Source of the DNA: Selaginella moellendorffii
Lineage: Eukaryota > Plantae > Lycopodiophyta
Reading direction: 5' to 3'
DNA: 64,000 nt
Assembly: GCF_000143415.4 (NCBI RefSeq)
Contig: NW_003314272.1
Location: forward strand, 1,744,374-1,808,373
Each line of letters opens with the position of its first letter. Position 1 is the first letter of the stretch. Of the stretch, positions 1 through 64,000 are shown piece by piece. Position numbers and translations under genes: made by a program. The notes beneath the pieces are model-generated. The model saw only the letters and a program-made list of their open reading frames with translations. It was not told where the DNA came from and searched no databases.

Positions 1-138
1 CATACTTGACCTGGTTAGAGAAACTCATTTGTTGACTTGCACTTGCTAATGTTGGGAACCCCCGCAATATTGAGCTTGGTCCCTCAATATTCGCTAGATG
101 ATAGCTTACCGTGTCTGCCAAACACCCTCGCTATCATG

Positions 139-1287
139 TGTAAGCCACAAATTTTTCCTTTCCAATTTGCCAGCTTACCTCGTCTATCCATCCAACACTG
201 CCTTGGCTTTTGCTAAGTTCCCTTGCCAAGGTTTTCGTCTATGGTACCAGCTCCTACTTGGTTTCAGCTACTCACTGCACGAGCAACGGAGTGTTAGCCA
301 TCCTTCCACAGATTCCCAAATCACTCTCAATCCCCCTCCCTGGGTTAGACTGGACTTAAGGTTCGGCTACACTCCCTGCAAGCACAAGTAGCCAAGCACA
401 CCAAGCTTCCAGGTTCCTAACATCCCTTGGTACCACAAGACTTGATCATGGGACCCTCTAAATCCCAAGTCTTGAGTGCAACACTTGCTTCGGGACGCCG
501 GGGCGAAACACCGTGGCCTAGCGGCCCGGTATGGGTACCTCTTGCCCCCCACTTCCATCCCGAAGGAAGGCCCAAGCCCCTAGGAAGGGCGAGGACCAAT
601 GAGCCGCATGGTACTCAAGTGGGGCACCACTCCACATGAGCCGGGAGCACCGCAATCGGTTTCCCTTTCGGGAGTGGGAGCTGCTCTTGAGCACTTCCTT
701 GGATGGCCCCTCCGGCACCAGCCAAGTCCATGCTCACTCCCACCCAAGGCCCCTCGGTCCCAGTCCCAACCTCAAGTCGGTTTGGAAGCCCAACTGGAGA
801 GTCCCTTCAAAACTGGTTCCTGGACCTCACTATCCCTACTATACTTTTGGAACCCCCTGCAGCCCCCCCCCCCCTGGGAGACGCACGCTTTGGGCTTTCA
901 CCCCTTGACCTGTATTAGTATTTGGACTTAGTCTCTGGCTCGATCTCGGACCCGATTTCGGATCCGACTTCGGATTCGGGTTTGGACTCGATCACGGACT
1001 CGATCTCGGACCCGATCTCGGACCCAACCTCGGACTCGACCTCGGACTCGGTCTCGGACCCGATTTCGGATCTCGGACTCCGTCTCGAACTCGGTCTCGA
1101 ACTCGGACTCGAACTCGGTCCCCGAATCGGTCTCAGACTCGATTCCGGACTCTATCTCGAACTCGGTCCTAGAGTCGGTCTTGGACTCGATCCTCGACTT
1201 GGTCCCATCCGATAAACTCTTTGTCATTTCGGTCAAGCTTTTGGGGATCCTTTAGCCTACGACATCTCGGGGAGTCGGTTCCTTACA
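139..1287 (-). repeat. 3' LTR of family A element (1149 bp, contains CTCGGA-type 6/12-bp tandem repeats at ~935-1200)
   Basis: Near-identical to 6523-7341 apart from two indels; TG...CA ends. Confidence 0.96.
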
Positions 1288-1300
1288 ACTCCACCACCCA
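1288..1300 (-). promoter_or_regulatory. Polypurine tract (TGGGTGGTGGAGT on minus strand)
   Basis: Immediately adjacent to the 3' LTR; identical tract at 11573-11585 in family B. Confidence 0.85.
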
Positions 1301-1690
1301 TAGAAGAGGTTCGATGCCCACATCGAACGTCTCGCTTTATCCTACGACTTGTTGACCATGTCTCCGGGGGCATCCCCCCACTTAGCGGTGTGCCTAAGTT
1401 AGCCTCCCCGGCCAAGAGCCCATGACAACGGAATATAGGTGTCCCTATACTCCTCACCTCACCACGCCCTAGTATGGGGTCGGGACTTGAACCCAGCCTT
1501 GCTTTACTAGGGGGTTGGGACTCAAACCCAACCTCCGTAGAATATGTCTACGGATTCGACATCCCCGCGGGGAGTCGGGCGTAGTGCCCTACGCCTGGTC
1601 GACCTATCCAACCCATGCTAATTAGCTTACCTTTGGCGCGCCTTCGGGTCCCAACATATTGCACTTGCTCAACTTTGCAAATTGATATTT

Positions 1691-4600
1691 TTAATTGAAT
1701 TTTGCATAAGTACATAGAGTTCTGCCTTGCAGAAATTCCTCCACTAGTTCTCGAGCGTTCGCTAGGTTCTCCTCCGGTTCCCATGTTGCTTCACAGTGTG
1801 GAAATCCTTTCCACTTCACATGGAACTCTCTCACCTCACGTCCTTGTCGCTTGCTCTTGCGCGCATTGAGGATGGCCTCGACTTCGTATTCCTCTTCCCC
1901 TTGGATAACCTCAGGTAAAGGTCTTACTTGGTCCTTGCGAAGCGGATCCTCAAAGTACGGCTTGAGTAAGTTCACGTGGAACACTGGGTGCATCTTCCCC
2001 ATCTCTCGAGGAAGTCGGAGTCGGTAAGCCACTTTACCGATTCGTGCCTCAATTTCATAAGGCCCCGTGAACCTGCTTAAGGAACTCAAGATCAATTCAT
2101 TTACAGGAATACATGCATCTTTACCTTTGGGTCAACTTTCGGCTGATCCCACTTGGTAGTCTGAGGTTCTTGGTGTTCAGCCACACCTTCTCCCCCGCTT
2201 GGAACTCCACATCCCGACGCTTTTGGTTCGCGTACTTAGTTTGCCTTTGTTGAGCCCGTTCCAAGGAATCCCTCACTAGATTCCAAATGTTGAGTCTTTC
2301 CGCCGTGAATGCCTCCACTGCGGGTAACTCTCCATGATACTCGGCCACGCCGAGTTCCACAGGACCTTCAATAGCTCGCCCATTGATGAGTTCCCATAGA
2401 CTCACCCCGATGCTTGAGTGTGGTGAGTTGTTATAACACATTTCCGCAAGTCCCAAATGACTTACCCAGTCGGTCTGGTCTCCCAAGACATAGCATCGCA
2501 AATATTCCTCCAGCTGCCTATTCACCCTTTCCGTTTGTCCGTCTGTCAAGAAGTGTTAGTGCCATCAATCTTGACTTAATACCCATTACCTATCTGTGGG
2601 TGATAGGCTGTGCTGAATTTCAATTTGGTGCGATACTGTTCTAGGAGTGTCCTCCAGAACCTACTAGTGAAGATCTTATCTCGATCTGAGATAATCTCTT
2701 CCGGCCTTCCCCGCACTCGAACCACTTGTTCAAAGAACAGCTTCGCCACACCTTCCGCATCCACTTCTGTTGTGGTGGGTATGAAATGTGCCATTTTCGA
2801 AAATCGGTCCACCACCACGAATATCGCATCAAACCCCTCGCTTGGGGGGAGTCCCGTGATGAAGTCCATCATAAGACATTTCCACAGGCGATCTGGAATT
2901 GGGATGCTTTGCAACAAGCCCCCACTAGCCTTAGTCATGGCTTTTACCTGCTGACATGTTGGACATGTCTTTACATAGTCTTGGACGTCCTTAGCCATAT
3001 CTGGCCAATGGTACTTCCTTTTGAGTAAGCCCATCGTCTTGGGCACTCCACCGTGTCCCGCAAGAGGTCCGTCATGACACTCTTCTAAGGCCACCTTCCT
3101 TAGTTCCCCTTCTGGAACATACACCCTCGTTTGCTTGTAATAAATGAGTCCGTTGCGTTCTGCATAGCCCGTTTTCTCTTCCGTTGGCAGCTCACCTCTC
3201 TGGTGAGCTTCCCGCGCCTCTAGATTCCTCAGCAACACTTCCTGTGCTAGACCATCGTTCTCATATGCTGTCCGCACATCGTCCCAGAAGGTTGCTGTTG
3301 CGCTGGATATTGCCAACTTCAATCTCGCTTTTCGACTTAGCGCATCCGCCACGATGTTGCTCTTCCCAGGCTTGTACAGAATTTCGCAATCAAACTCGGC
3401 CAAGGCATTGGCCCACCGACCTTGTTTCCCTCTTAGGTCGGGCTGTGACAAGAAGTGTTCCGTTGCCACATTGTCCGTGTAAACCTTGAAGTGTCTCCCA
3501 AGGTAGTGTTGCCACTCCTTGAGTGCCTTGACCACCGCAAACAATTCCTTCTCGTGGGTAAGCCACTTCCGTTGAGCCTTGTCCAGCTTCTTCGAGAAGA
3601 ACGCTACCGGATGGTTGTCTTGCTTCAGAACTGCACCTAATGCAAAGTCCGAAGCATCCGTTTCTACCTCAAAGTCCTTACCAAAGTCTGGTAATGCCAA
3701 TACGGGAGCCTTCCTCAACTTCCCTTTGAGGTGGACGAATGCCGCCTCGCATTCTGCTGTCCATACCATCTTCCCTTTTCCTGTTTGGTCCGTTAAGGGC
3801 AGGGATACTCTCGAATAGTGTCTGATAAACTTTCGATAGTAGTTGCATAGCCCCAGGAACGCCCTCAACTCATGTACATTCGATGGTCGCTCCCATTCCT
3901 GGATCGCTTGGACCTTCTCCGGGTCCACCTTGAGCCCGTCCTGGCCCACCACATGCCAGAGAAACTTTACCTCTTGTTGAGCAAAGTCACATTTGCTCTC
4001 TTTAGCATACAGCTTGTGTTCCCTTAGTTTCTCAAACACCTTCGCCAAGTGTTCGGCATGCTCTTCTAGCGTCTCGCTATAGATCAGGATGTCGTCGATA
4101 TAGACGACCACGAAGTGATCCAGATAGGGTACAAAGACGTGGTTCATTAGCGCCGAAAACGTCGCCGGTGCATTACATAGCCCGAAGGGCATCACCAGAA
4201 ACTCAAAGCTCCCATACCTCGTTTGACAGGTTGTCTTCTCGACATCTTCCTCGGCTACCCTGATCTGGTAGTATCCTGACCTTAGGTCAATCCTCGAGAA
4301 GTATTTTGCCTTTCCCAACCTATCGAACAGGTCCTCAATCCTTGGCAAAGGGTACTTGTTCTTCTTTGTATACTTGTTGAGCAAGCGGTAGTCTATGCAC
4401 ATGCGCATAGATCCATCTTTCTTTTTCACAAATAACACCGGCGCCCCATACGGCGACTTGCTCAACCTAACATACCCTTTGTCCACCAACTCCTCTAGTT
4501 GGCACTTGAGCTCCTTGAGTTCTTTTTCGTTCAAACGATAAGGGGGACGAACCACTGCCTCAGCACCCTCGACCAGCTCAATCTTATGTTCTATCGGTCG

Positions 4601-6382
4601 TGCTGGGGGCAGCCCCGCCGGTAGCTCCTCCAGCATGGTATCCTGGAATTGGTTCAACACCCGTTGGATCACTAAAGGTACTTCTTCCATTCTTGTCTTT
4701 CTATTACTCTTCACCGAGAGTAAGCACAAAAAGGCCACTTTAGTTCCCTTAGTGAGTTGTCCTCTCGTGGACACCAGGTTTAAGCAGGAATCTTTGGCCT
4801 TGCTTTGCCCTACCTTTAGATCTTGGGCCTCCACCCTAGATCTTCTTCCTTGGGCATTCGCCAGTACCACAAGGTTTCTACTTTGTCCATGCAGGGCTAC
4901 CACGAATCGATTGAACCAGTCCATTCCGAAGATCACGTCAAATCCCACCATGTCCAACACGGTGAAGTCCATGTCCACCTTCCAAGTCCCCACTTCGACT
5001 CTCGCTTGTCGAAGTACCTCATCGGTGCTTTGGCTACCTTGAACAAACTCTATAGTCCTTGGTTCGCCTAGCCGCTGCACCGTTAGTCCAGCTTGCCGGA
5101 CTATGTCTGCAGCCACAAAATTATCCAAAGCATCCGTGTCAATAAGGATTTTAACAAAGCTACCTCTGAGCTTCCCTCGGAGGGCTAGTAGATGTCGCGA
5201 ACGACTCTCTACCAAAGTTGCTCGTGTAATGAGTAACTTTGAGTTAGGGGCTGGATCACATACCTCTGTTTGGACTTCACCCGACTTGATGGCCATATTG
5301 GCTCTGGCCTTCTTCGGGTAGGGACATTCCCTCGAGAAGTGTCCCGCTTCACCGCAGTTGTAGCATACGTTGTTTCCCACGCTGCTATATGACTTGACCT
5401 TCTTATCCGTGGGTTTGTCTCTTTTCGCCTGACTCCCCCACGTACTCGCTCGCTGGCCACCGGATCTGCCTTTCCGGAACCCCGAGGACTCATTCTTAGA
5501 GAAACTCTTCTTGAATTTCCCTCTGCTAAACGTTCCCCTTGGTTTGGCCCCTTTGCTAAACGTAGATCCCGACCCCGTCGTGTTCCCCTTTTGCAGGTTA
5601 TCATTGAAATGCACCTTGATGGCCGCATCCAACGCTTCTTTGTAGTTGGTCGGGTTCCACCGCATTACTTCGCCGCGAGCCCAGGTTTGCAAACCTGATA
5701 TGAAGGCATGGAACGCATCCATATCCCCCATGTCCGTGACAAGTATCCTCTTTGCCATAAACCCATTCACATACTCCTGAATGGTTCCGGTCTGCTTCAG
5801 CCTACTCAGCTCGTCCCTTAGATGCAGAGTAGCATTTGGAGGAACGTAAGTTGCGCGGATCCTCGCCTTCATCATTTCCCAAGTGGCCACCGGTCCTTCG
5901 TTGGCCTCTGTCGTTCTCCACCAAGACTTGGCATTATCTGCCAAGTATGGTTTTGCACATGGGACCTTCTCCGAGCTTGGTAATCGCAACACTCGGAAGT
6001 AGTCCTCCATATCGTAGAACCAATCCTCCACCACCTTATAGTCGTTCACTCCCTTGAAGACCGGTGGGGGCTTTGGTTTGTACTTGGGAACTGCCTGAGG
6101 GACCGATTCCACTTCGGTCTGTTCGACCTTGTCTGGTTTTGCCTCAGTCCCTGCCGAAGGGTCCGCACTTTCTGCGCTGCCAGCATCCGCAGTCTTTCGC
6201 TTTTTCTTCCGCTTCTCGTCACGCTTTAGCTTGCGTACGAGAGTCTCTAGCAGATTATTGGTCTGTGCCAATTGTCCTTCTAGAACATCCAATCGAGCCT
6301 TGGACGACCGAACCTCACCACCAGACTCATGTTTGGAAGTTGCCTCACTGGAGTCCTCCTCATGCAAGGATTCCTCATCCAT
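1691..6382 (-). CDS. Gag-Pol polyprotein with C-terminal chromodomain; exons 6382-2590, 2542-2125, 2072-1691 (two putative introns in integrase)
   Basis: Zn knuckle [14 protein letters not shown]; protease LIDTDA (G->D at active site); RT YIDD; RNase H ETDAS; integrase HHCC and MDF..SD..E; GPY motif; chromodomain [21 protein letters not shown]. Removing 2543-2589 and 2073-2124 joins the three ORFs in frame. Confidence 0.92.
2073..2124 (-). other. Putative 52-nt spliceosomal intron before the GPY motif
   Basis: AG|GTAAAG...TAAGCAG|GT; removal gives KLTQRFTGPY. Confidence 0.85.
2543..2589 (-). other. Putative 47-nt spliceosomal intron in integrase core
   Basis: G|GTAATG...CACTAAC...TTGACAG|AC; removal gives AYHPQ(I)DGQTER. 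Confidence 0.8.
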
Positions 6383-6507
6383 CGCCTCCTGTTCGACTGG
6401 AGGCTCCAGCTCTGGAGGAGGTTCCGTCTCTGCCTGGGTTCACTTACGTCCTGCCCTTGCCATCTCCCAGCAATCCGCCTCTATCCTTCGCTAGAACTGA
6501 GGAAGAG

Positions 6508-6519
6508 GCTCCGATACCA
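6508..6519 (-). promoter_or_regulatory. Primer binding site, tRNA-iMet type (TGGTATCGGAGC)
   Basis: 3 nt inside the 5' LTR boundary; one mismatch to canonical TGGTATCAGAGC. Confidence 0.92.
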
Positions 6520-6522
6520 AAT

Positions 6523-7341
6523 TGTAAGCCACAAATTTTTCCTTTCCAATTTGCCAGCTTACCTCGTCTATCCGTCCAACACTGCCTTGGCTTTTGCTAA
6601 GTTCCCTTGCCAAGGTTTTCGTCTATGGTACCAGCTCCTACTTGGTTTCAGCTACTCACTGCACGAGCAACGGAGTGTTAGCCATCCTTCCACGGATTCC
6701 CAAATCACTCTCAATCCCCCTCCCCGGGTTAGACTGGACTTAAGGTTCGGCTACACTCCCCGCAAGCACAAGCAGCCAAGCACACCAAGCTTCCAGGTTC
6801 CTAACATCCCTTGGTACCACAAGACTTGATCATGGGACCCTCTAAATCCCAAGTCTTGAGTGCAACACTTGCTTCAGGACGCCGGGGCGAAACACCATGG
6901 CCTAGCGGCCCGGTATGGGTACCAGCCAAGTCCATGCTCACTCCCACCCAAGGCCCCTCGGTCCCAGTCCCAACCTCAAGTCGGTTTGGAAGCCCAACTG
7001 GAGAGTCCCTTCAAAACTGGTTCCTGGACCTCACTATCCCTACTATACTTTTGGAACCCCCTGCAGCCCCCCCCCCCCCTGGGAGACGCACGCTTTGGGC
7101 TTTCACCCCTTGACCCGTATTAGTATTTGGACTTAGTCTCTGGCTCGATCTCGGACCCGATTTCGGATCCGACTTCGGATTCGGGTTCGGACTCGATCAC
7201 GGACTCGATCTTGGACCCGATCTCGGACCCAACCTCGGACTCGATCCGAGACTTGGTCCCATCCGATAAACTCTTTGTCATTTCGGTCAAGCTTTTGGGG
7301 ATCCTTTAGCCTACAACATCTCGGGGAGTCGGTTCCTTACA
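6523..7341 (-). repeat. 5' LTR of family A element (819 bp)
   Basis: Copy of 139-1287 lacking ~180 bp (540-719) and part of the tandem repeat array. Confidence 0.96.
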
Positions 7342-7363
7342 ACTAATGTAAGCTCCTGAGTTT

Positions 7364-7418
7364 GGACTTCCCGGGAGGTCACCCAGCCCAGTACTATTCA
7401 AACCCAAGGACGCTTAAC
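7364..7418 (-). promoter_or_regulatory. 5S rRNA-derived internal control region (Pol III A box/IE/C box) in Cassandra 3' LTR
   Basis: Minus strand GTTAAGCGTCCTTGGGTTTGAATAGTACTGGGCTGGGTGACCTCCCGGGAAGTCC versus plant 5S GTTAAGCGTGCTTGGGCGAGAGTAGTACTAGGATGGGTGACCTCC(C/T)GGGAAGTCC. Confidence 0.92.
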
Positions 7419-7763
7419 CCCAAATATCCCAAGACCCTTAACCGATTGGAAAAGGGGGTGCACTCTTATTCATGGGCCCTTTCCCTCTATATTTGAACCC
7501 CATGGACCGTCTCTCAAGTCGTTCTCTTTGGTTGCTTACAATCCACCACGCTTCCCTGCAAGTTCACGCCCTCGTGAACGGAAGCTGAGAGCCGCAGCTC
7601 TCCCGAGAGCCCCGCTCTCTTGACACCCTACCCCTCGGGTCGAGCCCAGCGGGAGCAAACTGGACCAGCCAGATGTCAATCAACATGTGGTGTGATTCCC
7701 CTAGCCAACCAACAGAGTCGGACCCGAGACCCCCTCTGATACCAAATGTAAGCTCCTGAGTTT

Positions 7764-7818
7764 GGACTTCCTGGGAGGTCACCCAGCCCAGTACTATTCA
7801 AACCCAAGGACGCTTAAC
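7764..7818 (-). promoter_or_regulatory. 5S rRNA-derived internal control region in Cassandra 5' LTR
   Basis: Second copy of 7364-7418 with one substitution. Confidence 0.92.
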
Positions 7819-8139
7819 CCCAAATATCCCAAGACCCTTAACCAATTGGAAAAGGGGGTGCACTCTTATTCATGGGCCCTTTCCCTCTATATTTGAACCC
7901 CATGGACCGTCTCTCAAGTCGTTCTCTTTGGTTGCTTACATCATGCCCTTTGTGTTAATCTCATTTCGGTCCCAAATGTTATTTCTAGAAAGTGTCTAGA
8001 TTTGCTCATTTGGCATATCTACGGAATGTAGAGATCGGCCCGAACACAATGGTGTTCGTCCCGTGTCCAAATTCACAATCTAAGGACATTCTATATTTAG
8101 TAAGTTTTGAGCTTGTCCTAGAGACTAACTCCTGGTACT

Positions 8140-8713
8140 AAGGGAGGCTTGGGGTGAAAGCCCAAAGCGTGTGTTCCTCAAGGGGGGGGGGGGCTATGGG
8201 GGGTTCCAAATGTATAGTAGGGATAGTGGGTAGGTCAGGCATGGCTGACCAACCTGAGGCATAGTCTAGCTCTCGCTTGCGTGCCTGTCCTTGTTCTGCT
8301 TCCGGCTTGGGTCTAAGCCCAAGTTCCATTCCATGTTAGGTGGTGGAGTACCCATATCCTCACGTTAGGCCACCAGTATGCCGAAATAGCTCCAAACTCC
8401 ATTTGGCTCCGTTTTGCATGCTGGTCCTGGCATTGGGATGTTGGTTGCTCCAGGACTATTCCAAGTCGCTCCGGGCTCCTATCCCTTCGCTCCTTGGGCT
8501 ATATGCTCGGGAGTTGCTCCGTGGTCCGGTTCCATCACTCCTTGGCATCCTGCTTGGGAGTTTGGCACCGTTCCTTTGTTCAGTGGCCCAAGGCCCTGAA
8601 CCTCGGGTTCCTATGGACACGTGGCATGGACATGTGGTATGTGACATGTGGCATCTGTCATGTGGCACAAAGAAATCACCATAGGATAAAGGGTCAAAAC
8701 CACGTGCGCTACA
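8140..8713. mobile_element. LTR-like fragment of a third family (family C)
   Basis: 8150-8230 resembles the reverse complement of the family A LTR TATA/poly-C module; 8554-8713 recurs at 33837-34033 and both copies end in ...CTACA. Confidence 0.5.
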
Positions 8714-10849
8714 CCCACCCTCTAGTAAAGCAAGGCTCAATTCAAGTCTTAACCCTATACTAGGGTGTGGTGAGGTGAGGAGTATAGAGACACATATATT
8801 CCATTATTATAGACTCTTAGTTGGGGAGGTTGATTTAAGTGCATTGCTAAGTGGGGGGATGCTTCTGGAGACATGGTCAACAAGTCATAAGGTTAAAAAA
8901 AGATATTCGATATGGGTATTGAATTTCTTTAATGGGTTGTGAAATTGTAAGGAACCAGCTCTCTGAGGTGTTGTAGGCTAAAAGATACCTAAAACCATGA
9001 CTGGAATGATAAAAAGTTCATTGGATAAGATCAAATCCGAAATTAAGTCCGAAACTAACTTCGAGACTGAGTGCGAGACTGAGTTTGAGATCAAGTCCAA
9101 GACTGACTCCAAAACCGAGTTTGAGACCGAGTCCAAGACCGAGTTCGAGACCAAGTCCGAAATTTGATAATGAGTCCGAAGTCAAATATGAGATTGAGTC
9201 TGATATCGAGTGATAATGAAGTACAGGAACCAATTTTGAAGGAACTCTTCAATAGTGCTTCCATACCGATTTGAGGTTGAGATTGGGGCTTAGGGGCCTT
9301 GGGTGGGAGTGAGTATGGACTCAAGTGGTGTCGGAAAGGCCACCCAAGGAAGTGCTCAAGAGTAACTCCCACTCTTGAAGGGGAAATTAATTATGGTGCT
9401 CTCGGCTCATATGAAATAATGCCCCACTTGAGTACCTTGTAGCTCACTAGTCCTTATTCCTTCCTAGGGGATTAAACCTTCCTTTCGGGATAGAAGTGGG
9501 GGAGTAAGGGTACTTATACTAAGCTGTTAGGCCATAATGTTTTCCTCTAGAGTCCCAAAGCAAGTTTAGGATTTAAAAGGTCTTATAATCAAATCTTGTT
9601 ATACCAAAAGATTGTGATGAATTTAGAGGTTTGGTGTGCTTAGTTACTTGTACTTTTGGGGAGTGTAGCCGAACTTTAAATTTAGTTTAACTTGGGGAAA
9701 GGGAGTATGAGAGAAATTAGGAATTCGTGGATGGATAACTTACACTTTATTGCTTTGCAATAAATAGTTGAAACCAAAGTAGAAGTTGGTGGCAGGAACT
9801 TTGGTGAGGGGATTTAACTAAGGCTAAAGCAGTGGTAATCGAATAAACGAAGTAAATGTAAGCGACTAAATTTTTCATTCTACTTTAGTCACTTAACCAC
9901 ACCTCTGACCACTTGGAGGAGTCTCATTCACAACCTCCATCAGTCCAATTCAGGACTTGGGACTTGCTAGCCCCAAGAATGGCATCCATGCCACTCAACA
10001 CTTGCACCTGGTCCAAGTGCTCCACGTGTCCGGTCCCAAGACCGACACCCAAAGGTACCACTAACATCTCGGCCCGTTACGCTAAGGCCATGCCCATTCA
10101 CCTTTACTGCACTAGTGGTCCAATACCACTTGCATCACCATCCCGTCTCTCCAAGACTGGGCCATCTGTCCACGAGTGGTCATCCTAGATCCACTCCTTA
10201 GCATCATTAGGATGCCCACAGACCTGGGGAATCGCCTTCTCCAAAGTCCCTTTTGTCAGTTCCTACCAAGTCCCTTCCTGCCCCTGGCCGTGTTTGCTAA
10301 CACTGCCACTGGATCGAGGCCCACAGGCCCGACCACTAAGTCCCACGGTCCTCTGGGACTTCCTCACCACACGACTGTGTCCTTGGTCACTACCCCAGGG
10401 GACTGCTCCTCTTCCTTTCCACAGTCTGGGCCTTTGGGACAACATTTCGGAACACCGTGGCCTTACGCGAGCCACCTGGGTACTCTCCCCGCCTTTCGCC
10501 TTTAGGTGCTCTAGCCATGGGCTTAGAGCGAGGTTCCGTTGAGCCACGCCTGGTATCCAAGTAGGTAGTGCCACCCACACTTGGACTGGGAGCATCGGCC
10601 AGTCGATCTCCCGGGGGAACTAAAGCCGGCTCTTGAACACTTCACCAAGCTACCCCGCTTGTCGGTCCGTATTCACTCTAGTCTTGGACTTCCCAGTGGT
10701 CAGTTCATCACCCAACACTGGGTCTGGCCTTCCTGGGCCAAACTAGCCTTTCCTGGCCAAACTGGCTCCACTGCAGTCCTCCCCCTTACTATACTTTTGG
10801 AGCTCACCAAACCCCCCAGGGTCTGGGAGACGAACGCTTTGGGCTTTCA

Positions 10850-11340
10850 CCCTCTCAGACTCGGACTCGGACTCGGACTCGGACTCGGACTCGGGCTCGG
10901 GCTCGGTCTCAGCCTTGGCCTCGGTCTCGGTCTCGGTCCCAGTCTTGGTCCCGGTCTCGGTCTCGGTCCCGGTCTCGGTCTCGACCTCGGACTCCATCTC
11001 GGGTCCTTCTCGGACTCCATCTCGGACTCCATCTCGGACTCCGTCTCGGTCCATTTCGGACTCCATCTCGGACTCCATCTCGGTCCATCTCGGACTCCAT
11101 CTCGGGTCCATCTCAGACTCCATCTCGGTCCACCTCGGACTCCACCTCGGACTCCATCTCAGGTCCATCTTGGACTCCATCTCGGACTCCATCTCGGGTC
11201 CATCTCGGAGTCCGTCTCGGTCCACCTCGGACTCCACTTCGGGTCCATCTCGGACTCCATATCGGACTCCACTTCGGACTCTACTTCGAACTCCATATTG
11301 GACTCCACTTCGGGTCCATCTCGGACTCCATCTCGGACAC
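10850..11340. repeat. Tandem minisatellite inside family B LTR: (CTCGGA/CTCGGT)n followed by ~11-12-bp CTCGGACTCCAT/CTCGGGTCCAT units
   Basis: Directly visible; recurs at 16760-17080, 31190-31330, 31560-32110 and 33111-33600. Confidence 0.9.
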
Positions 11341-14300
11341 TTCCACATGTCATGTGTTGGTCCCTTTTGGGTCCCTTTTTGGAGCCTTGCTTATTGCTTG
11401 CTTCGTGCTCGCTCCTTGAGCACTTTGTTGGGAGTTCCACTCCCGCTCTCGACCTTCCAAGTCAGAGCTTTTAGTTCAAATGTGTTACACTCGTTTGGGC
11501 TTTCGCTTCGGCCACTACCACGTGGCACCCTTTCCGGCTCCACTTTGGGGCCTAGGGATTTTGTGTCTCACAACTCCACCACCCATAGACGAAGTTCGAT
11601 GTCCTCATCGAACAGTAAACCCTTTTATAAAGTAACACCCGCATGTGTTACCATTTCCATCCTTGGCACCTAGCCAATGTTTGTCAATGGTTTGACATTG
11701 AAGGCTCACCATGCCTTCTCCATATTCGTCAATGGTTTGACACCAAAGGCTCACCATGCTTTGCCCATCCTCTAAGGAGGATAGTCTCTCCAACTTAGAG
11801 ACTCACTTGACCACCTAGGGTGGTTTGCTCCTTTTTATTGGTTCAGTTCTCGCCAAACCTGTTAAAGACACCCTCTCTAACTCAATTCCACTACTCATTC
11901 TTGAGTAGTCACAGATTCCATTGATCTACCTTTGCACTTTGGAACGTTTACTTTTGACTTTTTGGAGCAATTTCCTAGGTGTCTCTGACTCCTTGCCTTG
12001 CACATTTTGTGCAACTCCACTTCCCCTCCTAGGAAGTTCTCTACTCGAGGGCACCCTCATCCTCTTTTCTATTTTTGCGCCACCATTGGCATTACGTTCC
12101 ATTTATCATTATTTGTGCTAGGGCTGTCCACGGCCCTATCTTTTGGCTACTTAGTTGCTCCCTCACTTGGAGCCTTTCCTTTGCCAAATTGGAGCACTTG
12201 GGAATCCATCCTTGGAAGTCCACTTCTTTTTCCGCAATCCGTTAGCACCAAACACATTAGTGTTCTTTGGCTAACTTTGCCACTTGGATTCTTTCCAATG
12301 GATTCCACGGCCCTATCTTGGGCACTTGTCTTTTGGTCCTATCCTTGGATTGTTGTACCAAGCAACATAGGATTGCTACCTCCATTTTTGAGGTTTCCTT
12401 TCGGTTCCATAGCAAACACTTTGCTTTGCCAAGTCCAGAGGGTGTTCACCCCTAGTACGTCTCTTTAACATTTTCTGTCGTGGGCTCTTTCCACGGCCCA
12501 ACTTTTTGAGACCCTCCCTTGGATCTTTTATAGAGACTACTTTCCTTGGACTTACTATGCCATAGCATTGACATAGCTCATTTCCCTTAGGTGTTCTTCC
12601 CACTTGGTCACCTCAACCAAGCCACACTTTTATCACTAGTTCAAATCAACACTTTGAACTAGGAATCATATTCCTTAACCCAAACAAAGACCTTGTCCTT
12701 GTTTAGCCACAAGATCACCTAGCGATCTCATCTTGACCCCTTAATAGGTCTAGCAATAGGAACTAGGTCTTCCAGACCCTTCTAAGTTGCTGACTATGAC
12801 CCCGGGGGCATCCCCCACACTTGGCGGTGTGCCCAAGCCAGCCCTTCCGGCCAAGGATCCATAGCAACTAAGACTGGGTGTCCCCATCTCATTCACCACG
12901 TCCTTGGTGCCCTTTGCACCAAAGTGTTCAAGTTAGATATGCCGAGCTTTCACTCTAAGCAATCTAACCGTGCATCACGACTCCGAGGCATCCCTCGCTT
13001 GGCGGTGTGCCCAAACCAGTCTCCACACTGAGAGTCCATGACCACCGAAAAATGAGTGTCCTCATATTCCAAACCATCACCACGCCCTAGTGAGTTGGGA
13101 CTTGAACCCAAGCACTAGAGGGTCGGGACTCGAACCCAACCTTCGTATATGCATCTACGGACGGCATCCCCTAGGATGCTTGGCGTGACTCTCCACGCCG
13201 GTGCACCAACTCAAAGCGCGCTATAGATCACAGCTTAGGAACCTAGTTCCTCCACACTGCCAAGTCCTCTCACTTGACAAATCTGTGATCATGCATGGAC
13301 TCCTCCATTTGAAGTTATCACCTTCAACTAGGGTATTTGTTCCCCTGACTTGCCAATCTCACTTGGCAAGTCTTCCGACCACTGTAACATGGTTCCTCCA
13401 CAAGCGTGAAAGCCCTTGATCATCGACTTTCATTCAAAGCCCTCTCTTTGAACACTCAAGAACTATTTCCCTAACCTTAATAGCCTTGCCTCATGGCAAG
13501 CTTCAAGACCACGCTTCTGCTGTGCCACTCTGATTTCACGCTTTCCTTGAACCATTTACGCTTGGCCTTTCTAGGTACTAAGCTACCTAGAATCGTCTTT
13601 GGGAACCTTGAAGGAACTCTGTCCCTTAGCTTGCTAAAGCTTCCCTTTTCGCAAGCTTTCTAGTTGCCATATAGTCTAATATGGACTATTCCATATTTTA
13701 AACTCTCCATGGCATCACGGTTGCTAGCAACAACACCCTCGAACCCCCACTTGATTCTCCACTCCCAGCTGGCATAACCAACCTTGGTTATACCCTTCAA
13801 TTCCTATGGTTCGGTTCTACCCCCTTACTTCTTGCTTTTGGCTTCACACCTTTCCTTTGGTCATTCTCCTCCAGACCAGGAGGATAGCTTTGCACTTTCT
13901 ATCATGCCTTAGCAAGTATTCTTTGGGATAAACCTACCCGATAGCCTAGGGAGTGGTTCCTCATTCCAGGTATGCTCACCCTATAATCCCACACACCGAG
14001 ATTACGTTGTTGTTTATGGGCCTTTACATGCCCATCGCTAGCCTTGCCAAAATTCCATTTTTGGCTTTGTCCAATTCGAGTAGACAGTCTTCTCCTGTCT
14101 CCGCCACCTTGGACATTTGGATAGCACCTTCTATCCATCATTCGCTAGGGACTTAGTCCCTTGGGCCTTATCTATTGCCCTCGCGATATCAAACACCACC
14201 TTCTGGTGTTCTAGAGTGTTCGGGTGTCCCAATGACGGCTTCCTTGACAATGAGTATTTCCTTTCATGACATTGACTTACTATATCGTAACATAAGCAAC

Positions 14301-16508
14301 TTATCCCCCGTAAGGGTATATCCAACTTTCTTATGCCATTAAGAAGGCTTGGGTAGCTACCTTCTACCCGTTTAACCAATTATTTTGCACCTCTTGCTCA
14401 GTTGCCTCATAGTTGTCAAGTCCTACAACTCATTGTTGGTGCTTCCACACCTCCATCATTATCTGGGTCACCACACTCCAACTGCATACTCTGCAACTTA
14501 GGCTATGCCATTCCCATTTCCATTGGGATTCCTTTGGCAAGGGGTTCTCATGAACCCACCAACATAGCCTCAAGGTATCACACCTTGGCACATTTGGTGT
14601 CTCCACACCATCAGCTCCACGAGCCTACCTCTATGACACTTCTTCTTTGTGTCTAAGTCTTTGCCAAGACCAATACCACTCTTTCTCATGCCAACCATCC
14701 ATTAGCACTGCACCATAGAGGTCACACACAACTTTGTTTCAAAGTTGTTTTCTTTTGGGAACACCCTTCCCACGACTTTAGCATGGCACATTTTGCCATC
14801 GATGAGATACCCTCTGTTCTCATCCTTGGATCCTATGATCCCCCCCATCCTTCGTGGGGTACCATACACCTTAGTCCAAATGCTTCCATCAATCCTTTAG
14901 GATTATTCCTTGACTCTATTGGAGTCATCCAGCTTTTTGGACTTTGTCATCCGACGACCCATGAGGTCCTATCTTTGAGGTGCCAGCTCACTGGAATACA
15001 ACTTCTTGTATTCAGGTCCTACTCACAAGGACCATCTTTGCAAGTGTTACTCTGACACTTGATTTGTTCTCTTGGGGCAACCTTTTGCCTCTTAGGACCA
15101 TTTGTCCATGTGATGAGAATACCAACTCATCCTCTAAGTACATCCCCAACTCCTTAGGTTGTTCTAGCATTTATCAAGGGTAACCTCAGCTACCATTTCG
15201 AGGACTTGTGTCCTCTCCTATATTTGACCTCCCATGGTCATCAATTCCGGTCTCAAAGTTATGAACACCGGCCTCAACTATATGAGGGTAATCTTGTGAC
15301 TCCTTTATTATTTTGGAGTTTACATCTTTCCCGTGATCCCAACTATAGTTGTTTATCACAACTACATTAGCCCGTTTGCTGCGTCAAACGCTCATTTGGA
15401 TTACATCCTCAGCTCTCTGAGGAGACCTTATACTGTTCCCAAGATCCCAAAGTCGTTCCATTATTGGCCCTTTTCTATCCACCACATTGTGCCCAAGTTC
15501 TCGCATGAACTTGAGTGGAGAGCCATGTCCTCTCGACATGCTACTCCTCCAGGATAAGCCCACTCCTAGGACCTCCCGATGCCAACATCAATGGTGATAT
15601 ACTTGAGCACCAATAAAAGTCAGACTAAGAAACAGCTCCGATACCAAGTTGTAAGTGACTAAATTTTCCATTCTACTTTAGTCACTTAACCACACCTCTG
15701 ACCACTTGGAGGAGTCTCATTCACAACCTCCATCAGTCCAATTCAGGACTTGGGACTTGCTAGCCCTAAGAATGGCATCCATGCCACTCAACACTTGCAC
15801 CTGGTCCAAGTGCTCCACGTGTCCGGTCCCAAGACCGACACCCAAAGGTACCACTAACATCTCGGCCCGTTACGCTAAGGCCATGCCCATTCACCTTTAC
15901 TGCACTAGTGGTCCAATACCACTTGCATCACCATCCCGTCTCTCCAAGACTGGGCCATCTGTCCACGAGTGGTCATCCTAGATCCACTCCTTAGCATCCT
16001 TAGGATGCCCACAGACCTGGGGAATCGCCTTCCCCAAAGTCCCTTTTGTCAGTTCCTACCAAGTCCCTTCCTGCCCCTGGCCGTGTTTGCTAACACTGCC
16101 ACTGGATCGAGGCCCACAGGCCCGACCACTAAGTCCCACGGTCCTCTGGGACTTCCTCACCACACGACTGTGTCCTTGGTCACTACCCCAGGGGACTGCT
16201 CCTCTTCCTTTCCACAGTCTGGGCCTTTGGGACAACATTTCGGAACACCGTGGCCTTACGCGAGCCACCTAGGTACTCTCCCCGCCTTTCGCCTTTAGGT
16301 GCTCTAGCCATGGGCTTAGAGCGGGGTTCCGTTGAGCCACGTCTGGTATCCAAGTAGGTAGTGCCACCCACACTTGGACTGGGAGCATCGGCCAGTCGAT
16401 CTCCCGGGGGAACTAGAGCCGGCTCTTGAACACTTCACCAAGCTACCCCGCTTGTCGGTCCGTATTCACTCTAGTCTTGGACTTCCCAGTGGGCAGCTCA
16501 TCACCCAA

Positions 16509-16757
16509 NNNNNNNNNNNNNNNNNNNNNNNNNNNNNNNNNNNNNNNNNNNNNNNNNNNNNNNNNNNNNNNNNNNNNNNNNNNNNNNNNNNNNNNNNNNN
16601 NNNNNNNNNNNNNNNNNNNNNNNNNNNNNNNNNNNNNNNNNNNNNNNNNNNNNNNNNNNNNNNNNNNNNNNNNNNNNNNNNNNNNNNNNNNNNNNNNNNN
16701 NNNNNNNNNNNNNNNNNNNNNNNNNNNNNNNNNNNNNNNNNNNNNNNNNNNNNNNNN
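16509..16757. other. Assembly gap (N run) inside family B 5' LTR
   Basis: Run of N. Confidence 1.
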
Positions 16758-18164
16758 CGGTCCCGGTCTTGGTCTCGGTCTCGGTCTCGATCTCGGACTC
16801 GACTTCGGGCTCCTTCTCGGACTCCATCAAGGACTGCCATCTCGGGTCCATCTCGGACTCCATCTCAGTCCACCTCGGACTCCACCTCGGACTCCATCTC
16901 AGGTCCATCTCGGACTCCATCTCGGACTCCATCTCGGGTCCATCTCGGAGTCCGTCTCGGTCCACCTCGGACTCCACTTCGGGTCCATCTCAGACTCCAT
17001 ATCGGACTCCACTTCGGACTCCACTTCGGACTCCATATCAGACTCCACTTCGGGTCCATCTCGGACTCCATCTCGGACACTTCCACATGTCATGTGTTGG
17101 TCCCTTTTGGGTCCCTTTTTGGAGCCTTGCTTATTGCTTGCTTCGTGCTCGCTCCTTGAGCACTTTGTTGGGAGTTCCACTCCCGCTCTCGACCTTCCAA
17201 GTTAGAGCTTTTAGTCCAAACGTGTTACACTCGTTTGGGCTTTCGCTTCGGCCACTACCACGTGGCACCCTTTCCGGCTCCACTTTGGGGCCTAGGGATT
17301 TTGTGTCTCACAGTAAACTGGTAAATTGGAAAAGAAAAATTTATAATTTACAATAAGTTCACATAAAACACAAAATGCATCTTCTCTATTTCCTAAAAAA
17401 GTTAAAAGTGGTGAGCCACCTTTGATGGCTAATAAGACTGGCCTCCACATTATTCCAAAGTTTTATATTTTTGTTGTGCTTTACTTTCAACATGGCATTC
17501 TTGTTGAAGATCTTAGATTCAATGCTTGTGTAGCTGCTCCTCTTCCTTGGCATGCTTGGAATTTTACAAAACTAAGATGCTATTGTCAAGAATGGAAATT
17601 GGAAATACAAACCACGATTTCCAAGTCACTCTTGATGCACACTTATTCTTGAAGCAATCAAGGGACAAAGAGCCAGGCAAGAAAAGACTTGAAATATCAC
17701 CTGCCATGAGCTTTAGATGTGTCATCCACTGACCTGGATCCTCACTGCCGCCACCTTGTGATCAGCTTGCTAGCACTCTCACGGCTGTAAGCAAAGCCAT
17801 GACTATAACCCTAGAAGAAATGTCTTCCTCCCACTGCTGCTATGCTCCTCCCGCTGCCCAAACTAGTAGATTGCCAAGGTGGCGTGGCTAGAGGAAGAAG
17901 GTATATCTGTTATCTTTGGAGTTAAGGATGTAAAATGTGTGTGATGGTGATCTTTCGTTTGAGATTACATGCTTAGACATTCCCACTAGTTCTATTAATG
18001 TGTTTGAATTTCTGGGCAAATTCTAGTTTAATTATAAAAATTTCACTTCCAGTGCTGACAAGGTATGTGTATGGTGAGGAAGAATATCTGAGGTAATTCA
18101 TGGTCGTTTATTATTTCCTGACTTATTCACAGTTGTCACAGCAAGGATACAAATCGTGGGCAGT

Positions 18165-20057
18165 ATGAGCTGAGAGGTGACAGAGACAGGGTTTTGCAGC
18201 ACAGAGAGTAGAGACCAGGTGTCGCGGCACAGAGAAGATCATCGTCATTCCGGGCACAGCCGTTCTCGCGGTGATCAGTATGGCGACACTTACGAGCATA
18301 CACGTTATGGAAGTAGCAGTAGAAGTAGTGTGCGATCGGAAGGTTTTAGACCCCAGCATTCTCTTGAGAGAGAGAGGGCAGATTCAGAAGAAGATTTCAG
18401 TAGATCGCTGCCTAAGGGGACAAAATTCGTTTGCTTCCACGAGATTCTCAATTACTATGTCAAGCCTGACGTGAGTACACTTGCCATCGATCTAGAGCAA
18501 GGAAAGTACTGTGTTCTCACCAGCGTGAGGCAGAGCGGAAAAATGACAACGGCTCTTTATGCACGGCGCCTTCCAGAAGAGAAGTTCTGCTGCATCTATG
18601 TGAGTTTTCTGCGGCAGATTGTAGATCCACAGCTTACTGATAGCGATCGCTGGGACATGGCTGTGGAGTTTCTGCGTTCGAGTGGGGACCTTGAGCCGGG
18701 TCCAACTATGACTTTTGGCTCCAGTAAGTTTATGATTCTCATCTTTGACGAGTTGAACGTTTTTTCGAAGCTGTCTGAAGATTTCAAGCAATCGTTTCTC
18801 GCCACAGTGCGGAACTTGAAGCAGGACCGGTACAAGAATCGGCTGCTCTCGGTCTTAGCTATTGGCACAGATTCGTTGCTGTTGGAGCTGAAACTTGCCC
18901 GTCGAAAGAGAATCCAAGGGGCTCCTCCCGGTTTCTATCTTCCCTCGCCGGGCGCTGAAACTCTCCGTTTTCGGACGAGTTCCGAATGGCTTCCACCGGC
19001 TTTACACTGTCAGACATGCTGTGGCAGTACGAGAAGGATACATTCATCTCAGTTGATAGGGAAGCTATAGCTGCATCGATGCTGGAATTGACGTCGGGAC
19101 ACAAGGGACTGGTAGACGCATGCTGTGACTTGCTGCACCAAGAGTTCATCGACAAGAGCACGAGGACTCTTGAAATGTGGTTGTAACTGCGCAAGGACAA
19201 ACTCATTGGCAGGATTTTCGTCAAGGCTACGTACTATGCTATTATCTGCGCCTGCAAGGCTCTTGAGCCCCGTGGAAAGGAGCTGCTCTTGTTGCTATTG
19301 AGAGCCGGTGGCAACGTCAAAGTCCCCTACGATGAAACTGTGGAACTTCTGCTGTCTGAAGGTGTGGTGGTTGATACAAATCCGGATGGCGTGCTCTGTG
19401 ACTTGAAGTTCTCGTCTCTGCTGCTCATGTCTACTCTACTCTATGGTCTTTATGTTCGTCTAAGCCATAGCGTGGAAGCAAGTCCACGTCCACCAAGGTT
19501 GGATCACGCTTGGGTGATCGGCAGGACCATTGAAAGGCTGGACCGGAGCATTTTTGAAAGAGCGGAGTCACAGAATGCGGATTCGCTTGCTTCGGAGTAC
19601 AGTATCCAGTTCGAAATGTTTTGTCAAACTGAAGGCAGTTTTGTTGGGGACGTATCCCCATCAGAACTGGATTGTGATACTGGAGCCGAAAACGAAAGAC
19701 GATAAGAGGAGTCGCTTGGATATATTTGTCAAAGACGGTGTCAGGAACAGATGGTTTGCGTTAGAGCTTCTGAGGCAAGGGACTCTAAAAAGCTTGGAAG
19801 AGCACTGGGAGAAATCCGAGATGTATGCGAAGATGCACTCCTGTGTGGTCTACATGCTCAACTTTATCCTGGACGGACGGCCTGCTGTCAAGGACTTCAA
19901 ACCGTCGCCAAAGGAGGAAGTCATCTTCTACAATGTGTGGTTGTCCTCGGAGGATGCAAAGATGGTTGGAAATTATGCTTGCGATGGTTGGCAGGACAGC
20001 CGGTCGCTGAACCTGACGGAGGGAGTGAACAGGAGTGAGCTCCTTTTCTCTCCATAA
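18165..20057 (+). pseudogene. Crinkler/RHS-like P-loop NTPase + PD-(D/E)XK nuclease gene, disrupted
   Basis: Walker A-like SVRQSGKMT, Walker B ILIFDE, T-GH-GLV motif, C-terminal SEYSIQFE...RLDIFV...FALELL; in-frame TAA at 19184-19186 and frameshifts near 18960 and 19620. Confidence 0.7.
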
Positions 20058-20559
20058 ATCTGGCCGGGGAAGTTGGTGTCGCGGCGCCGTTGGAGCTCGA
20101 CTCGGAACCGTGACAGCGTCGTCTTGGCGGCGAACACTGCGCTATCGTGGGAGCTGGCGTTTGGCGATGCCCGGGGCTTCATTGGAGCCTCTTTCTCCTC
20201 TTTTTTCTTTTTCCTCGATCAAGTACTTTCGTCTTTTAAGTTTTTACAGTTCTCGACAGGATCCTGTTCCACTGCCTCGCAAACCTGCTTAAAATATCTA
20301 AGCTCCAGGAGCGGAGATTTCGATGCGCAGAAGCGATGACACACCATACAGCCGTGGATAGTGCTCCCCAAACAAACGACAGTTTGTCATGTAAGGTGCT
20401 AGCAGCTTGTTTGCACTTGTGAGATCTCTCGCAGCTTCATCCCGGACACCCTGTAACATCCTCGGCCCAGCTCGTCGAGAGGCGACAAGAGCAGCTCCAG
20501 TGGGTCTCTCGCGGGATCAGCCTGGAAACCGGAGAAAGGCTCCCAACGAAGATGTCGAC

Positions 20560-21100
20560 GCAGCTCTCCTCGAAGGAAAAAAAAGTGGTCAACGAGAGTT
20601 GACCAGGTCAAGCCCCGGCGGAGTGGCTCCAGCGACCTCTGGAAGGTACTGTAGCGCGAGAGATCGGAAGAAGTGGCCCAACCAGGAAGCTCGGCTCGTT
20701 CTTGGCGGTGACCGAGAGGAAGCTCGGGATGGGTCTTGAGCGTCGCCGCCACCACCACTCCTCCGAGTGCCCAGAAGGGATCCCGGCACTCGTTCGCGGC
20801 CGCGAGCTCTCCGTTGGTCGTCACCACCTCGTACAAGAGAAAGTTGTCCGCCGAGAGGCCGAAAGCCGGAGAGATTGGGCTGCGCCCCGCGGCTTGGGTG
20901 TATCCTCTAGCAGCTCCCACGGAGGAGGCCTTCCGCTCGAAGGTCTGAAGGTCTGCGAGTAGAGCTCCTCGAGGCATCGATCTGGAACGAAGCTGTCGTG
21001 GAAGCTGATGTTCTTGAGGTGGCCGTGCTCCGCCCGTAGGCCCACTACAGCAAACAAGCCTGCAAGCAAGCGCAAGAGAAATGGAGCTATCCCCTGGCGA
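20560..21100 (-). pseudogene. Fragment of FAD-linked oxidoreductase (BBE/VAO superfamily, fungal-like motifs)
   Basis: HLKNISFHDSFVP; VGAARGYTQAAGRSPISPAFGLSADNFLLYEVVTTNGELAAANEC..FWALGG..TLKTHP; pieces lie in different frames with deletions. Confidence 0.65.
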
Positions 21101-21487
21101 GCACTGCCTCCCACGAACTGGGAAGCAAGCGGAACCAGCGAGCGCTGCTTGATCGCCTCCCTGCTCGCGAGGCTCCAATCTACGCAGCCAAAATCACGAC
21201 TCACTCCCACGTCCGCCGTGAGCTTCGCCTCCAGGCACAAGCTGAGGCTCGTGGTCAGCACGACTATGATCATGGCAAGGTAGATTGCACGCTTGGGGAT
21301 CCGGCCAGCACTTGTCAACAGCGGTATAGCGGCAATCGAGATGGAGTTAGTGATCGCCACCATAACAGAAGCGTGGACATCTTTTGTGACTCGACTAGTA
21401 TAAAGTGTTCTTGAAGCATGGGACTCTTAACATGCCACCTTATAAGACGACTCGAGAACTTTTCTCCATCAAACCAAACCTTGTAAT

Positions 21488-24400
21488 CTAGAGGAGGTAA
21501 CTTTGTCCTGGAATTTGTGTGCCACCAGAGCCGGCCATGGGCATTTGAGATCCACCCGGCATCATCTGCGGAGGTTTGCTCTGTTGCGCGGTTGGCGGAA
21601 ATCCGCCGTGCGAGAAATTTGGTGCACCAGGCTGTGGATTTTGACCCTGTGGCTTGAACACCACCGTATCCTGTGAAAAAGCCACGCACGGTTCGTCAGT
21701 CTCTAGCTCTCGACTAAGAAACTTGTGAGAGATGGGCGACCAAACCCGACCACGACCACCTCACAGGCTTTGAGCTTACCCCTGGAAACAGCATTCCAAT
21801 CATTCGCTGTGGTTTATCAGCGCTGGCAAGCAGCAACGTCTGCGAGGGGAGCTGAATGACAGCACACTGGAAGCAAAACAAGGAAAATCAGTTCCCTCGG
21901 AGAAGACTTTTTTTTTGCCTATATGTACCAGTTTTTTATCTGCGAGCTGCTGGAGGAATCCATGCTGGTTTAGTGGCCTGAAAACTAGAAGCTCGGCCTT
22001 TCCTTGGTACTCCCTGCTGAAAGGAAGGAAAAGAAAAATCAATAACAATAGATGAAAATAAAGTTCCCGTTCCATACTTGCTCATGTAGTCCTGTGGAAT
22101 TAAACGCACTATCTGCATTGTCAGCGGCCAATCGGCAGCCAACCTGCAACGCATGGTCACATGTTACGAATGCCTGTAGTTTCCATAGGTAAATACGTAC
22201 GTTTCAGGAGACGAGATTTGCCGGTATCCCTGCCATCAAAAGAATAGAGATGAAATTCATGTGCATTCGTTCGAGACTTTTCACCTCCAAGCTACAGATT
22301 GGAACCGGCTTTCCATGCCTCTGGCCTGCCAATGTCCCCTGTCACACCAACTTTGAGAAAGGAGAAGCAACACAAAGTCAAAACCAGCACCTGCCAGAGC
22401 TTCGTGTACTTTGTATTCGCAGGCTGCTGCGGTGGTGTAGTCGCAACACCATTCGAGACTAGATGAGATACTCCAGCGTTGCCAGTTGCTGGATTCTGAC
22501 CAGGCTGAGACATCGGAAGCAGCACACCAGCATTCGGAGCGCTCCCAACAGAGTTGCTCGGTGCTGCTATCGAGCTATGCGGCATTCCAAGTCCGGCACC
22601 CTGGACGCTCTGGCCGCCAACCACGAGAGGATTTGCAGCTTGCAAACTCTGGGCCATTCCAACCGTGCTCGCCACCGGAGGTAAGCCACTTGGCATACTA
22701 GCTGGTTGCATCATCCCCGCAGGAGCATTCGACGGCAGAATGCTGCTAGTATTTGCGTTTCCTTGTACTGGTCCCAGGCTTGCACTACCTGCATCGCCAC
22801 TAAGTCCGTGTGCCAGGCTGGCTGGCTGACTAACTGGTTGTGTGATCCCCATACCAGCTTGTCCCACTGCTAAAGATCCAGCAGAGAGAATGCTTGATAC
22901 CGCTGCTGAGCCTGCTCCCTGCCTGATTTGATTCAGCACGCTCGCAGCAGGAACCGGACGATGCGATTGCAAAGTATTAGTGTTGATGCTCTTAAAGTCC
23001 TGAACAGCAGTCGATGAGTCTGAGCCGAGTGGGGGACGAAGAACTTCTTGACTCATAGCTGACGTGGCTCCCGAGCTTTGTATCGGAAGAGAAACCGCCG
23101 CCATACTTGTGTTCGCCATAGGCGGCGAGCCATATGAGAGCGGACCAGAGGTCGAGACGTGCTCCTGCATCTCATATGTAAGAAACGAAACATAGAAAAA
23201 ATTTCTTACAATTTTTACAGTTGACGTGGGTATGTTACCATTTGACATGATCTGTGATTGCCTTCCAGAGGTTGTAGGCACTGCGAGACAAAAGAAAGAA
23301 GTTAGCCAAGCCTTCACGAAATTAAAATTAAGGAGACCTGTGCCGGTGGATACAGATGGCACCGCAGTTGCAGGTACTGGTTGTGTAGTCTGCACCGTCA
23401 AAGGAGCAGCAGCTTGCTGCTCAACTTTTACACTTGTAGGCGATGGTGGCATACTAACAGCAGCAGCAAGTGCAGGAGCCTGAGTGACACGACGCAAGCA
23501 ATTCCTGGCCTCCAAAAAGCTCTCGGAGATTAAGACAAGGTGCTGCGTGTGCTTGGCAATCTCGTTCGAAGGGTCAGAAGCTCGAGGATTTTGCTTGGCC
23601 TGATCTCAAAAGCCTTAAGGAAAGACATATAAGAATTAGCAATAGCATACCACTGAGTACAGGTTCTTTAATGATGGTAACTGCCGCGGACAAACAACTG
23701 AAAGAGATATATGGCACTGAAGGAAAACACGATGTGAGAAAACAATCGTCTATGAGAAAATGCATAAAGCAACCTGAGAGAATGCCCTTGCAACGGCTTC
23801 AGCATCCGCAAGCCACCAATGGTCCGGCTTCGCATCCGCGCCAGTGCTTAGAGGCGGATGAGGGACGGGAGTTTGAAGCCTGTGAGGATTTGAAGCTGCC
23901 ACCAAAATACAATGTCTCTGGCATGCCTGGTTACTTGGCGGCTGAGTCGTGGGACAGCACATCTGCAAGGCTCAAAATCCTCAGCTTCATAATTCAAAAT
24001 GAAACTTATATATGCTTACCACAAGAGCTTCCGCTAATCCCTCCGCCACAGCAACTTCGCCAAATCCACCACCCGAGAAATCGATGGACGATAGCCATAG
24101 CTGGAACAGCTCCAAGCTCGGCGTCCAGCCACTTCTCTGGAGCAGGCAGCCTGTGATAGATGGATAAAGGTCAAGCTCTCTAAAGTCTTTGCCTACCACT
24201 GTAGGAGTCATGGCCGCGAAAGACCACGAGCGCCATCTCCAGAGTAGCCCCATTGTCCTTCTAGAAAGCCACGACCGTGAGAGAACCACCGAGAGAGAAA
24301 AAAAAATTCTCACCTGGACATTCCCATCTTGACCATAGAACGCTCTAAAATACCAATCAGGAATCCTCGCCAACAAGCAAGAAATTACCTGGCGATCTTG

Positions 24401-24546
24401 TCGAGATACTCGGATCGCAGCAGCGGCCACGACGGGCCTAGCGCCGCCGTCGCCTCGACCGCGAGCACCAGATACTGCGCCTGCGGCTGCTGCGCGGTCA
24501 CGCCAGAGCCGCTGCTGGGAGGCCCCGCGCTGCTGCTCGTCGCCAT
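21488..24546 (-). CDS. MED25: Mediator subunit 25 / PFT1 (multi-exon)
   Basis: vWA domain LAVEATAALGPSW..YLDKI, LQRSGWT..FSGGGFGEVAVAEGLAEAL, RHCILVAASNP; ACID domain KYTKLWQG, LAADWPLTMQIVRLIPQD, YQGKAELLVFRPLNQHGFL; GT-AG introns. Confidence 0.93.
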
Positions 24547-26069
24547 TTCCACCCGCGGGAAGAACCCTAGAAACCAGTGAGCCTTTGAAAGCCCAACGGG
24601 CTGGATGGGGCCAATTGGCAACGCTTTCAGCCGTCGGATGAGGGAGTCGTGTGTTGAAAGATTCTACGAAATAAAACCCCGATCCTTTTCTCTGGAAATG
24701 GTAAAGGTGACGGAACTTGCGATCATAGCCGAAAATAGCTTTTCAAAAAAGATCTGGTTGCAACCGTTGTACCCTTAGCATTAAATTTGTCAATGTGTTT
24801 TCTTTGAATGGATCGGCTTTTGTTCCATGCTTTGCTGAAAAGAAAGTAGAACAGGTTATCTAGGAAGCTTTGGATCTCGGTTGAGATTCGAACCATGCTC
24901 AAAAACATTGCCCAATCGCGAATTAATTTTTTGCTTCAAATTAAAAGGGTGGGGTCTAACTTTGAGAAAGAAAATAAAAACTTTTTGCAAACAAAAGCCC
25001 TTGTCTGTAAAAATGTACTAAATAAGGTAATAATTGATAAAACAGTTGGAGAATTTTAAGCAAGGTTTGACTATTTCATTTTTTATTCATCAATAAAAGT
25101 GGCATGGAAGATCTGGTTCTTTTCTTCAAGAAAGGGATCAATACTGTGGAATTGGTACTTGCAACTGTGGTTCCAGCCAGGCTTTAGAACCTTGGCAAAC
25201 CAAGTACATTGCTTGATTCAGCTTTTCAGCTTTTGTGGCTTGCAAGCAAGAGAGCACGAATTCCCTTCTCCAGGGATTTAGGCAGTCAAGGCTATCTCGG
25301 ACGAGATTGCACTGGAAAAGACGCTAAGGTTGTATGCGGGATTTGTCATTGCTCAATGGCTCGGTAGCACACTTGGCCGAGCATATATGGATGGTCGTAT
25401 TCTTGAAGAAGCTGGCTGGAAGAGAGGTTCCTAACGTCATATGACCAACTTGAGGTGCATCTCCTTTTTTACTTTAGTTCCTAACAATAACATAGAATTC
25501 TTCATCTGGCATGACTACAATCTCATGAATCTTGGTACATACTCTCAAAAAGCCTCACTTGATCATGCCACTAAGAACTAAAGTTTTGTTCGCAGTGATT
25601 CGGAGCTAGATATTCTACAAACCTTGGAGTTGATGTCGTGGATCAAATCTTTGGCTTTGGTTACCAGTGGAACTATGTATACGGAATACTGGTAACAAAA
25701 GTTTTACGTCACTAGCTAGAGATTATAGTGAGCAAAATGAATTGAATTCACTCAAGCGATTCCTTTTTCCAGACATTATCTGAGCAGTGGATTGATCGTC
25801 CATTATGATCGTGAGGAATTCCAAGAATTCTTGTGGAGGAGAAGCAAAAGTGAGCTTTCTCGATCTTCCAGGGATTTTGTGAAATGAGATATTCTTCAAG
25901 GTCTCCTTGACATGATACTGTGAGATGCTAGCGAGGCTACGTTTAATCTTTTGGTGGTTTTTAAGCTGAGGTTTATTTTGGATCCCACTATGCTGTCATG
26001 ATTGGAGGTGCATGAAGTTTATTTAGATAGGAGTATATTCTATGAAGATCTTTAACCTAGAACTTGGTC

Positions 26070-26512
26070 TTCAAGCCATCACAAAGATCCACGAGCTGTT
26101 TGGATGGGCATCGAAGACCAGGAGAGGATTGCTGCTGTTTATAGATGAAGCCGATGCTTTCCTATGCAAGTATGTGCTCTCTTCTTATATGAAAGTTTGT
26201 TTTTAATCTTGTGACGATTGCGATCTTCTTGCAGGCGCAACAAAACCTGAATGAATGAAGCCCAGTGCAATGCTCTCAATGCAATTCTATCACTCACCGG
26301 TGACTAATCCAGGGATATTGTGCTGGTGAACCATCTGGGAGACCTTGACGCGGCTGTGCTGGACATGTATGGGAAGTTCGATCACCTCTACCTGGACAAG
26401 TATATTGTACAAGCATGGGAGAGCTCCAAAATGCAAGCACAGCAGCACACAGGATGAAGGACGTGACCGAGGCCGATCGAGGACGTGATCTGAGAGGCTG
26501 CCGAGATGACGG
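26070..26512 (+). pseudogene. ATAD3-like AAA+ ATPase fragment
   Basis: [28 protein letters not shown] / RNKT*MNEAQCNALNAIL..TGD*SRDIVL..GDLDAAVLD..LYLDKYI with in-frame stops. Confidence 0.75.
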
Positions 26513-28377
26513 TAGAGCCTCCTAAGTTAATACTATAACTTATAAAATGTTTAAAGAATTTATTTGTCTATTCAATAAGTAAATGAATAAACACTTTCAA
26601 AAATAAAAACAGACAAAGACATAAGAATAACCATGTTACTAAGGAATACTGTGAATTATGGGGATTTGATCTTATAACAAATAATGCATTCAAAATAATA
26701 GGCTTAGCTACTTTTTCAGAAAACATGTTGATTAGAGAGGATTTTCCATACATATTAGATGAATTCCAGCGCATGATCCACCACCATTAACTGACCAGTG
26801 CTGGATGCAAAAATTTCAGCCAGAAACATTGCCACACACCAGAACAGCGAACATTCAAGTTGGTGATACTGCCTTCTTACAAAAGTGAGAATAGTGATGG
26901 TGGTGGTGTTCACAAGGCTGCTACTTGTATTGTTGTTATTTGCCACCTGAGTCTGCAAGCTCTTTCTCTTCTGGTGCTCCAAAACTTTGCCCACTATTAC
27001 GTTCCAGAACTCCTCCATGGTGAGAACACTGTCCTTGCTTCCAGACCGCTCTCTATTATGTATGACAGACTCAACAGCATAGATCTCTAGAGAGCCATGC
27101 TTCTCTCCACAGTGGCCGTTTTGTGTTTCATTTCACATCCATGGTTTCCAACTTTTAGCTTGCTCCATCAAAGCAACAGTATAGCTGCATCCTTTGCTGT
27201 GATCTTGCCTGCAAACCCAATCTCTTGAGTGTGAGCTCTTCAGCTTTCATTAAATTAAGAAATAGAATAACAATGAACTAGGCCTTCAAAGGTTATTGAT
27301 TAGCACAGTGTAAAATCCTATTGATAATGCCACTTCCAGTTTCTTTCTGTGTTGTACCTCCTATAAAATTGTCTATAAAGGCAACAAAAAATGGGTAGTA
27401 GCTAGCTCAAATGGAAAAAAAGGAACATTCAATATATTAGTATTTTTATCCCATTAAAACATGTTTAAGAAGGAATATTTTGAAAGAATATCTAACATCC
27501 ACCTTCAAAACTTTATCTTGTCAATTTTACTATACAAAACCACGTCAACATATCAGTCCAAATCCAAGAATGGATCCAAGCAGCGGCTATTGACATTTTT
27601 GCGCTGAAGTAGCATACCAGGGGGAAGGTTGCGCTAACCGAGCCGAGAGCTAAGTTTTATTTGAAACATGTATGTGAACTTGGCTTGCTAATCCCATCAC
27701 TCGCTTGATCGAGGTTCTTCTGTCCGGTTGTTCTGCCGGGGGGCATCATGGCAACTCCTTTGATCGGGGTGTCAAGCTGAAATGCCTAGGCTTCTTCGTC
27801 AATGCCTGAGTAATCATTATCAAAATGAAAAAATTATCAGCTTTCATATTATTGCATTATATGTCTTTTAGCGCCTAGCTGGGGGCAGCGAATATAGTAG
27901 ATTTAATTCCAGCTGAAACTTGTGTTCTGTGACACTGAGATCAATTTTGCTGATGATATGAGCCCATGTTTACTATCAATATGGCGTGGGGCCAAAGACA
28001 AGATCGTGGCATTTGGGATCAACGTGACCGGGTGACGATCGCCAACACACCTGGTCATTTCGTTGGCTTGAATGAAATTTTACACAGGTGCAGAATGTAG
28101 GGTTCAAAAAAACATTGCAAGGAAGTCATAACAACCACAAACTCCTCAAATTGTCAAGCCCCACGGACTTGAACACTTATAATTCCTGTATGGATAATGC
28201 TCATTCCCCCCACCATGCGGCCCAACTTGATTAATTAACGTGAGTGAAAGCCGTATTCGAGTTGCACTCCCTTACATAGTCGTAGGTCCCATGCTCACAC
28301 AAATGGACTGTAAACACCATTTTATTCCAACTATAAGAACTTGCTATGGACATATCAAGACGAAGAAGCAAGCAACC

Positions 28378-29185
28378 ATGAAGAACATCTGGGTCTTTGT
28401 GGGCTTCTTGGTTCTGATGAACGTTCTTGTTGCGGCAATCACCCAGCAATGCAGTCCCAGCGATCCATGCCCGGACAATATGTGCTGCAGCCAGTTTGGA
28501 CGGTGCGGGTGCGATTCGGCTTGTGGAGCTGGATGCCAGAGCCAATGCAACTGGTGCCAAGAAGGAGGGGGTGGCGGAGATGGAGGAGCAAATGGTCGAA
28601 AGAACTTTCATCTTCTTTGAAGCTGGTTTGATCGCTGACGTTCGTTTCTTGTTCTTGCCAAGATATTGGGGTCAACTATGGGAGAGTTGCGAACAATCTT
28701 CTGCAGCCGGATCAAGTGGTGAATCTCATCAAGTCCCTGCAGTTCAAGAGGGTGAAGATCTTTGACACAGACCAAACCGTTTTGCAGGCTTTTGCGAATT
28801 CATAGATCCAGCTCACAGTCGCGGTGACCAACCAGGAGTTCAGCTCCATCGCCAGGAGCTCCAACGTGGCGTCGGACTGGGTCAGGAATAGAATCGTGCC
28901 GATTTACCCCACAACGAACGTCGAATTCATCGCAGTGGGGAACAAAGTCCTTTCGGATCCCGGGCTCCCCTGGCCCGATCTAGTCCCTTCAATGTGGAAT
29001 CTCAGAAATGCGCTGAACTCGCTTGGCTTCAACCAAATCAAGATCACAACGCCAATCGCAACAGACATCCTGAAAGAATCATTCCTACCATCCGCAAGAG
29101 AATTCAGATTGGACAACAAAAGGAACTCAGTTATGAATTTGTTGCTGGGCTTCCTGTCCTCCACAAACTCGGTGTTCATGGCCAT
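28378..29185 (+). pseudogene. Secreted hevein (CBM18)-Gly linker-GH17 beta-1,3-glucanase fusion, disrupted and 3'-truncated
   Basis: Signal peptide; CSPSDPCPDNMCCSQFGRCGCDSACGAGCQSQC; GGGGGDGG hinge; intron 28595-28662; then IGVNYGRVANNL..VKIFD..IAVGNK; TAG at 28803; cut by TE sequence at ~29185. Confidence 0.85.
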
Positions 29186-32100
29186 GGCATATTTGGTGTT
29201 TCCACACTAACAATTCCACGAGCTTACCTATATGACACTTCTTACTTGTGTTTAGGTCTTTGCCAAAACCAAAGTGTCATTTTTCATGCTAACTATTAGT
29301 TAGCATTGCACCATAGTGTTCACACATAACTTTATGCCAAAGTTGCTTTCTTTTTTGGGGAACACCTTTCCTATGACTTTAGCATGGCCCATTCTGCCAT
29401 CGATGAGATATCCTCTGTTCTCATCCTTGAATCTTATAATCCCCCCCATCCTTCATGGGGTACAACACACTTCAGTCCAAATGCTTCCATCAATCCTTTA
29501 GGATTATTCTTTGACTCTATTTGAGTCATCCAGCTTTTTGGACTTTGTCATTCGACGACCCATGAGGTCCTACCTTTAAGGTGCTAGCTCACTGGAATAC
29601 AACTTTTTGTATTCAAGTCCTATTCACAAGGACCATTTTTGCAAGTGTTACTCCGACACTTGATTTGTTTTCTTGGGGCAACTTTTTGCCCCTTAGGACC
29701 ATTCACTCATGGACGGATGGCCCAGTTTTGGAGAGATGGGATTGTGATGCAAGTGGTATCGGACCACCAGTGCAGCAAAGGTGAATGGGTATGGCCTTAG
29801 CGTAACAGGCCGAACTGTCAGTGGTACCTTTGGGTGTCGGTCATGGGACCAGACACATGGAGCACTTAGACCAAGTGCAACGGTTGAGTGGCACAGATGC
29901 CATTCTTGGGGCTAGCAAGTCCTCAAGTCCGGAATAGGACTTATGGAAGTTGTGAGTGAGACTCTTCCAAGTGGTTGGAGGTGTGGTTAAGTGATTAAAG
30001 TAGAATGGAAAATTTAGTCACTTACAACTTGGTATCGAAGCTGTTCCTTAGTCCAACTTTTATTGGTGCTCAAGTATATCACCATTGATATTGGCATCGG
30101 AAGGTTTTAGGAGTGGGCCTATCCTTGACGCAAGCATTTATTAGAGGTAGCTCTGGCTACCATATCAAGGACTCGCGTCCTTTTCCGTATTTGACCTCCT
30201 ACAGTCATTATTTCTGGTCTCACATTCATGAGCACTAACCTCAACTATATGAGGATAATTTTGTGACTCCTTTATTGCTTTGGAGTCTCTATCTTTCACG
30301 TGATCCCAACTATAGTTGTTTACCACAACTACATTAGCCAATTGGCTACGTCAAACACTCATCTGGATCACATCCTCAACTCTCTGAGAAAACCTTTATA
30401 CTGTTCCCAAGATTCCAAAGTCGTTCTCTTACTGGCCCCTTTTCTATCCACCACATCACGCCTAAGTTCACACATGAACTCGAGTGGAGAGCCATATCCT
30501 TTCGACATGCTACTATCATCCCAGATCCACTCCTTAGCATCTTTAAGATGCCCACAGACATGGGGAATAGCTTTCCCAAATATCCCTTTTTTAGTCCCCA
30601 CCAAGTCCTTTTTAGCCCATGGCCGAGTTCACTAACACTGCCACTGGATCAAGGCCCATAGGCCCGTCCACTAAGTCCTACGGTCCTCTGGGACTTCCTC
30701 ACCACACGACTGTATCCTTGGTCACTACACCAAAGGACCACTCCTCTTCCTTTCCACAGTCTAAGCCTTTGGGACAACATTTCGGAACACCGTGGCCTTA
30801 CACAAGCCTCATGGGTACTCTCCCCACCTTCTGCCTTTAGATGCTCTAGCCATGGGCTTAGAGCGAGGTTCCGTTGAGCCACACCAGGTATCCAAGTAGG
30901 TAGTGCCACCCACACTTGGACTGGGAGCATCGGTCAGTTGATCTCCCGGGGGAACTAGAGTTGGCTCTTGAACACTTCACCAAGCTACCCCGCTTGTCGG
31001 TCCGTGTTCACTTTAATCTTGGACTTCCCAGTGGGCAACCCATCACCCAACACTGGGTACAGCCTTCCTGGGCCAAACTAACCTTTCCTGGCCAAACTGG
31101 CTTCACTGTAGTCCTCCCCTTTACTATACTTTTGGAGCTCACTAGACCCCCCAGAGTCTAGGAGATGAACGCTTTAGGCTTTCACCCTCTCAGACTCAAA
31201 CTCGGACTTGGACTCGGACTCGGACTCGGACTCAGACTCGGATTCGAGCTCAGTCTCGGCCTTAGCCTCGATCTTGGTCTCGGTCCCAATCTCGGTCTCG
31301 GTCTTGGTCCCGGTCTCGGTCTTGACCTCGGTGTGAGACACAAAATCCCTAGGCCCCAAAGTGGAGCCGGAAAGGGTGCCACGTGGTAGTGGCCGAAGCG
31401 AAAGCCCAAACGAGTGTAACACTTTTGGACTAAAAGCTCTAACTTGGAAGGTCGAGAGCGGGAGTGGAACTCCCAACAAAGTGCTCAAGGAGCGAGCATG
31501 AAGCGAGCAATAAGCAAGGCTCCAAAAAGGGACCCAAAAAGGACCAACACATGACACGTGGAAGTGTCCGAGATGGAGTCCGAGATGGAGTCCGATATGG
31601 AGTCCGAGGTGGACCGAAGTGGAGTCCGAGGTGGACCGAGACAGAGTCCGAGATGGACCCGAGATGGAGTCCGAGATGGAGTCCGAGATGGACTCGAGGT
31701 GGAGTCCGAGATGGAGTCCGAGGTGGACCGAGACGGAGTCCGAGATGGACCCGAGATGGAGTCCGAGATGGACCGAGACGGAGTCCAAGATGGACTGAGA
31801 CAGAGTCCGAGATGGAGTCCGAGATGGACCGAGACGGAGCCCGAGATGGAGTCCAAGATGGAGTCCGAGAAGGACCTGAGATGGAGTCCGAGGTCGAGAC
31901 CGAGACCGGGACCGAGACCGAGACCGAGACCGAGACCGGGACCGAGACTGGGACCGAGACCAGGACCGAGGCCAAGGCTGAGACCGAGCCTGAGCCCGAG
32001 TCCGAGTCCGAGTCCAAGTCCGAGACTAGGACCGAGGCCAAGGCTGAGACCGAGCCCGAGCCCGAGTCCGAGTCCGAGTCCAAGTCCGAGTCTGAGTCCG

Positions 32101-33833
32101 AGTTCGAGTCTGAGAGGGTGAAAGCCCAAAGCATTCGTCTCCCAGACCCTGGGGGGTTTGGTGAGCTCCAAAAGTATAGTGAGGGGGAGGACTGCAGTGG
32201 AGCCAGTTTGGCTAGGAAAGGCCAGTTTGGCCCAGGAAGGCCAGACCCAGTGTCGGGTGATGAACTGACCACTGGGAAGTCCAAGACTAGAGTGAATATA
32301 GACCGATAAGCGGGGTAGCTTGGTGAAGTGTTCAAGAGCCGGCTCTAGTTCCCCCGGGAGATTGACTGGCCGATGCTCCCAGTCCAAGTGTGGGTGGCAC
32401 TACCTACTTGGATACCAGGCGTGGCTCAACGGGACCTCGCTCTAAGCCCATGGCTAGAGCACCTAAAGGCGAAAGGTGGGGAGAGTACCCAGGTGGTTCG
32501 CGTAAGGCCATGGTGTTCTGAAATGTTGTCCCAAAGGCCCAAGCTGTGGAAAGGAAGAGGAGCAGTCCTCTGGGGTAGTGACCAAGGACACAGTCGTGTG
32601 GTGAGGAAGTCCCAGAGGACCGTGGGATTTAGTGGTCGAACCTGTGGGCCTTGATCGAGTGGAAGTGTTGGCGAACGTGGCCATGGACAGAAAAGGGACT
32701 TGGTAGGAACTGACAAAGGGATATTGGGGAAGGCTATTCCCCATGTCTGTGGGCATCCTAAAGATGCTAAAGAGTGGATCTGGGTTGACCACTCGTGGAC
32801 GGATGGCCCAGTCTTGGAGAGACGGGATTGTGATGCAAGTGGTATTGGACCACTAGTGCGGCAAAGGTGAATGGGCATGGCCTTAGCGTAACAGGCCGAT
32901 ATGTCAGTGGTGCCTTTGGGTGTCGGTCTTGGGACCGGACACATGGAGCACTTGGACTAAACGCAAGTGATGAGTGGCATGGATGCCATTCTTGGGCTAG
33001 CAAGCCCCAAGTCCTGAATTGGACTTAAGGAGGTTGTGAATGAGACTCCTCCAAGCGGTCGAAGGTGTGGTTAAGTGACTAAAGTAGAATGGAAAAATTA
33101 GTCGCTTACACTCGGACTCCATCTTAGGTCCTTCTCGGACTCCATCTCGGATTCCATCTCGGGTCCATCTCGGACTCCGTCTCGGGTCCATTTTGGGCTC
33201 CATCTCGGGCTCCATCTTGGGCTCTATCTCGGACTCCATCTCGGATCCATCTCAGACTCCATCTCAGGTCCATCTTGGACTCCATCTTGGGTCTTTCTCA
33301 GGTCCATCTCGGACTCCATCTCAGACTCCTTCTTGGGTCCATCTCGGACTCTATCTCGGGTCCATCTCAGACTCCATCTTGGACTCCATCTCGGGTCCTT
33401 CTCAGACTCCATCTTGGGTCCTTCTCGGGTCCATCTCGGACTCCAACTCAGGTCCAACTCGGGTCCATCTCGGATCCATCTCAAACTCCACTTTGGATTC
33501 CAACTCAGGTCCATCTCAGGTCCATCTCGGGTCCATCTCGGACTCCACTTTGGACTCCAACTCGGGTCCATCTCAGACTCCACCTCGGGTCCATCTCGGA
33601 CTCTTCCACGTGTCATGTGTTGGTCCTTTTGGGTCCCTTTCTTGGAGCCTCGCTTATTATTTGCTTCGTGCTCGTTCCTTGAGCATTTTGTTGGGAGTTC
33701 CACTCCCGTTCTCAACTTTTCAAGTCGGAGCATTTGGTCTAAACGTGTTACGCTCGTTTGGCTTTTGCTTTGGCCACTACCACGTGGCACCCTTCCGGCT
33801 CCACTTTGGGGCCTAAGGATTTTGTGTCTCACA
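29185..33833 (-). mobile_element. Truncated, internally rearranged family B element (interior + 5' LTR ending at 33833)
   Basis: 29190-29700 ~ 14585-15100; 29704-30125 is an inverted copy of 15555-15970 (PBS + LTR start); 30135-30515 ~ 15165-15550; 30520-31331 and 33111-33833 are the rest of the LTR. Confidence 0.85.
31332..33110 (+). mobile_element. Solo LTR of family B inserted in opposite orientation into another family B LTR
   Basis: TGTGAG...CTTACA ends; TSD CTCGG at 31327-31331 and 33111-33115. Confidence 0.92.
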
Positions 33834-34033
33834 CAAGCTTGGGAGTTTGGCACCATTCCTTTGTTCAGTGGCCCAAGGCCCTGAAACTCGGGTTCCACAC
33901 CACTGTCCTTTGGACATGTGGCATGTGACACGTAGCATTTGTCACGTGGCATATAGAGGGTTAGGTTCCACTTCATGGTGTTATCCTATGGTAAATCATA
34001 ATAGGATAAAAGGTAAAAACCATGTGCACTACA
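33834..34033. mobile_element. Family C LTR-end fragment
   Basis: Similar to 8554-8713, ends ...GTGCACTACA. Confidence 0.55.
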
Positions 34034-34037
34034 GATT

Positions 34038-34199
34038 TTCTGGGAAGTCTAAATTTAGGAGTTTATAAGATGCTTAACCCCAAATATCCCAAGACCCTTA
34101 ACCAATTGGAAAATGGGGTGCACTTTTATTATGGGCACTTTCCCTTTATATTTGAACCCTATGGATCACCTCTCAAATCGTTCTTTTTGGTTGCTTACA
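34038..34199. mobile_element. Degenerate Cassandra LTR fragments in opposite orientations (34038-34066 inverted terminus; 34067-34199 distal LTR part)
   Basis: 34067-34199 matches 7408-7540; 34038-34066 matches the reverse complement of 7347-7376 with C->T decay. Confidence 0.8.
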
Positions 34200-34990
34200 G
34201 TGCTGTGGAAGGATAGTTGGAGTTAATTGTAATTTCCTATTTATTTAAGTTGATGGTATTTGATATAATAGCAATGAGTATATCATTATTACGTCAGACT
34301 ACTTGGCTTGTTGAGTGAAAATTAATGCTTTTACTAATGTGTTTGTGACTGTTGTTGAGTACTTTTTTCTTAATCAAGTGGTATTTCAACATTCCTATTT
34401 AAAGTGGAATGATCTTGCATTTATGGTTAATGCATTTCACATTTTAATATCTTGGCTAAGGATATATTAGACTTTCATGAGTGCTTATCATCCATAGACA
34501 GATGGTTTGATGGAATAATTTGTTTGGACTTTTAGAGAAATGATTGTGAATTATGTGAACTTTCAACATTCAGATTGAGATGGTTATTTGTTGTTTATTC
34601 GGTATATATATGTCATAAGTATATAAAGTTCCATTAATGTTTCACCATATAAACTCTTGTATAGTCATGATCCAATGAAGTTAAATTTACTTTCACGATT
34701 GCCACAAACTACCAATATTAAATCATGGGATTAATATTTAATGAGCATTTTTCCACTAGTCCAAGTGGAATCTACTAAATATTTAGGCCATGTATAAGTG
34801 GGATAATAATAGCACTACAACTCCTATCATTATATATTTACAAAACATAATATAGATGACTTTGTGTTAGTTCATTTTCCCAATTTTATGGTATATAATT
34901 TGTTTAAGAGGCTCAGTAGAAAGGATTGTATTAGGTGTTGTTGTAAATTAGATTGCAAGTTTATGAAGTTTGGTATGATATTCAACAAGT
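34200..34990 (+). mobile_element. Highly decayed, AT-rich gypsy integrase relic
   Basis: SAYHP*TDGLME at ~34481-34516 plus downstream SPY.LLY-like motif; many stops. Confidence 0.65.
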
Positions 34991-35418
34991 TGATTGTAAA
35001 AATAAACTTTATTTATTAAAAATATATTACATTCTTTAAAAATTATATATATACAATGGTTAAAACACTTTGTACAAAAGGAGCAAAAACAACTAACACC
35101 TATAGATTCACTTGTGCCTTTTTTTGATAATCTTTTAAATCCTAGTTCATCAAATAAAAAACTTTAATTGCCTTTCATTCTTCCAATAGAAAAGGATGAT
35201 ATAAAGTTTAATTGTATAGTTATAATGTTGTATATTAATATTATAATCACATTTTTTATTCTAGTCATATAATTAAATTACTTATAAGTTTTATAATAAC
35301 CGTAACTTAAAAAGTTAAATTTTATAATTTTAAATTATTTAATTTTATTATCTACTTTTAAGGATTTTATTTTTAAATGAACTGTCTTGTGCCCTAGCCC
35401 TTAAAGGCGCGGAGAGGA

Positions 35419-36875
35419 ATGCGAAGGCGGTTTGTGGTGGACGAGTGGAGGAGCCCCAGCGATGCCTACTTCCTCACGCATTTGCACGCTGATCACACTG
35501 AGGGCCTGTCTGCGGATTGGTGTCGCGGCCCTCTCTACTGCTCGCAGGTAACCGCCATGCTCCTCCTCGCCAGATTCAAGGGCTTCAATCCCGCCCTGCT
35601 CCACATTCTCGACCTCGGGACTTCAACGCTCGTCTCTTCCAACAATGCTGCAGATTCCTTGCTAGAAGTCACGGCGATCGACGCCGATCACTGCCCTGGC
35701 AAGTCTTGATCCTAAGATTTTCGAGAGCTCTTGAATTTCTTTGGAACTTCTATGTTATTTCGTTTTTGTCCATGCAGGAGCTGTGATGTATGTTTTCCAT
35801 GGAGAGTTTGGGTGCGTCTTGCATACTGGGGACTTTCGATGGAATAACGATCGATGCACGCTGGAGGAGAGAAAAGAGGCTCTCAGAGAAGCTATCGGTG
35901 GAGCGCAGGTGGATTTTCTCTACCTTGACAACACATTTTGCAACCCGCTCTTCAGCTTTCCATCCAGGAACGCCGCTGCGACTAGAGTAAGTGGACGGGC
36001 TTAATCGATTGAGTGAGAAAACAAAGAAACGATCTTCCAGGTCATTGAGCTCATACGAGGCCACCCGGAGAAAGACATCGTGATTGGAATCGACAACCTT
36101 GGGAAGGAAGAGCTTTTGCTCTCCATTGCTCAAGCTTTGGAAACGAAAGTACGTACTCCTACTTTCTTCTATTTTCCTGGGAATGAGTTGGCAAACATTC
36201 TTTTCTGCTGGTTTTTCTTTCTAGATCTGTCTGTGGCCACAACGGTTGAAAACAATGCACTTGCTACAGCTCCCGGATGTTTTCACGACCGACACTTCCA
36301 TCACACGGATCCGGGCCGTTCCACGCTGCAGCGTCTCCACCCGGAGCCTAAAGCTCTTGAATGAGATTCGTCCGACTCTGGGAATCCTTCCAACCGGCTG
36401 CTTATGCCTGTGCAATCCATCCTCCGGACGAAAGCCGAAGCCAAAGCTGCTGTGCTCCGAAAGCTGCTACAAATCCCGGGAAAGAACCAGCGACAACCAA
36501 GCTGCTGACGCTTCTTCGCGGCTGATTAACGTCGTCCCGTACTCGCTTCATTGCTGCTTCTCCGAGGCCAGAGACTTTGTCGACCTTATCCGTCCAAAAT
36601 CAGTGCTGGGAATCGTCAAATCTTCCACAGACTACAGCATTAATCCCATCCAACTTCTTTCCGGGTGCCAAGCGACAACGTCAACCACGGCAGCGTCACT
36701 TCGTGAAGGTCCACGCGTGCTACTGGATACCCGGCCCGACCTGGATTGTAGCCACAAGCTGCGAGATCTGCTTCAAGTCCGCTGCTCCTCTACCAAGCTA
36801 CGACGTCGCAAAAACCTTTCCAGGAGGCGTCAAAGGCTACACGGCCGTGGCGCTAAGCTGTACGAAGAAGGCTGA
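35419..36875 (+). CDS. SNM1B/Apollo-like DNA cross-link repair nuclease (metallo-beta-lactamase/beta-CASP)
   Basis: YFLTHLHADHTEGL, DADHCPG, LHTGDFR, LYLDNTF, LGKEELL, VPYSLHCCFSE; three short introns. Confidence 0.9.
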
Positions 36876-36906
36876 AAGTTGTGGACCAAACTCTGGATCA
36901 AGCTTC

Positions 36907-38396
36907 TCAAGTCTTCACAAGCTTCGGCACCGTGAACATCTTCCACACCGAGAGCTTCTCTCTGGTCACTCCGGGGTCCGAATGAAACTTCTCCAACTTC
37001 TGGGGAGTGTTTTCCTTGCACTCGGTGCCGTCGCCATCTGGAACCGGGATCGCAAGCACCTGCTTGAGGCCCTCCACGAGCGCGCTCATCTTCGGTCGTG
37101 CCTTTGGCTGCCTCGTGAGGCAGCTTGCCGCGAGGCTCGCCATCTTTTGAGCCGCTTGGAGAGGGTAGTGGCCTTCGAGGCTCGGGTCCATGATAAGGTG
37201 GAACTTCCGGCTTGTAGAAATGTAAGGCTTGACCCATTCCAAGAGCCGCTGCTCGTTCTTTGGGCGATTTTTGTCGAGAGCTTTCCTTCCCGTGAGCAGC
37301 TCCAGCAAAACAACGCCAAAGCTCCAGACGTCACTCTTGGCTGTGAGGTGACCAGTGTGGACGTACTCTGGAGCCGCATAGCCTACAGTTCCCACAACCT
37401 GTTCATCCATCCATCAAAGATCAATAGCAAGTTGAAAAGGAACCGAAGTATGTGAACTCACAGCGGTCGTAACGTGACTATCACCGCCCTCGGGCCCAAG
37501 CCTTGCGAGCCCGAAATCGGATAGCTTTGGACCAAACGAATCATCCAAAAGAATGTTTGACGTCTTGAAGTCGCGATAAATGATCTGCTTGGGTAGGAAA
37601 AAGAGTGAAAACACTGACTTGGACAAGTCATGTACCTGGATCTGTAGCTCCTCGTGAAGATATGCCAGTCCGCGAGCAGTACCCAGCGCGATTTTAACTC
37701 GGGCCTCCCACGGAAGAACCGGGGGCCCTCTCCTGAAAAGATGGCCTTCGAGACTCCCCTTGGGCATAAACTCGTACACGAGTAGCATTTGGACGCCTCG
37801 AGGATCGTCTTCCAGGCAGTAGCCGATGAGCTTCACCAAGTTGGGATCGTCGACGACTCCCAAGTATCTAATCTCCGAGAGCCATTCCTTGTGTCCCTGG
37901 ACGAAGAACACGCTTAAGTTACTAGGCCTATGACTTTGAAACCCATGAAGAACAGAGAAAGAAATTCTAGGAATGTGGAGATGGCGATCGAGCAATGTAC
38001 CTGCAATCCCTTGCCATTGAGCTGCTTCACCGCCACTTCTACCTTGGACTCGGTGCCGTCGGTCCTGTTGACCTTGATGAATCCCTTGTAGACGCAGCCG
38101 AATCCACCCTCGCCCAGCCAATGCGTGCGGTGGAAATTCCTCGTCGCCGCCTTGAGCTCCGCGAACGAGAAGACCTTGAGCTCGTTCTGGCGCATCGAGG
38201 AGCTGAGCAGGAAATTCGAGGCCGGAGACCCTTGGCCGCTGCCGCTGGCGTCCGTCTGGGAATTCGCCTCGGAGCCGGAGCGCCGGGCGTTATCGGGATT
38301 GGATCCGCCGCTGGAGGAGAGGTTCCAGATCGATTTCCTGCTCCTGGGTTCCGGCCGCTTGTCGCCGCCGCTGTGGGAGAACCTGATGCACTTCAT
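36907..38396 (-). CDS. Receptor-like cytoplasmic kinase, RLCK-VII (PBL/PCRK-like)
   Basis: [54 protein letters not shown]; three introns. Confidence 0.94.
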
Positions 38397-38724
38397 CGCT
38401 GCCTGGCCGCGCGCGCTAGCGACGATCGCTCATCGATGTGAAGAACCCTAATCGGATCCAGCCAAGAAACGAACACAGCGAATTCTCTGACCTGGTTTTC
38501 TCTTTCCCCCCGTGCTAGTCGCGTTTCGCGTGCATTAAGCGCCGCAAATCCTGTGAATATTCTAAAAGTATATACTCTGTATATTCTACTCTTCCTAGAA
38601 TTTTGGGAGACATATTCTTTGGCGCGTTAACTAACGTTTCGAATTTTATGCGCCTCCTTTTCTTTTAAGGCTTATAACGCGGAATAGGGTTCTTGCTTTT
38701 GGAGTGAGAGAGAGAGCGATCGCA

Positions 38725-39273
38725 ATGCTGAAGTTCTATCGATCGCTCAGGGGGAAGAAATCTGATAGGGATTCTCCAGTGGCGAGCATTGCCGCCGAGG
38801 CTACTGTTCCATCGCCGGCTAGGTCCATTGATCAACGCGCCAAGGAGCTGGAACAGGTTTTCAGGTCGATCGACACCGACGGGGATGGAAGGATCTGCCT
38901 GGAGGAGCTCCGCGCGATGCTCAGACTGATAGGGAATGCTAATCCCGACGACACGGAGCTACTGGGGCTGCTCAGGGCGATCGACTCCGACGGCGACGGC
39001 TTCATCAGCCTGGAGGAATTCCTCCGCGCCAATGACGAGGGCGGCAGCTCCGCCGACGATCTCCGGGCCGCATTCCAGGTCTTCGACATCGATGGAAATG
39101 GATTCATCTCGGCGGACGAGCTCCACTGCGTGCTCCAGAAAATGGGCGACAAGATCACCAAATCCGAGTGCCGGAGGATGATCAAGGGCGTCGACTCGGA
39201 CGGCAATGGCCTGGTGGATTTCGAGGAGTTTCGAATCATGATGGCGCCATCGCAAGATTCGCTACAGCAATGA
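38725..39273 (+). CDS. Calmodulin-like protein (CML, 4 EF hands), intronless
   Basis: DTDGDGRICLEE, DSDGDGFISLEE, DIDGNGFISADE, DSDGNGLVDFEE. Confidence 0.94.
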   Translation: MLKFYRSLRGKKSDRDSPVASIAAEATVPSPARSIDQRAKELEQVFRSIDTDGDGRICLEELRAMLRLIGNANPDDTELLGLLRAIDSDGDGFISLEEFLRANDEGGSSADDLRAAFQVFDIDGNGFISADELHCVLQKMGDKITKSECRRMIKGVDSDGNGLVDFEEFRIMMAPSQDSLQQ

Positions 39274-39520
39274 GGGCGAGCGAGCGAGCGAGCGAGTGAG
39301 CGAGCGAAAAACCCTAAAAAAGGATCCTCTGCCTGTCTCTGTCCCTTTTTTTTCTTGAAAATATATCGCATACTGTTACACATCATATGCTCCAATCCTG
39401 TCTAGCCACCTCAGCGCAATATACACGTGGACCAGTAACATGAAACCTCATTGTCATTTTTGATCTCTAGGGCAAGGCCGCTCTGGCCTAGAAATATGCG
39501 TTGATTCAAGGCGCCGCGCG

Positions 39521-41494
39521 ATGAGGATTGCTTGCGACAGGCATCGTCAGCTCATGATCTCCTTCGCGCCAATCGTGCTGCTGGTATCGGCAATCAATCT
39601 TCTGGGAGTTTTTGCCTCCAATGCGGGTAAGATTTTTCTCCAGCTCGCGCTTTCAGTGATTTCTTTTCTTCCTTCTCAGGATCTTACTTGAAATCTGGAG
39701 ATGAGTCGTTCTCCAATCGAGAGTACTTTGCGGCTATACGGCACTACACTTCATTCATAGGTAGCGGAAATTTCGTGGCTTTGTCCAACTGAAGTTTTGT
39801 GTGTGCTTCTCATAGAGATTGATCCCGATGCGTCGATCGGATATTCGAAGAGAGCGGCAGCATACATTCAGCAAAAACGGTACAAAGACGCGTTGCGTGA
39901 TCTCGATAAGCTGGTGGACATCGATCCAAGCTACGTGAATGGGTATTTGCAACGAAGCCAAGTTCTTCGTCAGACTTGCGAGTAAGATTTTCAGTCAGTT
40001 ATCGAGAGTTTGTGCAAAGACTCGACATGTAGGTTGGATGAGGCTGAGAGCGTTGTTTCTAAGGCGCTGGGTATGAAACCAGGACATGCGGGTGCTAAGA
40101 AAGAGCTCTCTATGGTAACTCAAGCAAAAGACGCGCTGAAGCAAGTCGAGAGTAGCTATGAAAACAACGATTTCACAAAAGCGGAAGAACACTTAGAAGT
40201 TCTTTTATCGCTTTCTCCTGATTGCTCAAAGGTTGGTATAGATGTCATGGCAGATTTTTGGTAAATGCGTATTGTTGCTTTGCAGGCGAGATTTTTAAGA
40301 GCAAGGATTCTCCTGAAAAAGAAAGACTATGCAGGTGTTGTGGGAGAGACAGGATTTATACTCAAGGAGAATGAAGACGACTTGGATGCTTTGCTTCTTC
40401 GTGGGCAAGCTTACTACTATCTCTCGGACTTCGACGTGGCCACCAGGTATGTTCTTTTAGTTTTGTTGTTGAGCAAGAACTAACGTTTATGCCTTGTAGA
40501 CATTATCAGAAGGGTTTGCGCCTTGATCCCGAACACAGCAGCTTGAAGAAGGAGTATTTCAAGCTGAAAAATCTTTTAAAGAAGACAAAGAATGTGAGTG
40601 CATGCCTTTTCTTCTGCTTCGTTTACATTGTTGCTGTTTCATTTCAGGCCGAAGATCTTTTTGAAAAAGGGAAATTTCGCAAGGCAGTTGAACAATATAA
40701 TGAGGCTTTATCACTGGATCCCGAACATGAGGCGCAGAACTTTGTTCTGTATCTAGGACTATGCAAAACACTTGTTAAGCTCGGTCGTGGTAAGGAGGCT
40801 CTGCCAGCCTGTTCGTCGGCATTGAAAATTGATGGCGAACATGCGGAAGCTTTGCTTCAGGTTTGTTTGTGAATTATTGGTTGCGATGCTCTATCCGACT
40901 GTCCGCGATTGCAGAGTGGGGAAGCCAAAATTCTAGTAGAGGACTGGGAAGGGGCAATGTCAGATTTTAAAACATCGTTTCATAAATCTCAGGTACCACT
41001 TAAGGTGAAATAAACTAAGCGGAACCTTGAATTCATCTTTGCAGAGCCAAAGCGCCAGAGAAGGGCTTCACAGAGCTGAAAAAGGCTTGAAACTCAGTAA
41101 GCGGAGAAACTGGTACGAGATTTTGGGTGTAGAGACGACTGCCAGTGCTTCTGACATAAAAAGAGCGTACAAGAAGTTGGCATTGCAATGGCATCCGGAC
41201 AAAAATGTAGATAACAAGGAGGAAGCCGAGCGTAAGTTTCAGGATATTGCTGCAGCATATGAAGTAAGCAATCTTTTTTCTTCGTTTTTCTTACTAAGTA
41301 CGTAGCACCTCCTATAGGTTCTCGGGGACGAAGACAAACGAACGCGATATGACCGGGGAGAGGACGAGGAACCGCAGATGGGGGGTCCGGGATTTAATCC
41401 ATTTGGCGGGGGTGGAGGTGGAAGTGGAAGTGGATTCACTTTCACATTCGAGGGTGGCTTCCCCGGCGGTGGAGGTTTTGGCTTTAATTTTTGA
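39521..41494 (+). CDS. P58IPK: ER-luminal TPR + J-domain co-chaperone (P58IPK/DNAJC3 homolog)
   Basis: Signal peptide, TPRs ([24 protein letters not shown]), J-domain WHPDKN, C-terminal [19 protein letters not shown]. Confidence 0.9.
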
Positions 41495-42791
41495 CACAGC
41501 ACTGACTCTCAAAAGATTCGGGCAAAGTGTATCAACCAAGCCTGTGACAGGAATGAATGAAAGTTGTGACATCTTCACGGGTAGAACAGGTCTTTTCGCT
41601 TGGCTCTCTGTGCTTTTCATTGTTGTTCTCACTCGAAACGAGGTTTGTTTTTCTGTTAGCAAACGATGCGGGCGCTCCGGGATGCCTGGTAACATCTGCA
41701 TCTTCTTCCTTGTTCTTCCTTTCTGGTTGTGATTCCCGTGTTTGATTTTGATTTCTCCAGGACAAGAAGAAGAAGAAGAATATTGTATTGGCCCCGCCGT
41801 TCAACGACTGGCTCCATTTTACGTTTATCAAAACTGCAGAGAACATGAACATCCACCAGACACGACTCAACGGGGCCCCTTCGAGTTGGCGTGTATCTAA
41901 TTGACCTTTCATCCGCTCAGATTTTCGAGTGCTATGCGTTCGGTTCAAATGTCGATGTACATAGAGACTAGAGGGGTAAGCGGGCTCTTATATAGGCGTG
42001 TCTGCGGCTGATACACTCGTTGAGTTGGCAGGATTTTTCAGCGTAATGACGTCTTCCTTGATAATCGGGGTCCGACATTTCTCTATAGTACAAAAACCCG
42101 ATCCCAGCGATGGTTTCCTGTTCTTCATGTGAGCCATGCTCGGACGTAACAGGCGCAAGGAGATTGTTTCTATTCTCTTGCGCCTGCTAGAAAGAAGGAA
42201 AAATAACACTTTCGAAGCCAACGAAGTCAATGCTCGCTCGACAGGCTACCTCAGCAACTAATTCAATGCCTTGGCTATGGCCAGCACGTTCTGCTACAGG
42301 ATATGGCACGTAAACTTTCTACCAGATACTCCCTATATATCACGCTTGTGTTATCTGTACTGACCGGGTCTTCCTATCAGAGGCGTAGATGTTGAGCTTT
42401 CTCTGGTGGTGGATGGTCGTAGAGGCTGTCAGAAAGAAAAGAGACTGTCCCTGATTGTTTTGGAAGAGAAGACTGCCCTTCGGTGCAACATCAGCATCAT
42501 TGGTTGGTACAGGTTCTTTTTACGGCTCCATGGTAGCACATTTTTGGGTAAATGATTGGTTTTCCCATCGATTCAAGGAACTGACCTTCACTCTCTTCTC
42601 TCTTGTAGCAGGAAAGGATGCAAAAAAGAATGTTAAAGTCGTCAAACCATTCCAGACAGCGCTCTCGACGCAGTTGACACTAGTTGACAGCATATCGACG
42701 CATCGTAAAATGTCTGGTATATATACTCTCTACTCCTTGGGAGCAGCCGGGAAGCAGTGCGGCTGAGTTTAGTGCTCAAGACTGTTCCAAT

Positions 42792-43912
42792 ATGGCTGGC
42801 TACGAAGTACTTGCAACGGTGCTGCTTACAATCCTTTTCCGGCGATCCGTCGCTCAGCTCAGTCCCTCTTTCTACAACTCGTCTTGCCCCACCGTAGAGA
42901 CCGTCGTGACAAATACTCTCCAGCAGGCAATGCAGAGCGATGTTCGAATTGCTGCCTCGCTTCTCCGGGTGCATTTCCACGACTGCTTCGTAAATGTAAG
43001 TATTGAATTTAATTTCTCTCCTTTTGTTCCAGAATTCCTCTGTCTCCTTCTGACTCGTCCTCTGCCTCCCGCAGGGCTGCGACGCGTCAGTTCTCCTGGA
43101 CGACACTGCGAATTTCACAGGAGAGAAAACGGCAGCTCCAAACAACGCCTCGCTCCGAGGCTTCGATGTCATCGACCAGATGAAGTCGCAGGTTGACAGC
43201 GTCTGCAACAACACCGTCTCCTGTGCCGACATCCTCGCCATCGCAGCCAAGGCGGCAGTAGTCCTGGTCAGTACTCTAACCCGAATCCATTTCGCGAAAT
43301 CACAAACTCTTAACCCCCGCACCTTCTCTTCTTTCTTTTTCCCAGAGCGGAGGACCATCCTGGACGGTCCAGCTGGGAAGGCGAGACAGCACCACAGCAA
43401 ACTTCTCCCTCGCGCAGGCCAACATCCCGCCGCCAACATCCACGAACGCTCAGCTCATTGCGGCGTACCAGAATGTGGGGCTCTCGACGCAGGACATGGT
43501 GGTCTTGTCCGGCGCGCACACCTTCGGCCGGGCTCGCTGCACCACTTTCTCCAACAGGCTCTTCAACTTCACCAACGGGCAGCCCGATCCCCGGATCAAC
43601 ACAGCGTACCTGGCGACCCTCCAGCAGATCTGTCCCAACGGGGGCAACGGCAGCGTAGTGGCCAACTTCGACCCCGTCACCCAGGACACTTTCGACAACC
43701 AGTACTACGCCAATGTGCTCAATGGCCAGGGCCTGCTCAACTCGGACGCCGAGCTCCTCAACGGCACCACCGCGGCGCTTGTCAGCAACTTCAGCACCGA
43801 TCAGACGAGCTTCTTCAACAATTTCGCGGTGTCCATGGTGAACATGGGGAATTTGCAGCCGCTCACCGGCAGCCAGGGCGAGATCCGGAGCAACTGCAGG
43901 AAAACCAACTGA
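42792..43912 (+). CDS. Class III secretory peroxidase
   Basis: [58 protein letters not shown]. Confidence 0.96.
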
Positions 43913-45922
43913 ATGATCGAACAGTGTCAAACCCATCTTTGCTTGCGAGCGATGCTCTCTTCTATTCTTTGCCCCCTCGGGATCGCCACGAGCTTTGCCG
44001 CGAATAAGCTTTGTTTTCGAAATTTTAAATCTGTCGAATATTCTCCCGATGCTCTTTTAAAGCAGGGCAGCAAGGGAGATGCGTTTAGGGTTAGGGCGCC
44101 CCTAAAGGCGAAGCATGGGATGCAGCGCACATCTGGTGTGGCTGGCGGCGGCCACGGCGTGCGAGGTATGCCAGTCATGCAATCCGGACGCCTTCACGGC
44201 GCGCGAGGTGTTGGATTTGCTGCTACTGCTGCCGCTGCGGTGGGTCTGTGAATCACTCCAGATTTTCCTCTTGGGCCCATCTACAGCGGCCACAGCTTTC
44301 CATGTCGACTGAAGACCGCTCCGCCGGTCTGTGGACTCAATCATGGTGTCTCACAGCTGTGGCATTTTTGCTGGTGTTCGCTCCCCTCTCATTTCTTTTT
44401 CGCAATCTCTTTTTTGGCATGGATCGAGCACGATTTTGTGTTCCGGGTCTGGTCGCTACTACCGTTTTGATTCGTGATTCGTCTCTTTCCACTTCAGCCG
44501 TGCTTGGCATCCTGCCCTGTGATTACAATGATTTTTCCATCTTTTGTTTCCTGTTTGTGTGTGCTGCTTTTATAACTTTCAAGTCTGTTAGCATGTTTTG
44601 AGCAGAGGAGAGGTAATGCTTTTCTGACAAGACATTGCTTGAGTCTATTCCCTGCTCTTTTAAATGTTGCTGTGATGAGAATCATGTTACCAGAGGCTAG
44701 ACCAATGCTGGCATTCGACATATAAAACTTCCATGACTCTGAGCAAGCCAACTTGACGCATTATTCATGACAAAGCTTGGTTGTTTTGCAGCGAACGAAG
44801 CTCAGAGTTTTATTTTCTAAGTTCTTTTTCATTTAAGGTAAGAAGAAGAATGGCTCTATTCTTCCTCCATTCTTTATTGTATCCTGATATTGTCGGTAAT
44901 GGTTGATAACTCACAATCTAACTCAGGACTGATTCCTTGCAGGACAAGGACTTGCGACCATGGCTTCAGGCCCACATTGGAGGCACTGTGGTTGCGTCCC
45001 CTGCATTGGTGATGGAGGTCTCGCACTCGGCACCTGGTGTTGCTACCAGCACGGCCTCCTCTCCACTGCAAAAAGCCGAGATCCAGAGAGCTAAGTGGTA
45101 AGTAATGCAATGCAGCAGAGGTGGTACAGTTGCTTACCTCGGTGAAACCATGGCAGGAGTTGCCTCTGGAGCGGCGGGAGCGAAGTTGAAGGCCGCGAGA
45201 GTTGGATTCCTCCGCTTGCAGCTGTGGAATGGATACAAAGCACGACGAGGAGGATGGGCAAAGTAAGCTTTTGCATTGCAGGGAAACGAACTGAAGAGAG
45301 AAACTTACTCGCAGGTCGTGCAGCCGCATCCGCAACGGTTGCAAACATCGCACGAAGACATTGTCGAAACGGGAGGAGAGAAGCAAACGGCGCAAAAGGA
45401 TCGAATGAAAAAGAGGAAGAGGATGATGCTGGAACTCGGAAGGCCAAGCGCGAGAGGAAGCAAAGCGAAACGCAATGTTATCTCTCAGCGGAGGAAGCGG
45501 AGAATTTATAGGGGGTGGAAGTGACGAGCGACGGACGGAAGGGGTAGCCAAAAAAAAAAAAAAAAACAGCCAGAAGAAAAAGGCCAGTAGAAAAACAGCC
45601 AAAAGGAAAATAGACTGAATAAGGAAGGAATTTTTCGAGAGCAAGCAAATAATTTCGACGTGCCTGAGTGCGGGTACTTAAAGCAGGGAACAATACTGCA
45701 AATAAAATTTCCCTTTTTACACGAAAGGCACTGGGAATTGGACTGCCTGCAAGCTGTTGGGTTGATCGCGGGCAATTTGGTCCCACGCTCGATCCATTGC
45801 TCTTCTAGAGACTAGCTACGTAGAACTTCGGCTCCCCCCTTTTAGGGCTTTTGCGGTATAGCGAGAAGCCCTAAAGTTGTGTATTTGCCCTAGAACAGGG
45901 GCAAAATATTTTCGTGCGGGCT

Positions 45923-46772
45923 ATGGCGCGGGGAGGCGGCAACAAGAGCGAGGAGGAATGGCGCGCGATCCTCAGCCCGGAGCAATTCCGCGTGCTACGG
46001 CGCAAGGGCACAGAGTGAGTTTGGATTTTACCGCCTGGATTGCCTGGGATTTTGCTCGCTGCTTGCTGCGAGGGACTGTAGCTAGTGCTGCTATGGCTGG
46101 AGATGGATTGTGTGGCTGTGTGGAGATGAGCTCTGGTCAAGCACTTGCTTGCCACAGCCTTGTGGAATTTCTTTTGGTTTTTTTCCTTTTTTTTTTCTGC
46201 TCGCTGTGCTTTGTTGCCAGGGCATTTTGTCTGCCTCTATCCAAGCACGCGATCGTAACTGGATCGTCTTTTTCCAACACCGCATACTAGGTTTGCTGGC
46301 ACGGGAATCTACAACAAGCACTTTGAGGGGGGTGTCTACGAATGCGCCGGCTGTGGGACACCGCTCTACAAGTCGGATACCAAGTTTGATTCCGGGTGCG
46401 GCTGGCCTGCCTTCTTCCAGGGCCTGCCAGGTGCGATCAATCGAAATGTAAGCACAGCGAGAATTTCTTCCATTTATTCTTCTTGTCGTGGCTTTCTGCT
46501 AGTGTTCTCTCGGTTTTTTATTTGGTGCTCTTCTCCTCTGTGGAACTTTCAACTCGATTGTTTTTTTTTTTGCTTTTGACGTTTTTTGTTTTTGTGTGTG
46601 GCAAATACAGGCTGATGCCGACGGTCGGCGCGTCGAGATAACCTGTGCGGCGTGTGGCGGTCACCTGGGACACGTTTTCAAAGGCGAGGGGTATAGAACA
46701 CCGACAGACGAGCGTCACTGTGTCAACAGTGTCTCGCTAAAGTTCACGCCCGGTGACGTTGAAGAAGAATAA
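45923..46772 (+). CDS. MSRB: Peptide methionine sulfoxide reductase B
   Basis: [22 protein letters not shown] | [26 protein letters not shown] | [31 protein letters not shown]; two introns. Confidence 0.94.
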
Positions 46773-46832
46773 TGAATTAGTGCCAACAAATAAATCATTT
46801 CAAGTAAGTCTATCTCTGTTTTCGCTTGTTAT

Positions 46833-49383
46833 CTACGTTCGCTGGTTCTTGGAAGCAAATCTAAGCACCAGGTAGAAGAGAAACCTGTAGAAGACCGCCC
46901 AGACGAGAAGCATGGCCAGGCAATCCCACTTGTTCCTGGGCTTGTTGATGTCTAACCCCTTGAGAACTTCCTGGTTTGGCAGATAACAGGTACCATTGAT
47001 GCTGTTATAGCAAGCAGCGGTCTCGAACTGGTTGTGGAGGAGGCCCTCGTATGGATACTTGATGACGGATATGTAGTGCATCCATATCCAACCCCAGGGG
47101 ATCAAGCTTCGCTTCACAAAGTAGCCGCAGGTGAGGAAGAAGATGGCGGTGAAGGCAATAACAGCGGAGTAGCCGAGGATATAGTTTGGAACCAGGGCAC
47201 TGACGAAGACGACCAGCGAGTTAGTCGAGATGAGGGAGGCGTAGAGGATGAGCCAGAAGTAGTAGAAGCCTCGGAAGCCACCTTTGAGGTCCAAGGCCCA
47301 CCAAGTTATCAGCGTATACGACAGGGCCTGGAATGCAAGGAAAGGCAGATACGTTATAACTCCGGCAATGACGTACGACGAGCAGCGGTACGCGTTGTGT
47401 GCCGTCTCTCTGATGAAGATGAACCTCTCCATGATGAAAGCTGGAACGGCGTCGTTGGACGAGAAGAAGAAGAGGCAGACGGTGAAGATGAAGAAGGACA
47501 TGAGTTTTGTCACGCCTTGCAAGCTGTCGCCGGGGTTGAGGAACATGGTGGCCATCATCACTCCCATCACAGTCAGGACGATCTGCCTCGAAAGAAAGAG
47601 CTCCGGTGTTCTCTTGATGAGCCGAAAGTTACGGCCCATGAGAATGAGAACTTCGTTGGACCAGGAGTTTGAAAACTTGCGGCCGGGTATGTCCAGCAGA
47701 GTGCTCCTGTTGGTGTCCGTATCGAAGTCTTCTTCATGGTAGAGCTTCCGATCTGGAGTCGGAGTAGTAGGAATGATCTCGGGGACGGATCGTTTACCAG
47801 GAACAGTAGCAGCTGTATACGCTGGACCAGGCCGTGGAGTTCTAGCGAACCGGCTTGTTTCAAAAGATGGCCACATAGGAGTCCGCCCGGGTCCCGGTCC
47901 CGGTTTCGATGGAGTCCGGAGGCCAATATGCTTTGGAGTAAAAGCAGTTTCTATCATGCCTTTGTAGAAGGAAGCAGCAGTTCCGACACCAATCCAGGGA
48001 CTCGCGGCCACAGTCGACGTGAACGACTGCTTCACCAGCGAGTGGTCGAAGTCGTCCTCGTCTTCTTCAAAGTACTGGGACGGAGTCATAGGTACCTCAG
48101 GAGCTTCTGGGTCGTGCCTGTGGATAGCAGGGGTGCTACAAATGCTACTGTTGATCTGGAACGGGCTCTTGATCGGCTTCCAGGTGCCATGCTGCTGCTG
48201 TGGAGTCACCCCGGTGCTGGCAAGGTGGATTTTTGGAGTGAGGCCGTTGTCGAGAACGTCCGGCCGGATCCCTGTGAGATAGTACTCTACCAGCGGGTCC
48301 ACTCCAGTGGTAGCATGGTCGAACTCTTGGATTATATCCAGCAGGTACTCGATCGGGTTCTCGCCTTTGGGAACCTGCCTCCCCAGGCCTCCGACGTGTC
48401 CGTTCAGCCCCTGAGGCGTTCCTTGGTATATCAGCTTTCCCCTGGTGCGCCAAGCCTTGCAATTAACGCAAAGAAAAGTGAAGTACTTTAGTACCTGGCA
48501 AGAATTATAAGATGGTGGAGAAGGTGCTGGATCCTGGAAGAAGGCTGGTGGATCGTAAGGACAACGCTGCTTCCAGCTTTGGCGATGTCGTGGACCCTCT
48601 CGATGACGCTGTAAGCGCTGGTGGAGTCCAAGCCGGAGGTTGGCTCGTCGAGGAAGAGCAGGTTTGGTCCGTGGACGATGTCGACTCCGATAGAAACCCG
48701 TCTCCTCTCGCCACCGGAAACGCCGCGGTGAGCCTCGTCTCCGATGAAAGTGTTGCGAGCACTCTGGGAGATAAAACGGTTCAGCTCTGAGAGGAAGAAC
48801 AAGACGACGAAGGACAACTTCCACTCACTGTGAGACCAAGCTGGACGATAAGTTTCTCCACTCGATCGTCCTTCTCCTCTTTGGACATGGACTCCGGGAG
48901 CCTCATATCGGCCGCGAAGCGAAGAGTCTCCCAGACGGTGAGCATCGGGAAGAGCTGGTCGTCTTGCATCACGTAGGCGGACCAGCGCTTGATGAGTGAC
49001 GGGCTCACTCGTTTCCCGTCGAGCGTTACGATTCCCTGGAGGCTTCCACTCGCAATCCTGCCAGCCAGAGCATCCAGGAACGTCGACTTTCCAGCGCCGC
49101 TCGGCCCCATCACCGCAGTGATATGGCCTTTTGGAGCGTAGCCGGTTATGTGCTGGAGCAAATCGACTTGCCGGGTAATCCTTCCGCCACCTTCTTTGCT
49201 CTTTTGCTTCTTGACCACCGTGTAGGTGATGTCCTCAAACTCGAGGCCGGTCCCTTTCTCGCGGAGCGGGACTTGCTTGAAGTGCCCGATACTGAGCTGG
49301 TTGTCGATGGACATAAGCGAGTGGAGCGTCTGGAGCTCCGATCTCCTTGGTGTCTCTCCTCCTCCTGCCGCCTCGAGATGCAT
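46833..49383 (-). CDS. STR2: Half-size ABCG transporter, STUNTED ARBUSCULE 2 type (start uncertain)
   Basis: [78 protein letters not shown]-terminal RFASKNQRT. Confidence 0.85.
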
Positions 49384-50409
49384 CGTTCCAGCTTCCTGCT
49401 TCAACCTGAGCTCTCCAAAGTTTTCTTGCTTTGATTTGAGATGGCTTGCACTTTGATGAAGGTAGTAGTACTCACCTCATCTCGACTTCGGACCGTTCGT
49501 CCTGCTCGGCCGTATGAAGGAATGCTCCAGGCAAGTTTTATCGCGTGTCAAAGGCTGCCAGAAAGATGACAGTGGAACAGAGTGAGTGGCTGCGACTTTC
49601 CAAAGCACCGAAACGCAGTCCAGCCAGCCATTACAAATTCGTTCAGAGACTCACGGCCAAGCAAGAGGACGAGCCAGAGGCTTGGAGAAATCCGGAAGCA
49701 AAGTGACAAAATTGGACAGGGAGTATGACGATTTACTCCATGATCCAGCACAGAGGTGCAACGGTGGGGACACTCTCATTCTCAGTTCTCATTCCCTCGC
49801 CATTTCCGCCAGGATGAAGAGAGAATGGAAATCTATTCCTTGGAACCAACCGAAGAGAAGATGAAGAGAGAGAACAACACTACGAAACGGCTCGCGGAAA
49901 ATGGCTTTCAACTGTTACGTACTCGTTGGAAAAGTTCTTACTCTATTTCCAGCTCTAGAACTGAAGAAGAAATATGATCTTTAGGGGGCACTTTGGAGCT
50001 GATAGATAGCAGAGAACTTATGGCCCCATGAATCCAAACTCTGAAGTGTCCGAGTGGTGCAAAGTCGATTGTTTTCTACGTTCCTGACAATGTTGTTTCT
50101 TCTGCGTGCTTTGCAGGAATGGAACAAGCTTGTGTGATCGCGACGTCGCAAGCATGGCCACTTGGTTGTTTCCTTGATGGCTGTATCCTGCTGTCAGCCA
50201 CCTTTGTTTCCGGACAGGATTGCTGCGGGACATTTGGTTTTGGTTGTGTTGAACCCGTTGGTGAAAGAGAGAAAATCTTCAGAAGAGTCCATGAAGATCT
50301 CACTGCCAGGAAACAAAGCAAGCTCTGTTGACACGTGATCGAGCTTACAGCAGAACTATATCTTTCACTTTATGGTTCATACCAAGGTAACGAATTGCAG
50401 GACACCATC

Positions 50410-50540
50410 TTGGACTGATCATCCGAATGCTTCGACTGATCATCCCACACGAAGTCATCCTCCGAATGCTTCCACAGATCATCCCACACGAAGCCAGCAT
50501 CGCAATGCTTCGACTGATCATCCCACACGACTTTGTCATG
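50410..50540. repeat. Short imperfect tandem repeat (~33-39 bp, core ATGCTTCGACTGATCATCCCACACGA)
   Basis: 3-4 copies visible; reads VWDDQSKH repeats in minus-strand ORF 50370-50948. Confidence 0.7.
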
Positions 50541-51861
50541 ATCCGACTCCCTCACGACCTCACCATCTACAGGCTTCAACTTGCGCCTCTTGTGCATGGG
50601 GAGCTCCACCTCGTCAAAATGTATGAACCTGACGCGGGGGTTTCGGGTCCGCCTGAACATGCTGCAGATTGCAGGAACCACATTGCTGCACAGATAGAAG
50701 CTGTCGCTGCAAAGCTTCACCACGCTCCCATTTGCGAGCCGCTCCCACCTGTAGAGGTAGAGGTAGTAGCTACACCACAGAAGCAACCCGAAACACACAT
50801 ATGGCCCTGCCACAACATCCAATGCTTGATCCAGAAGATCCAGGTGAGAATCCCGCGAAATGCTTGACACAACCGCGATGATCTCCCCTCTCTTTTGGTT
50901 TGCATCGCCGCTGGGAGCAACGCCACTGCTTGCATGGGCACACAACATCGAAATACCTCTAAAACATCATCCTAACATACCTATACTCTCTGATTTTGGA
51001 GAGGTAGCACTTTAAAAACTCCCTTGGCTCCTTGGAACTGTTTACATATTCTTCCTCTAGACCCATGCTTTTGATTGTCCATTTTCTCGTCCAGCATGAG
51101 CGTTCCTTGTCTATTATCTCGTCGATGCCCACCATCTTTTTCCTGAAACCCTAAATATAAATATGTAGAGTATTATTGGCCTCAGGCGACACGCGGTGAC
51201 ACGTCCGCTGATCCCAGTTGCACGGCGTGTATCTGGCACCAGGTTACTGGAGGCACCGGATGCCGCCACGTGTTTTTTGTACGGCTGTTTTCCTGGCCAA
51301 AATCGCGACAACTGTTCCCATTGCTGGGTCCAACACGTGTCGATTGGATATGAGGCCGGATAGATATTTCGGCACATCACGCTTTCCATGTGGCATTCGA
51401 CGTGGAGCGCCGGAATGTGCGTGGAATATGCTTTGGCGCCTTATCTTCTTGTTGCCGGACAATTCGAAAAACAAGTTTGCGGGGGGGCAAACATACGCGC
51501 TTTTGCCGTTTGAAACTATCCAACGTGCTATCTTCTTTCGCGTTTCTTTACGGGAGGCCGCGAATATGCGCGTGGAATCCTTCCGAGCCGTGCGTCGGAC
51601 GCTGCTCTTCTTTCCACCATCTTTTACGCTTTTTCTAGTTGCTTTCGTGGCCGCGCATCTAGAAAAGGATCGTGTTTGCCAAGCGGCGGTGCGAAAGAGG
51701 GAAAGCATTCTCTCCATTTTTCTCTCTCTCTCTCTCTTCCTCTCGTGATTTCTTCTTCGATCAAGCCTCCAGCCCGCGCGCCACTGCTCCTCGCGCCATC
51801 TCGTAAGAAATTTCTAGCTAGCGCCTCTCTGTGATCGAAAGCTTGGCTTGATTGAGCGGCT

Positions 51862-53953
<2,092 letters not shown>

Positions 53954-55027
53954 GTAGCGGAGGCGCGATCGATTTTTTTGCGTTTCTTCGATCTTCTTTG
54001 GGTGGAGATCTTCTAGATGATGACGATGACGATGTGATTTGTGTGGAGCAAGGTGGCCTGATGCTACTGCTCCAGCTCCAAGCATTTTGGAGCTTTTCTT
54101 GTGGATAAATAAGAAGGAATAGGAAGAATTGTAAAGGTTTAAAGTTCTTCCGGAAGTGTCGGAGTGGGATCACAGGTTCTTCGCTTGCTCGAGAAGCGCG
54201 TGAAGAGGTTTTAGTCCAAGAGCGCGACTCTCACATCTTTGGGAAATGTTTGCTCTGGACCACAACACAAATACTTCTTTTTTGGGTCCTTTGGCGTCGG
54301 AGTTGCGACTTTCGTGTCTTTGGATGACTTTGTTGGTGAGAAGATTAGCGTCGTCTTCGGCGATGAGACGATCTGATTTAACCTCTGAAAGCCGAAAATA
54401 TGAGTTTTGATTCCGTAAGCAGTCTTGTGAAGAGAAAAGAAAAGCTTACGTCCCAGCGGATTTTCCTGTCTTTCCCATCTCTTTCAGGAACGTTTCTCGC
54501 TCGGAAGAAAGAACGATTCTAGAAGAAGATTTACATGTGGTCAAAAGATGTTACCTTTTCACAAGGAGCGATTTTAGGGGCAAGATCTTCCATTTAGGAG
54601 AGATAAATCGTGGGTGACCAAGAGAATAGACTTACCCCATCAAAGCCACTCCATCCAAAGATGGTTTGAAGGCGTTGCGAGTCCATGACATGACACAAAC
54701 AAATACTTATCAAACTTTGAAAACAAGTTGCATACTCGCAGGAGGTACCGCAAGCTATAGAGCTATGGCTAATCGAACTAGTCAAGAAATTGCAGTACTG
54801 ACAGTAGAACAGAACAGAACAAGAGATACCTTAGATCACAGCGCCAGCTAATAGTATATTAAAATTTTAAGAGAATGTTAATTTCTCATTGAGTGGTACT
54901 CAATGAGAAAGCTTAGTTCATAATTTTTACTCTAAAATCCGTTGCTCTGAGAATATCTGGACCGAACTTTTGTCATATGAGAAAGGCAGAGAAAGTCCCT
55001 ATGCATTCTTGAAGAGACACAAACTTT

Positions 55028-57199
55028 CTACTTCAAACAGCAGAAGGCAAACTTCCGCTTCTTGTTCATACTCACCTCCTCGTCTCGTCGGAGGTCCTCC
55101 CCTGGATCAAAAAAGTTAGTTTCGCACACTTCACCGTCAAACTTGCACTGCTCGATGTCATCCACAATCTCGACACCCTTGGGAATCACCATCTCCTTTG
55201 CACATGGAGCGGGAACAGTGTACCGCAGCAACACTTTGCACTGGCGAATACCTGCATCGTTTGTTCCTATAAGTATGAGCAGCTACAAAAGCGTATGCAA
55301 CGAACCTTTCACAGCTTGTTTTGTTACCCTACGGGACTTGTCGCGGTAGCTCTGGAAGCCGAATTCGTCATAGTTCGATTTCGCCAGGAAGAAGCAGAGT
55401 ACAAACTCCTCGGGCTTACTGGTCCCGCCGTAGATATCGTTCCATGCACGAAGAGCACTGATATGTGTTTGAAGAGCTTCTGCCGCTACTGGATGGCATG
55501 CTGCTAAAGTTGGTTGTGCCAGCGTCCTAGGAAGAATAGTGTAGTCCACAGCCCCATTATTCTGGATCACTGGCCTCCACACATAGTGGATAGCATCGGC
55601 ACCTGCCATCATTCGCAATTAGCCAACCAATGGTAACTCCGCTCTGCAGTAACTTACCAGCCTCCAGTAGAGCAGCTTTCAGATCTCCTTCGTAGTATCG
55701 CAACAGCGGTATCAATTCCAAAGGCTGCCAAACATCGCATGAAATCCACTTTTTCGGTTTGAAGGATCTTCACGACATTTACGGTGCTTGTCATCGACAT
55801 ATCAGCAACAAGGATTAGTACATGTAAGAAACGAACAGTAACTCACCATAACCAGCGTAGCTCCACGCAGTACGTAAGCAGTGGAAAGCTCCTGGAAAAC
55901 CAAGCCTTGAAGCACCCCGTCTTCAGGTAACGCAGTCCACATGAAGAGCTCCAGGTCTTTCGGTTTCATGCTCGTAAGAGCCAGAGTGAATTGAGCCTGG
56001 ACTTTTACACTGCAAAAGTCGAGGTAGTAATCTTGGAACGAAGAGCTCTTGGCCGGTTTAAAATGTAGGAGCCGCCAGGATATATCCTCCCCTCGGGATT
56101 TGCCTCGCGTGCTTCCCAAGAGGCGTAGGAGGTTGGTGTTGTTTAACGATTTCTGGACTTTCTTCAAGAATCCTCCTTGGTTCAAACTCGGGGTGTCACC
56201 AGACCAGAGCTTTCTCACGACGCCTCCGAACCATTTGTAGTACTCTGGAGCAGCTTCCACACGCTGGAAGCCGGCCTGCACCTGTTTCTCGAGCGTTTCG
56301 ATGAGCACCTGGAGTTGAAAAGCTAACTCTCTTGCTGGCCGTCCCTGCTCCTTGACATCTTCCCGCAGCATTCTCTGTACGCGTTCGTTCAAAATGGGAA
56401 CTGCCGCTAAATCTGCACAGCTCGTTGAATATTCCACCATGGACTCCCCAAACTGATACGTCACCTTCGCCCACTCCTCAAGCTTGCGCAGGCTAGCCTG
56501 GATAGTTTTCATCTCAGCTTCGACGTTCTGGTAATGAACCCTCCACAACCCCACCAAGGCTGTGTACTCGTCTTCCTCCCACGGGTACATGTACATAACA
56601 GTCTTCTTCCGGTCGGCCTTGGCAGCTTTGACATTTTCCGCTGCTGGCGAAGCCGCAACTAATAGAACACGTCCGAGAGCACCATCTGTGGGGACTTTTT
56701 GATTTATCAGATGCCAGGGGGCATTGATAAATGTGCCCAGAGAGACTTCGTCGCGCTTTGCCACATGGACCGTATTGCCTCTGAACTCCCATATGAAGCC
56801 GGCAGACTCGTAGAGAATGCGCAGCTCGGAATCTCTTAACAATATAGCGGCTCTGATGATGAAGTACCAAAGGAATGCTGACTTGCCCACGCCAGAGTTG
56901 CCGTTTAGATGGCAAATCCAATCGCCATTAGCCTCTGTAGCCCTGGAAGTGATCGCCTCAAATAAAGGGCCGTACGTCCTCCTTACGTACAGGCCGGAAA
57001 GCCTCTTGTCTGCTCCTCGGAGGACCGTCAGCCTTGCATCGAACATCTTGATAACCTTGCCCGCTGCAATGTCCTCGAGCTTCAAACTCCAGACATAATC
57101 CTGCCACCAGGATTGAAGCGATTGCAACACTGTTCAAAGCGAAGCACACGCAAATCAGACAACGAACACATCCCAGCTACACTTACCTTCGGCGCTCAT
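55028..57199 (-). CDS. Crinkler/RHS-like P-loop NTPase with putative restriction-endonuclease-like C-terminus (multi-exon; intactness uncertain)
   Basis: LNGNSGVGKSAFLWYF, LLVAASP, YMYPWEEDE, FGGVVR, GLVFQE, WRPVIQNNGAVD; GT-AG intron 57130-57186 and further introns near 55846, 55657 and 55304. Confidence 0.7.
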
Positions 57200-57315
57200 C
57201 CTGGAAAAATCCAATGAGGGTTGCCGCACCAAAAAGGATTGTCTTCTTGTCCCTTATATCCGCTACGTAGGTTTCAAACCTCTTTTGAGGGTCTTTTTTT
57301 CTCCGTAAGCCTCAA

Positions 57316-58295
57316 GCCAGAGCTCAACTATAACACGCGATTCAGGGATGGGTATCTCCCGCTGGCCCGGATGTATGGAAGGCAAACTCGATCGCGTCTC
57401 CGATAGGCCGGAGATCTTCTAGGTGAAGACGATGACGATATGATTTGTGGAGCAGGGTGGCCTGATGCAACGGTGTGCTACCGCTCCAGCTCCAAGCATT
57501 TTGGAGCTTTTCTTGTGGAGAATTGTAAAGGTTTAAAGTTGGATCCCAGAGTGGGATCACAGGTTCTTCGCTTTCACGCAGGTAATCGTGAAGATGTTTT
57601 AGTCCAAGAGTGCGACTCTCACGTTTTTGGAAAATTTTGCGCTGGTCCTCTTTTTGGTTTTTTTAGCGTCGCCATTGGATGGCTTTCTTGGTGTTGCGAC
57701 TTTCTCTTTGGATGACTTTGTTGGCGAGAAGATTAGCGTCGTCTTCGGCGATGAGACGATCCAGTTGCTTCATCTGATTTAACCTCTGAAAGCCAAAAAT
57801 GCGATTTTGATTTTGTCAGTAGTCTTAAGAAGAGAAGCGAGAAGCTTACGTCTTGTATTTCCCAGCGGATTTGTCCCCGGTATTTCCTGTCACTCCCAAA
57901 CTTTTCCATCTCTTTCAGGAACGTCTCTCGCTCGCCTATTTCTCTAGCAACTGCAGGGAAGCAAGTTTAAGGTCTGTGGAAAAAACGATTCTTGAGGAAG
58001 ATTTACTTGTGTTCATGAGATGTTCTTTCTCCTCTTTGGAACCTTTCACAACCCGAGGAACGGGAGCGATTTTAGGAGCAAGATCTTCCATTTTCTGCAA
58101 CCCATCAGCGAAAGAAAGGATAAATCTTATACGACCGAGAGAATGAACTCACCCCATCAAAGCCACTCCATTCAAAGATGGTTTGAAGGCGTTGCTTCTC
58201 TTTCGAGTCCATGACCGCCCCTAGACAATGATAACATCGAACTTTGGGACGAATACAAACCTTCAAGTTATATACTTGCTGGAGGTACCGGAAGC
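57316..58295 (+). repeat. Diverged duplicate of part of the beta-amylase last exon and its downstream region (53443-53520 + 54003-54755)
   Basis: Collinear similarity, e.g. [17 protein letters not shown] codons and GATTAGCGTCGTCTTCGGCGATGAGACGATC. Confidence 0.85.
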
Positions 58296-58787
58296 CCCGC
58301 ATCCGCGAGATCTTCCTTGATCTTCTCAAGGATAAATGATGCCTTCCTCCGCCCGCCGTCTATCGGGAAAACTGCTAGATTGTCTGTGTCGATTCTTCGC
58401 CTGTAGCGCGGCAACCTTCGGTTTGGAACTGTTGCGGGTCTTTCTGATGAACAAAGAACTCCATCATTTTGCAAGAAACTTAATCGATCGTACCTCCAGC
58501 CATGACGAAGCGCCGAAGAACATCGAGCCGGCTGTCTAGATCCTGCCCGGGTTGCTTGCGGGAAGCGAAGCCGTTGTAGAACCGGAAGAGCGCATCGCCA
58601 GCAGTGGTTCCACGGATTGGACCGTCCCAAAGAATCGCATCGCCACTCCCAAAGCTGATAAAAAGAGAGCTCAATCCAAATCGAGGAGAAACACTTACTT
58701 CATGCTCCCTTCGTGAATCCAAAAGCGAAAAGAAGCCACGCGGCAGCAGCCCGCTGGCACAACCGTCGCTTCAGCTGAAGCGGACAG

Positions 58788-60926
58788 TTAAGCCCTAACG
58801 CCCAGCGCGGTCAGTGCCACCTCGTCGGGCCAGAAGGGCATGTTCTTGGAGAGCTCCTTGGCCCGGCCGCGCTGCCTCGATCGCCCCAGCACGTCGATCA
58901 TGCAGCAGTAGTGTTCCATCGTCGGCTGGAAGCCCCGGGAATCCCCGGCGATGGAGAGGAAACACTTGCGGCTATGATCCAGCAGCCCATCGTGGCTGCA
59001 AGCAGTGAGAACCCCCGTGAACGTCGCGGCGCTGGGACTCCCTCCCTCGAGATCCATCTCGCGGAGGAGCTCCAGCGATCGCATCCTCTTCCCTCTCCCC
59101 GCGAGCGCGTAGCCATGGACGAGGACGTTCCACGCGACCGTGTCACCGCTCTCGGGCAGCCGCGAGAAGAGGACTCTTGCTCGATCGATGCGGCCCCGCC
59201 GCACAAACCCGGCGATGAGCGCCGTCCACGCCACCGCGTCGCGCTCCGGGGCTCTTGCCGCGAGCTCCACAGCGAGGTCGAGCTCGCCACTCTCGGCGCA
59301 CGCCGTGATCATCGACGTCCACACCAGCAGGTCCTTGGATCCCTCCGGCACGCCTAGGAAGAGCTCCCAGGATCGGTGAAGATCACCGTTTCGTGCACAG
59401 GCCTCGATCACTGGCGCCCACGACACCAGCTCCTTGCGGGGCATTCGATCAAAGATGGCGAGCGCCTCGCTGGTGTGGCCGTGGCCAGCGATCTCGTGCG
59501 CTAGCACCGCCCATGCGATCGCATCGTGCTCGGGCATTCCCTGGTCGAATGCCCACAGCGCCTCCTCTGTCCGGCCACTCCGGGCGTAGGCCGCGAGGAG
59601 GATCGTCCACGACACTGCGCTCCACTCCGGGAGGGAATCAAACAAGAGCTTGACGCGATCGAGAGAGGTCTCTGCCGCGAGCAGTGAGTTCCAGGCTACC
59701 AGGTTCCTCTCGGGCATTCTCTCGAGGAGAGATCTCGCCTCTTCAAGCTGCCCGCTCCGGGCATACGCTGCGAGGAGAGATGCCCACGAGACGATGTCGT
59801 GCTCTTCCATAAGATCAAAGATCTGGAGCGCGCGCTCGATGGCAGCAGTGATTCCAAGCGCGGCGATGATCGTGTTGCAAGAAATGCGATCGTGCTCGGC
59901 CATGCTACCAAAGACGAGCTCGGCCCCCGCGATATGCCCGTTCTGGGCATACGCCGCCACGATCGAGTTCCACACCGCTACGTTGAGCTGTGGCGCTCGA
60001 TCGAACACTCTCTTGGCCTCTTCCACATCCCCGGAGCTCGAGAGTCCTGCGATCAGCGAACTGAAGAGATGGATTTTCTTCTCTGGCATTCGCTCGAGCA
60101 AGTTCTTCGCGACGGCGGTCTCCCCGGTTGAGATCAGCGCCTGGATCACCGCGCTCCAGATCGCCGTGCTCGGGCTCTGGATAGATTCGAAGGCTTGGAT
60201 GGATTTGTGGGCGAGGCCGTGCCTGGCGAATCCACGGATCATGGTCGTGACTGTGATCTCGTCGCGGCTTTCCATGCTGTGGAAGAGCCTCTCGGCCTCT
60301 GCGACATCCCCGGCCTCCATGTAAGCGCCCAAGAGCGAGTTCCACGCGACGATGTTCTTGGTAGGCATCTGGGAAAACAACTCTCTGGCCTTGATCAAAT
60401 CCCCACTCCGGGCATAGGCAGCAAGCATCGAATTCCAAGACACAGCATCGCGATGGGGGATTCTCTCGAAGATCTCTCGCGCCTCCTCTGCCAATCCATC
60501 CTTGGCATACGCCGCGACCATCGAGTTCCAGGAAACAAGATCCTTGTGCGGCATTTTCTCGAAGATCTCCCGTGATTTTGCCAGATGCCCGTCCCGGGCG
60601 TAAGCGGCGATCATGGCGTTCCAGGAGACGCGATCGCGCTGGGGCATCGCGGTGAAGATGGCGCTGGCCTCCTCCAGCTCGCCATTGCTCGCGTACGCGC
60701 CCAGCATCATGTTCCAGGAGAAGACATTCTTGCCCGCCTCGCGATCAAACACCTCTCGCGCCTGCGCCAAATCCCCGGCCTTGCCATACATCTGGATGAG
60801 GAGATTCGAGAGGTAGACGCTGGAGTGGGCGCTGGAGAGGACCTTGGAGTGGAGGCGCTTGAGCTGCGCGGCATCGTTGGCATTGCGAATGAGATCCGCC
60901 CAATAAGCGACGGTGGCTCCATCCAT
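58788..60926 (-). CDS. PLS-class pentatricopeptide repeat protein with truncated E domain
   Basis: Many ~31-aa S-type repeats (VSWNSM.AAYA..G....A..IFE.MP); FTGVLTACSH.G; EHYCCMIDVLGRS; MPFWPD. Confidence 0.92.
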   Translation of the reverse strand: MDGATVAYWADLIRNANDAAQLKRLHSKVLSSAHSSVYLSNLLIQMYGKAGDLAQAREVFDREAGKNVFSWNMMLGAYASNGELEEASAIFTAMPQRDRVSWNAMIAAYARDGHLAKSREIFEKMPHKDLVSWNSMVAAYAKDGLAEEAREIFERIPHRDAVSWNSMLAAYARSGDLIKARELFSQMPTKNIVAWNSLLGAYMEAGDVAEAERLFHSMESRDEITVTTMIRGFARHGLAHKSIQAFESIQSPSTAIWSAVIQALISTGETAVAKNLLERMPEKKIHLFSSLIAGLSSSGDVEEAKRVFDRAPQLNVAVWNSIVAAYAQNGHIAGAELVFGSMAEHDRISCNTIIAALGITAAIERALQIFDLMEEHDIVSWASLLAAYARSGQLEEARSLLERMPERNLVAWNSLLAAETSLDRVKLLFDSLPEWSAVSWTILLAAYARSGRTEEALWAFDQGMPEHDAIAWAVLAHEIAGHGHTSEALAIFDRMPRKELVSWAPVIEACARNGDLHRSWELFLGVPEGSKDLLVWTSMITACAESGELDLAVELAARAPERDAVAWTALIAGFVRRGRIDRARVLFSRLPESGDTVAWNVLVHGYALAGRGKRMRSLELLREMDLEGGSPSAATFTGVLTACSHDGLLDHSRKCFLSIAGDSRGFQPTMEHYCCMIDVLGRSRQRGRAKELSKNMPFWPDEVALTALGVRA

Positions 60927-61965
60927 AACATTTAGAATTTTAGGGTTCTTGAAGCTCCATAAATTTTTGAATTTTAGGGCTCTTGCCAGGGCGATCGCGA
61001 TCGAACGCATTCCTTGTTGGATTTTTTTATGGTTTTCGATTCGCAAGGTACTGCCATGCCAGGCTTTTGTTTCCTTCTTTTGAAGCACGCGTTTTAGTTT
61101 AGAACGAAAGCACAGCAAAAAGAGGGGAACGGCTTGCTCGGAGATCGCAATCACATGCTCGCTCGCATCATCATCACAAGTCGCGCAAGAGTGCTTTCAA
61201 AGGTTAGTGCTCAATTTTTTTTTCTCGGTTTCTTTAGATCACGCTGGATTGTTTTCGTTGCCCAATGCATCGCTAGTTTTAGATGAAAGCTTTTAGAACT
61301 TTTCTTTGCTTCATCCTGTCCTCTATAGTGGAGGAAGAATGTCGAGAACTTTGGAGCTAGTTTAGGAAGAAAGCTTTTTAGTTCTTCCTTTCCTCCATGG
61401 TGGAGGAAGATTAGCATCATACTTTTTTGGAGCGCTTTAGTTTTTAGTTTTTGTTCTTCGTTGTGTTCCATAGATGCATGACAACCATAGCTGGCTACTA
61501 ATACCTTTGCGATCACGTAACCTTACAGATGAGACAAGGAGGGAAAACTGGGAACGAACAACGTTCTTTCTCTCTTCATCATGCCTTGTGTGGAGTCCGG
61601 CTGTCTTCTCATCGATGGCGATCAATCAACGACTTCGAGTTTGGCAGCCGATTTAATTGCATCCGGTTGACCTTGATGCCGTGAACTTATCATACTTCTT
61701 CTTCTGCTGCTTCAACTTGGATCATCATCGCCTCCCCTGGAAACACCAAACAAGCTTAAACTTATCCTCTTCTTTACGGCTGCCGCGTTTACAAGGTACG
61801 GGATTCTTCCCCTCTGCGTTTTAAGAACTGATAATCACTCTTTTGCGCAGTCACTTCCCAGCGGGCTCTTAAAAAATGGTTTGTCTAAGGTAAGAACTTT
61901 CCAGTTGTTAGCATCCAGCAGTGTATGCCAAAGTCATTGTATCTGTGAGTGCCAGTCGAGCGTAT

Positions 61966-63600
61966 TTACTGTTGACAACGAGGATTCTGACCGGGTCCTC
62001 CGTAGTAGAAGTAGTTCCCCCAGTCCCCGCTAGTTGCTCTAAGGATATCGTAGCAATTGGGATGTTCTGCTAGAGTCTGGAGCATAACCTGCGTTTTCAG
62101 TTTGTTTGTGCCGTCTACATATCCCAGATTCCTGAAATAGCTAGCCTGCCCGAATCCCTGTGACGGAAAGTGTCCGCTTCCCATCTGAGTAGCCGTGTGG
62201 TGGCCTCGAGGTGCTGTATTAACTATCTCCCCTCCCCACTCGATCATGGACGCATGATCGCCGAGATGAGTGAAGAGCTCCGCTGGCCAGTATCCTAGTA
62301 AAATACCTGGTCCGAATCTCATCCACCAGTTTTTGGTTCTGGGATCCTGGGAGAGAGTGAAACAAGCTCGAGTTCTTTCTTTTGCATTTGATTCAAACTG
62401 ATGGGTTTTACCTTCCAGATGAGGATCCGGATGTCGTATTGAGCACCATTGAGCAGTGACAAGGGGGATATTGTAGCACCAATGGCAATACTCCTCCCGA
62501 GTTGTATGAAGCCTGAGCACAGCAGGTTGTAGCAGCCAGTGGTTCGATATGCATCGCTCTGGAAACGATCACAGTATATTGAGCACGGAAACAAACTGGA
62601 GATTTCAAACTCACCGTCCAGTATGTGAACAACCGGGGGTTGCTGTCGCCGTAAAGCAGTGGACTCACCTGAAAGACACTCGAGCCAGTCAGTAAACTCT
62701 CGAAGTGAAGTCCGAGAAAGGGTCCTTACTTGCCAGCCGGCTTCGATGCTGTTGAGATCGCCATAGAAGGAACCAGCAAGCAACCACATTTGGGAGAGGC
62801 TGAACTCGTTCGGGACTTGGATGGCTGGTTTCCATACGTTGAGGGACGCTTGAGCACCGTAATACTGGCCTCCGTTGATGAACGCGATAGCATGCTGCGA
62901 AAAAGAGAAACTTTTGAGACTCCAGCAAGAAAGATGCGGAGATGCTTACCTCATGGCTGCCTTGAGCAGGCTCGGGTGGTCTTATTCTTCTAGGATTGGG
63001 GGGTGGCCTTGCTTTGCGACCGTAGCGGCTGACAGAACCACCGACGCGGAGTATGTCATCTATAGTTGTTCTTCGGATGGGGACGGTTCCTTCGGGGCAC
63101 TCTCCGCTTTGGTGCCACAATTGGTACGAGACTTTGTCGTCGCCTGGGCTGGATTCGGTTGAAGCTGCTCCATCCTCCTGGTCTGGCCAGAAGTCTGGTT
63201 TGCTCTACACATCGGACAAGAGACAGCGATTCTAAGCCCAGTTATGCTCGCAAGTCAGCACAACACACCTGGAGTTTGTGATCTTTGAGCAGCGGGTGAT
63301 CGAATGCCGGTTGGTTGCTGATGAGAACGCAGTCTATTATGTCCCCGTCTGGACTCTGGGGAAAGAACAACTCTAAGACGCTGCTACAAAGATCTGGAGG
63401 AGGAGTTTGGTTACCCGGATGGTGTGCACCGCAGGCTTGTTGATGTTGTTGAGCTTCTTCCGGAGCTCCAGCACCTGTCTCCGGGACAGCCTCCTCCTGT
63501 GAGCTGTTCCGGTGGCGTTGATCGCTCCGGTTTCCAAAGCCGACGCGAGATGGATCAAGAACAGGAGTAGAACGAGTGACAATCCTCTCCGGCATGACAT
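61966..63600 (-). CDS. Neprosin-family (DUF4409 propeptide + DUF239) secreted prolyl endoprotease-like protein
   Basis: [79 protein letters not shown]. Confidence 0.94.
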
Positions 63601-64000
63601 GGCCGACACGAAAACTTCTACACACCTACTGGAGGCTGAAGAATTGACTGGAAGCGAGATCTACAAGCTAGAGAGGCCTGGCGATTTTCTCGAAAGGCTA
63701 ACTTTGCTCGAGCTACGAGACCGAGGGAGAAGCTTCGACAGAAAGACTGATAGCTTCGGACACAGCAGCAGCGGCAGCAAGAGCCAGACATGTAGAGACA
63801 AACAAGCTTGCACATTACTCTTTCCTGGACAAGGATGAGATCACTGGCGAAAGAGAGGTGGGAGGACCCATTTCAAACGAGCAGCGGCCAGCGGCAGGAT
63901 CGAAATGATGATGATGCACGGCCAACATCAGCGAGGAGACAAGCAAAAGAATCACTGGAGTCACTTTTACTGGAAGCAGAAGAGGAAGAAGAAGAAGAAG

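Follow-up and report, generated by a model that had tools for sequence, protein, structure and literature searches.

Organization of the locus

In the window (the whole 64,000-nt stretch of Selaginella moellendorffii DNA analyzed here), a Cassandra TRIM (7347-7940, 594 nt) and a chromodomain Ty3/gypsy element (139-7341, 7.2 kb) lie head-to-tail on the minus strand, separated by the five nucleotides ACTAA. This layout had been put forward in a preliminary description of the locus, and each of its coordinates, as well as the head-to-tail order on the minus strand, was found to match the sequence. The composite contains four LTRs, which constitute two unrelated pairs. The window also has an assembly gap at 16509-16757, and the surroundings are highly repetitive.

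The gypsy element, when read on the minus strand, starts with a 5' LTR of 819 nt (6523-7341) and ends with a 3' LTR of 1149 nt (139-1287), both of the form TGTAAG..CTTACA. Three nucleotides (ATT on the minus strand) lie between the 5' LTR and the PBS (TGGTATCGGAGC on the minus strand; 6508-6522 including the three nucleotides). On the PPT side (1288-1303), the minus strand reads TATGGGTGGTGGAGT and then enters the LTR, and the last three nucleotides before the LTR are AGT. On the plus strand these appear as ACT (1288-1290), situated between the 3' LTR and CCACCACCC, which is the PPT seen on the other strand. Another gypsy copy, represented in run X7 by a contig loose end behind 7344, likewise reads LTR+ACT+CCACCACCCATAGAAG.

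Pfam searches and frame analysis delineated a gag-protease-RT-RNase H-integrase-chromodomain reading frame on the minus strand (1691-6439). Its only breaks are two short, intron-like segments bounded by GT..AG, both in the integrase gene (47 nt at 2543-2589 and 52 nt at 2073-2124, minus strand), and its pieces are colinear with homologous polyproteins (5/5). The domains detected were Retrotrans_gag, RVP_2, RVT_1, RT_RNaseH, Integrase_H2C2, rve, SH3_Tf2-1 and Chromo (E 8.5e-17). Since this copy encodes all domains in the gypsy order with a C-terminal chromodomain, it was classified as a chromovirus. A tblastn search with the polyprotein revealed no second coding copy in the window. At 9857-17312, the window contains a related element that carries an ordinary 5-bp duplication for itself (GTAAA/GTAAA), and this element shows what an independent insertion looks like in this gypsy lineage.

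The Cassandra element is bounded by two LTRs of 194 nt each, again TGTAAG..CTTACA on the minus strand: the 5' LTR at 7747-7940, with a 5S rRNA-like part at 7750-7837, and the 3' LTR at 7347-7540, with a 5S rRNA-like part at 7350-7437. The Rfam 5S_rRNA model matched the LTRs with 34.4 and 31 bits (E 2.9e-5 and 2.2e-4), which is under the gathering score of 38, and in both LTRs the match spans the model from end to end with about 32 model positions missing; at the gathering threshold, Rfam gave no match across the 64 kb. On the PPT side (7541-7556), the minus strand reads GGGAAGCGTGGTGGAT and then the LTR. The PBS (minus-strand TGGTATCAGAG) is separated from the 5' LTR by two nucleotides, TT on the minus strand (7734-7746 in total). 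In plus-strand terms, AA (7745-7746) lies between the PBS, CTCTGATACCA, and the LTR, and this AA is a family-wide feature of Cassandra, given that it also occurs at PBS loose ends before 7345 in runs X1, X3 and X7. The element lacks coding capacity, its sole frame of at least 80 aa being an 87-aa stop-to-stop frame on the plus strand. It is thus a noncoding element of less than 1 kb with a 5S-derived part in its LTRs and with a PBS and a PPT beside them, and was assigned to Cassandra on this basis.

A single target-site duplication and the empty site

The gypsy element alone is flanked by TCATG and ACTAA, and the Cassandra element alone by ACTAA and TCATG, so that neither has a 5-bp duplication of its own. 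The pair (7.8 kb), however, has TCATG on both sides (134-138 and 7941-7945), exactly as the preliminary description had pointed out. The chance that two random 5-mers of the window are identical is 0.0011, which serves as an estimate for the TCATG duplication. The outer ends of the composite are trimmed, in that it starts with TG and ends with CA and the extra bases are missing.

It had also been predicted that the empty site would carry a single TCATG and no ACTAA. We found this arrangement in 16 contigs of X1 and 28 of X2, two public runs that derive from a single sample (44 contigs in total), which read contiguously ...CCAAACACCCTCGCT-A-TCATG-CCCTTTG..., with TCATG present once and ACTAA absent; these contigs are paralogous copies of an abundant host repeat and not the orthologous allele. 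Their loose-end consensus agrees with the left flank in the window at 28/30 and 26/26 positions, and the host repeat is very abundant, with 5619 X1 contigs and 5655 X2 contigs placed on 195 nt. Given that the paralogous contigs read A-TCATG-CCCTTTG with one TCATG, the pair entered an uninterrupted site as a single insertion, and TCATG is a genuine duplication.

As for the filled site, a depth of 6.81 in X2, whose sample is possibly the one from which the assembly was made, reaches the end of the Cassandra LTR (bin 7932-7938), which indicates that the reads include the filled outer junction. Runs X1 and X7 showed zero depth at 7925-7938, and nothing from run X4, which derives from a related species, aligned to 7925-8119.

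Composition of the linker

On the minus strand, the linker (7342-7346) reads TTAGT, that is, the TT of the Cassandra PBS side followed by the AGT of the gypsy PPT side. The inner junction consists of the Cassandra U5 end (..CTTACA), TT, AGT and the gypsy U3 start (TGTAAGG..). This is the order of a circle-type (2-LTR) junction, with its two sides derived from different elements. When the possible splits of the linker were tested, 2+3 alone fitted; the decomposition into ACT and AA given in the preliminary description is therefore exact. Only 0.7% of the 5-mers in the window equal any possible 'PBS-side + PPT-side' string, which corresponds to a chance of 0.007 for the linker. The exact 26-nt junction pattern had 0 matches in metagenome contigs.

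Ages and shared motifs of the two elements

Over 818 aligned nt, the two gypsy LTRs differ by 13 substitutions, and the Cassandra LTR pair shows 2 substitutions in 194 nt (Fisher p=0.75). The gypsy LTRs are further set apart by three indels, of 180, 151 and 1 nt. The LTR ages of the two elements are equal within error. The earlier statement that the divergences are similar therefore stands, although the gypsy count made by eye (about 11/800) is corrected to 13/818 and the indels had gone unmentioned.

The termini, PBS and PPT core had been described as shared, and this was also seen in our motif comparison. The U3 starts, TGTAAGCAACCA in Cassandra and TGTAAGGAACCG in gypsy, are alike at 10/12 nt, and the U5 ends are GCTTACA (7 nt) in both elements. 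Both also have the PBS TGGTATC[A/G]GAG, which at Cassandra we take to be a match to initiator tRNA-Met, and the PPT core GTGGTGGA, located 1-2 nt from the LTR. Many plant LTR elements have a PBS of the initiator-methionine type. The PBS lies 2 nt from the LTR in Cassandra and 3 nt from it in gypsy, so that the spacing is unequal. Local alignment of the Cassandra interior with the gypsy leader and 3' UTR aligned the PBS alone, with scores that were reached by 25 and 75 of 300 shuffles. Therefore, no shared packaging signal is visible.

Proposed mechanism

We propose that linear cDNAs of Cassandra and of the gypsy element became linked at their ends and that a single integrase event inserted them together, which we consider probable. 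The preliminary description had arrived at the same reading, and the paralogous empty site with its single TCATG and no ACTAA supports it. In detail, two full-length linear cDNAs would have been blunt-joined at their inner ends and inserted by a single integrase event. At the inner ends, the bases usually removed by integrase would have been retained or refilled, and host end-joining would have ligated these ends. The joining possibly preceded integration, as a linear heterodimer or a cut hetero-circle; alternatively, it may have taken place just after an intasome had attached the U3 end of Cassandra and the U5 end of the gypsy element at target positions spaced by 5 bp. Less certainly, one integrase complex may have held both outer ends. 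If so, then both cDNAs would have been in the same particle or pre-integration complex, and the gypsy lineage or a close relative would be the likely supplier of Cassandra's enzymes here.

It is plausible, judging from one fossil event and from the shared end, PBS and PPT motifs, that the gypsy lineage mobilizes Cassandra. The preliminary description had taken the composite as what would be physical evidence that a chromodomain gypsy mobilizes Cassandra here; the co-integration part of that claim is borne out by the empty site and the linker, whereas the mobilization part is drawn from a single event. We also tentatively suggest, as a rather doubtful extension, that Cassandra RNA may have been co-packaged with RNA of the chromovirus lineage, that both may have been reverse-transcribed in one particle, and that a four-ended pre-integration complex may have inserted one end of each, in which case hetero LTR-LTR junctions under a single duplication would be a general genomic fossil, and non-autonomous LTR elements could be assigned to autonomous partners from a genome-wide census of them.

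Alternative explanations

Co-integration may be real without Cassandra being a client of the gypsy element. That is, the enzymes of some other element may have made the Cassandra cDNA, which was then end-joined to gypsy cDNA in the nucleus, and a loosely specific gypsy integrase may have used the TG end of Cassandra. Ty1 integrase is described as accepting any TG..CA end, with non-Ty fragments that end in this way being integrated with a 5-bp duplication (PMC2939329), so that use of the Cassandra end is no proof of a dedicated partnership. In addition, the PBS is the only internal sequence that Cassandra and gypsy have in common, and Cassandra is far commoner than the gypsy LTR in the runs (summed depths of ~1e6 and ~1e4 in X1). 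However, the likeness of the ends goes beyond TG..CA, and the PPT core occupies the same position in both elements. Moreover, the same report proposes that the substrate choice of Ty1 integrase, and hence its normal specificity, comes mainly from compartmentalization in particles (PMC2939329); by this reasoning, co-integration would signal co-location. On balance, we regard an enzyme source outside the gypsy lineage as unlikely.

It is very improbable that two independent insertions, or a rearrangement, mimic by chance both the shared duplication and the circle-type junction. Accidental adjacency is conceivable, as both families are abundant, and inter-element recombination does yield elements without a duplication of their own; in sugar beet, target-site duplications are reported to be retained by no more than 49% of solo-LTRs and by about 71% of tandem copies (PMC13570524). 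Nevertheless, the joint chance would be ~0.0011 x 0.007, and ACTAA is not host sequence; the 44 paralogous contigs read straight through the host site with one TCATG. Furthermore, integrase-mediated insertion of one element beside the other would leave its own 5-bp repeat, and this is absent.

It is also very improbable that the inner junction arose by misassembly of Cassandra and gypsy copies from different loci. None of the contigs listed as aligning to 7262-7746 bridges 7341/7347, the junction being known from the assembly, and the window is highly repetitive with a gap at 16509-16757. False joins, however, arise inside shared repeats and not where two complete LTR termini meet across 5 nt that consist of the elements' own flanking bases, and the outer flanks, which carry the duplication, are contiguous in the paralogs.

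Template switching during reverse transcription was rejected, as it cannot account for a pair of complete elements that have four LTRs between them and primer-adjacent bases where they meet. Read-through transcription of two elements that were already neighbors was also rejected, because no R region common to both is available for strand transfer. The locus does not have the form of ordinary nested or adjacent independent insertions, in which each element has its own 5-bp duplication, as the neighbor at 9857-17312 does, nor that of a tandem LTR-retrotransposon of the L3I2 type, which needs one family sharing the middle LTR, whereas two unrelated LTR pairs are present here.

Significance and comparison with known systems

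Cassandra's autonomous partner has been called unknown by Gao 2016 (PMC4717578), Kalendar 2020 (PMC7215508) and Kojima 2024 (PMC10886601), in line with the preliminary description. The composite would likely be the first physical pointer to the element that mobilizes Cassandra, with the chromovirus as a concrete candidate. The parts of the literature covered by our search contained no description of integration with ends from two different cDNAs for plant LTR retrotransposons. If our proposal is true, then integration of plant LTR retrotransposons can use the ends of two different cDNAs in vivo, and composite elements as well as structural variation could arise by this route.

The inner junction resembles the 2-LTR circle junctions of retroviruses and LTR retrotransposons, in which the U5 end and PBS-side bases are joined to PPT-side bases and the U3 start. 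End-joined LTR-LTR junctions are reported as a mark of active plant elements, namely Alex1 and Alex3 of carrot, and the carrot circles carry small indels at the junction (PMC9324142), whereas the junction of the composite is exact. In contrast to 2-LTR circles, the ends of the composite come from two families, and it is chromosomal with a target duplication and not circular. Tandem LTR-retrotransposons of the form LTR-internal-LTR-internal-LTR also place more than one unit under a single 5-bp duplication and are read as one retrotransposition-linked insertion (PMC11899658). However, they involve one family with a shared middle LTR, whereas the composite has four LTRs from two families, and additional bases lie at its LTR-LTR junction. 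In the Ty1 system, likewise, ends other than the enzyme's own are inserted with a 5-bp duplication, but there with PCR fragments under overexpression (PMC2939329), whereas the composite would represent a natural event with retroelement cDNA.

The Cassandra copy itself resembles other Cassandra TRIMs in its length of 594 nt, its 194-nt LTRs with a 5S rRNA-like part, its PBS and PPT and its noncoding nature. It is unlike them in that the 5S match is under the Rfam gathering score with about 32 model positions missing, and in having no duplication of its own. The abundance of Cassandra in the runs also looks far above the copy numbers given for other plants (PMC12486564).

Finally, partners have been assigned through sequence-related autonomous elements (Gao 2016, PMC4717578), and here too evidence from genome sequence links a non-autonomous LTR element with an autonomous one. 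Earlier assignments of this kind drew on sequence shared in the LTRs or the interior, or on template-switch chimeras, whereas the tie in the composite is a physical end-to-end joint between what would be two complete cDNAs. Among chimeric elements, those of Dasheng and RIRE2 reportedly tie a non-autonomous to an autonomous LTR element.

Structure of the gypsy-Cassandra pair

We read window positions 1-8400 together with the repeat tables, and the anatomy of the pair given in the preliminary description was borne out. On the minus strand, in 5' to 3' order, the pair begins with the 5' LTR of the Cassandra TRIM (7940..7747), which is followed by TT, the PBS (TGGTATCAGAG), an interior of ~190 nt, the PPT (GGGAAGCGTGGTGGAT) and the 3' LTR (7540..7347). 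The linker TTAGT then leads into the 5' LTR of the chromodomain Ty3/gypsy element (7341..6523), followed by ATT, the PBS (TGGTATCGGAGC), the gag-pol-chromodomain region, the PPT (..TATGGGTGGTGGAGT) and the 3' LTR (1287..139). Every domain is encoded in this gypsy copy according to Pfam (Retrotrans_gag, zf-CCHC, RVP_2, RVT_1, RT_RNaseH, Integrase_H2C2, rve, SH3_Tf2-1 and Chromo). The Rfam 5S_rRNA model matched both Cassandra LTRs over its whole length with an internal gap (34.4 and 31 bits; E 2.9e-5 and 2.2e-4), at scores below the gathering score of 38, and nothing in the window passed the gathering threshold.

TCATG is found on both flanks of the pair (134-138 and 7941-7945). Taken singly, the gypsy element is flanked by TCATG and ACTAA, and Cassandra by ACTAA and TCATG. 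The outer ends of the pair lack primer-adjacent bases, so that the TG start and the CA end abut TCATG directly.

The integrase gene of the gypsy element has two apparent frame breaks, both of which are short GT..AG-bounded segments on the minus strand, at 2543-2589 (47 nt) and 2073-2124 (52 nt), 99 nt together. When translated separately, the three flanking pieces were colinear and almost contiguous with 5/5 full-length chromovirus polyproteins. Judged from sequence, these segments look like two mini-introns rather than decay; if so, splicing would be needed for a full integrase, and the RNA that is copied would stay unspliced.

The pair sits in the interior of a third relative on the plus strand (1-133 and 7946-8945), whose 3' LTR begins at 8946 (TGTAAGGAACCA). 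A stretch of this host interior is about as abundant as Cassandra in the public runs (~5600 contigs on 195 nt; summed depth of ~1e6 in X1). The 3' LTR of this plus-strand host element also harbors a nested 7.5-kb non-coding LTR element related to the gypsy element (9857-17312, minus strand), with LTRs of ~1.7 kb (TGTAAG..CTCACA); an assembly gap (16509-16757) falls inside its 5' LTR. It showed no minus-strand frame of at least 90 aa and no tblastn match. Its PPT side (ACT+CCACCACCCATAGA) is identical to that of the gypsy element, its PBS is similar, and a separate 5-bp duplication (GTAAA/GTAAA) flanks it. It exemplifies an ordinary insertion of this gypsy lineage.

Origin of the linker

The linker had been proposed to consist of terminal bases from both elements. 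We examined the six splits formed by the first k bases after the Cassandra 5' LTR and the last 5-k before the gypsy 3' LTR; they give five distinct strings, and k=2 (TT+AGT) is the sole fit, in agreement with the proposal. Only 0.7% of all window 5-mers match one of the five strings, and two 5-mers drawn at random from the window are identical at a frequency of 0.0011. The order of the linker is also that required of a circle-type junction, in which PBS-side bases adjoin the U5 end and PPT-side bases adjoin the U3 start.

The sequencing runs provide family context. Contigs reaching the Cassandra LTR from the PBS side (..CTCTGATACCA) align from 7345, which indicates that AA is family-wide in Cassandra, and a contig of run X7 reads gypsy LTR, ACT and CCACCACCCATAGAAG, so that ACT is the normal PPT-side neighbor of the gypsy LTR. 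No contig among the matches listed bridges 7341/7347; the inner junction is taken from the assembly.

When run contigs were aligned to 7262-7746 (485 nt), Cassandra proved extremely abundant, with 9935 contigs in X1 and 3784 to 9935 per run in X1-X3; in these runs its summed depth was ~100x that of the gypsy LTR end. This abundance looks unusually high in Selaginella moellendorffii; other plants are cited as having between four and about 5000 copies (PMC12486564). The window also holds a truncated Cassandra LTR piece of ~131 nt (34069-34199; 90-91% identical), which ends in ..GCTTACA and is without the 5S-like half.

Empty site and outer junction

Contigs of the public runs were aligned to 7925-8119, a segment that covers the terminal 16 nt of the LTR, then TCATG, then the right flank. 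This flank is part of a very abundant repeat, with 5619 aligned contigs in X1 and 5655 in X2, two runs of one sample. At place 7940, 16 (X1) and 28 (X2) contigs depart from the reference and continue upstream as ..ACCGTGTCTGCCAAACACCCTCGCT (agreement 0.89 and 0.91). Their upstream consensus matches the left flank at 28/30 positions over 103-132 and at 26/26 over 107-132; downstream, their alignment starts with A-TCATG-CCCTTTG, and window base 133 is likewise A. Other copies of the host repeat thus read ...CTCGCT-A-TCATG-CCCTTTG..., with a single TCATG and no ACTAA. This is the empty-site sequence forecast in the preliminary description, matched here in host-repeat paralogs, not in an orthologous allele. 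Because these paralogs are without ACTAA, a host-derived spacer is ruled out.

In X2, a depth of 6.81 extends into the LTR end (bin 7932-7938), which indicates that the filled outer junction is present in the reads of that sample, possibly the one from which the assembly was made. Depth at this LTR end was zero in X1 and X7, and X4, from a related species, gave no contigs aligned to 7925-8119.

Mechanism of insertion

In the simplest account, the pair would derive from two linear cDNAs, both complete. Blunt ligation would have linked the inner ends with every primer-adjacent base retained, possibly before and possibly after strand transfer, and a single intasome would have attached the outer ends, once trimmed, to target positions 5 bp apart. 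We consider this account very likely, and the single-TCATG paralogs without ACTAA support the earlier co-integration reading as an independent test. Had integrase inserted the elements independently, each would carry its own duplication. Read-through of an adjacent pair is rejected since there is no shared R region, and template switching cannot result in four LTRs.

Substitutions separate the LTRs of the gypsy element at 13/818 positions (11 transitions and 2 transversions; K2P 0.016) and those of Cassandra at 2/194 (K2P 0.010). The similar divergence noted earlier holds (Fisher p 0.75). Three indels, of 180, 151 and 1 nt, further distinguish the two gypsy LTRs. The 180-nt stretch (537-716) is in the 3' LTR and missing from the 5' LTR, with ..GGGT and ACC.. 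aligned on either side, and reflects either a post-insertion deletion or a reverse-transcription error. LTRs of this lineage contain arrays of 11-12-nt units (CTCGGACYCSRT-like; 950-1200, 7140-7260, 10985-11256, 16862-17112 and 33087-33624), and in one element their copy number differs by 151 nt from one LTR to the other. These arrays are likely a seed of satellite-like repeats.

Possible partner of Cassandra

Cassandra's partner was termed unknown by Kalendar 2020 (PMC7215508) and Kojima 2024 (PMC10886601); in the portions of text available, Gao 2016 (PMC4717578) gives no autonomous element for earlier TRIMs, Cassandra included, and papers of 2024, 2025 and 2026 name no partner. Several observations count in favor of this gypsy lineage. 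One intasome apparently held the Cassandra U3 end and the gypsy U5 end. The U3 starts share TGTAAG-N-AACC (Cassandra matches the gypsy element at 10/12 nt and the host relative at 11/12), GCTTACA is the U5 end of both elements, and in both the PPT core GTGGTGGA is separated from the LTR by 1-2 nt. The gypsy copy has all domains, and the window already holds a non-coding dependent of its lineage. Against the partnership stand the single event, the unequal LTR-PBS spacing (TT in Cassandra, ATT in the gypsy element) and the Cassandra interior, which shares no sequence with the gypsy element past the PBS. Ty1 integrase is reported to take any TG..CA end (PMC2939329), which also counts against it. 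The same source ascribes normal Ty1 specificity to confinement in particles, in which case co-integration would be evidence of co-location. We regard mobilization of Cassandra by this lineage as a good, testable lead, and co-integration with this cautious view of the partner, as one statement, seems probable.

Comparison with known structures

Our literature search, mostly at title level, found no description of an LTR-LTR joint of two families integrated under one duplication. Related kinds are known: end-joined LTR-LTR junctions occur in eccDNA (PMC9324142), and same-family tandems that share an LTR occur under one duplication (PMC11899658). The structure of the pair is related to both circle-type junctions and single-duplication tandems.
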